From Bdellovibrionales bacterium (lineage in GTDB: Bacteria; Bdellovibrionota; Bdellovibrionia; Bdellovibrionales; JAGQZY01): a stretch of 64,000 nt of DNA. The position numbers and the translations under genes are program-made. The stretch lies in contig CAXRHT010000001.1 in the NCBI GenBank assembly GCA_964230645.1, positions 864,001 to 928,000 on the forward strand. The letters run 5' to 3'. Shown here one piece after another: positions 1 to 64,000 of the stretch; position 1 is the stretch's first letter; the number at the start of each line of letters is the position of its first letter. The notes under the pieces were generated by a model. It was not told the DNA's origin, did no database searches, and saw nothing but the letters and a program-made list of their open reading frames with translations.

Positions 1-1002
1 GCCAAAGAAGGTTTAGCACTTGTTAACGGCACAAGCGTTATGGCGGCCTACAGTTTTTACTGTAACAAAATTATCAAATCCCTCATTGAGCTAACAACAA
101 AAACCACCGCGCTTTGCGTGTTAGGGCTTGAGGGGCGCAAAGACGCTTTTAATGCCTTAATAAACTCGAAAGCCAAAAGGTTTCACGGTCAATCTAAAAT
201 TGCCGAAGATATTTTTTCTCTTCTCAGCCAAGAAGATCATCAAACCCAAAAGCCAGAGAAGGCTCTCAACAATGAAGAGCGTGCTCACACTGTGCAAGAC
301 AAATACTCCATTCGCTGCGCTCCTCAGATTTTAGGCCCCATCTATGACACCCTTAAAATGAGTGAAGAGTGGACTCAATTAGAGGCAGAAGGTGTTTCGG
401 ATAATCCTGTCATCGATGAGGGTGACCAATTTTCAATGGGTGGAAACTTCTACGGTGGATACATATCTCATGCCATGGACTATCTAAAAATCTCCATGGC
501 TCACCTTGCGGATATGGTGGACCGTCAGTTTATGTGCTTGATAGATGAGTCCACCAATCGAGGTTTACCTCCTAATCTTGCCGACTGGCCGAATATTACC
601 GAGGAGGAACGCTTTCTGAATCACGGGTTGAAGGGATTAAACCAAGCCATGTCAGCCCTCACATCCGAAGTTATGGCTCAGTCCAATCCTGGAGGCATTC
701 ACTCTCGCTCCTCGGAATCACACAACCAGGACAAAGTGAGCTTAGGTTTAAGTGCCTGCATTCAGATGAATAATATGTTTGATAACCTCTACACTCTTTT
801 ATCCATCCACTTGATCGGCTGCGCTCAGGCCATAGACCTCAGAGAGCGCACATTAAAAAGTAGAGAGCTTAAAGAACTCTATGATCTCGTCCGTAAGGTC
901 AGCCCTAAGGTCACAGAAGATCGCGCCATGGATTTTGAAATTGCTGCGCTGAAATCAGAGCTTAAATTAAGGTCCGGAGTTTTTAATGACAAATCACTTT
1001 GA
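1..1002 (+). CDS. Aromatic amino acid ammonia-lyase (HAL/PAL/TAL, MIO family), 5' part outside window
   Basis: Frame open from base 1 (AKEGLALVNGTSVM); motifs QDKYSIRCAPQ, DNP, GGNFYG, HNQDKVSLG. Confidence 0.92.
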   Translation, partial: AKEGLALVNGTSVMAAYSFYCNKIIKSLIELTTKTTALCVLGLEGRKDAFNALINSKAKRFHGQSKIAEDIFSLLSQEDHQTQKPEKALNNEERAHTVQDKYSIRCAPQILGPIYDTLKMSEEWTQLEAEGVSDNPVIDEGDQFSMGGNFYGGYISHAMDYLKISMAHLADMVDRQFMCLIDESTNRGLPPNLADWPNITEEERFLNHGLKGLNQAMSALTSEVMAQSNPGGIHSRSSESHNQDKVSLGLSACIQMNNMFDNLYTLLSIHLIGCAQAIDLRERTLKSRELKELYDLVRKVSPKVTEDRAMDFEIAALKSELKLRSGVFNDKSL

Positions 1003-2215
1003 TGTGATTGTTGCCGGTGCTGGCCCAGGAGGAAGTACTGTCGCCACATTACTGGCTCAAAAAGGTTTACATGTCGCTCTCTTTGAAAAGGAAGAGTTTC
1101 CTCGATTTAAAATTGGTGAGTCTCTTCTCCCTCATTCCATGGATATTTTAAAAGAGTCAGGAGTTTTTGAAAAAATTAATTCCGGCCAATACATTAAAAA
1201 ATACGGCGCTTCCTTTATTTCTTGGGATCACCCAGAGTCTGCCCTTTATTTTGAGTTTGCCAACGGCCTTGATCAAGACCATGCCTTTGCCTTTGAAGTC
1301 CCAAGAGCCCCGTTTGATCTTGATTTACTCACCCACGCCAAAGAAAACGGAGTGGAAGTGTTTCAACCGATTAAAATTGAGCAAGTGAATTTCGAAAAAG
1401 AAAAAGTCTCTGTCCACACGACCAAGGAAAGCTTTAGCAGCTCTTATTTTGTCGATGCCTCGGGGCGAAGTGCTCTATTGGGAACCCAATTTAAAAGTCG
1501 AGAAAAAAATCCTCACTTCATCAATAACATCGCTGTCTATAATCATTATAAGGGTGTCTCCAGAGATATTCAAAAAAGTGAAGGAGATATTATTATTGGG
1601 ATTCTGCCAGAGCAGTCCTGGTCCTGGCATATTCCTTTTAAAGGAGAAACCACTTCCGTTGGAATTGTTTTTTCTAAGGAGAGTTTTAAAAAGTTTAAAA
1701 ATGAAGATGATAAAATCCTTGCCTGTATGAACGAACATCCCAACTTCAAAGACATCATGAAAAATGCCACAGCCCTAAATAAAGAAGGGCAGGCGGCCAA
1801 TTATTCCTACAGCAGTGGGCGAAAAATTTCGGATCGCTGGATTATGCTAGGAGATGCAGCAACCTTTCTAGACCCCGTATTTTCTTCTGGAGTGCATATT
1901 TCACTTATTTCCTCTCGCATGGTAAAAGACGTGGTGTTGGAAGCTTACCAGAAGCAGAGCTTACTCAGTGAAACAGTCGCAGGAAAAAACTACGAGCAAG
2001 ACTTGCAAAAAGGAGTGGATCGCTTTCAGTCTCTCCTTCTTATTTTTTACAAGACAGCATTTTTCCAACATATGAAAAAGGTGATACAGACGGAAGCGGT
2101 TTACAAAGCCTTCACCTCAGCTTTTAGTGGCGATATGTGGAATGACCAAAACTTCCTCTTTAGGATGGGAGTTTTAAAAGACGGGAAACTACCAAATGAA
2201 GACTATTCTTTATAA
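986..2215 (+). CDS. FAD-dependent halogenase-like oxidoreductase (PltA/CndH-like)
   Basis: GAGPGG Rossmann motif, FPRFKIGESLLP, KKYGA Lys, WSWHIP (WxWxIP), GDAATFLDPVFSSGV. Confidence 0.85.
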   Translation: MTNHFDVIVAGAGPGGSTVATLLAQKGLHVALFEKEEFPRFKIGESLLPHSMDILKESGVFEKINSGQYIKKYGASFISWDHPESALYFEFANGLDQDHAFAFEVPRAPFDLDLLTHAKENGVEVFQPIKIEQVNFEKEKVSVHTTKESFSSSYFVDASGRSALLGTQFKSREKNPHFINNIAVYNHYKGVSRDIQKSEGDIIIGILPEQSWSWHIPFKGETTSVGIVFSKESFKKFKNEDDKILACMNEHPNFKDIMKNATALNKEGQAANYSYSSGRKISDRWIMLGDAATFLDPVFSSGVHISLISSRMVKDVVLEAYQKQSLLSETVAGKNYEQDLQKGVDRFQSLLLIFYKTAFFQHMKKVIQTEAVYKAFTSAFSGDMWNDQNFLFRMGVLKDGKLPNEDYSL

Positions 2216-3458
2216 AGGCTATCACAGCCAACGCGCCTTTGACCTCTTTTGTGAGGCACAAGAAAAAGGGGATCTTATGATCTTCCTCCCTCCCTTAATG
2301 AATCGCTACGAGTTTGTCCCCTTTCTTCCCGAATCAGAGATTCTGATTGAGGGAGACTTATGGCAAACACGTCCGAAAGGCTTGAAAGGCGAGTCTCAAG
2401 AGTATCAAAAAAAGCCTGTGGCCGGAGTTTTCTCCTCCGGAACCACCAATAACTCTCGCCTCATCCTATACACCAATGAAAATATTAGCTCCTCCGTGAA
2501 AGGTATTTTCGCACTATTTGAAGACGAGAGCTTTGATAATCTTTTTTGCTACCCACAGCCCTATCACACCTTTGGCCTGACCTTGGGATATGGCGCTTGC
2601 TATTTTTTAAAAAAGAATTTGATCTTTGCTGAGGGAAAGTACAGCTCCGATTATCATAAAAAGTGGCTTGAGTCAGAACCCAATACCATCACCCTTGGAA
2701 CCCCCACCCACTTTCACGATCTACTCGCTTGGGTCGAAGAGCAAGGAGAAATTCCACCGCACACTTATAGCTGTATCATTGGCGGCGCTCAGGTTCCGAT
2801 GAGCCTTTGGCAAAGTGTCAGAAGTGAGCTGCAAATTGAAAAACCTAGCATTGGCTATGGCTCCTCGGAAGCTTCCCCTGGAATTTCCCATTTACCTCCA
2901 GGTCTTGCACCGATTGAGGACGGCGAAATCGGGGAAATCTTACCTCATGTGGAAATGAGCCTGACCGACAGTGGAATACAATTTAGTGGCCCCAATCTTT
3001 GTCATGCGATCATCGAAGATGAGAAAATTGAATTTCCATCACGCCACGTGATTCCCGACCTGATTGAAAAAAGAGAAGCCGACGGAAAGCTCGTCTACCG
3101 CTCACGCCTGGACTGGATTCTCAATCGGGGTGGCGAAAAATTTCCCATTGAAAAACTAGAAAAACAGGTTTTTGAAAAAGTCGGTATTGATATTTTAGGC
3201 TTTGGACTTCCCGATCCTAGGCTTGGTGAAGAACTTGGTCTACTTATCAAACGCAGAAGAGAAGCCCCACAAATTACCATGGAAAATGTTTACGACACTC
3301 TAAAAGAGCTCACTGATCGAGATTTTGCTCAAAAAGCTATTGTTGTTGATGATTTTCCACTCAGCCAAACCCATAAAGTGGATCGCAAAAAGGCTCGCAT
3401 CGTCTATTTAAATGAAACTAAAGATAAAGAAGAATCTGATAATGAAGAGGACTCCTAG
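2196..3458 (+). CDS. AMP-binding acyl-CoA/aryl ligase (short adenylate-forming enzyme)
   Basis: SSGTT loop, GYGSSEA, RLDWILNRGGEK, PLSQTHKVDRK; overlaps upstream gene. Confidence 0.85.
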   Translation: MKTILYKGYHSQRAFDLFCEAQEKGDLMIFLPPLMNRYEFVPFLPESEILIEGDLWQTRPKGLKGESQEYQKKPVAGVFSSGTTNNSRLILYTNENISSSVKGIFALFEDESFDNLFCYPQPYHTFGLTLGYGACYFLKKNLIFAEGKYSSDYHKKWLESEPNTITLGTPTHFHDLLAWVEEQGEIPPHTYSCIIGGAQVPMSLWQSVRSELQIEKPSIGYGSSEASPGISHLPPGLAPIEDGEIGEILPHVEMSLTDSGIQFSGPNLCHAIIEDEKIEFPSRHVIPDLIEKREADGKLVYRSRLDWILNRGGEKFPIEKLEKQVFEKVGIDILGFGLPDPRLGEELGLLIKRRREAPQITMENVYDTLKELTDRDFAQKAIVVDDFPLSQTHKVDRKKARIVYLNETKDKEESDNEEDS

Positions 3459-3476
3459 AAAAGGAGCCCCGCTTGT

Positions 3477-4256
3477 TTAGAATATTCCGTCAAACCAGTC
3501 TTCGAGAAGATCTTGGCCTTGTTCTACAAGCTCGTCTCTAATGATTTCTTTACCACGATCGATCAATCGATCCGTGAGACTGTCACTACTGTTTCCGCTT
3601 CTAATACGACAAGAATTCTCGGCTTCAAACTCACCCACGTGATCAAACTCAAAGTCTCCGAAGTAGGCCGTTCTAGTAATATTTCTTGGAACATAAACGA
3701 TTTGACCATCGGCTGTCCCTCCCACACCTAAGGGGATCAGTAATACTCCGCGATTGCTTCCGCCCACCTTTCTCACAGCCACCATCATTTCATCGCAACG
3801 TTGCGTGGTGCACTGACTTTCAAGTTCAAAGTCACCTTGACGACCGTACTCAATAATCAGTCCCGGTTGCATGTTCACATTTTCAACCGTTCTCTGAAAA
3901 CTTCCAGCGTTGTCACAAGAAAGGACAAGCCTTGCTGTTAAACGAATTCGGTTATTCTCAGCGGGTGAAGCGATCAGATCAAAAGCTTCGATCATATTAT
4001 TGATGGCTTCACTACGGTTTTGGTTCCCTTGGATTTCGTCCCAATATTGACTGATAGCCGCTTGATCACTGTTAACTTCGGTATCATTGGTACGACGGTT
4101 TCCATTTTCATCAAACCAACGGGAGCCACCTTGGCTTTCTCCGATGAGATCATTTCCTGTAGAAAGGGTCGCACGAAAAGGTTCACCACAAGCACTCAAC
4201 ATAAGGGAGAGAACAACAACTTTTAAAATTTTATCAATCACAGTTTTTAGTTTCAT
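3477..4256 (-). CDS. Hypothetical lipoprotein, paralog of 17611-18435
   Basis: LSAC lipobox; shared C-x4-C-DEMM segment. Confidence 0.75.
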   Translation of the reverse strand: MKLKTVIDKILKVVVLSLMLSACGEPFRATLSTGNDLIGESQGGSRWFDENGNRRTNDTEVNSDQAAISQYWDEIQGNQNRSEAINNMIEAFDLIASPAENNRIRLTARLVLSCDNAGSFQRTVENVNMQPGLIIEYGRQGDFELESQCTTQRCDEMMVAVRKVGGSNRGVLLIPLGVGGTADGQIVYVPRNITRTAYFGDFEFDHVGEFEAENSCRIRSGNSSDSLTDRLIDRGKEIIRDELVEQGQDLLEDWFDGIF

Positions 4257-4271
4257 AACACTCTTATAAAG

Positions 4272-4288
4272 AGCAAAGAGTGTTCCAA
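4272..4288 (-). promoter_or_regulatory. Sigma54 (-24/-12) promoter candidate
   Basis: Minus strand TTGGAACACTCTTTGCT = GG-N10-GC just upstream of ATG 4256. Confidence 0.65.
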
Positions 4289-4395
4289 TATAGAACGAAT
4301 TCTCGTAAGTAAATTCAACCAGTTAGAAGGGCCCTTTCTCTAATATCAGGGACTTAGCCGTTTCTTGTCACCTGTCTGATTTATTACCAAACAGC

Positions 4396-4412
4396 TGTCT
4401 CATCTTGAGACA
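4396..4412. promoter_or_regulatory. Palindromic site TGTCTCA-TCT-TGAGACA, candidate enhancer-binding-protein site
   Basis: Perfect 7-3-7 palindrome ~110 bp upstream of the sigma54 motif. Confidence 0.5.
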
Positions 4413-4420
4413 CCTTCCCT

Positions 4421-4782
4421 CTGTCATCCTTAGGCTACACTGTCATTCTGAGGCTACACTGTCATTCTGAGGCTACACTGTCATTCTGAGCGAAGCGAAG
4501 AATCTGCCCGGTGTCTTTTCTCCGCTCAAGATCCTTCGGCTACGCCTCAGGATGACAATGCAAGAGAAGACACCACTCATTCACGTTTTGTCATTCTGAG
4601 CCTACGCTGTCATTCAGATCCTACACTGTCACTCTGAGCCCACACTGTCACTCTGAGCCCACACTGTCATTCTGAGCGAAGCGAAGAATCTGCCCGGTGT
4701 CTTTTCTCCGCACAAGATCCTTCGGCTACGCCTCAGGATGACAGTGTAGACTCAGGATGACAGTGCAGCCTCAGGATGACAA
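4421..4782. repeat. REP/REPIN-like palindromic element cluster: two cores plus tandem 19-nt terminal units
   Basis: Cores TGTCATTCTGAGCGAAGCGAAGAATCT..AGATCCTTCGGCTACGCCTCAGGATGACA at 4479-4557 and 4665-4743; tandem CTGTCATTCTGAGGCTACA-like units. Confidence 0.85.
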
Positions 4783-4854
4783 TTTTATAAGCCACAGATA
4801 TGCACCATTTAAATGAGGCTCTCTAAAGAGTCAGCGAGCCTCTTTTCAAGATAC

Positions 4855-5316
4855 TCAGTACTGAACCTTGTCGACTTTATTTTTCCACGCTTCAAAAACT
4901 TTAAAAGCTTCGTGACGCATGATTTGCTCGGTGGGAATTTTGCGTTTTTCAAAGGGCTGACCGATTTCGGTATAAAGAAACTCATCATCAAATTCGATGG
5001 CTGCAGCGTCCTCTCTTCCATTGCCAAAATAAACCTTATCAAGCCTTGCCCAGTAAATGGCGGAAAGACACATAGGACAGGGCTCACAACTCGTATAAAT
5101 CTCACAGCCCTGTAAAGAAAAGTCGTCCAACTTTTCACAAGCCTTGCGAATGGCCTGCACCTCGGCGTGAGCTGTTGGATCATTGGTGGATGTGACTTGA
5201 TTCCAGCCCTCAGAAATTATTTTACCCTCTTTGACGATAACCGCTCCAAAAGGGCCTCCCTCATTATTTTTCATTTTCTCCATTGATAATTCAATGGCGC
5301 GCTCCATTGGCTTCAC
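4855..5316 (-). CDS. guaD: Guanine/nucleoside deaminase (CDA fold)
   Basis: GGPFGAVIV, DPTAHAE, PCPMC, FDD motifs; GTG start with AGGAG RBS. Confidence 0.85.
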   Translation of the reverse strand: MKPMERAIELSMEKMKNNEGGPFGAVIVKEGKIISEGWNQVTSTNDPTAHAEVQAIRKACEKLDDFSLQGCEIYTSCEPCPMCLSAIYWARLDKVYFGNGREDAAAIEFDDEFLYTEIGQPFEKRKIPTEQIMRHEAFKVFEAWKNKVDKVQY

Positions 5317-5330
5317 TGTCTTCTCCTTAT

Positions 5331-6404
5331 TTAACGATAATCGTGGAGGTAATCCACTTGATCAGGAATCCAGGGTTCCATCTCCCCTTGCACTCCAAAC
5401 ACCCGGTCCCCTACCTGAGACTCCACTTTTCCGGGAGCCACTGAGGGCGTGTAGTCGGGCGTAATAATGTCCCCTTCCTGTAAAATGGGAAGGACTCTTT
5501 CGAGAGTTTCTTTGGCTAGAATACGACGTCGAACCAAATCATCCAGTGATTTCTGTAGTTCGTCGCGACTAAATCCGTAGTTAAGATTAAGATCTTGCGC
5601 CACCTTAAGAACCTGCACATCTTTAAGTCGGCTATCTTGAAATAGATCAAGACTTGTTTGAAAGGAATTGTAAGTAGGAACAATTCGGCGTCCAAACTTA
5701 AGGTAGTACTCAGGATCTGTGTCGACGGCCAAATTAATATAAACTTTTTCCACAGGATCGTTTTCGATGCACATATCCTGAAGATCTAAAATGGTATCAA
5801 TCTGCATTCGCGACACACCAAAATGCTTTAAGAGTTTGATCAACTTTTTTTCCGACCAGCGCCTGGAGCAGATGTCAGAGTAAAGGGAGTAAATAACAGC
5901 ATCCGACTCGCTGTCATCGCCCCAAAGCACCTGGGAGATCTCTTTTTCAAATTTTGAACGAAGCTGCATCAGAGCCTGGATCTTATAGCCCACCTGCTGA
6001 CTCAACCGGCGCCAGCGTCCCGGATGAACATTCTTCAGGTTATCTTTAAAGAAAATCCCCTCAGGTAAGATCTGGTCGATCTGCAGTTTTTCACGGATTT
6101 TGACCTCCATTTGAGGTGGAGAGGCTGTAATAAAAAATAAGGGGAAATGACCCTCACTTCGGCTGTCGTTCCAGTTTTCTTTGACACTGGAAACCAGGGT
6201 GGACGTGCCGGGGACATTGCGTTTTTGGAAAGATTTTTCAAAAACTGTGCGCCAGAGGTCCGAGACCGTATGCCAGCTCGTATCCAGGTAGGTCTTATCC
6301 AAATCCCAAACATAAACCTCTTCTAAGTCATTAAAAACGGTTTGGTTATAGGAAAAAAAGACCACATCCCCTAGAATTTCGGATCGCAATTTCCAATGCG
6401 CCAT
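5331..6404 (-). CDS. HAD-superfamily phosphatase-like protein
   Basis: WDLDKTY (DxDxT), FITASP, GDDSESD motifs. Confidence 0.7.
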   Translation of the reverse strand: MAHWKLRSEILGDVVFFSYNQTVFNDLEEVYVWDLDKTYLDTSWHTVSDLWRTVFEKSFQKRNVPGTSTLVSSVKENWNDSRSEGHFPLFFITASPPQMEVKIREKLQIDQILPEGIFFKDNLKNVHPGRWRRLSQQVGYKIQALMQLRSKFEKEISQVLWGDDSESDAVIYSLYSDICSRRWSEKKLIKLLKHFGVSRMQIDTILDLQDMCIENDPVEKVYINLAVDTDPEYYLKFGRRIVPTYNSFQTSLDLFQDSRLKDVQVLKVAQDLNLNYGFSRDELQKSLDDLVRRRILAKETLERVLPILQEGDIITPDYTPSVAPGKVESQVGDRVFGVQGEMEPWIPDQVDYLHDYR

Positions 6405-6479
6405 ACACCCCTCGTGCTAAGACTCTATATTAGCTCTGACTGGGGGGAAAGGCCATTGCCGCTCGATCTTTGACATGGT

Positions 6480-7259
6480 ATGCCCTTCGCTGTGTCAGAT
6501 CATGCGAAGAACCCCTTATTTTTCAAGCCCTCACGCCCCGTTCCCCAAATGGTCGCTTTCTACTGGAATGATGTCTTGCTTAATCCAGAGGCTTTAGACG
6601 AGGCAAAAAAAGTGGAGCTTGGAGATCAGCCCTTGAGCGATGTGCTCTGGGATCTTTTCGGTGAGCTCAGCCTCATGGAGATCTTCTTTCTTTACCAAGA
6701 GATCGAAAACCATCAAGATCTAAGGGGCCAGATCTCCTGGGCCAAATACTTCCAAAAGCAAAAGCGCTTTTTCAACGATAAAGTGGCTAAGCTTTTTAAA
6801 GCGCTAAGCATAGGCTCTTCTGCTTTCCTCACCTGGTGTGACTCTAAAAAAATGGAAAACAAAGACCTCTACCCATTGTGCTCTTTAAAAGAAAAAGAGC
6901 ACCAGGAATTGTTCACTCAACTTTCCTCTTTTTTCCCAGAACAAAATATGAGCCGCAGTGAAGGAAGAGAAGCTCTTGATCTATTAGTGGATCTGATCTT
7001 GATGAATAAAATTTTTGAGGAACTTAAACCAAATTCCACAACTCACTGGGTGAGTCGTTTGAGACAGTTAAGAAACCCTAATACGACTCTAAAAGATCAG
7101 ACTAGTACGACGATCAATCAAGCCTGGCCCCAGTTTGTAAAAGTTAAAAAACAAAGACAAGGCGACCGCTTGATTCATCAGATGGAAATTCAGTTTCTCA
7201 ATCAAGAAGACCTTGAGAGTAAGCTCTCCCGCCTTAAACCCCAGGGGCCAAAACAATGA
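6480..7259 (+). CDS. Hypothetical protein translationally coupled to splB-like gene
   Basis: 259-aa ORF, ATGA overlap with next gene; start uncertain. Confidence 0.7.
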   Translation: MPFAVSDHAKNPLFFKPSRPVPQMVAFYWNDVLLNPEALDEAKKVELGDQPLSDVLWDLFGELSLMEIFFLYQEIENHQDLRGQISWAKYFQKQKRFFNDKVAKLFKALSIGSSAFLTWCDSKKMENKDLYPLCSLKEKEHQELFTQLSSFFPEQNMSRSEGREALDLLVDLILMNKIFEELKPNSTTHWVSRLRQLRNPNTTLKDQTSTTINQAWPQFVKVKKQRQGDRLIHQMEIQFLNQEDLESKLSRLKPQGPKQ

Positions 7260-8371
7260 TTTCTTTTTGGCAGAATAAATTTGAAAAGATTTTAATCGAC
7301 AAGAAAGTGGCCGACTCTAAAACCTCTTTACGTTTTATGGAGGTTTTTGGCGACAAGGCGCAGATCATTGACGGAAACCCTGAGGACTTCACCAAGGGTG
7401 AATTGTCCTCAGACGAGTTCGCTCAAAGTAAAAAACAAATCTATCTCACAGAATTTAAAGGACAGTTTTTTAAAAAGTGCCCCGGTTTTCATAAAGGCAT
7501 GGCCTGTTGTAACTACTTTGTTCTCAACCTTGGGTTTCAGTGCGATATGGACTGTTCCTACTGCTATTTGCAGTCCTTCCTTAACTCCAACTACCTCACC
7601 GTCTATACGAATATCGATGAGGCTTTAAAAGAGCTCGCGAGCTTCGAAGAGCTCAAAAAAAGTCCGGTGCGAGTGGGAACAGGGGAAGTCATCGATAGCC
7701 TAAGCCTTGATCCAATCACTCTTTACTCAAGAGACCTCATCGAGTTCTTCCGCGATTACCCGATGTGGAAGTTGGAGTTTAAAACAAAATCAAAGTTTGT
7801 TGATCAGTTTCTCGACTGTGATCATGCCGGAAACGTCATCGTGAGCTGGTCCATCAACCCTCCGGCTGTCATTGAGAGTGAAGAGCATGGCACGGCCTCT
7901 TTTGAAGAGCGCTTGCAAGCAGCCTTAAAATGTAAAGAGGCCGGTTATCAAATCTCCTTTCACATCGACCCCATGATTTGGCACCCCGAGTGGAAGGAAA
8001 GTTACGCCTATTTGGTGGATAAGATCATAGAAAATTTCACCCCAGATATTATTCCCTACTTGTCGGTTGGAGCCTTGAGATTTCAGCCCGAACAAAAGAA
8101 TATGATGCGTGAGCGCTTTGGTATGAACTCCTTTGTCACTCAAGCCGAAACCTTTAAAAGCCAAGACGGCAAACTCCGTTACGATCTGGATTTAAGAAAA
8201 GAGATGTTCAACTTTATTCTGGGTCGCTTCCGAGAAAAAAGCTCCCGTTGGAAGATCTTCATGTGCATGGAAACGCCTGAGACCTGGGTGGACACATTTG
8301 GACACAGCCCTCACAAAGAAGAGCCACTCAAAGATCTCTTCCAACCGATCAAGATGCCAAAAAATTCCTAA
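7256..8371 (+). CDS. splB: Spore photoproduct lyase-like radical SAM protein
   Basis: CDMDCSYCYLQ, RVGTGE.IDSL, EFKTKS, SWSINP, ERL.AA, DGKLRY, MCME. Confidence 0.85.
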   Translation: MISFWQNKFEKILIDKKVADSKTSLRFMEVFGDKAQIIDGNPEDFTKGELSSDEFAQSKKQIYLTEFKGQFFKKCPGFHKGMACCNYFVLNLGFQCDMDCSYCYLQSFLNSNYLTVYTNIDEALKELASFEELKKSPVRVGTGEVIDSLSLDPITLYSRDLIEFFRDYPMWKLEFKTKSKFVDQFLDCDHAGNVIVSWSINPPAVIESEEHGTASFEERLQAALKCKEAGYQISFHIDPMIWHPEWKESYAYLVDKIIENFTPDIIPYLSVGALRFQPEQKNMMRERFGMNSFVTQAETFKSQDGKLRYDLDLRKEMFNFILGRFREKSSRWKIFMCMETPETWVDTFGHSPHKEEPLKDLFQPIKMPKNS

Positions 8372-8455
8372 CTTTTTTCATTGCTGGTATGCAGTGAATA
8401 TTATTTTCATGGCCGTTTCTCTGTAGACTTTTTGAAAAAGCTTAAAGGAGTTTCC

Positions 8456-8908
8456 ATGAAAAATATCATTTTCCTTACCCTCGTTGCCTTAGTTTTTGGT
8501 TGTGCCCACAAGAAGAAACTGGATCCGAACGTGGCGAAGGTCAGTCGCAAAGGAATCATTAGTGTCACGGCACGCTGGGTGAAAGATAAGGGAGATAAAT
8601 TCGATCTCAATCTTATGGTGGAAAATTTAAGAGACGAAGGAATCATCGTTTATCTCAAAGACATTCGTTGCCAAAGAGGTAATCAAGGTGGCCGTCTCAA
8701 GCATACCTTTTTCAACACCGGCGAGCGCACCATAGACTTCGCAAGTGGAGAAATAAAAGACTTCAACATGGTCTGCGATCATTACCAGAAAGCCTCTGGC
8801 CCCTTTAAAATTAATATCACTAAAGTTTACGCAAACCCTGAAAACGACGGCGAAACGCGCGGTAAAATGATTGCTGAAGACGTGGAATGGGAAACGGCGG
8901 AGTTCTAA
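8456..8908 (+). CDS. Hypothetical lipoprotein
   Basis: AAGGAG RBS then MKNIIFLTLVALVFGC lipobox. Confidence 0.75.
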   Translation: MKNIIFLTLVALVFGCAHKKKLDPNVAKVSRKGIISVTARWVKDKGDKFDLNLMVENLRDEGIIVYLKDIRCQRGNQGGRLKHTFFNTGERTIDFASGEIKDFNMVCDHYQKASGPFKINITKVYANPENDGETRGKMIAEDVEWETAEF

Positions 8909-9008
8909 TTTTGATAGAACAAAGCCCCGTGATTACTCGCCTCATCTATAGCCTAGGCCGATAAAGGTCGAGAATTCCTCCCTAGTCCTGGGACAATAGC
9001 AGTAAAAA

Positions 9009-9036
9009 TAAACCATTACACTCCCCATACCGATAA
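9009..9036 (+). promoter_or_regulatory. FliA/sigma28-like promoter candidate
   Basis: TAAA-N16-ACCGATAA upstream of ATG 9072; spacer one longer than the E. coli consensus. Confidence 0.35.
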
Positions 9037-9071
9037 GAATAGGTAGAATAAAGGTCTGGGGAGAATCAGAT

Positions 9072-10328
9072 ATGAAGAAAAAGATATTCGGATTTGTGGT
9101 CGTCTTTATCGCTGGCTTAGCAGCCAGTATGGTTTATCAAAATTGCGGAGGAAGCTCGCTTCGAGCCAATAGCTCTGACAATGATGGTTTAAGAGTGGAT
9201 GTTTCTCCCATGGATCAAGATGGGGATGGTGTTGATGACGATAGTGACCCGACTGGTGGTGGCGGCGGTGGTGGCTCCACCGGGAATCCCGATTTCCGCT
9301 TCAATCTTAATAATGGCGACAATTTCTTTTTTGTCACTGAAAACCCAACAACAGAAGTTCTCTCAACCTCACGAGTGAGTATCAAAAGCTACTACACGAT
9401 TATGGCTTCTCAAATTTTTGAAGCTCCCTCGGTGAGTTTTCAAAGAGACCTTCCCATTCAAAGATATTGTGAAAACTCAGCCCTACCCCACTGTGCTCAC
9501 TTGCAACCTTTTGTTTGCTCAGAGCCCGGATGTTTCGAAGGTCCAACCCCTGTGCGCTGTCACTGGCAGAGACGTATGAGTACAGCAGACATCAACAATA
9601 CTTTTCAAGCCCTTAATGAATTGCGCTTTTTAAATCGAACAGTGGATTCTCAAAACCCGATGATTGAAGGTTGTAATGATCCTATTCTTTCTTTTCATAG
9701 AGCTGAAAGTGACCTTGTGGTTTCACTAGCGGATCGAGGCTGCGTTCCTGATGGTTCTTACTATGCCAATGGGGGATCGGGTGCAGGAATTACAACGATT
9801 TTTGATGCCGATATTCAGCGAGTGGCATCATCCATGGAAAATGACGTCTCTGATCCTGAGTACTGTAACAACTATAGTGTCTACGCTTGGGATACAACCA
9901 AGTGGACCTATCAATCCCGTAGCGGTTTTGTTCCACAAGATCAGTCCTACTTTTACAATGTGGAGTATGAAAACCAAAGAGTGACCATGCGCTATAAAAA
10001 GCCAGGGGATGACACAATTTTCTGTGCCTCAGGAGTTCCAGTACAACCCGCTGAAGTCGATGTCTTTTTCCCTGCTGGAGGAATCCCCTACCAGGTCTTC
10101 AGAACACAATCGGCCATTGCCGATGTTCCCACCACAGAAATCACTTATGAGGATCCTGTGGACGGTGGTGCCGTTTGGAGATTTTTCTTTGACCGCGGTT
10201 CGGCGATGACAAATACCGGAGGAGCTATCATGCATCCTAACCGTGCGGAAGCCATTCGCGATATGATCGAGGATGTTCTCGTCACGGAAGCCGAGAGAAT
10301 CGGAGCCTCGGCCGAGTGTCCTGAATAA
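9072..10328 (+). CDS. Cys-rich exported protein/lipoprotein (YQNC signal)
   Basis: Signal peptide ending VYQNC; D/G-rich linker; many Cys. Confidence 0.75.
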   Translation: MKKKIFGFVVVFIAGLAASMVYQNCGGSSLRANSSDNDGLRVDVSPMDQDGDGVDDDSDPTGGGGGGGSTGNPDFRFNLNNGDNFFFVTENPTTEVLSTSRVSIKSYYTIMASQIFEAPSVSFQRDLPIQRYCENSALPHCAHLQPFVCSEPGCFEGPTPVRCHWQRRMSTADINNTFQALNELRFLNRTVDSQNPMIEGCNDPILSFHRAESDLVVSLADRGCVPDGSYYANGGSGAGITTIFDADIQRVASSMENDVSDPEYCNNYSVYAWDTTKWTYQSRSGFVPQDQSYFYNVEYENQRVTMRYKKPGDDTIFCASGVPVQPAEVDVFFPAGGIPYQVFRTQSAIADVPTTEITYEDPVDGGAVWRFFFDRGSAMTNTGGAIMHPNRAEAIRDMIEDVLVTEAERIGASAECPE

Positions 10329-10330
10329 TT

Positions 10331-11155
10331 TTACTTAGGAATGGCGATCCAAGCTTCGGATTTTGGAAATCCCTTGGGTCGCTTCTCACAGAGTCCCTTA
10401 GATTTCAGAAAAGCCGTATAGGCTGCAATAAAAGATTCAAAAGCAAAAGCGTCTTTCACCATCATCTTAAAATCTCGATGGTAAATAAAACTCAAATCCC
10501 CTTCTGTCCAACGGTCTAAAAAAATCTGTCGAATCTCAGGTCCATGGGTCACAGTTTTGTATTTCAAAAGTTTCGCTTTCGAAACACCCATCTCTTGTCC
10601 CAGACGCCACAGACTCACTTTTGGCACCACTTCAATGACCTGTGGGTCCTTAATTCTTCGTTTAAGATACATGGCTCTAGCCGCCAAGGGCGCTCGGTTG
10701 CTGCCTAAAGCGTGATCGGTGGCAAGATCGGGTTGAATTTCGGTAGAAATATACTGCTCCACACATCTTTCGGTGTAGGGAGTAAAAATTTTGTTCGGTC
10801 TTTTACTGGGCTCACGACTCTTATGCCACTTCCACATCCACTTGATCTCTGGCTCTTGGCATTTTTCATGTCCTGGACATTTCAATCGACAACGCATGCA
10901 TTTTGGCATCTTCAAAGGAGCATCAATAGCGACACTATGAAGTTCTTTTTTATGTTTCTCAAGAATCTGAATAATTTTAGAGTCGGCAGAGAGCTTTTCG
11001 CTCTCTTCAATTTTATCGTAGAGATGGGAGAGAAAAAGCTTCTTTTCTTTGACGTAATACTCAATGATCGCCAAACAAGTTTTACGGCCTTTACCCCCTC
11101 CGAGAGTGAGTCCGGCAAACTTGATCACTTTAAATTTCTTTTTCTTCGAACTCAT
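10331..11155 (-). CDS. DUF429-like (RNase H-fold) protein
   Basis: VAIDAPL, IEVVPK, DAF..FIAAYTA, C-terminal WIAIP. Confidence 0.7.
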   Translation of the reverse strand: MSSKKKKFKVIKFAGLTLGGGKGRKTCLAIIEYYVKEKKLFLSHLYDKIEESEKLSADSKIIQILEKHKKELHSVAIDAPLKMPKCMRCRLKCPGHEKCQEPEIKWMWKWHKSREPSKRPNKIFTPYTERCVEQYISTEIQPDLATDHALGSNRAPLAARAMYLKRRIKDPQVIEVVPKVSLWRLGQEMGVSKAKLLKYKTVTHGPEIRQIFLDRWTEGDLSFIYHRDFKMMVKDAFAFESFIAAYTAFLKSKGLCEKRPKGFPKSEAWIAIPK

Positions 11156-11195
11156 AGTTTAAACTTTAGATAGAGGTTTAATGAAATTCCTTATT

Positions 11196-12182
11196 TTAAA
11201 CAAGCTTGGCATCAAGATGACGAAAGCCCTCTTTCTCACAGGCCTTTATCACTTGCTCTCTCTTCTCGGGCGTAGACCAAATAAAAACGCAGCCACCACC
11301 GCCCGCTCCACAGATCTTAATGGCCTCGCCACCATTACTCAAAGCAATCTCTGCTAATTTTTCGATCTCAGGAGAGGAAAAGCTCTCGGCCAAATCCATA
11401 CGCGCTTCATACTCCTCTTTAAAAAGAGTCGGAATTTCTTCCCAGTTTTCTTCCGAGATCAGTTTTTTCATTTTACTGGAAACTTGAGCGATTCCTTTTA
11501 GAGCGAGTACGGTTTTCTTATCACCATCGATAAACTTTTTTAAAACCTGCCAGTTGTTAATGCCACTATGATGAGATTTTCCTGTGTAAAAAATTGAAAT
11601 GCGGTCATTAAGATTAAGCTTCTCTACGGAAACTCTCTCAACTCTTGGCCAACCAAACTCATAGTCAATAATATTGATTCCTCCCTCAATGGGAGGGAAA
11701 TAATCTTGTGTCCCTGTGGGAGTTTTTAAAATTTTTGCTTCAATCCCTGAGCAAGCTCGAACGATTTCATACTCATCCACTTTTTTTTGGGTGGCTTTCA
11801 TAAAAGCTTTGAAAATGGAAATTGATAGACTGGAACTTCCACCCAGGCCTCCTCCAACGGGAGAATCACTTTGGGTGTACATATCAAATCCAAATTCAGG
11901 CTTCCAGTACTCAATATGATTTCTAAAAAGAGAGAATTCACTCTCCTCACATTCTAAGCAGTCTTTTAAGCTATTAAACTCGAATGTTTTACCAAGCTCT
12001 CTTGATTCAATGCTAATTTTCTTGTCATCCCTCAGTGCCAAATCACATTGGGTCATAATACTAATGCCCACATTGATTGTGGTGACAGGTGAAAGAAGGG
12101 CGTTTATGGGCCAGCAGTCCAAAGTCCCTCCAGAGAGATCAATACGAGTGGGTGATTTTATTGAAATTTTATTGTTCGACAC
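11196..12182 (-). CDS. GHMP-family sugar kinase (heptose-7-P kinase/galactokinase-like)
   Basis: SPTRIDLSGGTLD, PVGGGLGGSSS, GTQDY, KICGAGGGG. Confidence 0.88.
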   Translation of the reverse strand: MSNNKISIKSPTRIDLSGGTLDCWPINALLSPVTTINVGISIMTQCDLALRDDKKISIESRELGKTFEFNSLKDCLECEESEFSLFRNHIEYWKPEFGFDMYTQSDSPVGGGLGGSSSLSISIFKAFMKATQKKVDEYEIVRACSGIEAKILKTPTGTQDYFPPIEGGINIIDYEFGWPRVERVSVEKLNLNDRISIFYTGKSHHSGINNWQVLKKFIDGDKKTVLALKGIAQVSSKMKKLISEENWEEIPTLFKEEYEARMDLAESFSSPEIEKLAEIALSNGGEAIKICGAGGGGCVFIWSTPEKREQVIKACEKEGFRHLDAKLV

Positions 12183-13062
12183 TATTTACAACCCTTTCAA
12201 TTTCTTCATGAAGTGATTGTATCGAACGATCCGCTAGATCGGCAAAAACATTAATGCTGGGTATATAGATCTTGTCACTGTTGTCAGAAAAAACAAATAT
12301 TATGTTACCCTTTTCAGTCTCAACTCGAAGCTCTTTTGTTCCCTGCATTGGGTTTTTCTTGTTAAAACTGTGGTTGGAAAGGGTGACCTCGCGGATCTTT
12401 TTAAAAAACCAAATCCACTGCTCTTTAGGAGAATCAAAATTTTCCCCTTTATAAAAAAGAGTCATCATCTTTTTTGATTTCGAACTAAGCCCCCAAACTT
12501 TCACTCCTGACTCAAAGTACTCCACTTTTTTGACCGCCTCCCCGGGAATGGGAAGATAAGGCGTGTAGAATTTTTCAATGCCATTAAAAAGAAACTGCGA
12601 CCAGATATTATGAACAACGTATATATATTCGGAGTCTTTGTTTAAAACATAGATATTACTCCCCGGCGCTTCCACATCTCCGACCACCAAACGCTTTTCG
12701 CCGTGATCCTTGTACTGAAAACGAAACAAAGCCTCCCCAGGATCTACGCCATAATGATCCTCCGTAAGTCTAAAGCGCTCAATAGGAGGCGTTTCCGACA
12801 TGATTTGTAGGTTTCTCTCAATAAACCTCTGATTGGCTAAATACCTATGCGGCTCACTCACCCACCAAAAGTCTTCTTCTTTGACAAGCTTAACCTCAAG
12901 GGTGGCTGTGGTGATGGTAAAACTCTGAATGTCAGCAACATTTTCCAGTAGAGTATCTTCTATTTTTGCAAGGGGGTCCTTTTCTTTATTAGCTTTGACC
13001 ACGTAGTAAGCAATACCCACAAGAAAAAGAAAAACGGAAAAAAGTAGGCCGACTTTCTTCAA
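12169..13062 (-). CDS. DUF4340-like membrane-anchored protein
   Basis: N-terminal TM, W.V..P..Y.A, YGVD, position after GldG-like gene. Confidence 0.65.
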   Translation of the reverse strand: MKKVGLLFSVFLFLVGIAYYVVKANKEKDPLAKIEDTLLENVADIQSFTITTATLEVKLVKEEDFWWVSEPHRYLANQRFIERNLQIMSETPPIERFRLTEDHYGVDPGEALFRFQYKDHGEKRLVVGDVEAPGSNIYVLNKDSEYIYVVHNIWSQFLFNGIEKFYTPYLPIPGEAVKKVEYFESGVKVWGLSSKSKKMMTLFYKGENFDSPKEQWIWFFKKIREVTLSNHSFNKKNPMQGTKELRVETEKGNIIFVFSDNSDKIYIPSINVFADLADRSIQSLHEEIERVVNSVEQ

Positions 13063-14558
13063 AAAAGTCTCCGTAGTTTAAAGAAGACAGCAATCACAAA
13101 AAAGATCAGACAAAAAGGCAAAACAAAGAAAAGAAAGTAAAGATTCATTTGAGTCTGACTGAGAATCAAGTAGGTGGTCTCGGCACTGGGAATTTTAAGA
13201 CGCAAAAGATCTTCATCTTTTGAAAGAAAAGCCACAAGACTAATAAGAAAATCAAAATTCCCTGGCCTTGAATAAAATTGATTGGTCACAAAATCACTGT
13301 CACCCACTACTGCCAAGCGAAAAAGAGGATCGGTTAATCCCTCAGCCACCACCGCAGCCAATTGCTTACCTTCATCGATCACCTCACTTTTCGGATCGAT
13401 ATCTTCTCTGGCTACAGAGTTTGGCAGATGCTCTAAAACCGGACGAATCATAAAGTCTTCTTTAAAGTCCTCTATAATCTCAACACTTGAGGATATAAAA
13501 AAAGCCGGATTTTGCCCAGGAACCAAAGACTGAGCCACCTCATGACTGGCCTCCCCTTTATGAGTCAATACTAATAGATCCGACTGGGTGGCCTGAGCTT
13601 GTTGTGAGAAAATAAAGTTTTTAGGGAGGTGAACACCGAACTCGTTCAAGAGTACATTCACTTGATGGTCTTCTCCAGGATCAGCCGCCACAAGAAGATG
13701 TCCTCCATTTCTTAGATAGGCATCAAGAATCGAGCGATCTTTTTCCCCGAGAGGCTTTCTGGGACCAACCATCACGAGCATCGCTGCATCCTCGGGGATC
13801 ACATCCAAAGAATCTAAAGAAGCCGTTTCGTAGTGAAGCCTTTCAAGCTGATCATTCACTCCTTTAAGACCAAAGGTCGACTCATCTTCAATCTTTCTCT
13901 CGTCATGAGCCTGAACAAAGTATATTTTCTTTGGAGGCTTAGTGAGCTTTAACAAAGTATTAGTAATGGCTCTGGTATCAAGACCCGTGACTCTTTGGAT
14001 TCGCCCTTTGTATTCAGCAAAAAGAGTGGACTCCTCATCGCCCACTTTAAATTTTTTCGCTAGATCGGGGCGTTGAAAAACAGAGTAGCTTTGTAGATGA
14101 ATGTTCCTATTGAGTTCTTGATAGGGCTCAAGAGCAGTTTGTACTTGAGCCTCAAAGCCTCTGACTTTCTCGTTGCCTGTATGAAAATAGTAAAAGTTAA
14201 GATCCTCTGGTAGAGCTTTAACAATAGCCTGAGTCAATTTCGGGAGACTATGAATCTTGTTGGCAGTAATATCCACTTTTTGATCAACCTGCTGAAAAAT
14301 CACATTCACAGTAACGGCAATGGCTAAAACTAAAACACTAATAAGGGCAGATTTGGCAAGAAAGTGTAGAGACTCTGATTTTAAGACGGCTTTTAAAAAG
14401 CGAAAGTTGATAATCAAGGCAAAGAATAAAAAGAAGAGCCCAAACCCCACTCCCGCACTCACATAGGGCATCCAACCGGAAAACGCCAGCTTCAAACCAA
14501 AAGTGATAAGAAAACAAAATAAAGAAAGAATCAGGGAGACTTTGCCTAATGTATTCAA
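13059..14558 (-). CDS. GldG-like ABC transporter auxiliary protein
   Basis: DITANKIHSL, KIYFVQAHDE, YLRNGG, VVGDSDF; TTG start at 14558 with GGAGG RBS. Confidence 0.8.
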   Translation of the reverse strand: MNTLGKVSLILSLFCFLITFGLKLAFSGWMPYVSAGVGFGLFFLFFALIINFRFLKAVLKSESLHFLAKSALISVLVLAIAVTVNVIFQQVDQKVDITANKIHSLPKLTQAIVKALPEDLNFYYFHTGNEKVRGFEAQVQTALEPYQELNRNIHLQSYSVFQRPDLAKKFKVGDEESTLFAEYKGRIQRVTGLDTRAITNTLLKLTKPPKKIYFVQAHDERKIEDESTFGLKGVNDQLERLHYETASLDSLDVIPEDAAMLVMVGPRKPLGEKDRSILDAYLRNGGHLLVAADPGEDHQVNVLLNEFGVHLPKNFIFSQQAQATQSDLLVLTHKGEASHEVAQSLVPGQNPAFFISSSVEIIEDFKEDFMIRPVLEHLPNSVAREDIDPKSEVIDEGKQLAAVVAEGLTDPLFRLAVVGDSDFVTNQFYSRPGNFDFLISLVAFLSKDEDLLRLKIPSAETTYLILSQTQMNLYFLFFVLPFCLIFFVIAVFFKLRRLF

Positions 14559-14559
14559 A

Positions 14560-15330
14560 CTACCTCCACCTATTGTATTCAACCACTCGCTCGGTCAAAA
14601 GACTTAAGAAAAAAGACCAACTTAAAAAATAAAAGATCGATGAGAGGCTCACGATTCCTTTTCGAAAATTGAGGAAATGGTAATCAAAAGACATATAATG
14701 AAAAACCTGCTGTAAAAAAAGCGAGTCAGTGAGACCCCTGCCCACTCCAAGTAGAAGAAGGAAGATACTGGTCACAAGAGTCAAAACGACACAGACAATC
14801 AAAGACTCGGTGAGGCTTGAGGCCAACATCGCCACACTCATATAGACACAGAGAACAATAAACACTCCGATATAACTAAGGAAGAAAAGTCCCAAGGGGA
14901 TTTCAACGAAAAAAAGTAGGGAGAGCGGGTAAATGGCTGAAACTAAAAGAAGAAAGAAGATATAAAAAGCCCCGACCAGCCACTTTGAAAGCACAATCTG
15001 CCAAGAGGTCATGGGACTCGTTAATAAAATAGGAAAAGTTCTCATCTTTTTTTCTTCTGCAAAAAAGCGAATACTTAAAGAGGCAATAACAAAAACCAAA
15101 ACATAGTGAACGATGACGACATAAGAAGAAATCAAATTTTGATGAATGTTAAGACCGGAATCTTTCACTTGTGTTGAGAGTTGGTAAGACCTCTGTACGA
15201 AAGCAAAAACCTCAAAGGCAAAAAAGAGCCCCCACAGAGAGGCACAAAGGCCTGTAAGGAAGTAAAACATGGGACTCGTTAAAAGAGACTTAATATCTTT
15301 TCTTAGAATGGCAAATACGGGAGCCATCAT
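14560..15330 (-). CDS. ABC-2 permease (GldF-like)
   Basis: Multi-TM; FAEEKKMRTF.ILLTSP, IVLSKW. Confidence 0.85.
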   Translation of the reverse strand: MMAPVFAILRKDIKSLLTSPMFYFLTGLCASLWGLFFAFEVFAFVQRSYQLSTQVKDSGLNIHQNLISSYVVIVHYVLVFVIASLSIRFFAEEKKMRTFPILLTSPMTSWQIVLSKWLVGAFYIFFLLLVSAIYPLSLLFFVEIPLGLFFLSYIGVFIVLCVYMSVAMLASSLTESLIVCVVLTLVTSIFLLLLGVGRGLTDSLFLQQVFHYMSFDYHFLNFRKGIVSLSSIFYFLSWSFFLSLLTERVVEYNRWR

Positions 15331-16241
15331 CTTGTCACCTCGATAAAGACATCCTCAAGTTGCTGATGTTTTTGAGTCACGGACTGCACCCCACACTTGT
15401 GTTTGATAATTTCACTCAAATAAAGGTCTAAATTGTTGACTCCCTCTTCAAGCAGATGAAGCTGAAGAGTGGACTGATTGAGTTGCACTTGATTGACAGC
15501 GGGTAGCTTTTCAAGGTTTTTCAAAAGCTCGTCCGTACTTTTCTGCACTTGTATTTCTACCAAGTGAGTGGCCTGCCGGGCTTTTAAAAGTTCATTTAAG
15601 CTCCCTTTTGCTTTCACCACACCTTTATCAAGAATGACGACATCATCGCAGATCTGCTGCACCTCTGAGAGAATATGAGTGGAGAGCACAATGATATGGT
15701 TCTTTTTTAAGGACTTGATGATTTCACGCAGCTCATAAACCTGATGGGGATCCAATCCCACAGAAGGCTCATCAAGTATTAGAATTTTAGGTTCCCCGAT
15801 GAGAGTTTGGGAAATACCCACTCTTTGTCGAAAACCTTTTGAAAGAACACGGATAGGACGATAAGCCACCTCATTTAAAGTCATTTTCGCAATGGCTTGA
15901 TCGATCTGTTCTTCCCACTGGTTTTTGGGAACGGATTTCAGTCCACAAATAAAACGAAGATAGTCCACCACTTTGAGCTCTTCATAAAGGGGCGGAGTTT
16001 CTGGCAGATAACCAATTCTTTTTTTCGCTTCTACGGGCTCTTTTAAAATATCAAAGCCGTCAATTTTGACATGCCCCTCTGTGGAACAGAGAAGTCCCGT
16101 CATAATTTTCATAGTGGTGGATTTTCCAGCCCCGTTGGGACCAAGAAGACCGAGAGAGCGCCCCTCCTTGACGGACCAGGTGTTTTCTCTGAGCGCCCAT
16201 TGATCGGCGAACTTTTTACTTAAAGATTGAACTTCAATCAT
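15327..16241 (-). CDS. ABC transporter ATP-binding protein (GldA-like)
   Basis: GPNGAGKST, LSKGFRQRV, ILDEP, STH. Confidence 0.93.
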   Translation of the reverse strand: MIEVQSLSKKFADQWALRENTWSVKEGRSLGLLGPNGAGKSTTMKIMTGLLCSTEGHVKIDGFDILKEPVEAKKRIGYLPETPPLYEELKVVDYLRFICGLKSVPKNQWEEQIDQAIAKMTLNEVAYRPIRVLSKGFRQRVGISQTLIGEPKILILDEPSVGLDPHQVYELREIIKSLKKNHIIVLSTHILSEVQQICDDVVILDKGVVKAKGSLNELLKARQATHLVEIQVQKSTDELLKNLEKLPAVNQVQLNQSTLQLHLLEEGVNNLDLYLSEIIKHKCGVQSVTQKHQQLEDVFIEVTR

Positions 16242-16258
16242 TTCCCCACCTCAAGAGT

Positions 16259-17485
16259 CTAAACCCTTACACCCACTACTTTTTCATGGGAATAGGTGAC
16301 TTGTCCAGATTTTGCCCCCTTTATGGGCCGCACATAACGGCATTCGGCATAGAGACATTCAAACTTTCCTTGAGCCCCCTTAGGAAGGGACTGAGCGATC
16401 ACCTTTTGAGCCGCTTCCATCACAATTTGTGGCTTTGGCTCGCCCGATTTTTTATCTCTCTCTAAAATACCATGGGCTCCAGGATAATCTTTAATATGAA
16501 GCCATAGGTACCAAGGCTTAGCCTTTCTAAGAAGCTTTAAATTGTCGGCTCCTGAACGCCCAATAAAGAGGCGATGACCATCGATTTCGTAAGTCTTCCC
16601 TTTAAGCTCTGCTTTTTTGAGAAGGCTTGGTGGCACTTCTTTTTTCTTAGCCCCTTTGCCCCGTTCAAGCTCTGAAATTTCTTTTTTAAGAATATCGATT
16701 CTTTCTTTGGTGCCCTCAAGCTTTCCCTTATTTTTTTTAGCTTGGGAAAATATATTTTCAATATTCCATGAAAGGCTTTTTGAGGAGTCGATAAAAGTGC
16801 CAAATTCTTCGGGCACCTGGGTTAAACTCTGCTGCTGCTTGATCCACTCCCCGGCTTTTTCCAATAAGTTTTCAGACAGCTCTTCTAATTTCTCTTCCAT
16901 TTTCTTAAGGCCTTTTTTCTTTTTCTTAAGATCTTTTTTTATTTCCCCACTCTCAGCATTACTTTTGTCTTTTTGGGTTTTGTTTTCTTTCTGCCAAAGG
17001 TCTTTAAAAAAACTGGGCTCTCGTAGTTTGGAGTCCTCATAAGTATCATTCGGAGCGGGCTCAATATCTTTTGGTTTGAAAGCAGAGATTTGCTTACTCC
17101 CCTTATAAAGGGTGACATTCACCTTCCCTGGGATTAGGCTTATTTCCATAAAGTTTTCCTGGTCAGCAGAAAAGTAAAAACGGACAAGCCGTCCAAGCGC
17201 TTCAACCCTTTCGACTTTTACTAAATCAAGACCCTTAAAATGACTTTTGAAGAATAACTGAATGGGCTTTTTTTTATCTTTGATAAGAAAAATTCGCTCT
17301 TTTGAGAAAAAGAAGTAAGGCTTGCCACCCTTCAACCGAAAACTCATCCACAGCCAGTCATTAGGACCTGAGATCTGAATCTGAAGGACTTTTTCGTCAA
17401 ATAAAAGGTTACTCCACTGCCAACCGTAAAAAGAGGAAATGTTTTTTAAAATCAGATCCATTTCTTTTTCTGTTTGAGCCTGCAT
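16259..17485 (-). CDS. NFACT/FbpA (DUF814) RNA-binding domain protein
   Basis: IGRSGADN..L, WLHIKDYPGAH, G.VTY C-terminal NFACT-R pattern; start inferred at 17485. Confidence 0.75.
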   Translation of the reverse strand: MQAQTEKEMDLILKNISSFYGWQWSNLLFDEKVLQIQISGPNDWLWMSFRLKGGKPYFFFSKERIFLIKDKKKPIQLFFKSHFKGLDLVKVERVEALGRLVRFYFSADQENFMEISLIPGKVNVTLYKGSKQISAFKPKDIEPAPNDTYEDSKLREPSFFKDLWQKENKTQKDKSNAESGEIKKDLKKKKKGLKKMEEKLEELSENLLEKAGEWIKQQQSLTQVPEEFGTFIDSSKSLSWNIENIFSQAKKNKGKLEGTKERIDILKKEISELERGKGAKKKEVPPSLLKKAELKGKTYEIDGHRLFIGRSGADNLKLLRKAKPWYLWLHIKDYPGAHGILERDKKSGEPKPQIVMEAAQKVIAQSLPKGAQGKFECLYAECRYVRPIKGAKSGQVTYSHEKVVGVRV

Positions 17486-17492
17486 AAAAGAA

Positions 17493-17521
17493 ATCATCCC
17501 ACAAGGGTTTTGAGAATGCAA
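17493..17521 (-). promoter_or_regulatory. Sigma70-like promoter 7 nt before ATG (leaderless candidate)
   Basis: TTGCAT-N17-GATGAT with extended TG, 7 nt, ATG 17485. Confidence 0.45.
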
Positions 17522-17550
17522 AGCACTCTCCCACACAGGCATTAAAAAAT

Positions 17551-17587
17551 AAAAAAAGCCCACGCTTTAAACGGGGGCTTTTTTTTA
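17551..17587. terminator. Intrinsic terminator (bidirectional-looking)
   Basis: A7-GCCC..GGGC-T9 hairpin downstream of 17611-18435. Confidence 0.7.
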
Positions 17588-17610
17588 ATTCTATTACTAT
17601 TTTTTTCAAA

Positions 17611-18435
17611 TTATAGACTGTCTCCAGGTCCTACAGGTTCTGGCCAACGAAACTCTGTTTCAGGCTCAATGAAAGTTCCCGTCTGTCCTCCAAAAGGATC
17701 AACAACCGTACCATCTTCATCATTGTCGTTTTCGGTTCCGAAGTTGTTATCGACACAATGGTTCTGCAGATAAGACATAGGCTCAAGAGCCGCTCTTGTT
17801 TCCTCAGCATTAATTTGTACCTGACGAGAGATATAGTTACGAGTGATGGAACGTGAACCTCGCACGTCATTACCATCTTTTTCAAGTCCAATAAAAGCGA
17901 TAGCATCCGTGGTATCGTCACCTTGGCGGCGAATAATAGCCATCATTTCATCACAGTTTTCAATGGTGCACTCAAGTAAGACTTCATAGAGACCATTGTT
18001 TCCTGCAACGATACGCTCACCACTTGTGAGACGATTGTAATCAACATTACTGTCAAAAATCTCTGTGCGTTCGTTGTTTTCACAACCTGTCAGTAAAAGC
18101 GATCTTGCTGATGTGTTTTCAGAAGCTCCACCAGGGTGCTCTGTGGTTCTTAGTTCTAATCCGAAAGCTTTAATATCAAGTACAAAGCGCAGAACTGTGG
18201 CTAGATCTAATCCACCTAGCTCGTTACTGAAAGAATCATAAATACTTTGATCCACTTCAGGAGCTGTTTGACCAGGGGGCGTGCGCTCAATGTCCTCTTC
18301 GACAGCGGCATTATCAGCAGTCACACCTTCTAAATTCCTTGCCTCAAAACCTTCTCCGCAAGCTGTTAGTAATCCAAAACAAGTCGCCATTAGAAAAACC
18401 ATAAGGCTAGACAATGTTTTATTTAGGGTTTTCAT
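17611..18435 (-). CDS. Hypothetical lipoprotein, paralog of 3477-4256
   Basis: LTAC lipobox; AAGGAG RBS; CTIENCDEMM segment. Confidence 0.75.
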   Translation of the reverse strand: MKTLNKTLSSLMVFLMATCFGLLTACGEGFEARNLEGVTADNAAVEEDIERTPPGQTAPEVDQSIYDSFSNELGGLDLATVLRFVLDIKAFGLELRTTEHPGGASENTSARSLLLTGCENNERTEIFDSNVDYNRLTSGERIVAGNNGLYEVLLECTIENCDEMMAIIRRQGDDTTDAIAFIGLEKDGNDVRGSRSITRNYISRQVQINAEETRAALEPMSYLQNHCVDNNFGTENDNDEDGTVVDPFGGQTGTFIEPETEFRWPEPVGPGDSL

Positions 18436-18466
18436 TTATTTCTCCTTGATTAACACCCTTTATATG

Positions 18467-18483
18467 TGCAAAGGCAGTACCAA
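18467..18483 (-). promoter_or_regulatory. Sigma54 promoter candidate
   Basis: TTGGTACTGCCTTTGCA = GG-N10-GC. Confidence 0.65.
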
Positions 18484-18781
18484 AAAGAGACAGCAAAAAC
18501 TCAATATTTTTAGCTATTTATACTTTTAGCAACGATAACTCTTTAACTTAATCGCAAAATTGTCACCTCATCTGCAAAAAGTTTTTTCACTCAAAAATGG
18601 AAGCGATATAAGAAAGGACTGTTATAAAAATTCATTGATTCAACTTTGAATCACTTAAAAGTTCTGATTAAATTTGAAGTCAGAACATTAAAAAGTGATT
18701 GAAAATTATATTAGCCAGTTGAACTGGCAGGAGGTTCACTCAACTGCCAGCAAAATGTTTTAGATGAATGAATTCCGGGTT

Positions 18782-19708
18782 CTAGTAGACAAATTCAGTT
18801 AGATAGCTTTGTAGCCCCTCACTGATTTCTCGATCGGACTGGAAGTGAGACAAGGACGGGAAGGTACGAATTCGAGTCGTATCCCCTTCAAAATGATAGT
18901 CACTAAAACGGTAGCGGTAATTATTCCCCGATGGGCGAAAGGGGTTGAGGTGATCGTTGATTGATCCAGTAGAAAGTTCGGAAACTAAGGCACTGATGAT
19001 ATTTTGCTGTCCCGTCGAATTAATCGGATAGCGACTGAGAATTTCAGACCTAAAAAGTGAGCCCAGCAAGTTTGTTAGCTGATCTTCATCAGCAAACGTT
19101 GCCCCAGAGATCAGACCTTGAAAATATCTATCGGCCAAGATTTGCATTAGGTCTTCTTTGACCAATCCAATAATTCTCTCGGCCAACTCTCGAGGCTGTT
19201 GGATACCCAGCAATGGGCCGGTGTGAGTGTATTCAGTCATGCCAGAAATATGATAGGGCCCCAAATACTTCAGGACAGGATCATCATGGAAACACCCACC
19301 GTTTTCAACCTCGTCTAAAGTAATTGAGCCTTCTTGTAGTCCCTGGGCGTAGCGATTATATATTCTTTCCATGGCCTGGTTTGCCGGCAAAGCTCTTCGA
19401 GCCTCGGCCTCAAGAAGACTGTATTGACGAGCGGTTTCACTTGGGTTTGTTGCCGGAGGACAGAAATTGGGGTCATTGGTTCTCTGCAAAAGCTCCTGAG
19501 GAATAAAATGACACTTCCGAGAGCCTAAATATATATAGTACACATCATTTTCGAGTCGGCAGGAAATTTCACCCGAGCTCTGAACTTCATCGGCCCATTC
19601 ATGGGGGTTTTCAGTGGGCGCCAAACTATCGGCCGAGTCCGTTACTTCGGCATAGGCTGGATTGAGTAAACAACTTAAACCCAAGACCGTTATATATTTC
19701 GAGATCAT
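18782..19708 (-). CDS. Hypothetical secreted protein
   Basis: AAGGA RBS, signal peptide MISKYITVLGLSCLLNPAYA. Confidence 0.7.
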   Translation of the reverse strand: MISKYITVLGLSCLLNPAYAEVTDSADSLAPTENPHEWADEVQSSGEISCRLENDVYYIYLGSRKCHFIPQELLQRTNDPNFCPPATNPSETARQYSLLEAEARRALPANQAMERIYNRYAQGLQEGSITLDEVENGGCFHDDPVLKYLGPYHISGMTEYTHTGPLLGIQQPRELAERIIGLVKEDLMQILADRYFQGLISGATFADEDQLTNLLGSLFRSEILSRYPINSTGQQNIISALVSELSTGSINDHLNPFRPSGNNYRYRFSDYHFEGDTTRIRTFPSLSHFQSDREISEGLQSYLTEFVY

Positions 19709-19748
19709 AAAATTATCCTTTGCAAAAAATGACGATACCAATAGGTAG

Positions 19749-19765
19749 AGCAAGGCCCATGCCGA
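19749..19765 (-). promoter_or_regulatory. Sigma54 promoter candidate
   Basis: TCGGCATGGGCCTTGCT = GG-N10-GC. Confidence 0.65.
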
Positions 19766-19915
19766 CTAAACACAATAAATTTTATTAATAAGGCTATGAA
19801 ATGAGGGAAGCTGACCTATAACGGCAGCAAGGTGTCGATAATTTGAGCCAACTTATCAATTTGAGACAGTTTTAAAATCACCGACTCAATCAATGGTAAA
19901 ACGGCGTTATTAGTA

Positions 19916-21592
19916 CTATTGATAGGATAAAACAGAAAATTCTCTGTTTAAAATCGAATCCGACTCCAAACGTGAGAACGCTGGCATAAAGCTTTGCTCA
20001 AATAACTCTTGATTTAAAACCGCCGGAACTGACACATAACCGGCCAGGTTAGAATTGGGAACGCCTCCCTCTTCTAAGTGGGCTTTAACATTTTGAGCCG
20101 TCACCGGGAGATCTTTTGCCAATGCCTCAACGATCATTCGTGTGGTTTCAGCGGTAGCCATAGAACTTGCCCCGGATTCATTGTTTAGGGCTTCACTTCC
20201 AAAGGGATGAAAAGTTGTAAGGTTATCAGCATAAGAGGCGACCGTAATAGTCTCTCCGTAGTTCACGGAAATATCGTTATACTGAGCCAATTCATCATTG
20301 CCACCGACAGCAGTCACTGAAATAACCTGGGCGTAGTCCCTAGAATATCGTGCCGGACAGTAAGCCACCTCATCCACATTGACTCCATCATTACCTGCAG
20401 CAGTCACCACAATAATATTTGAGTACTGGCTGAAAACTTCACGCCACTGCTCTTCAAAGGGATCATTGTCACCGCACTCATAGGCGTAACTCATATTAAC
20501 AACCTTCACGCCGAGTCTATCAAAATTCTCAAAGATTTCAGAAAGGTCTTCATCGGGAGCATAGCCGTAAGCTTTCCTTACTGAGACCAAACCAATACTT
20601 CCTTGATTCACCAAAATTCGACCAGCCATGGTGGTTTCATGACGAGGGTCACGGTTGGGCATTCTTGGAATGACTTGATCAAAAGGACGACGCGTTCCTA
20701 ATGCTTGATCCATCCACTCAGGAAAACCCACTTGATCTTTCCCTTCTTCAAGTCTTGCAATATCTGCAACAAGTTCATCAAAACGAATGTAGGGAAAGGT
20801 TGTGACTTTTTCTTTAAGCTCAATAAGCTCAACCACATCGTCTTCAAAACTCTCTCTCCCCAAAAGGTGCCTGGCTACTTTTGGGTGATTATAATCCACC
20901 CCAGAACCAATCACCCCCACCACAACTTTAGGATCCCTAACAAGGGAATCAAGATAGTTCTCCCCGTAAATGTCTGAAAGCGACTCATAATCTTGAGAAT
21001 TAATATTTAAATTAATGGCTTGCTGGCGCACAATTTCATCACCCTGGGGTGAGTAGAGTAAATAATATCTTTGGTTTGAATGTTCATCACCAATTCTTCC
21101 GAGCAAGCGATGTGAAAAATAGCTATGTAGCTGTTTGCGGCTATGCATGAAGGTGACATACTGAGAAGTATTGGGAAAGTACTGTTGATAAATATAATGA
21201 GTATTTACGCCTTCATCTTCCATAACAATTTGATGAGATTTATTAAAAAGCTCAAACCGAAGGGCACCTTCTATTTGTTCGTAACCTGCGAAAGAATCGA
21301 TATCGTAAAAGCGCTGAGAGTCTTCCCCACACACCTCAAGGGTTTCATCCATGGCCTCAGACAGAAGGTTTTGAAATTCAGTGGCACTCATGGCGGAGCT
21401 TGCAAGCTTTGGGAAAAGTTTTTCTAAAATATTAAACCAGACATAGTCGGCCTTATAACTGGAATACACCTGTTGAAACCGACACTCACTGGAAGCCGCA
21501 AATTCGGGTGTGGCCTGTGAGAACGGACTCGCCCACAAAGACTGAGTAGTAAGTAATAATATTGAAAGAAGAAGTGTCCCAACTTTTCCCAT
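19916..21592 (-). CDS. Secreted subtilase (S8) homolog with catalytic Asp replaced by Gly
   Basis: VGVIGSGVDYNHP, RHETTMAG, NMSY, AAGNDG, SSMATA; signal peptide. Confidence 0.8.
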   Translation of the reverse strand: MGKVGTLLLSILLLTTQSLWASPFSQATPEFAASSECRFQQVYSSYKADYVWFNILEKLFPKLASSAMSATEFQNLLSEAMDETLEVCGEDSQRFYDIDSFAGYEQIEGALRFELFNKSHQIVMEDEGVNTHYIYQQYFPNTSQYVTFMHSRKQLHSYFSHRLLGRIGDEHSNQRYYLLYSPQGDEIVRQQAINLNINSQDYESLSDIYGENYLDSLVRDPKVVVGVIGSGVDYNHPKVARHLLGRESFEDDVVELIELKEKVTTFPYIRFDELVADIARLEEGKDQVGFPEWMDQALGTRRPFDQVIPRMPNRDPRHETTMAGRILVNQGSIGLVSVRKAYGYAPDEDLSEIFENFDRLGVKVVNMSYAYECGDNDPFEEQWREVFSQYSNIIVVTAAGNDGVNVDEVAYCPARYSRDYAQVISVTAVGGNDELAQYNDISVNYGETITVASYADNLTTFHPFGSEALNNESGASSMATAETTRMIVEALAKDLPVTAQNVKAHLEEGGVPNSNLAGYVSVPAVLNQELFEQSFMPAFSRLESDSILNREFSVLSYQ

Positions 21593-21842
21593 AAGAATGT
21601 CCCCTTGTTTACCCTGGCTATCAAAGTCATGTCCCAATAAACCCTGAAAGCCACGCCCAGTTTATCAAAGTCTTTTCAATAACTTAGAAAAAAGACGAAC
21701 AAGTGAAAACTCTACATTTTGAAAGTGTATTTATTATTCTGTTTTTACGAGAGAGGATCTAATGGATATCAGATGGAAGACAAAGGACCTTCCATCACAA
21801 TTGTCTACTTATTCCACAGGCAAAAAGAAGCTCTAGAGTCTC

Positions 21843-22139
21843 TCAATCGCAGAGAAAGGCTGTTCCACGAACAGCCGTACCCATAGCTCCGGACTTTTTG
21901 ATCTGAACGTAATTGGCCCCTTTAAAGGCAGCATCTTTTTTAAGGTCCTCAAGGGCCTCCTCAAAGTTGCCTTGAGTGCTCATTGTGCGTCCCTCAACGG
22001 GTCCAAGCTCTTTACAGTCCTCATCGGCGGCATCCCGGCTGACTTCAACATTTTCGGCTTCGGGTTTCACTGGAGGACGATTGGAGCAAGCGCTCATTAA
22101 TAAAGAAATAGTAAAAAAGCACAGGGTCCATAATTTCAT
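21843..22139 (-). CDS. Small lipoprotein (DUF4156-like)
   Basis: MSAC lipobox, C..LG.V, GANYV, terminal Cys. Confidence 0.75.
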   Translation of the reverse strand: MKLWTLCFFTISLLMSACSNRPPVKPEAENVEVSRDAADEDCKELGPVEGRTMSTQGNFEEALEDLKKDAAFKGANYVQIKKSGAMGTAVRGTAFLCD

Positions 22140-22264
22140 AAAAACTCCTCAGTAAAGGAAATTGAAATCTAAATCATCGTTAAGATTATTTTGCAGGAAG
22201 CTTCAAGGGATGACAATTAAAACCATCCCTGAAGAGGCCAGAATCCCTCTTGGCCGGTAGGATA

Positions 22265-22753
22265 TTATTTTTTTAGAGCCAGGAGCTCTTCTTTAATCGG
22301 ATCGGAATCACTAATTCCAAGATTCTTTAAAATATAGAGAACGGATTTCTCACTGCCATTATTTTCAAGCATATCAACAGTTCCTGCAAATCGGGCGGTG
22401 GTGAGTTTACTCGGAGAAAATACAAAGAACTTTTCTCCATTAAACAGTCTGTAAGCGTCCACTATTTTTGCATCCGTACGCGCGTTCGGCTCGGACATAT
22501 CTAACTTATGGCAATTCAATTGATACTTATGACAAAGTCCATCGATTTCTTTTTGTCGTTCTTTGTCTTTTTTGCTCTCTTCGTTATTGATCACCAAAAA
22601 GTTTTTGTTACCAAAGCGTTTAAAATGATCCACTTCAAAATCAGAAACCGAAGTTGATGTGTAAGCTTGTGATTTATAAATATAAACATCCGGGTGGGTT
22701 TCAGAACAGGCTGTTAATGAAAAAACAAAAAGAATCATTAAAAAATACTTCAT
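22265..22753 (-). CDS. Hypothetical lipoprotein
   Basis: LTAC lipobox, AGGAG RBS. Confidence 0.7.
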   Translation of the reverse strand: MKYFLMILFVFSLTACSETHPDVYIYKSQAYTSTSVSDFEVDHFKRFGNKNFLVINNEESKKDKERQKEIDGLCHKYQLNCHKLDMSEPNARTDAKIVDAYRLFNGEKFFVFSPSKLTTARFAGTVDMLENNGSEKSVLYILKNLGISDSDPIKEELLALKK

Positions 22754-22913
22754 AAGCTCTCCTGGATGAAGACCTTATTGTAGACCAAAAGAGAAAAGCA
22801 CCCAAGCTTTCACCCAGACCACAAAATCAAATTTTTGTTCCAATTATCCTAGGAGCCTAGGTTTTATAACGAAACAATCTTTCCCCGTTAATGACTCCAA
22901 CTAGACCAAAGAC

Positions 22914-23129
22914 ATGCCGCCCTGAACTCCATTGGTCGCCCTGAACTCCAAATGTCGTCCTGTACTCCAAATGTCGTCCTGAGCGTAGCGAAGGACCTTT
23001 ACCGAGGACTGTGATTGATAACGCGAACTCAGTGGAGATAGATTCTTCGCTACGCTCAGAATGACAGTGTGTTCATTCAGAGTAACAATGCGTACGCCCA
23101 GAAAGACAATGCGTACGCGAAGAATGACT
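22914..23129. repeat. Further REP-like palindromic element with degenerate tandem end units
   Basis: TGTCGTCCTGAGCGTAGCGAAGGAC..AGATTCTTCGCTACGCTCAGAATGACA core; 19-nt units left, 21-nt units right. Confidence 0.8.
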
Positions 23130-23139
23130 ATGTGTAAGA

Positions 23140-24270
23140 TCAAGTCTTTTTAATTTTGTAATGAATCCAGCGACAGTCAACCCCACCGTTATCAATAGGA
23201 TGACGTTTCTCAGCTTTAAGCTTCAGAAATTGAGTCCACTTCGGGTCTCCCGAAAGCATCCAAACATCCCAACCAGAAAAGTTTTGCTTAAGATTGTAGG
23301 ATAAGTTTTTATAAAGCTCTTCTAGGAAAAACTCATCTCCCATTCGTACACCGTAGGGAGGGTTTGTCACGATCATGCCATTTTCAACGGGAGGCTCTAA
23401 AGTGGTGGCATCGCCTTTTTCAAATTCGATCAGGTCATCCACACCGGCTTCCTCGGCATTTCTGCGCGCTGCTTGCACGTTGGCAAACTTTTTATCAAAT
23501 CCGTAGAGTTTAAAATCCGGACCTTCATTTTCCATAGCCATAACTTCGTTGATTTCTTTATCAAAAAGATCCTCTGGCACATGCTCAAAATACTGGAAAG
23601 AAAACTTCTTATGAAAAGTTCCAGGACTTATGGATTTTAATTTCAAAGCAGCTTCAATTAAAAGTGTTCCGGAGCCACACATAGGATCCACCAAAGGTGT
23701 TTCCATATCCCAGTTTGAAAGTTGCAAAAGGCCGGCTGCTACATGCTCTCGCATAGGGGCTTCTACCGAGTGCTCCCTGTAACCACGCTGACTCAAAGAG
23801 TGCCCTGAAGTGTCTACAGACAAACGGTATTCGTTTTTTGAACCAAAGATAAAAAAGCGCACATTGGGTAATTTTTTGTCAATACTTGGACGCTCGCCAA
23901 ACTTCTCATTGAACTGATCGGCAATGACGTCTTTCACTTTCATGGCCAAAATTCTTTGATCATTGATCGAACACTGATTCAATTTGGCCTTGATGGAGAA
24001 GGTCATCTTGGGAGTCAGATAACGGGTGAAATCGTGTTTTTGAACGTTGTTATAAAGCTCATCGACTTTATAAGCCGGGAAATCGAGAATCGGTAAAGCA
24101 ATCCTTGTGGCAATTCGAGATCTTAAATTGGCTTTGGCACAATCCGACCAGGGGCCCTCAAAAGAGCACCCTTGTTTATCCACTTTTCCGACTTTGAGTC
24201 CAAAACTTCTTAGCTCTTCTGCAAGAGCCTCGCTCAACCCACGAGAGGTTGAAGCATAAAACTGGGGCAT
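23140..24270 (-). CDS. rlmL: THUMP-domain rRNA methyltransferase (RlmL-like, m2G)
   Basis: RGYR, AP..E.VAA, DPMCGSGTLLIEAA, TNPPYG. Confidence 0.85.
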   Translation of the reverse strand: MPQFYASTSRGLSEALAEELRSFGLKVGKVDKQGCSFEGPWSDCAKANLRSRIATRIALPILDFPAYKVDELYNNVQKHDFTRYLTPKMTFSIKAKLNQCSINDQRILAMKVKDVIADQFNEKFGERPSIDKKLPNVRFFIFGSKNEYRLSVDTSGHSLSQRGYREHSVEAPMREHVAAGLLQLSNWDMETPLVDPMCGSGTLLIEAALKLKSISPGTFHKKFSFQYFEHVPEDLFDKEINEVMAMENEGPDFKLYGFDKKFANVQAARRNAEEAGVDDLIEFEKGDATTLEPPVENGMIVTNPPYGVRMGDEFFLEELYKNLSYNLKQNFSGWDVWMLSGDPKWTQFLKLKAEKRHPIDNGGVDCRWIHYKIKKT

Positions 24271-24276
24271 AAAAAC

Positions 24277-25977
24277 CTACATGATTTGATAATTGGGGCC
24301 TCCACCGGCCTCCGGTAAAGTCCAATCAATGTTATTAAACGGACATTTTATATCACAGGTCTGGCAGTGAATGCAGTTGGTAAAGTTTATTTGTAGCTTT
24401 TTCTTTCCCTCACCGGCTTCCTCATCATCAATCATCTCGTACACATTGGCAGGACAGAAGTGATGGCAAGGCGACTTGTACTTAGGATAGCAGGTATCCT
24501 GACATATGTTTCCATTTTGAAGCTTCAGGTGGTTAGGAGAGTCCTCATCGTGCATGGTGCCTGTCATATAAACACTACTGAGTTTATCAAAAAAGAGCTT
24601 ATTATCAGGCTCGGGGAGCTGGTTTTGCTTATGCTCAGTTCCCGCTGCTCCCCACACATCAAGAACTGTAAGAGTGGTCTCATAGTCTTTATGTTTAATG
24701 GGTAGCTCATCAAAAAGCCCTCGGCCATTGGTGATCTCTTGAAGCATCAGTTCCGGGGCTGAGAGAAAAACACCTTTAGAGATCGTTTGGTGAAAGTTTC
24801 TGGTTTGCCAGAGCTCTTCTTTTACAAAAGAGGCCTGAATTTTCTTATCATAAGCGGATAGAAATTCCTCAGAGAAATCGCCCGCTTTAAGGGCGTCGAA
24901 AGCTGTTTCACCAGCTAACATCCCTGACTTCATAGCTAAGTGGATTCCTTTGAGTTTTTTCACATCCACCATGCTCGCAGCATCCCCACTGACTAAGAGG
25001 CCGTGGTGATAAAGCTTCGGCATAGAGTACCATCCACCAGCAGGAAGAGTTTTACCTCCATAGGCAATAACCTCTCCCCCTTTAAGCTTTTCCTGGAAGA
25101 AGGGGTGAGTTTTAAGTTTTTGCAGTTCACGATGGGGATTCAACAAAGGATCTTCGGTATCAAGGTAGGCACAAAGTCCCACAACAATTTGATCATCAGG
25201 AAGGCCATAAATAAAAGTTCCACCCACCCCTTTTGTTAAAGGGTATCCAAGGGTGTGAATGACTTCACCTGTGACTCCTTGACCTTTTGGAAGCTGAATA
25301 ATTTCTTTTACACCCAGCTCAAAAACCTCAGGATTCTTACCTTCTCGAAGATTTAATTTCTCAGAAACTCTTTTAAAAAGTGGACTTCTTGTACCGTCAG
25401 CAAAAATCGTAACACCTGATTTAATCAGCATTCCAGGCTCAAAGTTCTCTTTGGGGTTACCGTCTTTATCAAGACCACGATCGCCCGTTTGAACACCAAC
25501 AACTTTGTCACCTTCGTAAAGAGCTTCAACGGCCGAGAAGCCTGCAAAAACGTTAATGCCCATGGCCTCAGCCTGCTCACCGAGCCAACGGTTGAACTGA
25601 GCAATAGAAATAATTTTGTTGCCATGATTTTTAAAAGGAGGCGGCAGCATGGGAGACTTCATTTTAAAATCCTCTCCCAGGTAATAAACAGCCTCTTTAG
25701 TAACATCACTTAAAATGGGACAGCCTCTTTCCTCGTAGTCAGGAAAAAGTTCATAAAGGGCCGAAGGGTTCATCACGGCGCCAGAGAGAGAATGAGCCCC
25801 CACTTCCGCGGCTTTTTCAAGAACAACCACCATGGGATCGATCGTGTTATCAGGATTGGCTTCGTTGTGCTCATTCACTTTTTTCTGAAACTGAATGGCG
25901 GCTGCAAGGCCTGCTGAGCCTCCTCCGATGATCAGAACATCCACTTCCATTTCTTCTCGTTGTATTTCGTTTTCCAT
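24277..25977 (-). CDS. Electron transfer flavoprotein-ubiquinone oxidoreductase
   Basis: GGGSAG FAD motif, HSLSGA, KGIHLAMKSG, CPANVYE, NCIHCQTCDIKCP, PEAGGGP. Confidence 0.95.
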   Translation of the reverse strand: MENEIQREEMEVDVLIIGGGSAGLAAAIQFQKKVNEHNEANPDNTIDPMVVVLEKAAEVGAHSLSGAVMNPSALYELFPDYEERGCPILSDVTKEAVYYLGEDFKMKSPMLPPPFKNHGNKIISIAQFNRWLGEQAEAMGINVFAGFSAVEALYEGDKVVGVQTGDRGLDKDGNPKENFEPGMLIKSGVTIFADGTRSPLFKRVSEKLNLREGKNPEVFELGVKEIIQLPKGQGVTGEVIHTLGYPLTKGVGGTFIYGLPDDQIVVGLCAYLDTEDPLLNPHRELQKLKTHPFFQEKLKGGEVIAYGGKTLPAGGWYSMPKLYHHGLLVSGDAASMVDVKKLKGIHLAMKSGMLAGETAFDALKAGDFSEEFLSAYDKKIQASFVKEELWQTRNFHQTISKGVFLSAPELMLQEITNGRGLFDELPIKHKDYETTLTVLDVWGAAGTEHKQNQLPEPDNKLFFDKLSSVYMTGTMHDEDSPNHLKLQNGNICQDTCYPKYKSPCHHFCPANVYEMIDDEEAGEGKKKLQINFTNCIHCQTCDIKCPFNNIDWTLPEAGGGPNYQIM

Positions 25978-26125
25978 GGGTTCCCCACTCCTTTTGAAAT
26001 GGCCCTCAACATATTGAAAACTAAAAGAAAATTCAAGACTTCCAGGCGTTAACCCTCTAGGTCGTCGGACTATTGAAAACCTTTATCAAAAGAAGCTTTA
26101 AATGGGATTTAAAAGCGATAAGAAA

Positions 26126-27004
26126 CTATCTGCCGTGATATTGATCAATCAATTGATTCACTTCTTCATGAATTGACTGGGCTTTGAGCGCTTGCAGTCT
26201 TTGATCTTTTGTTCCTGACCAAAATTTAGGCTCATAGAGAATCTCACAGGCTCTCTGTCTTTGATTCTCACTAATTGAGTCATGCTGAAAGCAGCACAAT
26301 TGCGACAAATAAACCAGGTCCGGGTACTCATCAGGATGATGAGAAAGTCCCGTCCAGTGCATCATCTCATGAAACAACAAAGACGATGAGTTCTCCGTTT
26401 TGTGATAAAGCGGGTTTCTCTTTCCAGATTCCACCACCACATCTTTTAAAGAGTCCCCGTAGAAATTGTAAAAGCCATCAATATCATCCTCATCCATATT
26501 GAGTGGAAAGTTACCCGCCATGCGATTGGTGTCCATGTAAATGGAAGGAGGCTCGGGCATATCAAGAAAAACGCCCCCCGGACCAATATCGTCGGGATTC
26601 AATCCCGAATTCGAGACAGCAAAAAAACTATGATACTCACCAAAGGTGCAAGCCACCGTTTTTTTCTTTGGTGAAAGTAAAAGCTTAAAGAGTTCTTTTA
26701 ATTTTTGCTGAGCAAATTTCGGAGCCTCGCGCCCCTCAAATTTACGACTTAAACATAAAGAGCTTTTTTGCACCAAAAACTGGAAATCCTCATGGACGTT
26801 ACTAAGGCCATTCACCGAGTAATTATGATAGGGATAAGATTGGCAATTCTCTACCCCCATATTCAAATCGGGGTAGAGGCCCTGACTCTCATCCATTGTT
26901 TCAAAGTTTGTGGCTTTTTCTAAAACTTGAGAATGACTCGGGCCCAAGGAGTCTTGGGCCTGAGTTGAAAAACTGAAAAATAATAAACTAAGAAAAAGAA
27001 AAAT
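26126..27004 (-). CDS. Secreted HEXXH putative metallopeptidase; start non-canonical (ATT) or frameshifted
   Basis: FHEMMHWTG; in-frame signal-like IFLFLSLLFFSFSTQAQ upstream of the ORF-track TTG, but no in-frame ATG. Confidence 0.65.
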   Translation of the reverse strand: MFLFLSLLFFSFSTQAQDSLGPSHSQVLEKATNFETMDESQGLYPDLNMGVENCQSYPYHNYSVNGLSNVHEDFQFLVQKSSLCLSRKFEGREAPKFAQQKLKELFKLLLSPKKKTVACTFGEYHSFFAVSNSGLNPDDIGPGGVFLDMPEPPSIYMDTNRMAGNFPLNMDEDDIDGFYNFYGDSLKDVVVESGKRNPLYHKTENSSSLLFHEMMHWTGLSHHPDEYPDLVYLSQLCCFQHDSISENQRQRACEILYEPKFWSGTKDQRLQALKAQSIHEEVNQLIDQYHGR

Positions 27005-27296
27005 GATTCCCCCCGGATCAGTACTGACAACCTAGGGTCATTCTTATCCTGTGGGTATTTCATTTTTGTTTGTGGCCCTATAAATATTGTTAATAGAAGA
27101 CTGAGAACTAATTAAAGCAGCAAACAAAACTTAATTCTTTTTGATGCAAATCCCCATTCTCTCTTTCCTGAAAAATTAACAATAAAACCCCAAGTAAAAT
27201 TTCTCTGCTCCCCATCTATAAGAGAAATTTTTAGAAAAAGTTTGCATTGCGCACAGCTCAAATACTATGAGCAGAGAGGAATCCGGGGGGAATCAT
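27003..27296. repeat. Perfect 16-bp inverted repeat ATCCGGGGGGAATCAT flanking a 262-bp intergenic segment
   Basis: 27003-27018 (atgattccccccggat) is the exact reverse complement of 27281-27296. Confidence 0.85.
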
Positions 27297-27912
27297 GGGG
27301 AATCATCTCAAACTTTTTCTTATAACCTTCTTTATCTATACAACAGCGCAAGGCTCACTTGTTGAGTCCTATCTTGGCGACGATTGCAAAAATTATGGCC
27401 GCATCTACTTTTGTGGCGAAGATCAACATTTTGAAAATTTTCAAAAGTGGATGATCGAAGTTTTAGACTCGAATGTCGGTAGCCTCACCATGGAGTTGAT
27501 CGAAAAATCCCCCAATCGCCTCCTGATCCGACACTCAAGTTTTGCTGTAAGCTCAGGGGGTAAAACCCTAGCCCCACTCAGCTCAAAATTAACTAACGGT
27601 ATTGGTGATGACATAGTCATAGAAATGAACTTTGAAATGCCGGACTCGGGCTCTCACCTTGTCCCCGAGAAGGGAAGTGATGAACTTATTGCTTTCACTG
27701 CCGCTCAAAATTTAATGCACGAACTCTCTCACGCTCAACATAAAATGAATGGAACATGGGCTATGATGGATTCCGAAGGACAAGCCATCGTTGATGAAAA
27801 CCAGTTCCGAGTGGAAACCACTCCCGAAGGTGTTGAGCCTCGATTACGAAACGCCAGAGAGTACGGCGAAGGAATTCAAATTTGGCCTGAGGAAGAAAAG
27901 AAGAGCTCTTAA
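27295..27912 (+). CDS. Secreted HEXXH metallopeptidase-like protein (M91-like)
   Basis: Signal peptide; LMHELSHAQHKMNG, E..AI..EN.FR. Confidence 0.7.
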   Translation: MGNHLKLFLITFFIYTTAQGSLVESYLGDDCKNYGRIYFCGEDQHFENFQKWMIEVLDSNVGSLTMELIEKSPNRLLIRHSSFAVSSGGKTLAPLSSKLTNGIGDDIVIEMNFEMPDSGSHLVPEKGSDELIAFTAAQNLMHELSHAQHKMNGTWAMMDSEGQAIVDENQFRVETTPEGVEPRLRNAREYGEGIQIWPEEEKKSS

Positions 27913-27915
27913 AGA

Positions 27916-28242
27916 TTACTTTTTATTTTTTTTCTTTAAATCTTCAACAACGCGGGACTGAATCCAATTGCGCGAAAGTTGCGGTTCACTGTAGGGAATC
28001 TCATCGACAACGGAGAGTTGTCCAGACCACTCATAGTTGGAATCATCACTAGAAGCCTCGTGCAGACTAGAAATAGTTCTTTGGGAAGCTTGATTAGAAA
28101 ATAAGGGCTCTTCTAACTCTTCTGTTTTTAAAAAGGACTCTTCGATCACTGTTTCATTTTCATCGATCGTAATTCCCCCATCAAGCTGAGCAAAACTGGC
28201 GTGAGAAAAAAGACCGATTAAAAGCAGTAAGAAGAATTTCAT
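27916..28242 (-). CDS. Hypothetical secreted protein
   Basis: Signal peptide MKFFLLLLIGLFSHASFA. Confidence 0.65.
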   Translation of the reverse strand: MKFFLLLLIGLFSHASFAQLDGGITIDENETVIEESFLKTEELEEPLFSNQASQRTISSLHEASSDDSNYEWSGQLSVVDEIPYSEPQLSRNWIQSRVVEDLKKKNKK

Positions 28243-28244
28243 AT

Positions 28245-29111
28245 TTATTTAAACTCCAATTTAAAGTGGCGATGGTTTCTAACCGGAACCGACTGTCTAT
28301 AGTCTACCAGTTTTTTACGTTCCAACACCACACTCATCGGCTCATGCTCGGACAAAGTAGAGTCTAAAAAATCTCTGTAGTTACCAGATTCACTTAAGAT
28401 CCGCCCCCAAGGGCTAATGGCCAGACTTTGGCCCCAAGTCTTTCGTATTTTTTCAAGCTTTAGGTCGCGGTGAGTGCCCACTTGCGCTGGGGCTAAAACA
28501 TAGGATTGGCACTCAATGGCTCGCGCCTGCAAAAGAGGTTTCCAATGCACCTCTCCGGTTTTTGTTGTGAAAGCTGAGGGGACTAAAAACACATCCACGT
28601 CTTCTGTTTGCATATAATGCAAATAAAGCTCAGGAAATCTTAAGTCATAGCAAATTGTCGTGGCAAACTTCCATCCTTCGATTTCAAAAACAGAGGTGCG
28701 CTTTCCTTTTTTATAAGACCTTGATTCTTCAACCGCGACCCCTGGCCCCAAATTCACATCAAAAAGGTGGAGCTTTTCATAGGTCTCCTGCATTTCTCCC
28801 TTATCATTGATCAAAAGGGCTTCGTTATAGACCTCTCCATCAATGAGCCAAGGGATCCCACCAAGGTGAATCCATAATTTGTTTTCTTTTGCCAGCTGCT
28901 GGAGAGTGACAATTTCTTTGGAATCTTTTGTAAAGGCCGCTTTTTTAGGAATGGGCTCATTGCCAAGATTTAGATAAAGGCTATTTTCCGGAAGACAGAG
29001 AAGTTTTGTGTCCTTCTCCAATTTTTTAAGGGCCAATTTAATAAATTGCAGATTGGTTGTGGAGTCATCAATTGAGGTCATTGGTAGCATTGCTACTTTT
29101 AAAGAATCCAT
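28245..29111 (-). CDS. Carbon-nitrogen hydrolase (Nit1-like amidase)
   Basis: LPEN, KLHLFDV, ICYDLRFPE triad; ARAIE. Confidence 0.9.
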   Translation of the reverse strand: MDSLKVAMLPMTSIDDSTTNLQFIKLALKKLEKDTKLLCLPENSLYLNLGNEPIPKKAAFTKDSKEIVTLQQLAKENKLWIHLGGIPWLIDGEVYNEALLINDKGEMQETYEKLHLFDVNLGPGVAVEESRSYKKGKRTSVFEIEGWKFATTICYDLRFPELYLHYMQTEDVDVFLVPSAFTTKTGEVHWKPLLQARAIECQSYVLAPAQVGTHRDLKLEKIRKTWGQSLAISPWGRILSESGNYRDFLDSTLSEHEPMSVVLERKKLVDYRQSVPVRNHRHFKLEFK

Positions 29112-29210
29112 GACGTTCCCCCTTCATGTGTATAGGTAAAAACTAGAATCCCCTAGTTCTTCAACTAAGGGACACTGTAACACATATAATTTAGAATTAA
29201 GAGCTAAGAC

Positions 29211-29504
29211 TTAAGCGCTTGCTGAGGCTTTTTTCGTCGTCTTTTTCTTGGTTTTCTTTTTGGTCGACTTTTTCTTAGTCTTTTTCTTGGGAGCGTTGGC
29301 TAGTTTGATATTGGAATAATCAAGCCATCCCTCTTCTTTGAAAAGTGTGCGCTCACGCTTATTTAATTTTGTGTTGATGCGAACACCAGAAACCTGAACT
29401 TTCATAGCTGCAGGATCGATATTTAAAACCGTACCGGTTTTTCCTTTGTCGTCCCCTGTGATCACTTCAACATTGTCACCGTTTTTGATCTTAAGCTTTT
29501 TCAT
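29211..29504 (-). CDS. rplX: 50S ribosomal protein L24-like (KOW) with Lys-rich tail
   Basis: KIKNGDNVEVITGDDKGKTG.V, EG.LDYSNI. Confidence 0.8.
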   Translation of the reverse strand: MKKLKIKNGDNVEVITGDDKGKTGTVLNIDPAAMKVQVSGVRINTKLNKRERTLFKEEGWLDYSNIKLANAPKKKTKKKSTKKKTKKKTTKKASASA

Positions 29505-29507
29505 GAC

Positions 29508-29810
29508 TTAGGCCTCTTTCTGAGTTTTGGATTTTGTAATTTTTCTGTGAATTCGGCTTCTTACAGCTCTGGCTCTTTTAGACATATTGTCAGCAGGCTG
29601 AGTAAGAATATAGCGGTCAAAACCACCAGAATGCTCCATAGACTTGATGGCTGTGGTGGCCACTTTCAAGGTCACGGATTGATCCAGAACCGAGCTATAT
29701 AGCCGTTTTTTCTGAACATTTGGCATTGCTACCGATTTTGTCTTAATGTTTGAGTGGCTCACCAAATTTTTTACTACAGGTGATTTTCCAGTTATTTCAC
29801 AACGAGCCAT
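29508..29810 (-). CDS. rpmB: 50S ribosomal protein L28
   Basis: MARCEITGK..VSHSNIKTK..PNVQ; GGAGGA RBS. Confidence 0.92.
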   Translation of the reverse strand: MARCEITGKSPVVKNLVSHSNIKTKSVAMPNVQKKRLYSSVLDQSVTLKVATTAIKSMEHSGGFDRYILTQPADNMSKRARAVRSRIHRKITKSKTQKEA

Positions 29811-29913
29811 AAATCCTCCGTTACGCAAGAAATCCTGGTTATAGTGAAAAAGACACTTGATGGCAACCCCATTTTGCAGTAAAAAGCACCTCTTAACAAT
29901 TAAGAGGTTTGTA

Positions 29914-30195
29914 ATGGCATTATTCAAAAAAGGGCGTCGCTCTAAATATCGTCCCGAGTTCAGTGGTGATCACTTCTTCGATTATAAAGATCCTGTGACT
30001 CTTTCCCGTTTCATTTCTGAGGGTGGAAAAATCACTCCGGCTCGTATCTCTAAATTGAGCCTGAATCAGCAAAAGAAATTGGCTAAAGCCATTAAAAAGG
30101 CAAGAAATCTAAGCCTTTTACCTGTCGGGGGCGTGGCTTATGACAACCACGGACATCCTGACCTTATTTCTCCACAGCCTTTCACTGTCGACTAA
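29914..30195 (+). CDS. rpsR: 30S ribosomal protein S18
   Basis: [37 protein letters not shown]. Confidence 0.92.
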
Positions 30196-30225
30196 GCTAA
30201 AGTTGGCCCACTAGGCTTTTAAAAA

Positions 30226-30264
30226 GAAAAAACTCCGGACCTATTGAGGTCACGGAGTTTTTTT
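30226..30264 (+). terminator. Intrinsic terminator after rpsR
   Basis: AAAAAACTCCG..CGGAGTTTTTTT hairpin. Confidence 0.75.
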
Positions 30265-30331
30265 ATGCCCAATTTCGATCTAAGAATATTTTCTCCACTC
30301 ACCCTTAGATTCTAAGCCTCCCTCAACTCTA

Positions 30332-31324
30332 CTAAAAATTATCTGGTTTACCTGGCTCCTCCGGTTCGGGTTCGGGCTCAGGTTCTTGTTCGTGATCATC
30401 TTTTGAATCACAGTCCTTTTCTGGTTCGGGTTCCGGCTCAGGCTCCGGTTGAGGCTCTGGCTCTGGTTCGGGCTCAGGACTTGGCTGACTGGGGCAATAG
30501 TTGCTCTCCCCTAACACCTGTCCTCTTCCTGAAATATGAATGGACTCTCCTCCAGCGGAAACGCCCCCTGTAATCACCGAGCGCCCTGACATATGCACGT
30601 CACCATTAAGAGTTAAAACGGAGGCAAACACTTCGCTGTTTCCAGAAAGATGAATGCGAGAGTTTTCACCACTCAAGTGAATCAAAACTTTTTTCGGATC
30701 CACACCGTCTAACAAAAGGGAACTTTTCCCAGAAAGTTTCACATCTCCCAGAACATCAATAATAAAAACATCAGACGCACTCCCTGAAAGGGTTAAAACA
30801 TCCCGCCCTGAAAGATGAACATCATCGATATGGATAACATTCACTCCCCCACTTCCAAGGATCTCAAGAGAGTCGTTCACTCTTTTAAAACTTTGAGTGG
30901 GTGTCATGGCTGAAATTTGAGCCGAAGTTTGCTCAGCACTTAAAAGCAAAGACGAGTAATCGCCCAGCACCTCTGCCCCGGCCACACCCGCCTTTCCAGA
31001 AAACTTAGTTTTTGACTCTTGGGCTCGCACAAGGTTGCCATCAATAAGAGCTCTTCCCGAAGCCTTTAAAGAGGCTTCTCCAGTAGAAAGAGTTAAACTG
31101 CCCTCAATATAAGAGTTTCCACTTAGATGAACATGAGTGCGATCAAGTGCCACCACACTGGTTGCAGAACTTGAGCACTCCCCTCCCTGTTCGCCTTCCA
31201 GACTTTGAAGGACGTTTAAAGAGGCTTGGTCAGGCCCTGGCGACGAAGCCTTCTGGGCCTGACCACAACCAATGATTAAGAAAGGAATGACAAAAGATAA
31301 GTAAGTGACTTTTAAGTTTTTCAT
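30332..31324 (-). CDS. Lipoprotein with beta-solenoid-like repeats (ice-binding/choice-of-anchor-like) and PE-rich tail
   Basis: IIGC lipobox; repeated (H/K)(L/M/I)SG units; PEPEPE tract. Confidence 0.65.
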   Translation of the reverse strand: MKNLKVTYLSFVIPFLIIGCGQAQKASSPGPDQASLNVLQSLEGEQGGECSSSATSVVALDRTHVHLSGNSYIEGSLTLSTGEASLKASGRALIDGNLVRAQESKTKFSGKAGVAGAEVLGDYSSLLLSAEQTSAQISAMTPTQSFKRVNDSLEILGSGGVNVIHIDDVHLSGRDVLTLSGSASDVFIIDVLGDVKLSGKSSLLLDGVDPKKVLIHLSGENSRIHLSGNSEVFASVLTLNGDVHMSGRSVITGGVSAGGESIHISGRGQVLGESNYCPSQPSPEPEPEPEPQPEPEPEPEPEKDCDSKDDHEQEPEPEPEPEEPGKPDNF

Positions 31325-31336
31325 AACCCTTAATAA

Positions 31337-31353
31337 TGCAATCTCAAGTCCAC
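31337..31353 (-). promoter_or_regulatory. Sigma54 promoter candidate
   Basis: GTGGACTTGAGATTGCA = GG-N10-GC upstream of ATG 31324. Confidence 0.55.
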
Positions 31354-31636
31354 AGTTTTTCTGTTTTAAGACGAAACAACCCCTGCCTTTAATTTCTCAG
31401 GCAGCCAAAAAGCTCCTCAAAATTTCAACACTCTTTAACCTAAAGTTTCGACACTGCCTAAAATTTTTAGAAAAATACAAACAATACTTAAAAGCCTTTA
31501 GATAGGCTCTTTATTGCGTTCTAGTTAAAAAAAACTGACCTGGTTGCCAAAAGAACAGCCAGAAAGTTAAAAACCCATCTCATTTTGACCGCCTGTGAAT
31601 TTACAAAGCCTCAAGGCTCTGTGTACTCTTAACTCT

Positions 31637-31843
31637 ATGGAAAAACCAAACATCAATCCACGCCAAAAACCACCTAAACCTGTCGGAGACGAAGAGATCC
31701 CCGAGCAAGAGGATCCCAGCAAAGACGACATCGGTGATCCCATGCCCGGAAAAAAGATCGAAGATCCTCGCCGCGACGATGATAAAAAAATAAAATTACC
31801 CCCTGATCCCGACCAAAATCCGGAAAAACCCAACACAGATTAA
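31637..31843 (+). CDS. Small Pro/Asp/Lys-rich disordered protein (68 aa)
   Basis: ATG 7 nt after TG-TACTCT -10-like element; biased composition. Confidence 0.55.
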   Translation: MEKPNINPRQKPPKPVGDEEIPEQEDPSKDDIGDPMPGKKIEDPRRDDDKKIKLPPDPDQNPEKPNTD

Positions 31844-31948
31844 ACTTCCTAACAAGTCATAAGATATCTACACAATATCCATAAACTAGGAAGATCTAAA
31901 AATAAGAGGCCTCTGCTAACTTTATAAGTTCTAAAGGAAGGAGGCCCT

Positions 31949-32071
31949 ATGCAACCCCAACAAATGCACCTAGAGTCAACAGAAGAAAAAATGTCTGGTT
32001 TCCAAAAACTCATGCTCGTCATGATTGTTATGGGCACCATGTTTTTTATCCAAAGATCAATGCTCGGATAA
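31949..32071 (+). CDS. Small membrane peptide (40 aa), missing from ORF track
   Basis: AAGGAGG RBS; MQPQQMHLESTEEKMSGFQKLMLVMIVMGTMFFIQRSMLG. Confidence 0.55.
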   Translation: MQPQQMHLESTEEKMSGFQKLMLVMIVMGTMFFIQRSMLG

Positions 32072-32395
32072 TCTCTCTCACAATAGTTTTATAGACTAGG
32101 ATCTCATGGCTTGCAGTTTTCCTCTCGATAGACAGCAAGCCTCCACTCTCAAAACAAGTAGTGACAGTGCTCCCTCTCTTCACGCTCATGACACACCACT
32201 TGATCATAGCGACCATTCAACTCCCAATTCAAATGTTCTAGCAAAGCATTCATTGAGGCCATCAAAACCAGACGTCAGCGAACTGATAGAAGGCCTCCTT
32301 CCATTCTCATTACCTTTTCATAAAGTTTTTTTCTTGCTTAGCGGCTCCTTAAACCATAAGGATGGGGATCTCTTTAATTTCTGGGGGTATCCATC

Positions 32396-33946
32396 ATGGC
32401 AAAGATGTCTTTTCTTTTCCTTATGTTATTTTACGTCACCACAGCCCGTGCCCTTGAGGACCTTGAAACTTTCAAAGTGGATTTAGGAGAAAAGCTTTTT
32501 CTTGAAGACCGCTTCTCCCAAGGTTTTTTCAAGCAACATGATGGAGACTACAACTCACCGGCTCCTGAGGGCGCATCCATTCTTGAGCAATTTGAGTATC
32601 TTGAAGAAAACCTTCCCCACCCCCAAAGAGGACAGCAGGTGAGCTGTGCTTCTTGTCACTTCGTCGACCAAATGACTGATGTTCAAGAGGGTCTTGTTCT
32701 CACTTATAACGACTTCTCTGCCTTTTCTAGAGTGCCCGCCCGTGGAGACCAACAAACTCGCACCCCTCGAAATAGTATGAATATGGTTTTGCCTAATGCT
32801 CCAGAAGGTGGCCCTCTTCACTGGGATGGGGAGTTTTACTCGCCAAGCTCTCTAACTTGCGCCACCTTAGTGGGAAGAAATATGGGTTGGCTTCTTGGTG
32901 AGGAGTCTCAGGCTCGTCAACACGTTGTGAATGTTCTAAGAAAGGACTCTGGCACTTACCCATCTGTTTCAGAGCTTAAAGGCTCTTACGCCGAGCTTTT
33001 TAAAAAAATCGGTATAGAATTAACTGAACTCTCAGATCCTCAACTTTTAGAACTCACTTGCAACACAGTGGGAATCTACTTAAAGGATCTTGATTTTGCA
33101 AAAGACGAAGATGGTCAGTTTATAGGTTCAGCTTACGATCAATTTTTATTACAAAATGGTGTGAGGTCCCAACGTCTTCCTAATGAAACTCAAGGAGAAT
33201 ACCTCACCTACTTAAAAGACCAAGTTCGCACTATTCAAGACTGGCAGTGGATTGAACCCTCTCCTATGAAATATCACAATGAGGATTCTGTCTTTGGTCC
33301 AAAGGAACTTCAGGGTCTTAAAGCTTTTCTTGGTCGCTCCCAGTGCGCCACTTGTCACCGGCCCCCGGAGTTCACCGACTACAGATTTCATAATACAGGC
33401 ATCAGCCAATTCACTTTTGATAGCTTACATGGGAGAGGGGCTTTCTCGAATTTGAAGATTCCAAGTCACAACGACCGCCTTCTTGACCCCGCAAGTAGTT
33501 TCGTAGGCACGGAAAACCATCCCCACTGGCAGGGCGATTTTAGAAAGAGTCCCGAAAAAGACGAGCCCAAATTTGTGGACCTAGGTATTTGGAATATAAT
33601 CGGTCATCCAGATAAAAAAGAAGTGCAACCACAAGTTAAAAAAATGATCTGTGAGTCCTACCAACTAAAAAACTGTGAGTGGTCCGATGAGGAGTATCTT
33701 ACTAAATCAATAGCACTCTTTAAAACTCCCACCCTTAGAAGCTTAGGCCAGTCCGCCCCCTATCTTCATGATGGCAGTGCTGAGGACATTTTAAGTGTGT
33801 TAACTCTTTATCTCAGGGGCTCTCATTTTGCCCAAAAAGGCCAAATGCGAAACCCTGATCCCTTCATGAGAGCCATGAGTATTCACCCTCATGATTTCAG
33901 AGCTCTTGAGGCCTTCCTGCAAAGTCTTAACGAAGATTATGATTGA
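32396..33946 (+). CDS. Di-heme cytochrome c peroxidase/MauG-family protein
   Basis: LGEKLF, CASCH and CATCH, RNS, WDG, FKTPTLR, APYLHDGS. Confidence 0.88.
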   Translation: MAKMSFLFLMLFYVTTARALEDLETFKVDLGEKLFLEDRFSQGFFKQHDGDYNSPAPEGASILEQFEYLEENLPHPQRGQQVSCASCHFVDQMTDVQEGLVLTYNDFSAFSRVPARGDQQTRTPRNSMNMVLPNAPEGGPLHWDGEFYSPSSLTCATLVGRNMGWLLGEESQARQHVVNVLRKDSGTYPSVSELKGSYAELFKKIGIELTELSDPQLLELTCNTVGIYLKDLDFAKDEDGQFIGSAYDQFLLQNGVRSQRLPNETQGEYLTYLKDQVRTIQDWQWIEPSPMKYHNEDSVFGPKELQGLKAFLGRSQCATCHRPPEFTDYRFHNTGISQFTFDSLHGRGAFSNLKIPSHNDRLLDPASSFVGTENHPHWQGDFRKSPEKDEPKFVDLGIWNIIGHPDKKEVQPQVKKMICESYQLKNCEWSDEEYLTKSIALFKTPTLRSLGQSAPYLHDGSAEDILSVLTLYLRGSHFAQKGQMRNPDPFMRAMSIHPHDFRALEAFLQSLNEDYD

Positions 33947-34071
33947 TGGCCGCTTCTAAGCCTCATTCGTTTTCTGAGTAAGGCTCAGACCTAAAATTCT
34001 ATAGATTTGGTTCCAAATCCGGACAAAGTTCGGACAAATCTTCCCTGTCCGGTATCCGTCTTAAACTCTGT

Positions 34072-34088
34072 CCGGCTCAGCCATTGCT
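34072..34088 (+). promoter_or_regulatory. Sigma54 promoter candidate
   Basis: CCGGCTCAGCCATTGCT = GG-N10-GC; TGTCCG/CGGACA repeats upstream. Confidence 0.5.
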
Positions 34089-34122
34089 TCTACCAAGTTC
34101 CGTCCGAATAAAGGAGGAAACA

Positions 34123-34335
34123 ATGAATGAAAATAACCCCATCAAAAAACAAATTTTATCAATGCTCACAAATTATGGCTTAAACCCCATGGAGTGGGAC
34201 CTCTCTGGTCTTAGTCTGAGTGAAAAAGCCTTCGTATTAAAAAATAGGTTTGATAGCGAATTTCAGCTTATGGGTTTTCTGGATAACCAATCAAAAAGCC
34301 CCGTGTTAAAAAGTTTAGAGCTTATTAGCCTTTAG
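34123..34335 (+). CDS. Small hypothetical protein (70 aa)
   Basis: AAGGAGG RBS; YGLNP.EW motif. Confidence 0.65.
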   Translation: MNENNPIKKQILSMLTNYGLNPMEWDLSGLSLSEKAFVLKNRFDSEFQLMGFLDNQSKSPVLKSLELISL

Positions 34336-34943
34336 TAAACACCCAAACAGGAATAAGAAAACATGGAAAGATCCCACTGATCTTTCCGAGGAAGTGTGGT
34401 GGCCTCGGGAAGTTTTGGAATCAAGCTTTGCGCAAAACTCTTCCACTGGGCCTCACCGTAAAGTCTTTCAAACTGCCTTTTCAAACGACAAAAAAGACCA
34501 ATATCACTGGCATCAAGCCAAGAGGTCTTGTTGTAGCGATTCACCGGCGGCTTTTCTCCCCACGCAATTTGAATCATAAGTTTTAAAGCTTTGATGAGAG
34601 CTTTTCTTACGAAAAGGGCTGAATCATCCGTTCCACACTGATTGGGTACGGACTGAATTTGTTTTTCAAAATAATCAAAGCGCCGAAAAATATCGTAACA
34701 CCCACCGGGCGAGTTTGTTTTCATACACTTATTAAAAGCGGTCATCACCCCAGATTCGTACTGCCCTCTTTCATCGTCTTGATAGAAACCTTTGACCAGA
34801 CGCTTTTTTACCTCTGTCATCTGAATATCACAAACGGTTGTCGGAGGATCACGGTAAACCAGGACAAGGAGTATTAATACGACAATAATAAAACCCAGCA
34901 GAAGTTTTGGAATTTGCTGAAATTTAAGAATTAAATCATTCAT
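34332..34943 (-). CDS. Membrane-anchored Cys-rich hypothetical protein
   Basis: N-terminal TM, six Cys; directly follows porin gene. Confidence 0.7.
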   Translation of the reverse strand: MNDLILKFQQIPKLLLGFIIVVLILLVLVYRDPPTTVCDIQMTEVKKRLVKGFYQDDERGQYESGVMTAFNKCMKTNSPGGCYDIFRRFDYFEKQIQSVPNQCGTDDSALFVRKALIKALKLMIQIAWGEKPPVNRYNKTSWLDASDIGLFCRLKRQFERLYGEAQWKSFAQSLIPKLPEATTLPRKDQWDLSMFSYSCLGVY

Positions 34944-34946
34944 AAA

Positions 34947-36359
34947 TTAAAAGAAGTATCCAATCTGAACTAAGAACTGACCAAAGTTACTATCAGCCTG
35001 ATTGTTAGAGTTCGTGACGTCAGCATTTTCAAAGGCGGCGCCGGGAAAAAAGTGAGCGTAAGTAAAACGAAAGTTCATCCCACTTTGCCATTTCATATCC
35101 ACCCAGATATCAAACTCATTACCTATATCTTTTTCCTCACCAAAAATAAGATCTCCGTTTTGTACTCTTTGGTCATAAAATCGTCCGGCTTGTCCAAACT
35201 GGATATCATCACTGCCTTCGGTCTTTGTCATATGCCACCAGGCCGCTCCTAGCGTAATATTATCAACAATATCCACATCAAGGCCTGCGTGAAACATACT
35301 CAAATTTCCCCAACGGATGAGATCCATAAGACCCGCTTGTCCGTAAACTTCATAAAAGAAGCTATCATAGCTTCCCACCTGATCATCGCTGGCGTCTTCG
35401 TCTCCGGAGTCATAGTGATACCCCGCCCAGAAGCCTAAATTGTTGTGCTCCACAAAGCGGTAACCCATTTTAAGGTCAATAGCGGTTTGCGCGATCTCGG
35501 GCTTTTGCACATTGGAGTTCACTTGATTGACTGGAGCCACCTTTTCTTCTCCCGTAACATAGGAGAGGAAAAAGGTTCCAAAAAGGGCTGTGCTCTCAAT
35601 CCCCATCTCAAGGGAAAGCCTTTGCATATTAAGACCATTTAAAACCGAGAGCCCACCATCAGGGGAGCCTAAATCCCGATTCACCTGCACAAGATTAAAG
35701 GTAAATATATCAATGGCGTCAGCAAGGTTCTTTACATCCACGTTTAAAATGTAGTGATTCTCTTCCGGATCAGAGCTTAAAGTTTGATTCGAAACACGTT
35801 CAAACTCCTGCACCTTTGCAGCGATAAGTGAGAGCTCTAAAGACTCCCAGTCCCACCCCACACTTAGGAGGTCAAAGGAGTAAGGAACATTAAACCACTC
35901 GTTACTCCCATAGGTGTAACCAAGTCCCAAATGAAGTTGCTTTCTTCCAAAATGAATTCCAAGAGAGTCGTCCACTTTCCAGAGCGCCCAGGCTTGGTTC
36001 ACTAAAAGACCATTGGTACGAGAGAAACCATCGTGCTGCCCACTGCGGGAATCTCCGTTGGCTCCACCCCAGTCGGCAAAATTTAAAAAGCGAAAAAAGG
36101 TCTCAATGTATTCGCCTTTATAAAGGCGAATATCAAATTGCGCTCGGTGGCTCGCTTGAGACTCATCCTCGTTTTCTGGAAACCCACCACCAGTAGCTGC
36201 ACGAAGGTTTTCGTAACGAACCCTCAGGCCTCCACCCGGTTGGAAGTAAACATCTTTTGAAAGAAGTTTGAAGGGATTCTCCGCTTTCTCTTCTTGAGAA
36301 AACCCAGGAAGACAAAACCCTAAAACAATAACAATAAGTCCAAGCTGCCGTAACCACAT
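34947..36359 (-). CDS. Alginate-export-like outer-membrane beta-barrel
   Basis: Signal peptide, GLRVRYE, SGD, G.EFD, terminal GYFF. Confidence 0.75.
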   Translation of the reverse strand: MWLRQLGLIVIVLGFCLPGFSQEEKAENPFKLLSKDVYFQPGGGLRVRYENLRAATGGGFPENEDESQASHRAQFDIRLYKGEYIETFFRFLNFADWGGANGDSRSGQHDGFSRTNGLLVNQAWALWKVDDSLGIHFGRKQLHLGLGYTYGSNEWFNVPYSFDLLSVGWDWESLELSLIAAKVQEFERVSNQTLSSDPEENHYILNVDVKNLADAIDIFTFNLVQVNRDLGSPDGGLSVLNGLNMQRLSLEMGIESTALFGTFFLSYVTGEEKVAPVNQVNSNVQKPEIAQTAIDLKMGYRFVEHNNLGFWAGYHYDSGDEDASDDQVGSYDSFFYEVYGQAGLMDLIRWGNLSMFHAGLDVDIVDNITLGAAWWHMTKTEGSDDIQFGQAGRFYDQRVQNGDLIFGEEKDIGNEFDIWVDMKWQSGMNFRFTYAHFFPGAAFENADVTNSNNQADSNFGQFLVQIGYFF

Positions 36360-36487
36360 AGTCCTTTAATTATAGAATGACTTTAAGGGTATAGGAACCT
36401 TGCCCCCCTTATTTAGTCGGTGTTTAATAAAAAACACAGTCTAGCTCTGGCCCTGGGACAAAAGTCCCGAGAAAAAGTGAAAAAAAC

Positions 36488-36515
36488 TCCAGTTTTCCCC
36501 TCTAAAGGCCGATAG
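36488..36515 (+). promoter_or_regulatory. FliA/sigma28-like promoter candidate
   Basis: TCCA-N16-GCCGATAG upstream of cell wall hydrolase gene. Confidence 0.35.
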
Positions 36516-36550
36516 AAAGTGAAAGTACGTCAGCAGCAGAGGAGTTGGCA

Positions 36551-37945
36551 GTGATTCGCATCATCCATAGTCTCGTTATTATTTTATTTGTTCCCTCACT
36601 TTTAGCCCAAAGTAGCAGTCCTTTTTCTGAAGCCGCTCAGGTGCGAGGCAGTCTTCTGCCCTTTCAGTTCCCAGTCAACGAGGGGGAATTTCGTAGCAAT
36701 GAGTATGGCGACTTTGCTGGGCACTTACTAATAAGCCCCTCAAGCCTTGAAACAAATCTAAGAAACTACTCCGCGACCCTGCAAGATTTCAGAAACCAAC
36801 CCGGTATGAGTGGATACTTTGAGGGAATGGAAGAAAGACTGGCAACAGCTGGAATCCCGGCTCGTGATATCCGCGTGGTAATGAGAAAAAACGAGAGAGG
36901 GTTTTATATCCCCCAACTGGTACGCCCCAGAAGACTTGCAAATGGAGAACTTGCTCCCTGGGACCCTGAATACCCTGCCCGAGGCATGCAGTTTATTTCT
37001 TCCAATCACGAGGACCAAATCTTTAGGGCCGATGCTAACGGAAACGCAAGACTCGTTGGGTGTCGTAGTACAATCAGCAACGAACGAATTCAAAATGGCG
37101 AGTGCGCGATCCCTCAACCAAGACAGCGTTCCTGTGGCTTTGACCCTTATATTCGAGACACAGGAAAAAACTTTCAAGAAATCTCAGAGAGCAATTTCAC
37201 TTGTACCAAAGGGCCGAATCAACCCACCAATGAATATTTATGTATGGCCTGTAACCTCTATTTTGAGAGCCGAGGGGAAGGCTCTTTAGGAATGGAGGCT
37301 GTGGCGGAGCTGACTCTTGCCGATCAAGCCCATCAAGTGAGGAGAGGACGTGCTGGAAGCTCCCCCATTTGCGATGCCGTTTACAAGGCCAATCGTTTTT
37401 CATGGACTTTGGGTAATGCCGAAGTGGATGTATCTCGAGTGCGCGACTGGCATGCTTGGCAGCAAGCCCTTTATATATCAACCCAAACAGCCCATATGTC
37501 AGGGCAATCCAACCCTCCCATACACGATCCAAAGCTTCACTGTTATCGCTACTACGTTTCGACCATTACGTTTCAAAACTTTGAGCAACTTCCGGGATGG
37601 GCTAGAACCTATTATGATCAAACCTTAAATATGGGAGATAATTTCCGTCCCCTGTGTGTGGGAAATCATATTTTCATGCGTGACCCGAATGAACGCAACT
37701 GTCCGCAGCCCGATATTTCAAGGACAAGAGAAAATGATATGGACTCTGAAACCCACCGTCGCATGTTCTTTAACGAATGCCTTAGTGTCGATGAACCTCA
37801 TGAGGTGCATCAAACCCCTCCGGCTCCAAACACACAACTGTGTTCTGAGAACACAATTGAAAGAGCCATAAGAGCTCACCGAGCCACAGGTGTGGACAAC
37901 ACCCCTCCAGGAATTTACTCACCAGAAAGTGAAGTGGCCGAATAA
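36551..37945 (+). CDS. Secreted protein with SleB/Hydrolase_2 cell-wall hydrolase domain
   Basis: CMACNLYFESRGE..AVA, ICDAVY..FSW, VGNHIF; GTG start after GAGGAG. Confidence 0.75.
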   Translation: MIRIIHSLVIILFVPSLLAQSSSPFSEAAQVRGSLLPFQFPVNEGEFRSNEYGDFAGHLLISPSSLETNLRNYSATLQDFRNQPGMSGYFEGMEERLATAGIPARDIRVVMRKNERGFYIPQLVRPRRLANGELAPWDPEYPARGMQFISSNHEDQIFRADANGNARLVGCRSTISNERIQNGECAIPQPRQRSCGFDPYIRDTGKNFQEISESNFTCTKGPNQPTNEYLCMACNLYFESRGEGSLGMEAVAELTLADQAHQVRRGRAGSSPICDAVYKANRFSWTLGNAEVDVSRVRDWHAWQQALYISTQTAHMSGQSNPPIHDPKLHCYRYYVSTITFQNFEQLPGWARTYYDQTLNMGDNFRPLCVGNHIFMRDPNERNCPQPDISRTRENDMDSETHRRMFFNECLSVDEPHEVHQTPPAPNTQLCSENTIERAIRAHRATGVDNTPPGIYSPESEVAE

Positions 37946-38130
37946 AAAAGTTTTTTTGTTTCAATTTGAGAAACCCTAAAACTTTTTCTCCAAACTAGAG
38001 GGCGTAGAGCAAAATTTGCGATTTTGTGGAATGCGAAACTCTCTCTATTTCGCCATAATAATAGACACAATGTGGGATCTTTTCTTAAGGGGACTAAGAA
38101 AAGGAAAAGGTCAAACGGGGGAGATTAAAA

Positions 38131-38667
38131 ATGGGTAAGGGAAAGTTTAAACTAATCTTAAGTTTTATTTTCATCACAATTATAGCTATCGGTTTTCAGA
38201 ACTGTTCTGAAGAAAACTTTGTCACGCAAGGTAATGGTCAACCTTATGAGGGCCTAACACCGGGTGGATCAGCAAACCGTGATCCAGGCGCTGACAATCC
38301 AAACAACACCAATGGCTCTAATAAAAACCCAATGGGATTTCAACCAGAGTTTGTGTGTAAAAGTCCAAGAAGCGAATTCTTAAACAGCGTTCAATTTGGT
38401 CAACACATCGAACAAGGACCAACCATCCTTATTAAAACCATCGAAGGCACCGGCCACGGAGTTCCTTGGAACGAAAATGCCACAACTCACAAAACAAGCA
38501 TCATTGTCTCTACACTCTCAGGAGAGCAACCCGTTACTATAGAGGCTATCAACCAATTAGGCTCCTTAGAGCAATCAGGTCTCATTGATGTTCGCTACGA
38601 CAATCATCCAAACGGGATAGGGCATGAGTCCTTTGAGTGTGAAGAAGTAGAGATCTCAAAGTTCTAA
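38131..38667 (+). CDS. Hypothetical lipoprotein (FQNC signal)
   Basis: IAIGFQNCS; GNGQPYEG after Cys. Confidence 0.7.
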   Translation: MGKGKFKLILSFIFITIIAIGFQNCSEENFVTQGNGQPYEGLTPGGSANRDPGADNPNNTNGSNKNPMGFQPEFVCKSPRSEFLNSVQFGQHIEQGPTILIKTIEGTGHGVPWNENATTHKTSIIVSTLSGEQPVTIEAINQLGSLEQSGLIDVRYDNHPNGIGHESFECEEVEISKF

Positions 38668-38696
38668 ATTAGAAATAAACTTTTAGTTTTAAAAAC

Positions 38697-38748
38697 AAAA
38701 GGCATCTTTACAAGGTTCTTACCCAACCTGACAAAAGATGCCTTTTTT
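38697..38748. terminator. Hairpin terminator between convergent genes
   Basis: AAAAGGCATCTTT..AAAGATGCCTTTTTT. Confidence 0.6.
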
Positions 38749-38777
38749 ATTTTACTCTCATTTTTTTTAATCCTGAA

Positions 38778-39635
38778 TTAGAAAATAGACTTACAAAGCC
38801 TAGCTCTCAGTGGCATCACCACATTGGTGTGATCCAAAGGCTTTTCGTTTTCGACGTTACGACGATTGAGAGCGCTGATGGAAAGACCATCTGACCAACC
38901 TCTTGCTTCAAGTTGCAAAAACCTCGTTTTTAAATCTTCAATGGCACTCATGTAACTCTCAATAAATTCAGAATCTCTGGGGAAGCTCTCCCCTAGCTCA
39001 TGAAGTCCGTAGTTAGCCATCTTGTGTGATTCTCCAGGCAGAAGACTTCTTAGTGGCGAGATGGCACGGTAGCTCACAAAGCCAAGCTTAGTTCTTCCTT
39101 CGGTTAAAACAAGGCCTGCGTTCACATTCATAATAAGGCTATTGATCTCAACAATTCGTAAGGGAAGCCTTTTTGCTCGAAGTTCCAAAACCTCTTCAGT
39201 CACACCCTCTGATTGAGAAAGAATGGATACAAAATCTTGAGCCATGTCCATTTTGCTGGAGCGGTCGGAAGCATAGACACCAGGGCGAAGTTCCATTATT
39301 TGATCAAGCTTACCTGGTTCATCTTCAACCACAAATTCGGTGAGCTCATAAGTGTTAATTCCATTCTGCTCATAAGCTCGTATAGGAACAATTTTATCGA
39401 TCTCTACTAGAAGTTCTGTAGCACTTAAGCGAGAAATCCTAGCACCAACTGTGACGTGCACAGAGGGATGGGGCTCCACTAAGTGAAGACCATTTTGATC
39501 AACCCCTAATTCAATTTGAAAGTTCTCATCAGAAGAAGAAAGTGTGAGAGCTAGCTCCGTTTCAAAGGCATCACTCTGTTGAGCAAAAGCAGGAAACCAT
39601 AGGACTAAGGAGAGGAGAATTAAAAATGTGCGCAT
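38778..39635 (-). CDS. Secreted hypothetical protein, tandem paralog
   Basis: Signal peptide; aligns with 39708-40559 (PIRAYE, YELTEFV, SEGVTEEV, EARGWS); ends CKSIF. Confidence 0.78.
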   Translation of the reverse strand: MRTFLILLSLVLWFPAFAQQSDAFETELALTLSSSDENFQIELGVDQNGLHLVEPHPSVHVTVGARISRLSATELLVEIDKIVPIRAYEQNGINTYELTEFVVEDEPGKLDQIMELRPGVYASDRSSKMDMAQDFVSILSQSEGVTEEVLELRAKRLPLRIVEINSLIMNVNAGLVLTEGRTKLGFVSYRAISPLRSLLPGESHKMANYGLHELGESFPRDSEFIESYMSAIEDLKTRFLQLEARGWSDGLSISALNRRNVENEKPLDHTNVVMPLRARLCKSIF

Positions 39636-39707
39636 AAAAGGGGGTGTAGCATAGGCAAGGCTTTGCCATGAGGAGAATTTAAAAAGATGTAAAAAAATCA
39701 CTGAAAC

Positions 39708-40559
39708 CTAAAAGATCTTCTGGCAGCTCGGTGCCATAAGGGGATAAACCACATTGGTGTAATCGATAGCCTCTTCTCCCTCATCAAGGGATCTTTGGTT
39801 CTCAGCGCCCATTAAAAACCCAAAGGACCAACCTCTGGCTTCGATCGCTTGGTTTCTAACCCTTAGATCACTAATCGCTGCAAGATATCTTTGAATAAAA
39901 GAGTCTTCAGGAGAAAAAGCCTCACCCATATCTTTTATCATGTAGTTTGCATTTATCCCTCGGCCCACAGAAAAAACATCTCCAAGGGGTCGTGCCCTAT
40001 AGCTTAGGGTTTGAAGAGAACTTCGGCCTTCTTTTAGAACAGTTTCCCCTTCTACAAATAGAATCATGCTTTCAAGCTCGACTAAATGAAGAGGACTCCC
40101 CTGATCCATAAGCTGAGAAACCTCTTCGGTCACCCCCTCTGAGTTTTCCACTTGATTGACAAAATCAAGAGCCTCTTCCGTTGTTCCATTTTCAACATTA
40201 GCAAAATGACCCGGGCGAAGATTCATAATTTTATCAAGCCTTTGAGGCTCAACTTCAATAACAAACTCGGAGAGTTCATACATTACAATTTCGCCTCTCT
40301 CATAAGCTCTCACCGGAACACTTTCTGGAAGGCTCACTAAAACTTCACTCTCTCCCATTCTGGTAAAATGAGCACGTACTGAAAGGCGCAATTTATCCTT
40401 GGGCCTTACTACATAAAGCCCTTCTCTTTCATGACCAACTTCCATCACATATTCGGGATCAAAAGAAATAAGAGATAAGCTGACATTCGCCTCAAAGGCC
40501 TCCTGCGCGAGGCAGGAGACCGAGGCACACATCAACAATAAAACAACAAAAGAACGCAT
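39708..40559 (-). CDS. Secreted hypothetical protein, tandem paralog
   Basis: Signal peptide; PVRAYE, YELSEFV, SEGVTEEV, EARGWS; ends CQKIF. Confidence 0.78.
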   Translation of the reverse strand: MRSFVVLLLMCASVSCLAQEAFEANVSLSLISFDPEYVMEVGHEREGLYVVRPKDKLRLSVRAHFTRMGESEVLVSLPESVPVRAYERGEIVMYELSEFVIEVEPQRLDKIMNLRPGHFANVENGTTEEALDFVNQVENSEGVTEEVSQLMDQGSPLHLVELESMILFVEGETVLKEGRSSLQTLSYRARPLGDVFSVGRGINANYMIKDMGEAFSPEDSFIQRYLAAISDLRVRNQAIEARGWSFGFLMGAENQRSLDEGEEAIDYTNVVYPLMAPSCQKIF

Positions 40560-40728
40560 GAACTATTATGTACCACAGCCCAAAAAGAAAAAAGAGTAGG
40601 CAAAATTTTCATGTCAACAGAGTGATCAAGATCAAAGGAAAAATAAGCATAAAAGAGCTGTCTACTCTCTTAACAGGTGATTTTTTCCCTCTATCTAAAA
40701 CGCGTTAAAGAAACATATAATCCCTTCT

Positions 40729-41565
40729 ATGCGCATAAACGGGAAAGCTCTTATTTTAATACTTTTATTAACAGTGTTTTCAAACACCGTGCTTGCGCAA
40801 CTAAGCTACCGCGAGTACCGCTCCATTCGTTCCATTGGTGAACAAATTCTCGATCGTTTTCCCCCTGAGGACTTTCAGTATGTGGGCCTTGGTGCAAGTC
40901 CCACAGCCGTTATCGCCTATTTGGAATCCGTACTGGGTCCCGAAGCGGTTACCCATTTACCTCTTACAAACGGCATAATGTTAGCTCGGCATTACGAACT
41001 TCACTCGGAGACCTCTTCTCATCCTGAAGAAATTCTCAATCACCACTTTGACACTTTTCTTCCCCAGAAATTTACATCAAAGAAAAATATCCTAGTGATC
41101 GATTTTGCTAACACAGGGCTTTCTCTACAATTTGTCCATAAACGTTTAACGGATTATTTATTAGATCGTCCGGAGCGCGACCTCAACTTAGTCACTCTGG
41201 CTCTAGGAAGAAGAAAACTCTTTTTAGAAGCCTTGAGAGAGACAGGGCTTGAAACCTTAAGACTCTCAAACTTTGCCTACCATCTTTTTCTATCCCAAAG
41301 GTTTGATGAATTCAGGCGTTTTAAAAAATTAGACCTCTCAAGAGTCGACACCTTAAGAGGTTATAAACCACCAGAGATCAATAGATCTCCTCTTAGTTTT
41401 GACGAGTACCGAGAAATCATACGCCAAGACCATTTCGCCCCTGGTGATTACGACCACCTTCTAAGAGGCCTACAGGTACAGATGAAAAAAGACCCTCTTA
41501 ATCGAGATTTTTACGCTCCCAGAGAGTTCCAATCACCTATCCTCTATTGTCATTCTGTTTTCTGA
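40729..41565 (+). CDS. Secreted hypothetical protein (weak PRTase-like motif)
   Basis: Signal peptide; YVGLGASP, ILVIDFANTG.SL; ends CHSVF. Confidence 0.7.
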   Translation: MRINGKALILILLLTVFSNTVLAQLSYREYRSIRSIGEQILDRFPPEDFQYVGLGASPTAVIAYLESVLGPEAVTHLPLTNGIMLARHYELHSETSSHPEEILNHHFDTFLPQKFTSKKNILVIDFANTGLSLQFVHKRLTDYLLDRPERDLNLVTLALGRRKLFLEALRETGLETLRLSNFAYHLFLSQRFDEFRRFKKLDLSRVDTLRGYKPPEINRSPLSFDEYREIIRQDHFAPGDYDHLLRGLQVQMKKDPLNRDFYAPREFQSPILYCHSVF

Positions 41566-41622
41566 ACTGAAAAAAACCTCTGCCCTCAGAATCTCATCTG
41601 ATAAAAAAGAAACGTCTAAAGA

Positions 41623-41934
41623 TTATTTCTTATAGATTCCAAGGTTCAAGACTTCCACTGAAACCTTACCTTCTTTAATTAGCTCACTCGCCCTGTCATA
41701 GAGATTAGAAGCCATTTGCTCAAGAAGCCCAGGGTCTCTACCAGAAAGCAGTTTTAAGGTAATCGCCGTATGAGGCTCTCCACTCACACTTCCTGCAAAA
41801 GAAATCCCAGGAGAATAAAACCTCGTTTTAACAGCTTCAATGGAAACTGTTTCCTGCTCCCCCATAAGCTTGTGCAAATTTTCAACGGTTTCTGAGGGTA
41901 GCTCAAGTGAGCTCTCAATAATTAAGTGTGGCAT
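41623..41934 (-). CDS. Tautomerase/CHMI-family isomerase
   Basis: N-terminal MPHLIIE (catalytic Pro), VKTR, LLSGR. Confidence 0.8.
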   Translation of the reverse strand: MPHLIIESSLELPSETVENLHKLMGEQETVSIEAVKTRFYSPGISFAGSVSGEPHTAITLKLLSGRDPGLLEQMASNLYDRASELIKEGKVSVEVLNLGIYKK

Positions 41935-42096
41935 CTTTTAAATCTCCCAAATTGAACCAAGAGTGGTTTGATATCCCATAGATAGGGAAGAGTCCAATGA
42001 TTTGAATCTGCCAATCACTCCCCCCCCACCAGAACCTAGGTCTAGGTCCCCGCTCTCTTAATGACTAAGAGTCCTTTTCTAGTAGACTTTAGTCTT

Positions 42097-42777
42097 ATGA
42101 AAACAATGATCTTAATAATCGCCTTTTTAGTGACAAGTCTTGGGGCCCAGGCCTATGAAACCTGCGCCACGGAGAGTTTAAATTCCAAAGAGAATCGCCT
42201 CCTATTAATGACTGATGACTCATTATCTCCAACGGTTTGGACTCAAGATGAAGCCAAAGACCTAAGCTTTTGCATAAGTCCTGACTTCAACAACGAATAC
42301 GACAAACTAGAAACAGCTCTTAGGTGGGCCGCTAATGAATGGATGAGTGTTGCTAACGTAGACTTTCTTTTACGAGAGGATCTCTCCTGTGAGACAAATT
42401 CCAATGTTTTATTCCCAGTGATTAAAGCCCCAAGAAGGGCACGCTATGCTGCCCGCGCCTTTTTCCCCAATTACCCCATTAAAAAGCAGCGCATCCAAGT
42501 CAGGCAACAACATGTTAGAAACCAAGCTCTAGGTGAAATAAAATGGCTCATGCTTCACGAGTTAGGACATGTCCTAGGATTTAGACACGAACATATCCAT
42601 CCTGACCAAGGTGGCAGCTGCCCCGAAAAAAATGGTGCTAATTACGTTGATCTCACAGTCTACGATCCACTCTCGGTCATGCACTATGCTTTATGTAAGG
42701 ATAATAAGACTAAAAACTTCGTACTTTCTGAAAAAGACAAAGAAGGGGCCGAAGCCACCTACCCTTTTACCAGATAA
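42097..42777 (+). CDS. Secreted metzincin zinc metalloprotease (M57/M10/astacin-like)
   Basis: HELGHVLGFRHEH and SVMHY Met-turn. Confidence 0.85.
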   Translation: MKTMILIIAFLVTSLGAQAYETCATESLNSKENRLLLMTDDSLSPTVWTQDEAKDLSFCISPDFNNEYDKLETALRWAANEWMSVANVDFLLREDLSCETNSNVLFPVIKAPRRARYAARAFFPNYPIKKQRIQVRQQHVRNQALGEIKWLMLHELGHVLGFRHEHIHPDQGGSCPEKNGANYVDLTVYDPLSVMHYALCKDNKTKNFVLSEKDKEGAEATYPFTR

Positions 42778-42798
42778 ACTGAAAGTCCCTAAATTTAT

Positions 42799-42993
42799 TT
42801 AATAATGCGGAGGAGGTGTCTCAAGGCTAGCGTCTTTGAGTCCAGAGTCATCCTTAGCTTCAATAGCCGTTTTGACAATTTTCTCAAGGGATTCCACTTC
42901 TTTGCGAAGTTCGATGACTACATTATTAAGGTCCTCAATAATCTGATCCTGATAGGTAATTTTAGTTTCTAATTCTGTAAGACGCTCTTCCAT
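42799..42993 (-). CDS. slyX: SlyX family protein
   Basis: MEERLTELETKITYQD..IEDLN..V, terminal PPPHY. Confidence 0.9.
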   Translation of the reverse strand: MEERLTELETKITYQDQIIEDLNNVVIELRKEVESLEKIVKTAIEAKDDSGLKDASLETPPPHY

Positions 42994-43260
42994 GGCCAGT
43001 AACTACCACCGAACCTCTTCCTGAGAAATGACTTTTTTCTCCAAAGCAAGCCGAGCCCAAAGAACCCTGCAAGCTCTTGAAATTTGAAATATTTAAACGA
43101 ATCCAAAGCCCTCCTGACGAAAACCCCTTTAAATGCTCAAAATAAAAGCACACCCAGCCAACACCCACGAAAATCCCCAATTAAAACCCCACCGAATCAT
43201 TTGACTTTAAGCCCCAAATTCTAGATAACCAAGGGTCTCAAAAATAAGAGAAGACCTACT

Positions 43261-43340
<80 letters not shown>

Positions 43341-43694
43341 TTAGGCTCATTCAATTGAGCCATTTTCTCAACTACCCAATTTTGTTAACCAATGGAATCA
43401 GCCGCTTAGAGTGTTCGCCCCTTCGAAGTATCATTTTTAATCAGCAAATTTCTTTAAGTTTGCCAGATTCAATGCCTGATTTTGCCTGACGATTTATTGT
43501 TCCAATATATAAATAGATGACAGCGTCTTATCCCAACATTTAAGCAACTTTAGTTCTCTTCACTGAGGCAACAGCGCAGTCACATTAAAAGTTAAACTTT
43601 ATCTACGACAATGCATCCCACAAAATTCTGTTTTTGTTTGTATTGCAAAATGTAATCAATAATTATTGCATAAAGTATTTCTAAGGAGGGGAAG

Positions 43695-43901
43695 ATGGAA
43701 ACTTTAGCTCTACAAAAGAAAAACAAGAGGGACTCAACTTTAACCGTTAGACTCCCCGAAAACATCTACACTAAAGTAAAACGAATTGCGAAAAATCTTA
43801 ATCGTAGCCAATCAGAGATTGTTGAACTTGGAATACTGTTGGTCGATAAAGAGTTCCAAAAAAAGTTTGGAAACAAAAAAAGAGAAAAAGGCTCCAAATG
43901 A
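43695..43901 (+). CDS. Ribbon-helix-helix (CopG/Arc-like) regulator
   Basis: STLTVRLPENIY..VKRIA..NRSQSEIV; AAGGAGG RBS; ATGA overlap with next gene. Confidence 0.8.
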   Translation: METLALQKKNKRDSTLTVRLPENIYTKVKRIAKNLNRSQSEIVELGILLVDKEFQKKFGNKKREKGSK

Positions 43902-45451
43902 GCACATCTTCTCTAGGCTCTATAAATCTTCAGAAGTACCTGTCAGGTTGTGGTGGCGCTGTGCGTGGCACCATGTTGAATGACTGTAAGAACAGATTTT
44001 ATTCAGAAGACTACGAGTTCCGGACATTAAAGAAAAGCTTGATAGCAATCTCCAAGAAAAACGGCACCGGTGACACCGTGGTATTTCCTGCAACTATTCC
44101 TATTTCTCCTGAGATAGTTGCTTTTATGGGGTTATATAGCGGTGATGGAGCCAAAGGCAGTGAGGACCCCAAAAAACCAGGTGCACTGAAAACCTCTATT
44201 GCGTTCTCACAAAGAGAACCTAATTTAGTAAAATTTGCCGTTGGTTCATTCAGATACCTATTTGGTTCCAGTGTTAGATTTACTTACTCTCTTGGCGAAG
44301 ACAGTGCCTACTTTATGGCAGACGAAGGGCTTGAAAAGCTTAAAAAACACTACAATGGGAAATTACCAAGAATACCAAAGCTTAGCTCCATTAGAACCAA
44401 TTTAAATGCTGCAGATGTACGCTACTTACAAGAAAGACGACCCGTTCCTGGTAGTAATGAGGAGCACTTGGCCTTCTATTATTTTCACAAAGCAGCAATG
44501 GAAAAGATCTTGGCCGCCGAAAAGCTAAAAGAGATTCAGAGAGCAGGGATAAGTATTGGCCGGGAAGATAAAATTAGAGCCTCCCTTCGGAGGCCATTCA
44601 AAAAAGGCGCGAGGTCTCCAGGGGGAAGCAGCCGATCCGACGAGTTGTACCTTGGTGGCTTGAATGGTTTTGGCGAATTGTTTTTGCGGATCCTGCAAAG
44701 TGCTGAAGAAACTCTCCTGGAAAACATTGAAAAGTCTAGGGATGACCTCATCCACTGGGAAAAGAAGCCTGAAGAAGGTACCACACTAGATTTATATGAT
44801 TTTTTTACTAATAGTAAGTACTCAAAAATTGAAGGCAGCAGTCCGAAAGTTGAACAATCTGGTCCATATCAACTAAAAGCTAAGTGGGGGACAGGAAAAG
44901 AACTTCTAATAAATAGCAAAATCGACATCAGCCCCCTTTGGCTATATGGTGCAGGACTTTATCTTGCTGAAGGAAGCACTCCTAAGAGCAAATTTTTTTC
45001 GATGTATAAAAGAAAAGAGACTGGGTTTGCAGTTGGATTCACCTCTTCTGAGGGAGCTAGCTTAGAGCTCTACTTAAAATGCCTACAGAAAATTTTTCGC
45101 AAAGAGGATTGCGTTTCAAATTGGAAAATCAAAGTTGGATCACAATATTTCCCCGAACTTGTTAATATTGGGCTGAAATGGGGTATGCCTATGTTGCGCG
45201 GTGGGAATAGCGGAGATGGCAAACTAAGAACGGCCGAAATTTCAATCGACCTTAAAGACTGGGGCCTAAATGTCGCTGACTACCTAAAAAACTATGAAGA
45301 ACTTTTCACTCACGTTGAGCCAACAGGCGCTGGCGTCCCAAGGGTTGATGTTTCAGCGTCCTCAGCATTATCAAAATGGTTTTTTACCTTAATGATGTAC
45401 AGTGTCTTTCATAGAATTTCACCAAACCCAAAGGATGACTTCTGTGATTAA
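43898..45451 (+). CDS. Putative endonuclease with two LAGLIDADG-like domains
   Basis: ISPEIVAFMGLYSGDG (D83)..IAFSQRE and ISPLWLYGAGLYLAEGS (E358)..VGFTSSE; internal duplication. Confidence 0.6.
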   Translation: MSTSSLGSINLQKYLSGCGGAVRGTMLNDCKNRFYSEDYEFRTLKKSLIAISKKNGTGDTVVFPATIPISPEIVAFMGLYSGDGAKGSEDPKKPGALKTSIAFSQREPNLVKFAVGSFRYLFGSSVRFTYSLGEDSAYFMADEGLEKLKKHYNGKLPRIPKLSSIRTNLNAADVRYLQERRPVPGSNEEHLAFYYFHKAAMEKILAAEKLKEIQRAGISIGREDKIRASLRRPFKKGARSPGGSSRSDELYLGGLNGFGELFLRILQSAEETLLENIEKSRDDLIHWEKKPEEGTTLDLYDFFTNSKYSKIEGSSPKVEQSGPYQLKAKWGTGKELLINSKIDISPLWLYGAGLYLAEGSTPKSKFFSMYKRKETGFAVGFTSSEGASLELYLKCLQKIFRKEDCVSNWKIKVGSQYFPELVNIGLKWGMPMLRGGNSGDGKLRTAEISIDLKDWGLNVADYLKNYEELFTHVEPTGAGVPRVDVSASSALSKWFFTLMMYSVFHRISPNPKDDFCD

Positions 45452-46436
45452 CAGCCTAATAATACCGTGCCCATTACAACCAGGTACTGAGATAGAATGT
45501 CCAGAGGAAGCCAAAGAATATCTTGCTGAATACCTCGAAAGCGTTTCTTCTTCGATTGAAGAAGAATGCCTCTCTGCCTCAATGTTAATGTCAGCTACAT
45601 ACGCTGACTTCATTCTAAATTCTAAGATTACAGAAAACTGGTTAGATATTTTTGAATCTCAATTACTTGATGGAGATAGTACTCCAGTCGAGTACACAGA
45701 ATGCTTTGGAAAGCAGCTGTATAAATTCAATTGCTGGAAACAAACGACCGTCCATTCAAATTATGTCTGGTGGTGGCTCAGCTCAACACTTGGAAACGAT
45801 ATAACAGAGAAAGTATTGGACAACCTCACTACGTTCAAACAGGGCTCAGGTTGGTTCTTTAATAAAGAGGTCAGCTGCACAAACCCTAGAACAAGAATGA
45901 AAACAGAACTATTGATGAATTTGTCACTGACAGCTGAAATTGCAAAGGCCTCTGATACTCAAAGAACACTTATTGCAAACCTGGAAAGCACAGCCTCTTC
46001 AGTGCCAAATCTAGGATTTTTAGGAGCAGAGTATTATAGGGCAAAATGCCTATCAATGGAGAATGAACAGTTTCAAGCCAACGATTTAGAGGCACTTTTT
46101 GATGCATGCTCCACGCCTATTGGCTTCAGTGATTTTAATGTAACATCAAAGAAAGATGATTACATGGGAACAGCTAAAAGGGTTGGTAGGGACGCAGCAA
46201 TAATGTCGCCAATAATCAATCTTTATGCACATGAACTAAGCCCCCTCGTCAATGATGAAACAAAGACCAAAATTCTAGTGGGTGTCAAAAGTGCTATGAG
46301 GTTTTTGGAAGATAACCCTCTAAATTTACCAGGATACACAATAAGGGACACAGGTTTTTTATTCGGAAGTGGCGTAACCCCTAACGAAGTAATTAGCTCA
46401 ATTTTTTTGTTAAACCTTCAACATCATGGATTATAG
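45435..46436 (+). CDS. Hypothetical protein in methyltransferase operon (possible alpha/alpha barrel)
   Basis: Overlaps upstream stop; start ATG 45435 or GTG 45444; one QGSGW motif. Confidence 0.65.
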   Translation: MTSVINSLIIPCPLQPGTEIECPEEAKEYLAEYLESVSSSIEEECLSASMLMSATYADFILNSKITENWLDIFESQLLDGDSTPVEYTECFGKQLYKFNCWKQTTVHSNYVWWWLSSTLGNDITEKVLDNLTTFKQGSGWFFNKEVSCTNPRTRMKTELLMNLSLTAEIAKASDTQRTLIANLESTASSVPNLGFLGAEYYRAKCLSMENEQFQANDLEALFDACSTPIGFSDFNVTSKKDDYMGTAKRVGRDAAIMSPIINLYAHELSPLVNDETKTKILVGVKSAMRFLEDNPLNLPGYTIRDTGFLFGSGVTPNEVISSIFLLNLQHHGL

Positions 46437-46456
46437 ACCAATAAAAGGAGAACTCG

Positions 46457-48058
46457 TTGAAACACAACTATGATCAACAGCTTGAATTTGACGAAGTCAA
46501 TAGCGGAGAAGACAAAAATATGCTCTTTCCTAAAACCTATATACAGCCATTTGAGCGAGTTTTAGCAGAGCTCGAATTAAATACTTTTGTAGATAAAAAA
46601 TTCGACCTAGCCAGCTATGACATCAGCTCCGACGAACTAAAGCCAATTAGCCCTCCCCCAAAGCACAATGAATTCCTAAACAGAACTGCTTACTGGGAAA
46701 GGATAGGCCCCGGAAAACAACACCTATCACTTCAAGTAAAAGTTGAAGCCACTCAAGCGCTTAATATCAAGTCAAAACTACATCGCGCAAGAAGGCTTCG
46801 GTACGGACCCCATGATTTCCACGAATACCGCGGCAAGTTTTTTCCACAGCTTGTCAGGTCAATATTGAATATTACCCATGTTGAAGTCGGTGCTACTGTC
46901 CTTGATCCATTTAGTGGGTCCGGGACAACTCTTGCTGAGGCCACCTCAACGGGCATGAAAACAATTGGTACCGACATGAATCCCCTATCTGTACTCGTAT
47001 CAAAAGCTAAGACTGAAATTTATCAACTTGGACATAGGCAATTAGAACGACTGATTAAAAAACTTATATCGAATGTTAATAAATACGACGGGACACAAGA
47101 AGACCTTAAAAAAGTCTGGTCCCAGACTGATATAGAGTACCTTGAGAGATGGTTTCCAAGGCATACGTTGAATGAACTAGCTTTTGTCAGAAGAACTTGT
47201 GACAAAATTAGCAACAAGGACAACGTCGTAATCTTTCATGCCTGGCTCAGTAATATTATCAGAGGCGTCTCATGGCAAAAGGCCGAAGACCTTCGCGTTC
47301 GAAAAGAAATTCGAAAAATCCCAAAAAACGAAGCAATAAGGAATTTCTTGTCTGAAGTTGAAAAGCAAACATCCCGAGTATTGCCTTACCTTGAAGTATT
47401 AGAACAACACGAGCCTAGTTTCCATACAGCAAAGGTATTGCTGTCAGACGCAAGAAGCCTCACAACCTCACATCCAGACCTTTTGGGAAGAGTTGACTCA
47501 ATTATTACATCGCCACCATACGCAACAGCGCTCCCTTATCTAGACACAGATAGATTAAGCCTGATAGTTCTGGGGCTACTTCCTAGGAACCAGCATAGAA
47601 GTCAAGAAACCGACATGATTGGTACTCGGGAAGTAACTGAGCGAAAGCGAAAAGACCTATGGGATACTTATCTTTCGCGAAAAAATGAGCTCCCAAACTC
47701 AATTACCACCGTCATTGACCTGGTTGCGAAGCATAACCATCAGGATGAGGTAGGATTCCGCCGCAGAAACCTACCTGCCTTATTAGGTAAGTATTTTCTC
47801 GACATGGCTGATGTATTAAACGAGTCAAAGGCCGCCCTGAGACCCAAAGGATATGCTACATACGTGGTAGGAAACAATAGCACCAATCTTAGCGGCCAAA
47901 AAACTATTATTCCTACAGATGAGTTCCTATGGGAGCTAGGAGAACATATAGGATTAAAACAAGTCAGAGCGATCAATATGGAACTACTCACCTCTAGAGA
48001 TATATTCAAAGAAAACAGGGGCTCTAGCGAAACAATTTTAATTTTTCAAAAGGATTAA
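46457..48058 (+). CDS. DNA amino-methyltransferase, alpha class, probably m4C
   Basis: HEYRGKFFPQL, VLDPFSGSGTT (motif I), ITSPPY (motif IV); TTG start with AAGGAG. Confidence 0.9.
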   Translation: MKHNYDQQLEFDEVNSGEDKNMLFPKTYIQPFERVLAELELNTFVDKKFDLASYDISSDELKPISPPPKHNEFLNRTAYWERIGPGKQHLSLQVKVEATQALNIKSKLHRARRLRYGPHDFHEYRGKFFPQLVRSILNITHVEVGATVLDPFSGSGTTLAEATSTGMKTIGTDMNPLSVLVSKAKTEIYQLGHRQLERLIKKLISNVNKYDGTQEDLKKVWSQTDIEYLERWFPRHTLNELAFVRRTCDKISNKDNVVIFHAWLSNIIRGVSWQKAEDLRVRKEIRKIPKNEAIRNFLSEVEKQTSRVLPYLEVLEQHEPSFHTAKVLLSDARSLTTSHPDLLGRVDSIITSPPYATALPYLDTDRLSLIVLGLLPRNQHRSQETDMIGTREVTERKRKDLWDTYLSRKNELPNSITTVIDLVAKHNHQDEVGFRRRNLPALLGKYFLDMADVLNESKAALRPKGYATYVVGNNSTNLSGQKTIIPTDEFLWELGEHIGLKQVRAINMELLTSRDIFKENRGSSETILIFQKD

Positions 48059-48060
48059 GA

Positions 48061-49215
48061 ATGGAAATCAGAACATCTATATACACAGACAAAGATTTAC
48101 CTGAATTGCGAAAAGTAGGCATTGATTGGGATTTCTATGATGCTAAGACAAACAGCTACTTGCACAAACTCCATCCATACCCAGCTAAATTCATCCCCCA
48201 GATACCGCACAAAGCTATAAGTGAATGGAGCAAAAAAGGCGACATGATTCTTGACCCCTTTTGCGGCTCAGGGACAACCCTGCTAGAGGCCTCGCTACTG
48301 ATGAGGCCGTCCTTGGGTGTAGACAACAACGGTGTCGCTTGCCTTGTTAGCAAAGTGAAAACTACTAAATACTCGAAAAATGACATAAAGTGCTTCTCAG
48401 AGCTTCTTGAATCAATAAAAGAATCTAAGTCAAAAAAGAAGAACCCATCCACAGCGCCAAGTTATAAAAATATGGACTATTGGTTTGAAGAGGACGCAAT
48501 AGGTGATTTGTCTAAGATAAAATCTTCTATCTTAGAATTTGAGAACAAGAAAGTTGAAGATCTAGGCATGGCAATAATGTCCTCGATAATTGTGAGAACA
48601 TCCAAGCAGGATAGTGACACCAGATACTCCAGAATTGATCGCGAATATTCTAAAGGCGATGCTTTTGATTGGTTCCTGAGAAAAGCGAAGACTATCACAA
48701 AGGATCTCTTAGAGTACGTTGATGTAAAAAGAGAAAAATCTAAGGTCAAGCTTGGAGACTCCAGAAAGTTAAAGTTTATTGGGGACAACAGCGTTGATCT
48801 CATTGTAACGTCTCCTCCGTATTTGAATGCCTACGACTACCATAAATATCATAGACATAGACTTCATTGGATAAATGCTGATGTCCCCTTTGCCCGGGAT
48901 CTAGAGATTGGCAAACATGATACCTTTACCCGACCCAAAGCAACTCCTGATCGATATTTCCATGATATGAAGGAATGTTTTACGGAATGGTCTCGCGTTC
49001 TTAAAAAAGGCAAAAAGGCATTTGTTGTCGTCGGCGATGCAATAGTTAGCAAGCAACCAGTCCCTGTTGCTGATCTACTAATTGAAGTCGGACTTGAAAG
49101 CGGATTACTTATTGAACAGCATTACGTCAGGGAGATCAGGAAAGATAAAAAAGCCTTTAACCCCTCTAATTCAAGACTTGGACAAGAGCATTTACTTTTA
49201 TTCAAGAACAAATAG
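48061..49215 (+). CDS. Second DNA amino-methyltransferase, alpha class, probably m4C
   Basis: HPYPAKFIPQI, ILDPFCGSGTT, VTSPPY, RVLKKG. Confidence 0.92.
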   Translation: MEIRTSIYTDKDLPELRKVGIDWDFYDAKTNSYLHKLHPYPAKFIPQIPHKAISEWSKKGDMILDPFCGSGTTLLEASLLMRPSLGVDNNGVACLVSKVKTTKYSKNDIKCFSELLESIKESKSKKKNPSTAPSYKNMDYWFEEDAIGDLSKIKSSILEFENKKVEDLGMAIMSSIIVRTSKQDSDTRYSRIDREYSKGDAFDWFLRKAKTITKDLLEYVDVKREKSKVKLGDSRKLKFIGDNSVDLIVTSPPYLNAYDYHKYHRHRLHWINADVPFARDLEIGKHDTFTRPKATPDRYFHDMKECFTEWSRVLKKGKKAFVVVGDAIVSKQPVPVADLLIEVGLESGLLIEQHYVREIRKDKKAFNPSNSRLGQEHLLLFKNK

Positions 49216-49712
49216 GACTTTATTATGGAAAAAGGATATTGAGTTCCAGTAGTTGGTAAATACACTTCAAATGATTTAACTGTTTAAAGACGTGAAAAAT
49301 ATTAAATGGCTCGGGTTAATCTCGCGCTCGTTTTTGCAACTTACAACTCTGTCCCAAAACCTATAGTGCTGATTTCCAAGGTCAGCATACGTGGCGTTTC
49401 GCAGAGGTCTTCTGGCCTTCGCCTCCTCTGTAGCCGTTCGATGAATATACGTCTCTAGTCCTTGAAATTTACCGATATGGTCCCGGGTCCTGTCGACTCT
49501 CTACTGGTTGGATAAGGCCAGTGCTTTATTTCACGATCCACTGAAATGGGGGGCACAAGATTTTCGGAAGTTTGAATATCCAAAACTAGCCTGTAGCATG
49601 ATTTCGCTCAAATCGTCTCATTTTGAAACCCTAATAGAAACTAATCCAGACAACTTCAAAATGAGCGCAACTATTTTCTCTTTTATGCGTTCTCCTACTA
49701 ACATAGGGGGCT

Positions 49713-50789
49713 ATGATGAAAGTTTTAAACTGTTTATCACTTTTACTGATTTTAGTTTATTTTCAAAACTGTAGTGAACCTTCCTCAGGTGGAATCGGTG
49801 ACCAGCCAACGTCTGGAAATGATACGGACTACAATAAATTAAGGATCAATCGTGCCAATTCTCTTATTGATCCGGAGTTTGAGCACCGGGCTGACTTTAT
49901 TTATCCTACTAATCCTAATTCTGCTACGGATGTTGTAGTTCTCATCCATGGCGGTGGTGGTGAGAAGCACCAATTTGCTAATTCCTTGGGATTTAAAAAT
50001 GAAAATGATCCTGACTACAATTTTGAGACCCCGAACTATAGACAAGAGTACTTGGATTCTCACAATTTAGCCTTTGTTTTTGTGCAGGGATTTAATAGAG
50101 AGTCTCAACCTCAGGCCTATACCTGGGATAATACTATTATGGTTTCAGGACATGATGATAAGGAGCTTTTAAAGCGCCTAGCTAGTTATTTACGAAATAC
50201 AGAGGGGTTTAATAAAGTCTTTCTCATGGGTCATTCTATGGGCGGGAGTATGACCAATCGGATGTGGTGTGAGGCTTCGGCTCATTTTGATGGGTTTGGA
50301 AGTTCCGCTGGGCCCATGTCCCCTACTGTTTTTGATTCTTGTAACCCTGAGACCTATAAACCCTATATTCATGTAACAGGCCTTAATGATAGAATCATTC
50401 AACTGGTGGAACAAAGAATTGGGGGAAGTACGATCAATCACCATGATGACGAGTTCTTAGAGCTTGATTCTGTGACAAGGCTTGCTGGTGGTGAGGCTTT
50501 CGTGCACCCGACTCCTGAGTTCAAAAATGAACTGGTTTCTTATCCTCAACGTGTGGACTGGGTCTGCGGAGAAACTACAAACGCTCCGGCACGAATTCCT
50601 GATAGCTTTTCCTGGCACACAGAAATCTATAGCCAGTGTGGTGGAAAAATAAAAATGATGCTTTTAAAAGACAAGGATCATTGTACAGGAGGAGAGGGGG
50701 GAACCTATAAATGTGATATTCCTCTCACCACCCTTGGGACTACAGATCATTTGGATCGCTTTATCGAATTCTTCAATGAAAACCGATAA
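49713..50789 (+). CDS. Lipoprotein alpha/beta hydrolase (esterase/PHB-depolymerase-like)
   Basis: YFQNC signal; IHGGGG, GHSMGG, G.ND, DH. Confidence 0.8.
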   Translation: MMKVLNCLSLLLILVYFQNCSEPSSGGIGDQPTSGNDTDYNKLRINRANSLIDPEFEHRADFIYPTNPNSATDVVVLIHGGGGEKHQFANSLGFKNENDPDYNFETPNYRQEYLDSHNLAFVFVQGFNRESQPQAYTWDNTIMVSGHDDKELLKRLASYLRNTEGFNKVFLMGHSMGGSMTNRMWCEASAHFDGFGSSAGPMSPTVFDSCNPETYKPYIHVTGLNDRIIQLVEQRIGGSTINHHDDEFLELDSVTRLAGGEAFVHPTPEFKNELVSYPQRVDWVCGETTNAPARIPDSFSWHTEIYSQCGGKIKMMLLKDKDHCTGGEGGTYKCDIPLTTLGTTDHLDRFIEFFNENR

Positions 50790-50802
50790 CAGACATTCAA
50801 AC

Positions 50803-52410
50803 TCACCTAATTTCAGGATAAATTCCGATCACCTCGAGCATCTTATCAACCTGACCTTGGGTGATGCTCTCTTGTCCTGATATCTTATACCAATAGCTCA
50901 TAATATTAGTGATTACACCAGGGTCCATTAAATCTGTATGAGTCTCACAATCAAAATCATAACTATGAGTTGAAGGGTTAAAGACCTGTTTGCAGGCGTA
51001 CTCACTATCGACAAACATATTTGAGTGTCCTTGAACGGAATCGTATAAAAACTGCTCACTTCCTTCATAATCTCCGTTCCAAGAAATGTGAAATGCAGTC
51101 CCGCCATTTACGGATTGATAGTACTTCGAGCCATAAGGATCAAAGGGAGTGTCGTCAATATTGTCACCCGGCTGAAATCCGAATCTATCTGTATCAATTG
51201 AATAAGCTATCTCATAATTCCAATTGGTACTGCCTTCCCATAAAATCCAGTTCGAAACTCCTTGATTATGGTTAACTCTTAAGGCCATAGTTTCAAATGT
51301 ATGAGGAAGACCAAAATTATGACCTAATTCGTGAATTAAAGTATGGTCATGGGATGAATTGGAAACCACAGCGCCTTTCCTTGCTCCATAGCTAATACCT
51401 CCTACCCGGTTTCTGCTCATTGTTGAGTCGAATAAAAAGACAGTCTCACTGGTAGGAGAAATATAATCGAGCAAGCATTCTTTGTGATTAGAGCTTACAA
51501 AATCGATTATAGGCTCTCCTTCACAAACCACTTCCTTTTCTTCATACGTGTCTAAAATAGGCCTCATATGGCCCTCTAAGATTTTATTCATGGTCTCAAT
51601 TTGTTCACTGACTTTAAAGTGAGTAAAACTCGCACTATTATCTTTAGTAGAGTTTATCAAATTATACCGGAAGGTAGGAAGGTTTGAGGGAAGCACTTTA
51701 ATTTCAAAAACTTTAGTTATCGATTCACCGGAGGTAAAGCTTACTCTAAAATCAAGAGTATATGTGCCGGCTTCTTTAACCCCTCCTTTGAGTTCTGTGT
51801 AAAATTGACCTTCTCTAGGAATAATAAAAGAGATGACACCACTTTCGTGTATTCTCTGAGCATAAACACTCTCCCCTGCCATATTGGAGACAATTGTGAA
51901 AACTTTGTTAAAGTTTTCTACCGTAACTCTTTCAACTTTTTTATGAGCATTGAAATTTAAACGAATCAATTTTTCACCAAACTCTCCTTCAGTGAAAGTC
52001 GTTTTAGGAAGAGTGATTAAATCAGGGTATTTTTCAGCCTCATCGGGCTTTTCTTGAATAGAAACAGAGACTCTAATATGGGAAACGCCCCCTTTTGCTA
52101 GTGCCCTAAACTTCAAGGAATAAACCCCCGCTTGCCCCACCTCCGGACGCCAAAGAAAATATCCCACCTCTTCATCGAACGAACTCCCTTCAGGTGGATT
52201 ATCAAGTTTGTAGACAATTTTCTCTTCCACCTCTTGAGTGACTTCTAATTGAATCCCAAATGCTTCCTCCTCTTCATATACCTGAGGAGAAACAGGAACT
52301 AGGGTGGGAGGGTTATCACCCTCTGGAATAGACTCTAAAACTTTGTCCTCACTAGGAGGATTAGAACAAGCGACTAAAAATAAAAGACCTAGTGCAAAAA
52401 CGTACCTCAT
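50803..52410 (-). CDS. Lipoprotein with Ig-like domain and M43-like zinc metalloprotease
   Basis: LVAC; PEGSSFD..G.F.W.P; HELGHNFGLPHTF, DDTP, NIMSY. Confidence 0.8.
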   Translation of the reverse strand: MRYVFALGLLFLVACSNPPSEDKVLESIPEGDNPPTLVPVSPQVYEEEEAFGIQLEVTQEVEEKIVYKLDNPPEGSSFDEEVGYFLWRPEVGQAGVYSLKFRALAKGGVSHIRVSVSIQEKPDEAEKYPDLITLPKTTFTEGEFGEKLIRLNFNAHKKVERVTVENFNKVFTIVSNMAGESVYAQRIHESGVISFIIPREGQFYTELKGGVKEAGTYTLDFRVSFTSGESITKVFEIKVLPSNLPTFRYNLINSTKDNSASFTHFKVSEQIETMNKILEGHMRPILDTYEEKEVVCEGEPIIDFVSSNHKECLLDYISPTSETVFLFDSTMSRNRVGGISYGARKGAVVSNSSHDHTLIHELGHNFGLPHTFETMALRVNHNQGVSNWILWEGSTNWNYEIAYSIDTDRFGFQPGDNIDDTPFDPYGSKYYQSVNGGTAFHISWNGDYEGSEQFLYDSVQGHSNMFVDSEYACKQVFNPSTHSYDFDCETHTDLMDPGVITNIMSYWYKISGQESITQGQVDKMLEVIGIYPEIR

Positions 52411-52812
52411 AATCTTATTTTCTTAAATTATTGATAGTTTTCATATTCATTTCCCGTCAACAAGCGTAATTTTCTTGAATTGGTAAAATAATCGTATCAA
52501 TCACGGAAAAATTTTTTTGGAAAAGATTTATATCTAAAAAATCTAACGAAGAGCTCCATCAGAGGAGGATGAGGTTAAAATAACGTATTCCTAGCGCTAA
52601 AGAAAAAAACATCCCGGCCAAAGAAAATACCAAAAGTTAATAAATGATTAAGTCGAGGAGATTTCAGAACCATTTAATTAGCTAGATTTAACAATAGAGT
52701 GATAACAACTTTTTCCAAAAGTAAAATCTTTTACCTTAAGATTCTGATGTTAAGCCCGAAAAAGTTGCTGCCGCTCGTTTATTGACTCGGCATCTGAAAC
52801 AAAGGAGTAAGC

Positions 52813-53979
52813 GTGAAAAAATTTATCTTTATCATCTACATCGGACTAATCTGTGCCTGTAGCAGTAGTGAAAACAGCAGTAGCAGTGGCTCGAATAATG
52901 ACCCCTCTGGCACTAACTTCTTAAAGTTTAATCCACCAGCCATAGCTGAAGAGCAGACTACGTCCTCCCAAAGCTTCGATTTGGAAGGAGCCGCTATTGA
53001 ATCAGATCACAGTATCTTAGCCGTTAGCCATTATAAAGCTTTAACCTTTAACGGAAATCGAGATGGTAAATGTATAGGCGCCCCTGGAACCATCCCATTC
53101 GACCTCTGTATGCTGGAAATGCTAGGAATTGATTCACCAGGCTCGTATTCTGGAGAAGCACCCAATGGAGAAAACGTCACTGTGATCGTCGAAGATCTTG
53201 AGGATAATCCTAATGGTTATGACCTATCAGCTGTAGCTACCAACAAAACTCGCGACCAGATCGTTTTTAAATATAAAGCTAATAGTGACGGTACAAAAGG
53301 AATTATAGAAGGCAATCCAGAAGGAATCTTTGGGGAAAACGGACCCGACTATGTTTATCGTATAATATGGGATGATACGGTATCTCCTGGATTGATTGAA
53401 AGCTATTCATCTGAAGGCAGTCGCAATAGCCCCTCAGACTCTTTCTTTACCTCTAGTTACCTGAAAGCCTTAGTCGTTGATGGCAGCGCTGATCTTGTCA
53501 CTAAAAATTACTTCTTCAATCAATTTATGGGGATAGAAAGTCAGAGTCGCTCTAAGTTCGCCCAAATTCGCGTCAACAGTCAGCGTTCCCTGATTATTAG
53601 CAGTAACTGCGAAGATTTAGACGATCCTACTGAGGGTAGTGAATGTTTCAATTTTTCAGACTCTACCTTAGTCGATACTGAAAACGATAGTAATGTCCTC
53701 CAGTGCTTTGAGACTGATTCCATTTATTACAATGATTTAGTTTTGTCAGATGCCGTGGCATTGTCTAATTCCACTCCTGGGAGTTTCGCGTTCACCGAAA
53801 ACTTCGACGACTCATCATGTGAAAATCTGAAAAACCTGGAACTGAATGAATCTCCTTTCACTATACGATTGGATAAGGATGACGCGGCTTCAAACTCAAT
53901 TAGTGGTATCGCCCATGAGGTGAGGAATAAACCATGGGAAGAGATGAATTTAATTGAGAGCTCCGATTTTTTGGAATGA
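52813..53979 (+). CDS. Hypothetical lipoprotein
   Basis: AAGGAG, GTG start, ICAC lipobox, Ser-rich linker. Confidence 0.75.
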   Translation: MKKFIFIIYIGLICACSSSENSSSSGSNNDPSGTNFLKFNPPAIAEEQTTSSQSFDLEGAAIESDHSILAVSHYKALTFNGNRDGKCIGAPGTIPFDLCMLEMLGIDSPGSYSGEAPNGENVTVIVEDLEDNPNGYDLSAVATNKTRDQIVFKYKANSDGTKGIIEGNPEGIFGENGPDYVYRIIWDDTVSPGLIESYSSEGSRNSPSDSFFTSSYLKALVVDGSADLVTKNYFFNQFMGIESQSRSKFAQIRVNSQRSLIISSNCEDLDDPTEGSECFNFSDSTLVDTENDSNVLQCFETDSIYYNDLVLSDAVALSNSTPGSFAFTENFDDSSCENLKNLELNESPFTIRLDKDDAASNSISGIAHEVRNKPWEEMNLIESSDFLE

Positions 53980-54121
53980 ATGTACTAATGCGAAAAATGA
54001 ATTCTTCATTGAGTTAATCTTATTATCAATATTAAACAGGAAATTCTTGTGGACGGGAATTCCCTTTCAATCATTTTAATTTTTGAGATAATTCAAACAA
54101 AGAAAAACTTAAGGAGCTACA

Positions 54122-55075
54122 ATGGAACGTAAGAACCTCAAATTATGTTTATCAATACTATCTATAATCTTTTTATCTTTCTTTAATACAGCTTGCAGTA
54201 GTGACGGCGGCTCCTCTGGAGGAAACGCTAGCATTGAATCCACAAATGGATTTACAAGCGATGGCTCTCCCCTAACTGTCAATAGAATGGTTGAAAACCC
54301 TAGCTCTTCTTCTCTAAGTACCGCGACGGATTATTATGGGCGATTTGTGGCAGAGGACGATAGCGGCAACCTTTTTGTTGGCACAGCTCACTTTACTCTC
54401 AATCGTGAGGATGACAATACCGCCTACTTTAGTGATTTCTATCTTGATTACTTCGCGCGAGTTACCGGGTACAACTCAAGTACTACAATTCAAGGGAGCT
54501 CTTCGGATTTAGGAGTTCCCGTTGGATATAACTCAAATACCAACTCAGTAACGATTGCTAACTCTAGCCAACGAATTATGAGCTTTTCCGTTGATTTTAC
54601 TGACAATTCAAACATCAACGATGTTAATGCCGCGACTATGGTCTTCTCCACTGATTTTACAACGATGGTTGGTGGTGCTTCAGACTTTTTCTTTGTCGCA
54701 CAAAAAGCCAGCGCTCATTCCACAGCCTCTATTGATGATCTTGATGGGGCTTGGGGGCTGGTTAATTTCACAGCCGCTAGTGGTGAGATGACCATTGATT
54801 CTTTTGCTCAAGTCGTAGCAACAGGGACTGGAGGCAACGACCTGCAAGCCTTTACTGGTCAAAATGAATCCGGTGGCGCTCCCTACGGGGGAGAGTACGA
54901 TATTGTCGATGCTAACGCTGGAGCTTTTGCCTTTGGATTTGATTTAGAATATCAAGCCGGTGATACGCCCACAGCCAGTGGTGATATTCATGGGATTTTC
55001 CTACAATCGCCTGATAAAAATGTTTTGTTCGGCGTTAATAGCCTTGAGAGCATTATTTTTGCAGCCACGCGCTAG
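54122..55075 (+). CDS. Hypothetical lipoprotein (beta-rich)
   Basis: AAGGAG RBS, NTAC lipobox. Confidence 0.75.
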   Translation: MERKNLKLCLSILSIIFLSFFNTACSSDGGSSGGNASIESTNGFTSDGSPLTVNRMVENPSSSSLSTATDYYGRFVAEDDSGNLFVGTAHFTLNREDDNTAYFSDFYLDYFARVTGYNSSTTIQGSSSDLGVPVGYNSNTNSVTIANSSQRIMSFSVDFTDNSNINDVNAATMVFSTDFTTMVGGASDFFFVAQKASAHSTASIDDLDGAWGLVNFTAASGEMTIDSFAQVVATGTGGNDLQAFTGQNESGGAPYGGEYDIVDANAGAFAFGFDLEYQAGDTPTASGDIHGIFLQSPDKNVLFGVNSLESIIFAATR

Positions 55076-55117
55076 ATTATGGTAGGTAAACTGAGGGGAG
55101 CTTCTCCCCTCTCTTAA

Positions 55118-56329
55118 CTACTCTAAAGCCTTCAGGATAGTCTTAGTCTGGGTTCCACTCGTTTCGATAATTAATTCCAAGTTATTTAAACGAGAAAACT
55201 CTCGGACAATTGGCAGTCCGAAGCCCGAGCCTTTTTCTTGGTGGGTGGCTCCCGGGTCAAACTCTATACCCTGAGTCGTTATCGTAACTTTAGACTCTTC
55301 GCTTACAACCTCAATCGTTGAACCTTCAAAACAGTACTTCACGGCGTTTGAAATTAAATTATCTAACAGGTGCACTCTGAAGTGGACAGGATTGACTAGG
55401 GGGCTAAAATCTGACTTTTTAATATAATTCACGCTTAAATTTCTTTCATTAATTTTAGACTGAAATCCTGCGAGGCAATCGTTTAAAATTGACTCGAAGT
55501 CTATCTGCTCCTTTAAAGGTGAATCCTCATCCTTGCTGCTAGAATTATTGAGGAGAATCTTTTTAATATTGGTAATGTATTTGAGGCTCATTCGGGCGCG
55601 AGAGGGTAATTGCTTGTTGGCATCCAATATTTCCAAATTGGCAGATAAAAGGGCGACGTTTCTTCCTACGTCGTGGGAAAGAATACGGAAGAGCTTTTCG
55701 TTTTCCCGATACTGCAACTCTAATGAGAGCCTTTTTTCAAGTAATTCATTCGAGAGCCTTTTATTTGTCAGGTAGTAGTAACCGAAAATCCCTAGCATGA
55801 GAATAGGTCCGCTTGATAAGTTTGAAAGCCCTACTTGATACCACTGCTCCTTATTGAATTCATTCCAAGTAAAGGTGTAGGTGTGCGCTAGAAACATCAG
55901 AAGTGATGAGACTGACATCGAAACAACACTCCAAATGGTGCCCCACTTGAATCCACAAAGGGGTATACTAAAAAGGGGGACTGCACAAAAGAACATCATT
56001 GAAGGGTTAACCTGCATTCCAGCGTTTACGTTCACACCGATTAAACCTAAAACCGTTAGAAAGCAGATTAAACCGAATATCGTATCACTTTTTCCGATTT
56101 TTGCTTTGTAGAGGAATAAAAGTACCGAAATACCAATGAGATCAATCAAGCAGATTAATGAATCAATATAGATACCCAAAGCAAAACAGAAGACCACTTG
56201 AAAGCCCCACATGTATAGGGCAATTAGGCAGATACCGATTTTCACCCCTTCATTAGGAGCACCATCTCTTTTGAAAGATTGGGTAAACCTAATGTGAAGT
56301 TCGATAAGGAAATTAGCTAGCTTCTGCAA
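55118..56329 (-). CDS. Membrane sensor histidine kinase (degenerate G1 box)
   Basis: Multiple TMs, LSHDV H-box, NLISNAVKY, GSGFGL. Confidence 0.8.
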   Translation of the reverse strand: MQKLANFLIELHIRFTQSFKRDGAPNEGVKIGICLIALYMWGFQVVFCFALGIYIDSLICLIDLIGISVLLFLYKAKIGKSDTIFGLICFLTVLGLIGVNVNAGMQVNPSMMFFCAVPLFSIPLCGFKWGTIWSVVSMSVSSLLMFLAHTYTFTWNEFNKEQWYQVGLSNLSSGPILMLGIFGYYYLTNKRLSNELLEKRLSLELQYRENEKLFRILSHDVGRNVALLSANLEILDANKQLPSRARMSLKYITNIKKILLNNSSSKDEDSPLKEQIDFESILNDCLAGFQSKINERNLSVNYIKKSDFSPLVNPVHFRVHLLDNLISNAVKYCFEGSTIEVVSEESKVTITTQGIEFDPGATHQEKGSGFGLPIVREFSRLNNLELIIETSGTQTKTILKALE

Positions 56330-57003
56330 AGAACGACACCTTGGCCCCGTAAAGTTTTTACTGTCAGATCTAGGAAGGTAATCTTTTTCCTGAGATTTGA
56401 GAGAATGGTATTAAAGTTGTTGTCCGTTACAATGTAGTTTTCTCCATAAAATGAGTGTATTAAAACTTCTTTGGCCACAGGTTCAGTATTCTGGGCAATG
56501 GTCTTGAGTATAAACTTCTCAAATTCATTGAACTCAAGATCCCCACTATGTTTGGGATAAACTAGAGCTGAGGATATATCGTCGATAATCATCGCAATTT
56601 GATTATGGATAGAAAATTTTAAGAGCCTTGAGGAAAAAAGCTCTTTTTTAACTCTTTGGATAATTTCAGCATTACTCATTAAGGTATTCACCAGCTCCAC
56701 TTGATTCTCAACCAAAGCCTTTTCAAACAGCCCCTGATCAGGAGATGACGTTTTCAAAATAAAAGGAATCTTACCAAAAAAGGGGTCCATCGAGATTCTT
56801 TTTAAAACCTCGAAACCGTCCTCTTTTGGCATATAGATATCACAGAAAATTAGGTCCACCAGGTGACCATTTTCTTTTAAGTAGGTTTCCGCTTGTTCAA
56901 AGTTCGACGCCGCAAAAACTTCCAATCCCTCTGAGATTAAAAGTTCCTGATAAAGTTCTAGAAATTCTGGATCATCATCGATCAATAAAACCTGGTCGCT
57001 CAC
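56317..57003 (-). CDS. Response regulator (REC + OmpR-type wHTH)
   Basis: LIDDD, CDIYMP.DG, SNLRKKI, TLRGQG. Confidence 0.85.
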   Translation of the reverse strand: MSDQVLLIDDDPEFLELYQELLISEGLEVFAASNFEQAETYLKENGHLVDLIFCDIYMPKEDGFEVLKRISMDPFFGKIPFILKTSSPDQGLFEKALVENQVELVNTLMSNAEIIQRVKKELFSSRLLKFSIHNQIAMIIDDISSALVYPKHSGDLEFNEFEKFILKTIAQNTEPVAKEVLIHSFYGENYIVTDNNFNTILSNLRKKITFLDLTVKTLRGQGVVLCRS

Positions 57004-57340
57004 TCGCCCCCCTCAACTCAGATTTACTAACGATATTATATATTTAAGTAAAAAATAAACAATTTCAACATGATAAGGTAATTTAATTTACCTTTATCTA
57101 GTCGGGTCTTCCATTTTAAAATTTATATATTCCAGAACAGGAATCTCATTAAAATTAGAAGGACTGTACGGAACAGTTGTTTTATTTTTTTAATTTAGAC
57201 AGGCATAAGTCGTTTCGGGGTTCAAACGTTCACCCTTGGATTCATGTGAGCGAGAAACCTTTCCTGTCAGAAGAAAAAAGCAAAGGATTTTTATTTTGTC
57301 TACCGATCAAGAGCAAAGATTTAAAAGGGATAGAAAAATT

Positions 57341-57610
57341 ATGATGAAAGAAACTCTTCCAGCTCTGTTGAGAAATAAAGATATTACAATTAAAGAGCTC
57401 TCTAGATTGAGTGAGGTTTCACCGTCGACTATTTACGAATGGAAAAATGGTCGAATACCTGCAAATATTCAAAACGTCCGAGCCGTAGCAGAGATACTCG
57501 AAGTAACACTCTACTACCTTCTGTACGGCACTCATGATCCGCAAAGCTCTACTCATGAGATATCGGAGAACATAGAGGGCACCTATCTCATTACTATTAA
57601 GAAAAATTAG
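57341..57610 (+). CDS. XRE-family HTH regulator
   Basis: ELSRLSEVSPSTIYEWKNGRIP..VAEILEVTL.YLL. Confidence 0.85.
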   Translation: MMKETLPALLRNKDITIKELSRLSEVSPSTIYEWKNGRIPANIQNVRAVAEILEVTLYYLLYGTHDPQSSTHEISENIEGTYLITIKKN

Positions 57611-57665
57611 AAATAAAGATTCAATTTAACTGAAGCATCAATTGCTGCAACTGGAGGATTTTATA

Positions 57666-58022
57666 ATGGATCAAAATACTTTACTTTTACTAGGCTCTGT
57701 TAAGATTAGAAATGTGGAAACTGGACAAGAAAAAATTATTGAGGCTAAAGGCTTTGATGTTCTTGGCTTCTTCTTTCCTTTTATTCGTTTACTTATGGCT
57801 GGCCGTTTTGCTCTTGCCGCTGGATTTGTATTCACAATCTTCTTATACCCTGTATGGTCATGGTATATTGGTTTTAATTTCAAAAAAATGAATCTCGAAT
57901 ATCACCTCTCCCATGGTTGGGTTATTGCCACAGGCGATGCTCCTAGGAATAACTCCAATGACAACAATGAGGGGCGTTCTACTACAAAAAGTCAAGAAAT
58001 TGATTCATCCCTTGCCGCCTAG
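57666..58022 (+). CDS. Small membrane protein
   Basis: GGAGG RBS; GF..FFFPF, TM segment, L.HGW. Confidence 0.65.
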   Translation: MDQNTLLLLGSVKIRNVETGQEKIIEAKGFDVLGFFFPFIRLLMAGRFALAAGFVFTIFLYPVWSWYIGFNFKKMNLEYHLSHGWVIATGDAPRNNSNDNNEGRSTTKSQEIDSSLAA

Positions 58023-58065
58023 GGATGGGGCACGTATGGGATCGTCTCTTTAGGGCGGTCTCTTT

Positions 58066-59250
58066 TTAAACTAATACCTTCTTATTTCTGATTCTGTTGC
58101 TCGGGAGCTTGATGGCAACAAGAGCGCCTTCCTTATTATTAAAAGAAAGTGTCCCACCCATTCTCTGGATTAAATTGGTTACCACATAGATACCAACACC
58201 CCCCTTAGGGTTTTCTGAAGGGAAGGAGCCTTGATTGAGTTGAGTTAAGATCGACTCAGAAAATCCGGGACCGTTATCTGATATATTAATCATGGAGTCC
58301 GAGCAGTAAATACGTATTTCGGGGTTTAAGATGTGCTTTGAAATTAAGGCTTTCTTGGAGTTCAGAAAAAAACTAATAAAAATCGATTCAAACTGCGTTC
58401 GATCCCCATACACTTCGCACTGGTCGTCGCACTTTACAGTGATTCCTTTTTTTTGAAGTTCCAATAATGAGGCACTCTTAGTAACTATCTCCTCTAAAGA
58501 AATCCAATCCTTAGACTCATGAGCTACATGAGCTATATAGTTCAGATCTCTTAAAATAGTCTCGCTTCTCTCAATTTTTTTATAAACTCGGTCTAATTTG
58601 TCAGATAGCCTTTTGTTACTGTTTTTGAGAGCCTCTTTACGTAGGAGATCAAGATCGAACAAAGGGCTTGCGATCATCCCCTTCACATTATGAGCAATAG
58701 CTGTTGAAACTTGCCCAATGACCGAGAACTTTTCTAGAGATTCGTATTGAAAACTCCTGTTTTGGCTTAAGGTTGAATTGAGGACTATACCTAGAATCGA
58801 AGTCGTAATGATAGCTGTAACTATATCTGACTGTTGGGTTTGACTTACCATGATTTGGTAGGTCTCAAAGGTGTAAAAGAAAGCACTTAGATAAGTGGCA
58901 GATCCTAGTAAAATCAGTATGACGTAGTTTCTCTGACTGATTGGCATAAATAAGGGATAAAAGCAGGTGGTTTGAATATAATTTATAAAATAAAGGGGGC
59001 GGTAGAACTGGGAATAGGAACCATAAAGGTAGGAAATCATTCCTATAATAATGGTTAGAGCTGCCCACCTTTTTTTTAAATAAAGAAGACAGCCTAAACT
59101 TAGACTCAATGAAAAACCCATTTTTACGGAAAAATAGACCCAACGCTCAGATGCTGGCACATGAGGAAATTCGGAGAGGCTAACTATTAAAATTAGTATC
59201 GGATAAATAATAGCGATTAGTTTTATTCGCTTATCGAAATTTGTAGTCAT
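58066..59250 (-). CDS. Membrane sensor histidine kinase
   Basis: Multiple TMs, IAHNV H-box, DNGPGF, GGVGIY. Confidence 0.85.
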   Translation of the reverse strand: MTTNFDKRIKLIAIIYPILILIVSLSEFPHVPASERWVYFSVKMGFSLSLSLGCLLYLKKRWAALTIIIGMISYLYGSYSQFYRPLYFINYIQTTCFYPLFMPISQRNYVILILLGSATYLSAFFYTFETYQIMVSQTQQSDIVTAIITTSILGIVLNSTLSQNRSFQYESLEKFSVIGQVSTAIAHNVKGMIASPLFDLDLLRKEALKNSNKRLSDKLDRVYKKIERSETILRDLNYIAHVAHESKDWISLEEIVTKSASLLELQKKGITVKCDDQCEVYGDRTQFESIFISFFLNSKKALISKHILNPEIRIYCSDSMINISDNGPGFSESILTQLNQGSFPSENPKGGVGIYVVTNLIQRMGGTLSFNNKEGALVAIKLPSNRIRNKKVLV

Positions 59251-59908
59251 AAACGAATTTGTAGCCTTTATTTCTTTCAGAGATGATCATCGAAGCGATC
59301 GTAGGAGATTTCTTTTTTAAATTACTAATATGGGTATCAAGTACATTACGACTAAGATGCTTTCCTTCTCCCCACACCCAATTTTGAATCTGATCCTTTG
59401 AGACCCACACCGACTCTTGTCCGAAGAGTAAACTAAATATCTTATATTCCGTGGAGGTTAAATTGACCGATTCATCATCGACAATGACCTCCGAGTTCAG
59501 AGGATCTATCCTCACACTTTCCAAGCCTGATTTTTTTTGCTTTGCTTTAAGCTGATATTCCGAACGTGCCGCCTGAATACACTCGATTAAAGACTCACAA
59601 GAAAAAGGCTTCTCAAGGAAACGAAACACACCCTTGTTAAGGGCTTCGATTACTAGATCCTTGGTTCCAAAGGCTGTGATCATAATAACAACCGGCTCTA
59701 TTTCTAATCGAGCCATGATTTCAAGAATCGCAATACCCTGATTCTCACCTAAGTTATAATCACAGATCACGACACTTATCGGTTCAGCAATTAGGACCTT
59801 TTCTGCTTCCGATAGACTGAAAGCTTTTAGCACTGGGAAATGAGGAGATACCCCATCCTCTAGACTTAGAGCTAAATCTACATCATCCTCAATTATTAAA
59901 ACCGACAT
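59231..59908 (-). CDS. Response regulator (REC + OmpR-type wHTH)
   Basis: IEDD, CDYNL, ITAFG, KPF, LTSTEY, HISNLKKK, GY. Confidence 0.9.
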   Translation of the reverse strand: MSVLIIEDDVDLALSLEDGVSPHFPVLKAFSLSEAEKVLIAEPISVVICDYNLGENQGIAILEIMARLEIEPVVIMITAFGTKDLVIEALNKGVFRFLEKPFSCESLIECIQAARSEYQLKAKQKKSGLESVRIDPLNSEVIVDDESVNLTSTEYKIFSLLFGQESVWVSKDQIQNWVWGEGKHLSRNVLDTHISNLKKKSPTIASMIISERNKGYKFVYDYKFR

Positions 59909-60030
59909 GCTTTAACTTACCAAATATTGATTATTATTCACCAAAATAAATTAACTTCATTTATCTTGAGCAAAACTTGAGCAAACAAGGGGTATTTAAT
60001 CTGAGAAGATTAAATAAAAAAGGGGATAGT

Positions 60031-60312
60031 ATGGAAATTAGGCTCGATAAGACCTTGCCGCGGCTGATCAAATCGAAAAACATAAGTATTTCATATTTAG
60101 CTAAAAAGACAAAAATCTCCCCTTCAACACTTTATGAGTGGAAAAACGGCAGAATCCCTCAAAACATTACCCATGTAAAAACGGTCGCGACCGCACTTGA
60201 AGTTCCACTCCATTATCTTCTTTTCGAAACGTCGGACCCTTTTTCTCAGGAAGTTCAAATCGACACTCTCGCTCTCGAAGGTCAGTATGAGGTCTCTATA
60301 AAACGTAGATAA
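60031..60312 (+). CDS. XRE-family HTH regulator, paralog of 57341-57610
   Basis: ISPSTLYEWKNGRIPQNI..VA.ALEV.L.YLL. Confidence 0.85.
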   Translation: MEIRLDKTLPRLIKSKNISISYLAKKTKISPSTLYEWKNGRIPQNITHVKTVATALEVPLHYLLFETSDPFSQEVQIDTLALEGQYEVSIKRR

Positions 60313-60569
60313 TGTTAAGCGACCGTTTAATTTTGATTTCTAGACAACTAGGCTGCGGTGGCTGCCTCTCGTAGGGACGATCAAACTTATGTAAAAAGGC
60401 CCGTGAACATGGGGCGCTGATCAAGTATATCTTTAAAATCCACCAGATGGCTCCATATTTTCATCAAATCGAGGAGATCAAATATTCTGGGAATGACGAG
60501 CCTCCTATAAACCACGAACTTCTGTAGCTTTTAGGGACTAAAACATTTGAGAGTAAATGGTTTTGGTTA

Positions 60570-61124
60570 TTATCTCCAGTCCCAAATAATCAGAGACCAT
60601 TTCTCACCCTCTGGTGATTCATACACTTTAAAGACTTCAAAGCCGATCTTTTCGTGGGCTCGTATTGATCTTTTGTTCTGCTCTAGGACTTCCGTTACGA
60701 CTGCATCAAAATCAGTTTTCATCTTTTCTTTCATGAACTCGTAGATCTCGCTAAATAAGCCTTTTCCGCGATATTCTTTTTCGATACATACCTGGCCCAT
60801 GATAAAAAAGTTTAAATTATTTAATGGGGTTCCATTGAATTTGGACTTACTGATCTCTAAAAACATTGGTTTTAGTATTTCCAGCTCGTCCTTAAATGAC
60901 ATTAGCATAACTAGAGCGTATCCAATAACTTTACCCCCATCTACTGCGATAATATGCTGGTACTCGGTGTTCATTCGTCTTAACAAATCTATGGAATGAT
61001 CTGCTGTGACGAATCCTTCTTTGATTCTGTCACTTTCATTGAGGGACTTTGCCAGATTCTTTTTCTGTAGGTGGTAAATCTGCTCTAACTCATTAGGTGT
61101 TTCACATTTTTTGATCTTTACCAT
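60570..61124 (-). CDS. GNAT-family N-acetyltransferase
   Basis: GQVCIEKEYRGKG, N.RSIRAHEKIGF. Confidence 0.88.
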   Translation of the reverse strand: MVKIKKCETPNELEQIYHLQKKNLAKSLNESDRIKEGFVTADHSIDLLRRMNTEYQHIIAVDGGKVIGYALVMLMSFKDELEILKPMFLEISKSKFNGTPLNNLNFFIMGQVCIEKEYRGKGLFSEIYEFMKEKMKTDFDAVVTEVLEQNKRSIRAHEKIGFEVFKVYESPEGEKWSLIIWDWR

Positions 61125-61284
61125 TATTAACTCATTCTGTGCATACTAAGCTTTGCACGCATTGTCCTTACAATCTGGATTTATGATTGAAGCTTTTGTT
61201 GATTCTCAAGGGTATCCAACAGGTGATTTTTATTACACTCTCCTCAAGTGGGTCCAAAGATATTAAGCTAGCTGTAAAATTTTA

Positions 61285-62619
61285 CTATTTTGGCCGCCCC
61301 CAATCCTTCAACACCCCTCGATAGATCTGGTTTGGGGTTCCAAATAAAATAGTACTTTGGCCAGTAACTACCTCTCTTACGTTTCGCCCACCATTTACCT
61401 GGGAGGCCCTTTGTGGCGATAATAAACCAGATAGAAAGCTTCTAGCGGATAGGAATCGGTATCTCTGCCCTCCTGACTCTACAGGCGTTAAAAGTGGTGT
61501 GAGTTCGAAAAATAAACTCATCCTGCGATCTTCGCTGCGAATAACAGCTTCTGTGTCGACATCAATTGTTTTCACCTGCCGTTTATTGAACCCATGGTTT
61601 GGATTGATCCAGAGGCCTTGCCCGGTTCCTTTTGAGACGTCGATGCTATTACTAACAATCACTATGGGGAGATCGAGTCTGCAACCAGAACTGTCTTCAA
61701 TCTTCGCTCCTGACATTCTTCGAAAGACTGGTGTTGATAGCTTGAAGTGACATTTCCACTTTTCATTTTTTCCAAGATTATTTAGGTTTTCACTGACCCA
61801 CTGGCTTCCGGATCGATAGTGGAGGAACTGAAAGCTGGCATCTGGACGCAGTCCCCTTAGTGTGTACACCACAAAAGAGAGATCTTTTGGTGAAGGAGTT
61901 TGATTTCCAGGTAGTGCTAAAGAAACGTCTCTGACCAGATTGTGTGGGCGTCGCTCGACATTTTCAATTCCTGCTGGGTGGCGGGCAAAAACCCAGTACT
62001 CCAGGTGGTTAAGAGAAGGCACGCCAAAACGCTGAGAGGTTGAATAAGAGCGGCTTGAAAAATCAAAAGCTGAACGTAGGGGCAAATCATAATGAAGCGC
62101 TGGTGGGTTGTTACTAGCAGACCGATCGACGTAAAGGGCTGGATTGAACTGATCAACTATAAGGTGATTAGGTGCTGACTGAGAGACCTTTGTTTTAACC
62201 CCTTGGTAATCGTTGCGTCCGGCCTGCTCGGGATTATACTTATTAGCGTGATAGCGATCTCTAAGAGCACCTAACATCCCTTTGCCGTAACCAGGCTGCC
62301 CAACTTCGTAGTGCTTTGGAAGGCCTCGAAAGTTTGTTAAGACGGCGCTCCACAGATATCCTCCCCCCTCTTCGTTAAAGCCAAAATCCACGAATTTATT
62401 AGGATAGCCTGGCATTCGGCTTCGAACTCTGTGGGTGACCCAGTCATGCTTTGGGCTGTTCTTCAATAGAGATGCGGGCTCAAGATAGGGATTGGTTTCA
62501 TTATGGAGCTCCCCTTCTTGCCAGGTCAGGGGTCCTATTGGGACTTGAGCTGAGGTCAATTGAGAAGTGAGTATTGTGGTGATTGCTATAAGTATTGAGG
62601 TGATGAGTTGGTTTTTCAT
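61285..62619 (-). CDS. Secreted hypothetical protein
   Basis: AGGAG RBS, signal peptide, 444-aa ORF. Confidence 0.7.
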   Translation of the reverse strand: MKNQLITSILIAITTILTSQLTSAQVPIGPLTWQEGELHNETNPYLEPASLLKNSPKHDWVTHRVRSRMPGYPNKFVDFGFNEEGGGYLWSAVLTNFRGLPKHYEVGQPGYGKGMLGALRDRYHANKYNPEQAGRNDYQGVKTKVSQSAPNHLIVDQFNPALYVDRSASNNPPALHYDLPLRSAFDFSSRSYSTSQRFGVPSLNHLEYWVFARHPAGIENVERRPHNLVRDVSLALPGNQTPSPKDLSFVVYTLRGLRPDASFQFLHYRSGSQWVSENLNNLGKNEKWKCHFKLSTPVFRRMSGAKIEDSSGCRLDLPIVIVSNSIDVSKGTGQGLWINPNHGFNKRQVKTIDVDTEAVIRSEDRRMSLFFELTPLLTPVESGGQRYRFLSARSFLSGLLSPQRASQVNGGRNVREVVTGQSTILFGTPNQIYRGVLKDWGRPK

Positions 62620-62631
62620 TGCCTTACTCCT

Positions 62632-63672
62632 TTATTGGTAATCTTTTAATTTGAGAAAGTACCGATGTCCTAGAAGTCTTAGGCCCTCATTTGAAAAGTG
62701 ATAATTGTCCCCACGGCCTCCGCTCCCATCATTCAAATCTTCATTTGAGGGAAGCCCTTGGGTTCTCACGACACTAACTGAGTTGAAGCTTTCTTCCATG
62801 TCAAAAAAGATTCTCTTTATTCTCTGTTTGGCTCTTGAGATAGAAAGAGGAGCTTGATTAGGGCGATGCCAGGCTTGCCATTGATCGACTGGCTGTCCAA
62901 TGAGAAATGCAAAACACTCCGAGCTATTCTCACAAAATCGCCTTCGAAGGTTTAAATGAAGATTTAAAAGCCTATTGCGATAAACATTGCTATGAAATTC
63001 AAAGAATCTGTTCGGGTTCAAGGGTTCATGATCAACAAGGTGCCAAGAGTTACCCCCTGACATCGCCATGATATCGGCCTCACCCTGTTGCCACAAAACA
63101 GCCACCAATTTGTTCTCGGGGTTTTGCCTAAGAGCTTTGTGGATTCTCGTGATCATATTTGCGTAAAGGTAACGACTGTCGTTTCGACCAGATAAGTTTT
63201 GGACCAAGTGATCCCAAGCCAAAATGGAAGTGGCTCCCTTTGCTACCGGAACTATGAGGAGTTTGCGGCCCGATTGAAGAAGATGCCTTGAGTAGCGTCT
63301 AGCAAAGGACTGTCCGAATCCATGATTGCCATCATCTTGATAGGAGACGTGCTGAAGCTCTCTAGTACCTCCATCAATAATATTTATGCTTCTATCAGCG
63401 TTTAGATTTCGTCCCACCTGGCAAATATTACTTAAAACACTGGGCTGGGTGTAATAAGAATTTTCAAAGACAGAGCCTCGACCTGCGCCCACCGCGTTGG
63501 ATTGTCCAGCGATCACTACAATATCGTAGCCGCCAGTGAAGTTCTCATCACAGTTTTGATTCGCAAAAGCATTTATGGAACCTAATTGTAAAAAGACTAG
63601 GAGCAAGGTGCTTTTTTTAATGAAACAAGACCTAACTGGTCCAAGACAAAAATAGATAAACGTTTTAATCAT
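62632..63672 (-). CDS. Sialate O-acetylesterase/CE6-like SGNH hydrolase
   Basis: AGQSNA, VAKGATS, WQQGEAD, DNYHF. Confidence 0.88.
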   Translation of the reverse strand: MIKTFIYFCLGPVRSCFIKKSTLLLVFLQLGSINAFANQNCDENFTGGYDIVVIAGQSNAVGAGRGSVFENSYYTQPSVLSNICQVGRNLNADRSINIIDGGTRELQHVSYQDDGNHGFGQSFARRYSRHLLQSGRKLLIVPVAKGATSILAWDHLVQNLSGRNDSRYLYANMITRIHKALRQNPENKLVAVLWQQGEADIMAMSGGNSWHLVDHEPLNPNRFFEFHSNVYRNRLLNLHLNLRRRFCENSSECFAFLIGQPVDQWQAWHRPNQAPLSISRAKQRIKRIFFDMEESFNSVSVVRTQGLPSNEDLNDGSGGRGDNYHFSNEGLRLLGHRYFLKLKDYQ

Positions 63673-64000
63673 TACTCCCCCACTTCATTTTCCCTTTGCA
63701 ACTTGATCTTAGTTTTGTTGAATCCAGATAAAAAAGAAATCCACTTTTTTGCAAAAGGAAGATCTGCTCTTAAGTCACTAATAATTGGAAGCTTTTCAAC
63801 GAGCTAGTTTTAGAGAGTCTCGAATTGAGAAGGGATTGCAGTTTTTTTTGATTTCTAAACAACTTCTTGAAAGTATTCTCAAGTTTATTTCACCCTTTAA
63901 TTCTAAACTCAGATCAAAAAGGTGGTGACTATGAAAATAGTTAAAATTAAGACAGAAAGTATCGCTCACCTCTCCTACCTAATTATTTCAAATAACGAGG

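Follow-up and report, generated by a model that had tools for sequence, protein, structure and literature searches.

Four consecutive genes located in the window, that is, the whole 64,000-nucleotide stretch of Bdellovibrionales DNA that was analysed, almost certainly constitute a restriction-modification system, which is probably a BseYI-like, two-subunit Type II system with a large subunit of the LAGLIDADG fold. In the mechanism proposed here, the large and small subunits would associate and cleave CCCAGC when it is unmethylated, and two SPPY methyltransferases would protect one strand each. Residues D83 and E358 of the large subunit would be the ligands of the catalytic metals, each serving one strand, which would place both active sites in that subunit. 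Invariant residues of its beta-sheets (e.g. R231, R246, D248, K410, K412, H472, E474 and R482) may read the six bases, and the ring-shaped small subunit would act as a required, non-catalytic activator clamping the 415-472 segment. The features of the locus are as follows.

43261..43337, + strand: tRNA-Pro(TGG), context, about 360 bp upstream of the cassette
43695..43901, + strand: 68-aa ribbon-helix-helix (RHH) protein, Pfam RHH_1 at 20.2 bits for a cut-off of 20.5
43898..45451, + strand: large subunit, 517 aa, 57.8 kDa, predicted double-LAGLIDADG nuclease with large insertions
44129..44149, + strand: LAGLIDADG-like motif 1, GLYSGDG, residues 78-84, ending predicted helix 71-83; D83 codon at 44144-44146
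44954..44974, + strand: LAGLIDADG-like motif 2, GLYLAEG, residues 353-359, ending predicted helix 346-358; E358 codon at 44969-44971
45444..46436, + strand: small subunit, 330 aa, 36.9 kDa, predicted (alpha/alpha)6 prenyltransferase-like ring
46457..48058, + strand: M1, 533-aa alpha-order SPPY amino-methyltransferase, from Pfam N6_N4_Mtase, PADLOC MTase_II (224 bits) and motifs
48061..49215, + strand: M2, 384-aa alpha-order SPPY amino-methyltransferase, from Pfam N6_N4_Mtase, PADLOC MTase_II (194 bits) and motifs
48180..48185, + strand: CCCAGC/GCTGGG site, the sole one within the cassette

All five co-directional open reading frames reported downstream of tRNA-Pro in an earlier note on this DNA were recovered upon ORF checking. 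The 68-aa and 517-aa frames are joined by an ATGA overlap, and gaps of 20 nt and 2 nt precede the 533-aa and 384-aa frames, respectively. The third gene is present and ends at 46436, but it likely starts at the GTG codon at 45444 (330 aa) and not at 45402, because its homologues begin there and an AAGGA sequence lies 8 nt upstream. The tRNA-Pro(TGG) gene is likely the insertion neighbourhood of the cassette. Different genes adjoin it in seven genomes of the same genus, the cassette has no match among the 60 relatives searched, and no repeat of the tRNA 3' end bounding an island was found near it. A candidate empty site with a joint at 43339-49359 (one contig, run X1) was rejected: among the listed pieces, one alone ends at 43339, a 708-bp contig that carries 6 differences over the 59 letters of its tRNA part and hence likely comes from another organism.

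A survey of homologue neighbourhoods, as proposed in the earlier note, revealed a near-absolute linkage to the methyltransferase pair. The conserved unit comprises four genes, encoding the 517-aa protein, its 330-aa partner and the two SPPY amino-methyltransferases. The partner gene follows the 517-aa gene in 85 of the 86 loci with at least 600 bp of downstream sequence, and the two methyltransferase genes are both present in 63 of the 64 loci with at least 3500 bp; the loci used for linkage collapse to 54 clusters at 80% identity, L023 having been left out of the count. In 8 of 23 GTDB loci, M1 and M2 form a single fused gene. The same four genes are kept in a distant relative at 24% identity, whose partner protein passes Pfam Prenyltrans. 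Locus L005 retains an intact large gene, has lost the partner and M1 by deletion and carries a truncated M2; its genome contains 35 CCCAGC sites, a situation in keeping with a large subunit lacking activity by itself. A free-standing homing endonuclease lying beside orphan methyltransferases would agree with the closest solved folds among the listed matches, which are homing endonucleases, but the probability of this reading is close to negligible. It is largely refuted by the linkage, the four-gene unit being fixed across about ten phylum-level groups with varied flanks; moreover, tblastn returned no match in 50,697 phage records and identity is 50-55% family-wide. The large-subunit gene stands alone within the fixed four-gene cassette, with no intron or intein.

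The RHH gene had been counted as part of the system and is in fact outside the conserved unit, with 0 tblastn matches in 104 related loci. By eye, an RHH-like ORF lies just upstream in 2 of 43 cluster representatives (L005 and L017); by Pfam, the one in L017 is weakly supported and the one in L005 not at all. Judged by sequence comparison, this gene is a local, incidental addition, and its 68-aa product is likely a local autorepressor or controller.

The assignment of the last two genes to homologous alpha-class amino-methyltransferases holds, DPFxGSGT preceding SPPY in both proteins (at 150 and 352 in M1, 65 and 251 in M2), which are 29% identical over 245 aa. Both are likely N4-cytosine methyltransferases, and the marks would be N4-methylcytosine because the GCTGGG strand is devoid of adenine. 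No CCCAGC methylome report was found in the literature search, and CCCAGC, GCTGGG and BseYI do not occur in six supplements of PMC4752239. Two methyltransferases, separate or fused, are the Type IIT norm for an asymmetric site (PMC4081073); in the present family, the nuclease gene is linked to methyltransferase genes, of which there are likewise two, separate or fused.

The fold of the large subunit was assessed by conservation and structure prediction. The acidic residues D83 and E358, singled out in the earlier note, are kept without exception, in 120 of 120 close relatives and also in 25 of 25 mixed close and distant ones. The 'ISP' of the first motif, on the other hand, is not kept, S70 occurring in 4 and P71 in 3 of 120 relatives. 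The two repeated halves are borne out by conservation and by the model, but the sequence similarity between them is weak (32% over 25 aa, E 0.21). The structure model has a pLDDT of 92.7 and displays, as a prediction, two alpha/beta core domains packed via the two motif helices. LAGLIDADG proteins occupy the top 14 of the best 50 rows in a first VIA-align structure search and the top 42 of the best 50 in a second one. I-DmoI aligns with a Z of 9.7 and an rmsd of 4.0 over 179 of 183 residues, the best unrelated row having a Z of 5.2; a Z of about 10 is a moderate similarity, and about 180 of the 517 residues of the large subunit align. K86 and Q105 are invariant and K363 is kept in 118 of 120 relatives; they are candidates for the peripheral Gln/Lys near each active site. 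The model and both structure searches thus support the reading as a LAGLIDADG pseudo-dimer; on this predicted structure the LAGLIDADG fold is held with a confidence only slightly below that in the system itself, and D83 and E358 are, with good probability, catalytic.

Profile searches were less informative. The Pfam LAGLIDADG profile has no match in the 517-aa protein of the window, and LAGLIDADG_3 gives weak matches in 3 of 25 relatives, with a best E of 0.045. Nothing was retrieved for either subunit with the Pfam, PADLOC and NCBIfam profiles, and nothing meaningful in PDB sequence searches. No restriction-enzyme fold occurs in the best 50 rows of the VIA-align lists obtained with whole subunits as queries. 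Simple scans for PD-(D/E)xK, HNH, GIY-YIG, PLD and half-pipe motifs found none in the large subunit and one loose HNH-like pattern in the small one. Atlas look-alikes were also noted at 0.77-0.82, as leads only.

The third protein, left as unknown in the earlier note, probably serves, on structural prediction, as the nuclease's second subunit. Its model aligns with GGTase-I beta with a Z of 15.8 and an rmsd of 4.3 over 256 residues (VIA-align); no single family is ahead among its structural matches, rank 50 still having a Z of 11.4. The complex predicted for the large subunit with the small one scores 0.93, the best control 0.00, and 116 of the 157 solved complexes attain this mark, as do 2 of the 215 mismatched pairs. 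At least 75% of contacts recur between runs, the partner pLDDT is at least 84, and the small subunit is predicted to bind residues ~408-481 of the large one. The invariant charged residues of the ring are E155, E196, D238, D250, E315, K236, K245 and R246.

A system described as new in the earlier note is likely not new as an activity, since subunit masses and site match those of BseYI. The subunits of the latter, the mixing of which restores activity (unpublished data cited in PMC1950550), are of 58.3 and 37.1 kDa (PMC3017599), to be compared with 57.8 and 36.9 kDa in the window and with family medians of 58.0 and 37.4. This mass match led to the choice of CCCAGC, the BseYI site, before any counting. 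In a first cassette set (near-duplicates L004, L015 and L021, the remnant L023 and segments with stops being left out), CCCAGC was observed 11 times for 33.5 expected, rank 2 of 2080 hexamers. In an independent cassette set, 18 occurrences were counted vs 42.1 expected (z-rank 9, ratio-rank 2), while all 18 single-base variants of the site range from 0.74 to 1.23; one representative per 80% cluster was used for this set and for the variant and flank counts. M2 genes alone are weakly depleted (10 vs 14.1). Flanking genes, meant as a negative control, were depleted as well (30 vs 81.9), and non-carrier relatives were used as the control for that reason. Five clostridial carrier genomes are nearly purged, with 12-61 CCCAGC sites per Mb; for one of these carriers, 20 relatives devoid of the cassette served for comparison, and they have 105-1054. 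The genome of the window displays no avoidance (965 vs 953), nor do the carriers G069 (50 vs 45.5), G071 (5 vs 2.4) and G067 (59 vs 62.9). Carriers in Poribacteria and Latescibacterota, at 0.66-0.94, resemble their non-carrier kin (0.76 and 0.83). In the distant subfamily, CCCAGC in G086 (142 vs 181) is as in its kin. CCCAGC, the depleted site of the cassette family, is very likely its recognition site, and the asymmetric site put forward in the earlier note is supported by this family-level depletion.

The first two genes of the unit might instead form a toxin, abortive-infection or regulatory module beside the methyltransferase pair, the depletion of CCCAGC resulting from methylation alone. 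This is highly improbable: although PADLOC, Pfam and NCBIfam give no nuclease match and avoidance is absent from the genome of the window, site avoidance characterises orthodox Type II systems and is not a usual trait of the other types (PMC4687349), the predicted nuclease fold has its acids intact, and the two-methyltransferase layout is the Type IIT one. The four-gene cassette is likely homologous to BseYI, the comparison being one of masses and site. No record named BseYI is among the listed sequence-search matches, and BseYI is not named in the searched supplement file of PMC2441816.

The cleavage geometry of BseYI fits a LAGLIDADG centre badly. BseYI cuts at -5/-1 with a 5' overhang (PMC1950550), printed as -5/-2 in a review (PMC3017599), whereas LAGLIDADG enzymes, the active sites of which are closely set, leave 3' overhangs (PMC6007267). 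Two alternatives address this point. According to the first, system and site are the same, but the LAGLIDADG core serves for DNA recognition alone, as the non-catalytic domain of WhiA may, and strand breakage is the work of a different centre: a composite site formed at the interface with the ring, one within the insertions or a PabI-like glycosylase ring. This would account for the 5' overhang of BseYI as well as for the requirement for both subunits, and is in keeping with the invariant charged residues of the ring, the presence of WhiA chains among the structural matches and some 330 unmatched residues in the large subunit. Against it, 16 of the 25 invariant ring residues lie within the predicted 66-residue interface, a count not independent of the input alignments of the model, and this alternative is considered unlikely. 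The second, slightly more doubtful still, holds that CCCAGC is cut in the canonical LAGLIDADG geometry as by the neoschizomer GsaI, the cassette lying outside the BseYI family, the mass match being due to chance. GsaI cuts CCCAG^C and leaves a 4-nt 3' overhang of the type made by LAGLIDADG enzymes. In the PMC4687349 supplement, REBASE data list both GsaI and PspFI on CCCAGC. Both masses nevertheless match BseYI within 0.5 kDa, and CCCAGC was chosen from that match and then passed. The BseYI-like reading with a catalytic LAGLIDADG core also departs from the review, which guesses one catalytic site per BseYI subunit (PMC3017599): in the present model both sites would be in the large subunit and the small one would be a helical ring.

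Reviews assign Type II enzymes to the PD-(D/E)xK, HNH, GIY-YIG, PLD and half-pipe folds, the remainder being unassigned (PMC2441816, PMC4081073), and neither LAGLIDADG nor BseYI turned up when the two texts were searched for these terms. In the literature searched, outside of which lay most subscription papers, patents and REBASE, neither a LAGLIDADG restriction enzyme nor a LAGLIDADG description of BseYI, GsaI or PspFI was found. It is reasonably likely, from the predicted structures, that evolution has recruited a LAGLIDADG homing-endonuclease scaffold as a six-base restriction enzyme which works only when fitted into a prenyltransferase-fold ring. If true, LAGLIDADG would join the five folds of Type II restriction enzymes as a sixth, present unnoticed in the long-cloned BseYI, and distant subfamilies at 24-32% identity would represent further specificities of the same design. 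Such an enzyme would close a gap in the parallel between homing endonucleases and restriction enzymes, would illustrate how a scaffold with long sites, used in genome editing, can come to cut at six bases, and would reveal a role in a nuclease for the (alpha/alpha)6 ring. Such systems look like orphan methyltransferase pairs because PADLOC, Pfam and NCBIfam recognise neither subunit. As BseYI is already cloned and in routine use, the link is testable at once.

Among known systems, the Type IIT heterodimers BbvCI, Bpu10I, BsrDI, BtsI and BspD6I share with the cassette an asymmetric site, two subunits and two methyltransferases. BsrDI and BtsI have one PD-(D/E)xK-type site in each subunit (PMC3017599), and the subunits of BbvCI and Bpu10I are similar in size, whereas those described here are of 58 and 37 kDa with unrelated predicted folds. 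The monomeric LAGLIDADG homing endonucleases I-DmoI, PI-PfuI, PI-SceI and I-Tsp061I share the two-domain core and the acids ending the motif helices. They are, however, usually found in introns or inteins and have a long site; the large subunit lies in no intron or intein, carries about 330 extra residues, has an inferred 6-bp site and is paired with methyltransferases and a partner subunit. The fold class predicted for the small subunit is that of the (alpha/alpha)6 toroids, namely prenyltransferase beta subunits, squalene cyclases and sugar epimerases; on its open face, the prediction places the large subunit and not a substrate. Finally, WhiA/DUF199 proteins employ the LAGLIDADG fold in a host function, and the catalytic acids lost in WhiA are kept in the cassette family.

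The five ORFs of the operon, with the overlaps and gaps reported in the earlier note and a tRNA-Pro gene upstream, are all present in the window:

43261-43337: tRNA-Pro(TGG)
43695-43901 (+): RHH gene, 68-aa ORF
43898-45451 (+): large-subunit gene, 517 aa
45444-46436 (+): small-subunit (ring or partner) gene
46457-48058 (+): methyltransferase gene M1
48061-49215 (+): methyltransferase gene M2

The third gene probably starts at GTG 45444 (330 aa), since its homologues begin there and AAGGA is located 8 nt upstream. M1 and M2 are amino-methyltransferases, as previously claimed: DPFxGSGT precedes SPPY in both, with matches to Pfam N6_N4_Mtase and PADLOC MTase_II. The first gene displays a weak Pfam RHH_1 match (20.2 bits, cut-off 20.5) and the large and small proteins have no match in Pfam, PADLOC or NCBIfam. 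The stretch before the RHH gene (43588-43668) contains three short inverted repeats, AAAGTT-1-AACTTT, ACAAAA-6-TTTTGT and CAATAA-TTATTG, which are possible operator sites. Elsewhere in the window, two adjoining minus-strand ORFs of 307 and 283 aa (38778-40559) resemble by eye paralogous secreted proteins, and a 124-aa ORF (57236-57610) resembling by eye an XRE-type helix-turn-helix protein sits in a lower-GC stretch (about 0.36-0.39) extending downstream of the cassette, i.e. of the large, small, M1 and M2 genes.

The structural model of the large protein (pLDDT 92.7, pTM 0.92) was compared to 48,161 solved chains and the best 50 rows were examined. LAGLIDADG proteins occupy the top 14, led by I-DmoI (Z 9.7, rmsd 4.0, 179 of 183 residues aligned) versus Z 5.2 for the best unrelated row, and the top 42 of 50 rows in a second structure look. 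The LAGLIDADG-like fold suspected from the motifs is thus supported by prediction, with a moderate Z and an aligned part of only about 180 of 517 residues, insertions lying outside it. The predicted helices 71-83 and 346-358 terminate exactly at D83 and E358, the acidic residues of the motifs GLYSGDG and GLYLAEG; both residues are invariant in 120/120 close and 25/25 mixed sequences. WhiA shares the fold but lacks these acids (excerpt of PMC3384342), whereas the present family has kept them. The small protein is modeled (pLDDT 86.1) as an (alpha/alpha)6 ring resembling GGTase-I beta (256 residues aligned at Z 15.8 and rmsd 4.3); cyclases and epimerases score nearly as high, and no family stands out. 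The predicted complex of both subunits scores 0.93 (best control 0.00), a level attained by 116 of the 157 solved complexes but by 2 of the 215 mismatched pairs used for comparison; separate runs share at least 75% of contacts with a partner pLDDT of at least 84, which supports binding of the two subunits to each other. In this model, the ring face holds large-subunit residues about 408-481, and 16 of the 25 invariant ring residues fall inside the 66-residue interface.

Sequence searches with the large protein returned 365 relatives at E <= 0.001, the best 119 others being 50-55% identical over nearly the full length; a profile search added distant groups of about 470-570 aa and 25-32% identity. 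One relative of 739 aa (P0119) carries about 214 additional N-terminal residues with no Pfam match. The loci fetched (23 GTDB, 1 plasmid region, 1 viral contig and 80 metagenome) collapse to 54 clusters at 80% identity. Omitting one remnant, the partner gene follows the large gene in 85 of the 86 loci that extend at least 600 bp downstream. The anticipated linkage to the methyltransferase pair was found in 63 of the 64 that extend at least 3500 bp. Fusions of M1 and M2 occur in 8 of the 23 GTDB loci, and in a few other loci the two genes are upstream or convergent. The RHH gene, previously counted as part of the system, has no homologue in the fetched loci. The titles of the GTDB loci span about ten phylum-level groups, one archaeon included.

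A distant member (L127, 24% identical) retains the same four genes at 4424-9937: a 490-aa large relative, a 405-aa ring matching Pfam Prenyltrans (33.8 bits, cut-off 26.5) and two SPPY methyltransferases. In its genome (G086), CCTAG-containing words are rarer than in kin (CCTAG 0.28 vs 0.79), and CCTAG may be the site of this system or of another one. The distribution of the cassette is patchy: it was not found in 60 relatives of the window's genome, nor in 20 relatives each of genomes G062 and G063. The 20 relatives of G061 contained another complete copy, a distant copy and two remnants. In L023:7001-7346, G078 and G087, a short piece of the large gene is all that is left of the cassette, which points to repeated loss. 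On a mobilisable Priestia aryabhattai plasmid, the cassette (L024:1778-9533) has an AAA ATPase/McrC pair as well as an integrase nearby, surroundings resembling a defence island.

The subunit masses in the window, 57.8 and 36.9 kDa (family medians 58.0 and 37.4), are close to those of BseYI, 58.3 and 37.1 kDa (excerpt of PMC3017599), a CCCAGC-specific enzyme whose activity is restored by mixing its subunits, according to unpublished data cited in an excerpt of PMC1950550. A REBASE-derived table lists BseYI, BseYIA, BseYIB, GsaI and PspFI for this site (PMC4687349 supplement). No BseYI sequence was among the matches listed in sequence searches, and avoidance of CCCAGC was therefore tested as a prediction of the BseYI link, with expected counts from codon-shuffled copies of the same genes. 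CCCAGC was observed 11 times versus 33.5 expected in a first set of 72 segments from 20 loci (88 kb; z-rank 2 of 2080 hexamers) and 18 versus 42.1 in an independent set (35 clusters, 140 kb; z-rank 9 and ratio-rank 2 of 2076). Broken down by gene, the counts were 6 versus 23.2 for the large gene, 4 versus 15.9 for the small one, 10 versus 23.3 for M1 and 10 versus 14.1 for M2. Pooling gave 30 versus 76.0, the ratio being 0.74-1.23 for each of the 18 single-base variants; flanking genes are depleted too (30 vs 81.9).

At the genome level, three Lachnospiraceae-type carriers contain 61, 12 and 42 CCCAGC sites per Mb versus 105-1054 in 20 non-carriers, all relatives of one carrier (G063) and hence not independent; two further clostridial carriers, tested afterwards, contain 13 and 16. 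Sampled genes of the three carriers gave 4 vs 48.5, 2 vs 51.7 and 4 vs 52.0, and those of kin 124 vs 134.1. Several other genomes count against such avoidance. An Alicyclobacillus carrier is intermediate (44 vs 80.5). Genomes G138 and G139 contain many sites, no depletion of note was seen in G069 (50 vs 45.5), G071 (5 vs 2.4) and G067 (59 vs 62.9), and Poribacteria and Latescibacterota carriers (0.66-0.94) are not below non-carrier kin (0.76, 0.83). The window's genome displays no avoidance (965 vs 953). No more than roughly half of orthodox Type II systems are reported to show avoidance, and recently gained ones show it weakly (excerpt of PMC4687349), which fits a cassette found in none of the 60 relatives. 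In the genes of the window's genome, depletion is strongest for the hexamers ACGCGT (81 vs 300) and CTTGAC (490 vs 1462), the latter non-palindromic; both are perhaps marks of other or former restriction-modification systems.

The cassette is likely a Type IIT-like restriction-modification unit of an already cloned enzyme and hence not categorically new as a system; the part that would be new is the assignment of a LAGLIDADG fold to a restriction enzyme. No precedent was found in the literature searched, which excluded subscription papers, patents and REBASE. Two Type II classifications distinguish five folds or catalytic themes (PMC2441816, PMC4081073); term searches of both, and of a 2025 review (PMC12707154), found neither LAGLIDADG nor BseYI, and in an excerpt of PMC11997821 LAGLIDADG appears as an analogy only.

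The large subunit would likely read CCCAGC through its two beta-sheets and use D83 and E358 to cleave the two strands, an activity that would depend on a bound ring; each methyltransferase would probably modify one of the strands. As the GCTGGG strand offers a single C and lacks A, at least one of the marks would have to be on cytosine, which suits SPPY amino-methyltransferases, as these prefer N4-cytosine. At locus L005, an internal deletion (6375-8755) from the ring-gene start to mid-M2 has removed the ring and M1 genes and truncated M2, the large gene being intact with both motifs, in a genome with 35 CCCAGC sites. This natural test of whether a lone large subunit is harmless fits a requirement for the ring; silencing of the large gene would also explain the tolerated sites. 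BseYI cuts at -5/-1 (excerpt of PMC1950550; printed as -5/-2 in that of PMC3017599), leaving a 5' overhang, whereas LAGLIDADG enzymes, with two closely set active sites (excerpt of PMC3017599), leave 3' overhangs (excerpt of PMC6007267). This clash of geometry is the main difficulty: either the mechanism is non-canonical for LAGLIDADG, or the cutting chemistry sits elsewhere than the LAGLIDADG centre, or the family belongs to GsaI rather than BseYI. GsaI cuts at -1/-5, which would directly fit the LAGLIDADG geometry.
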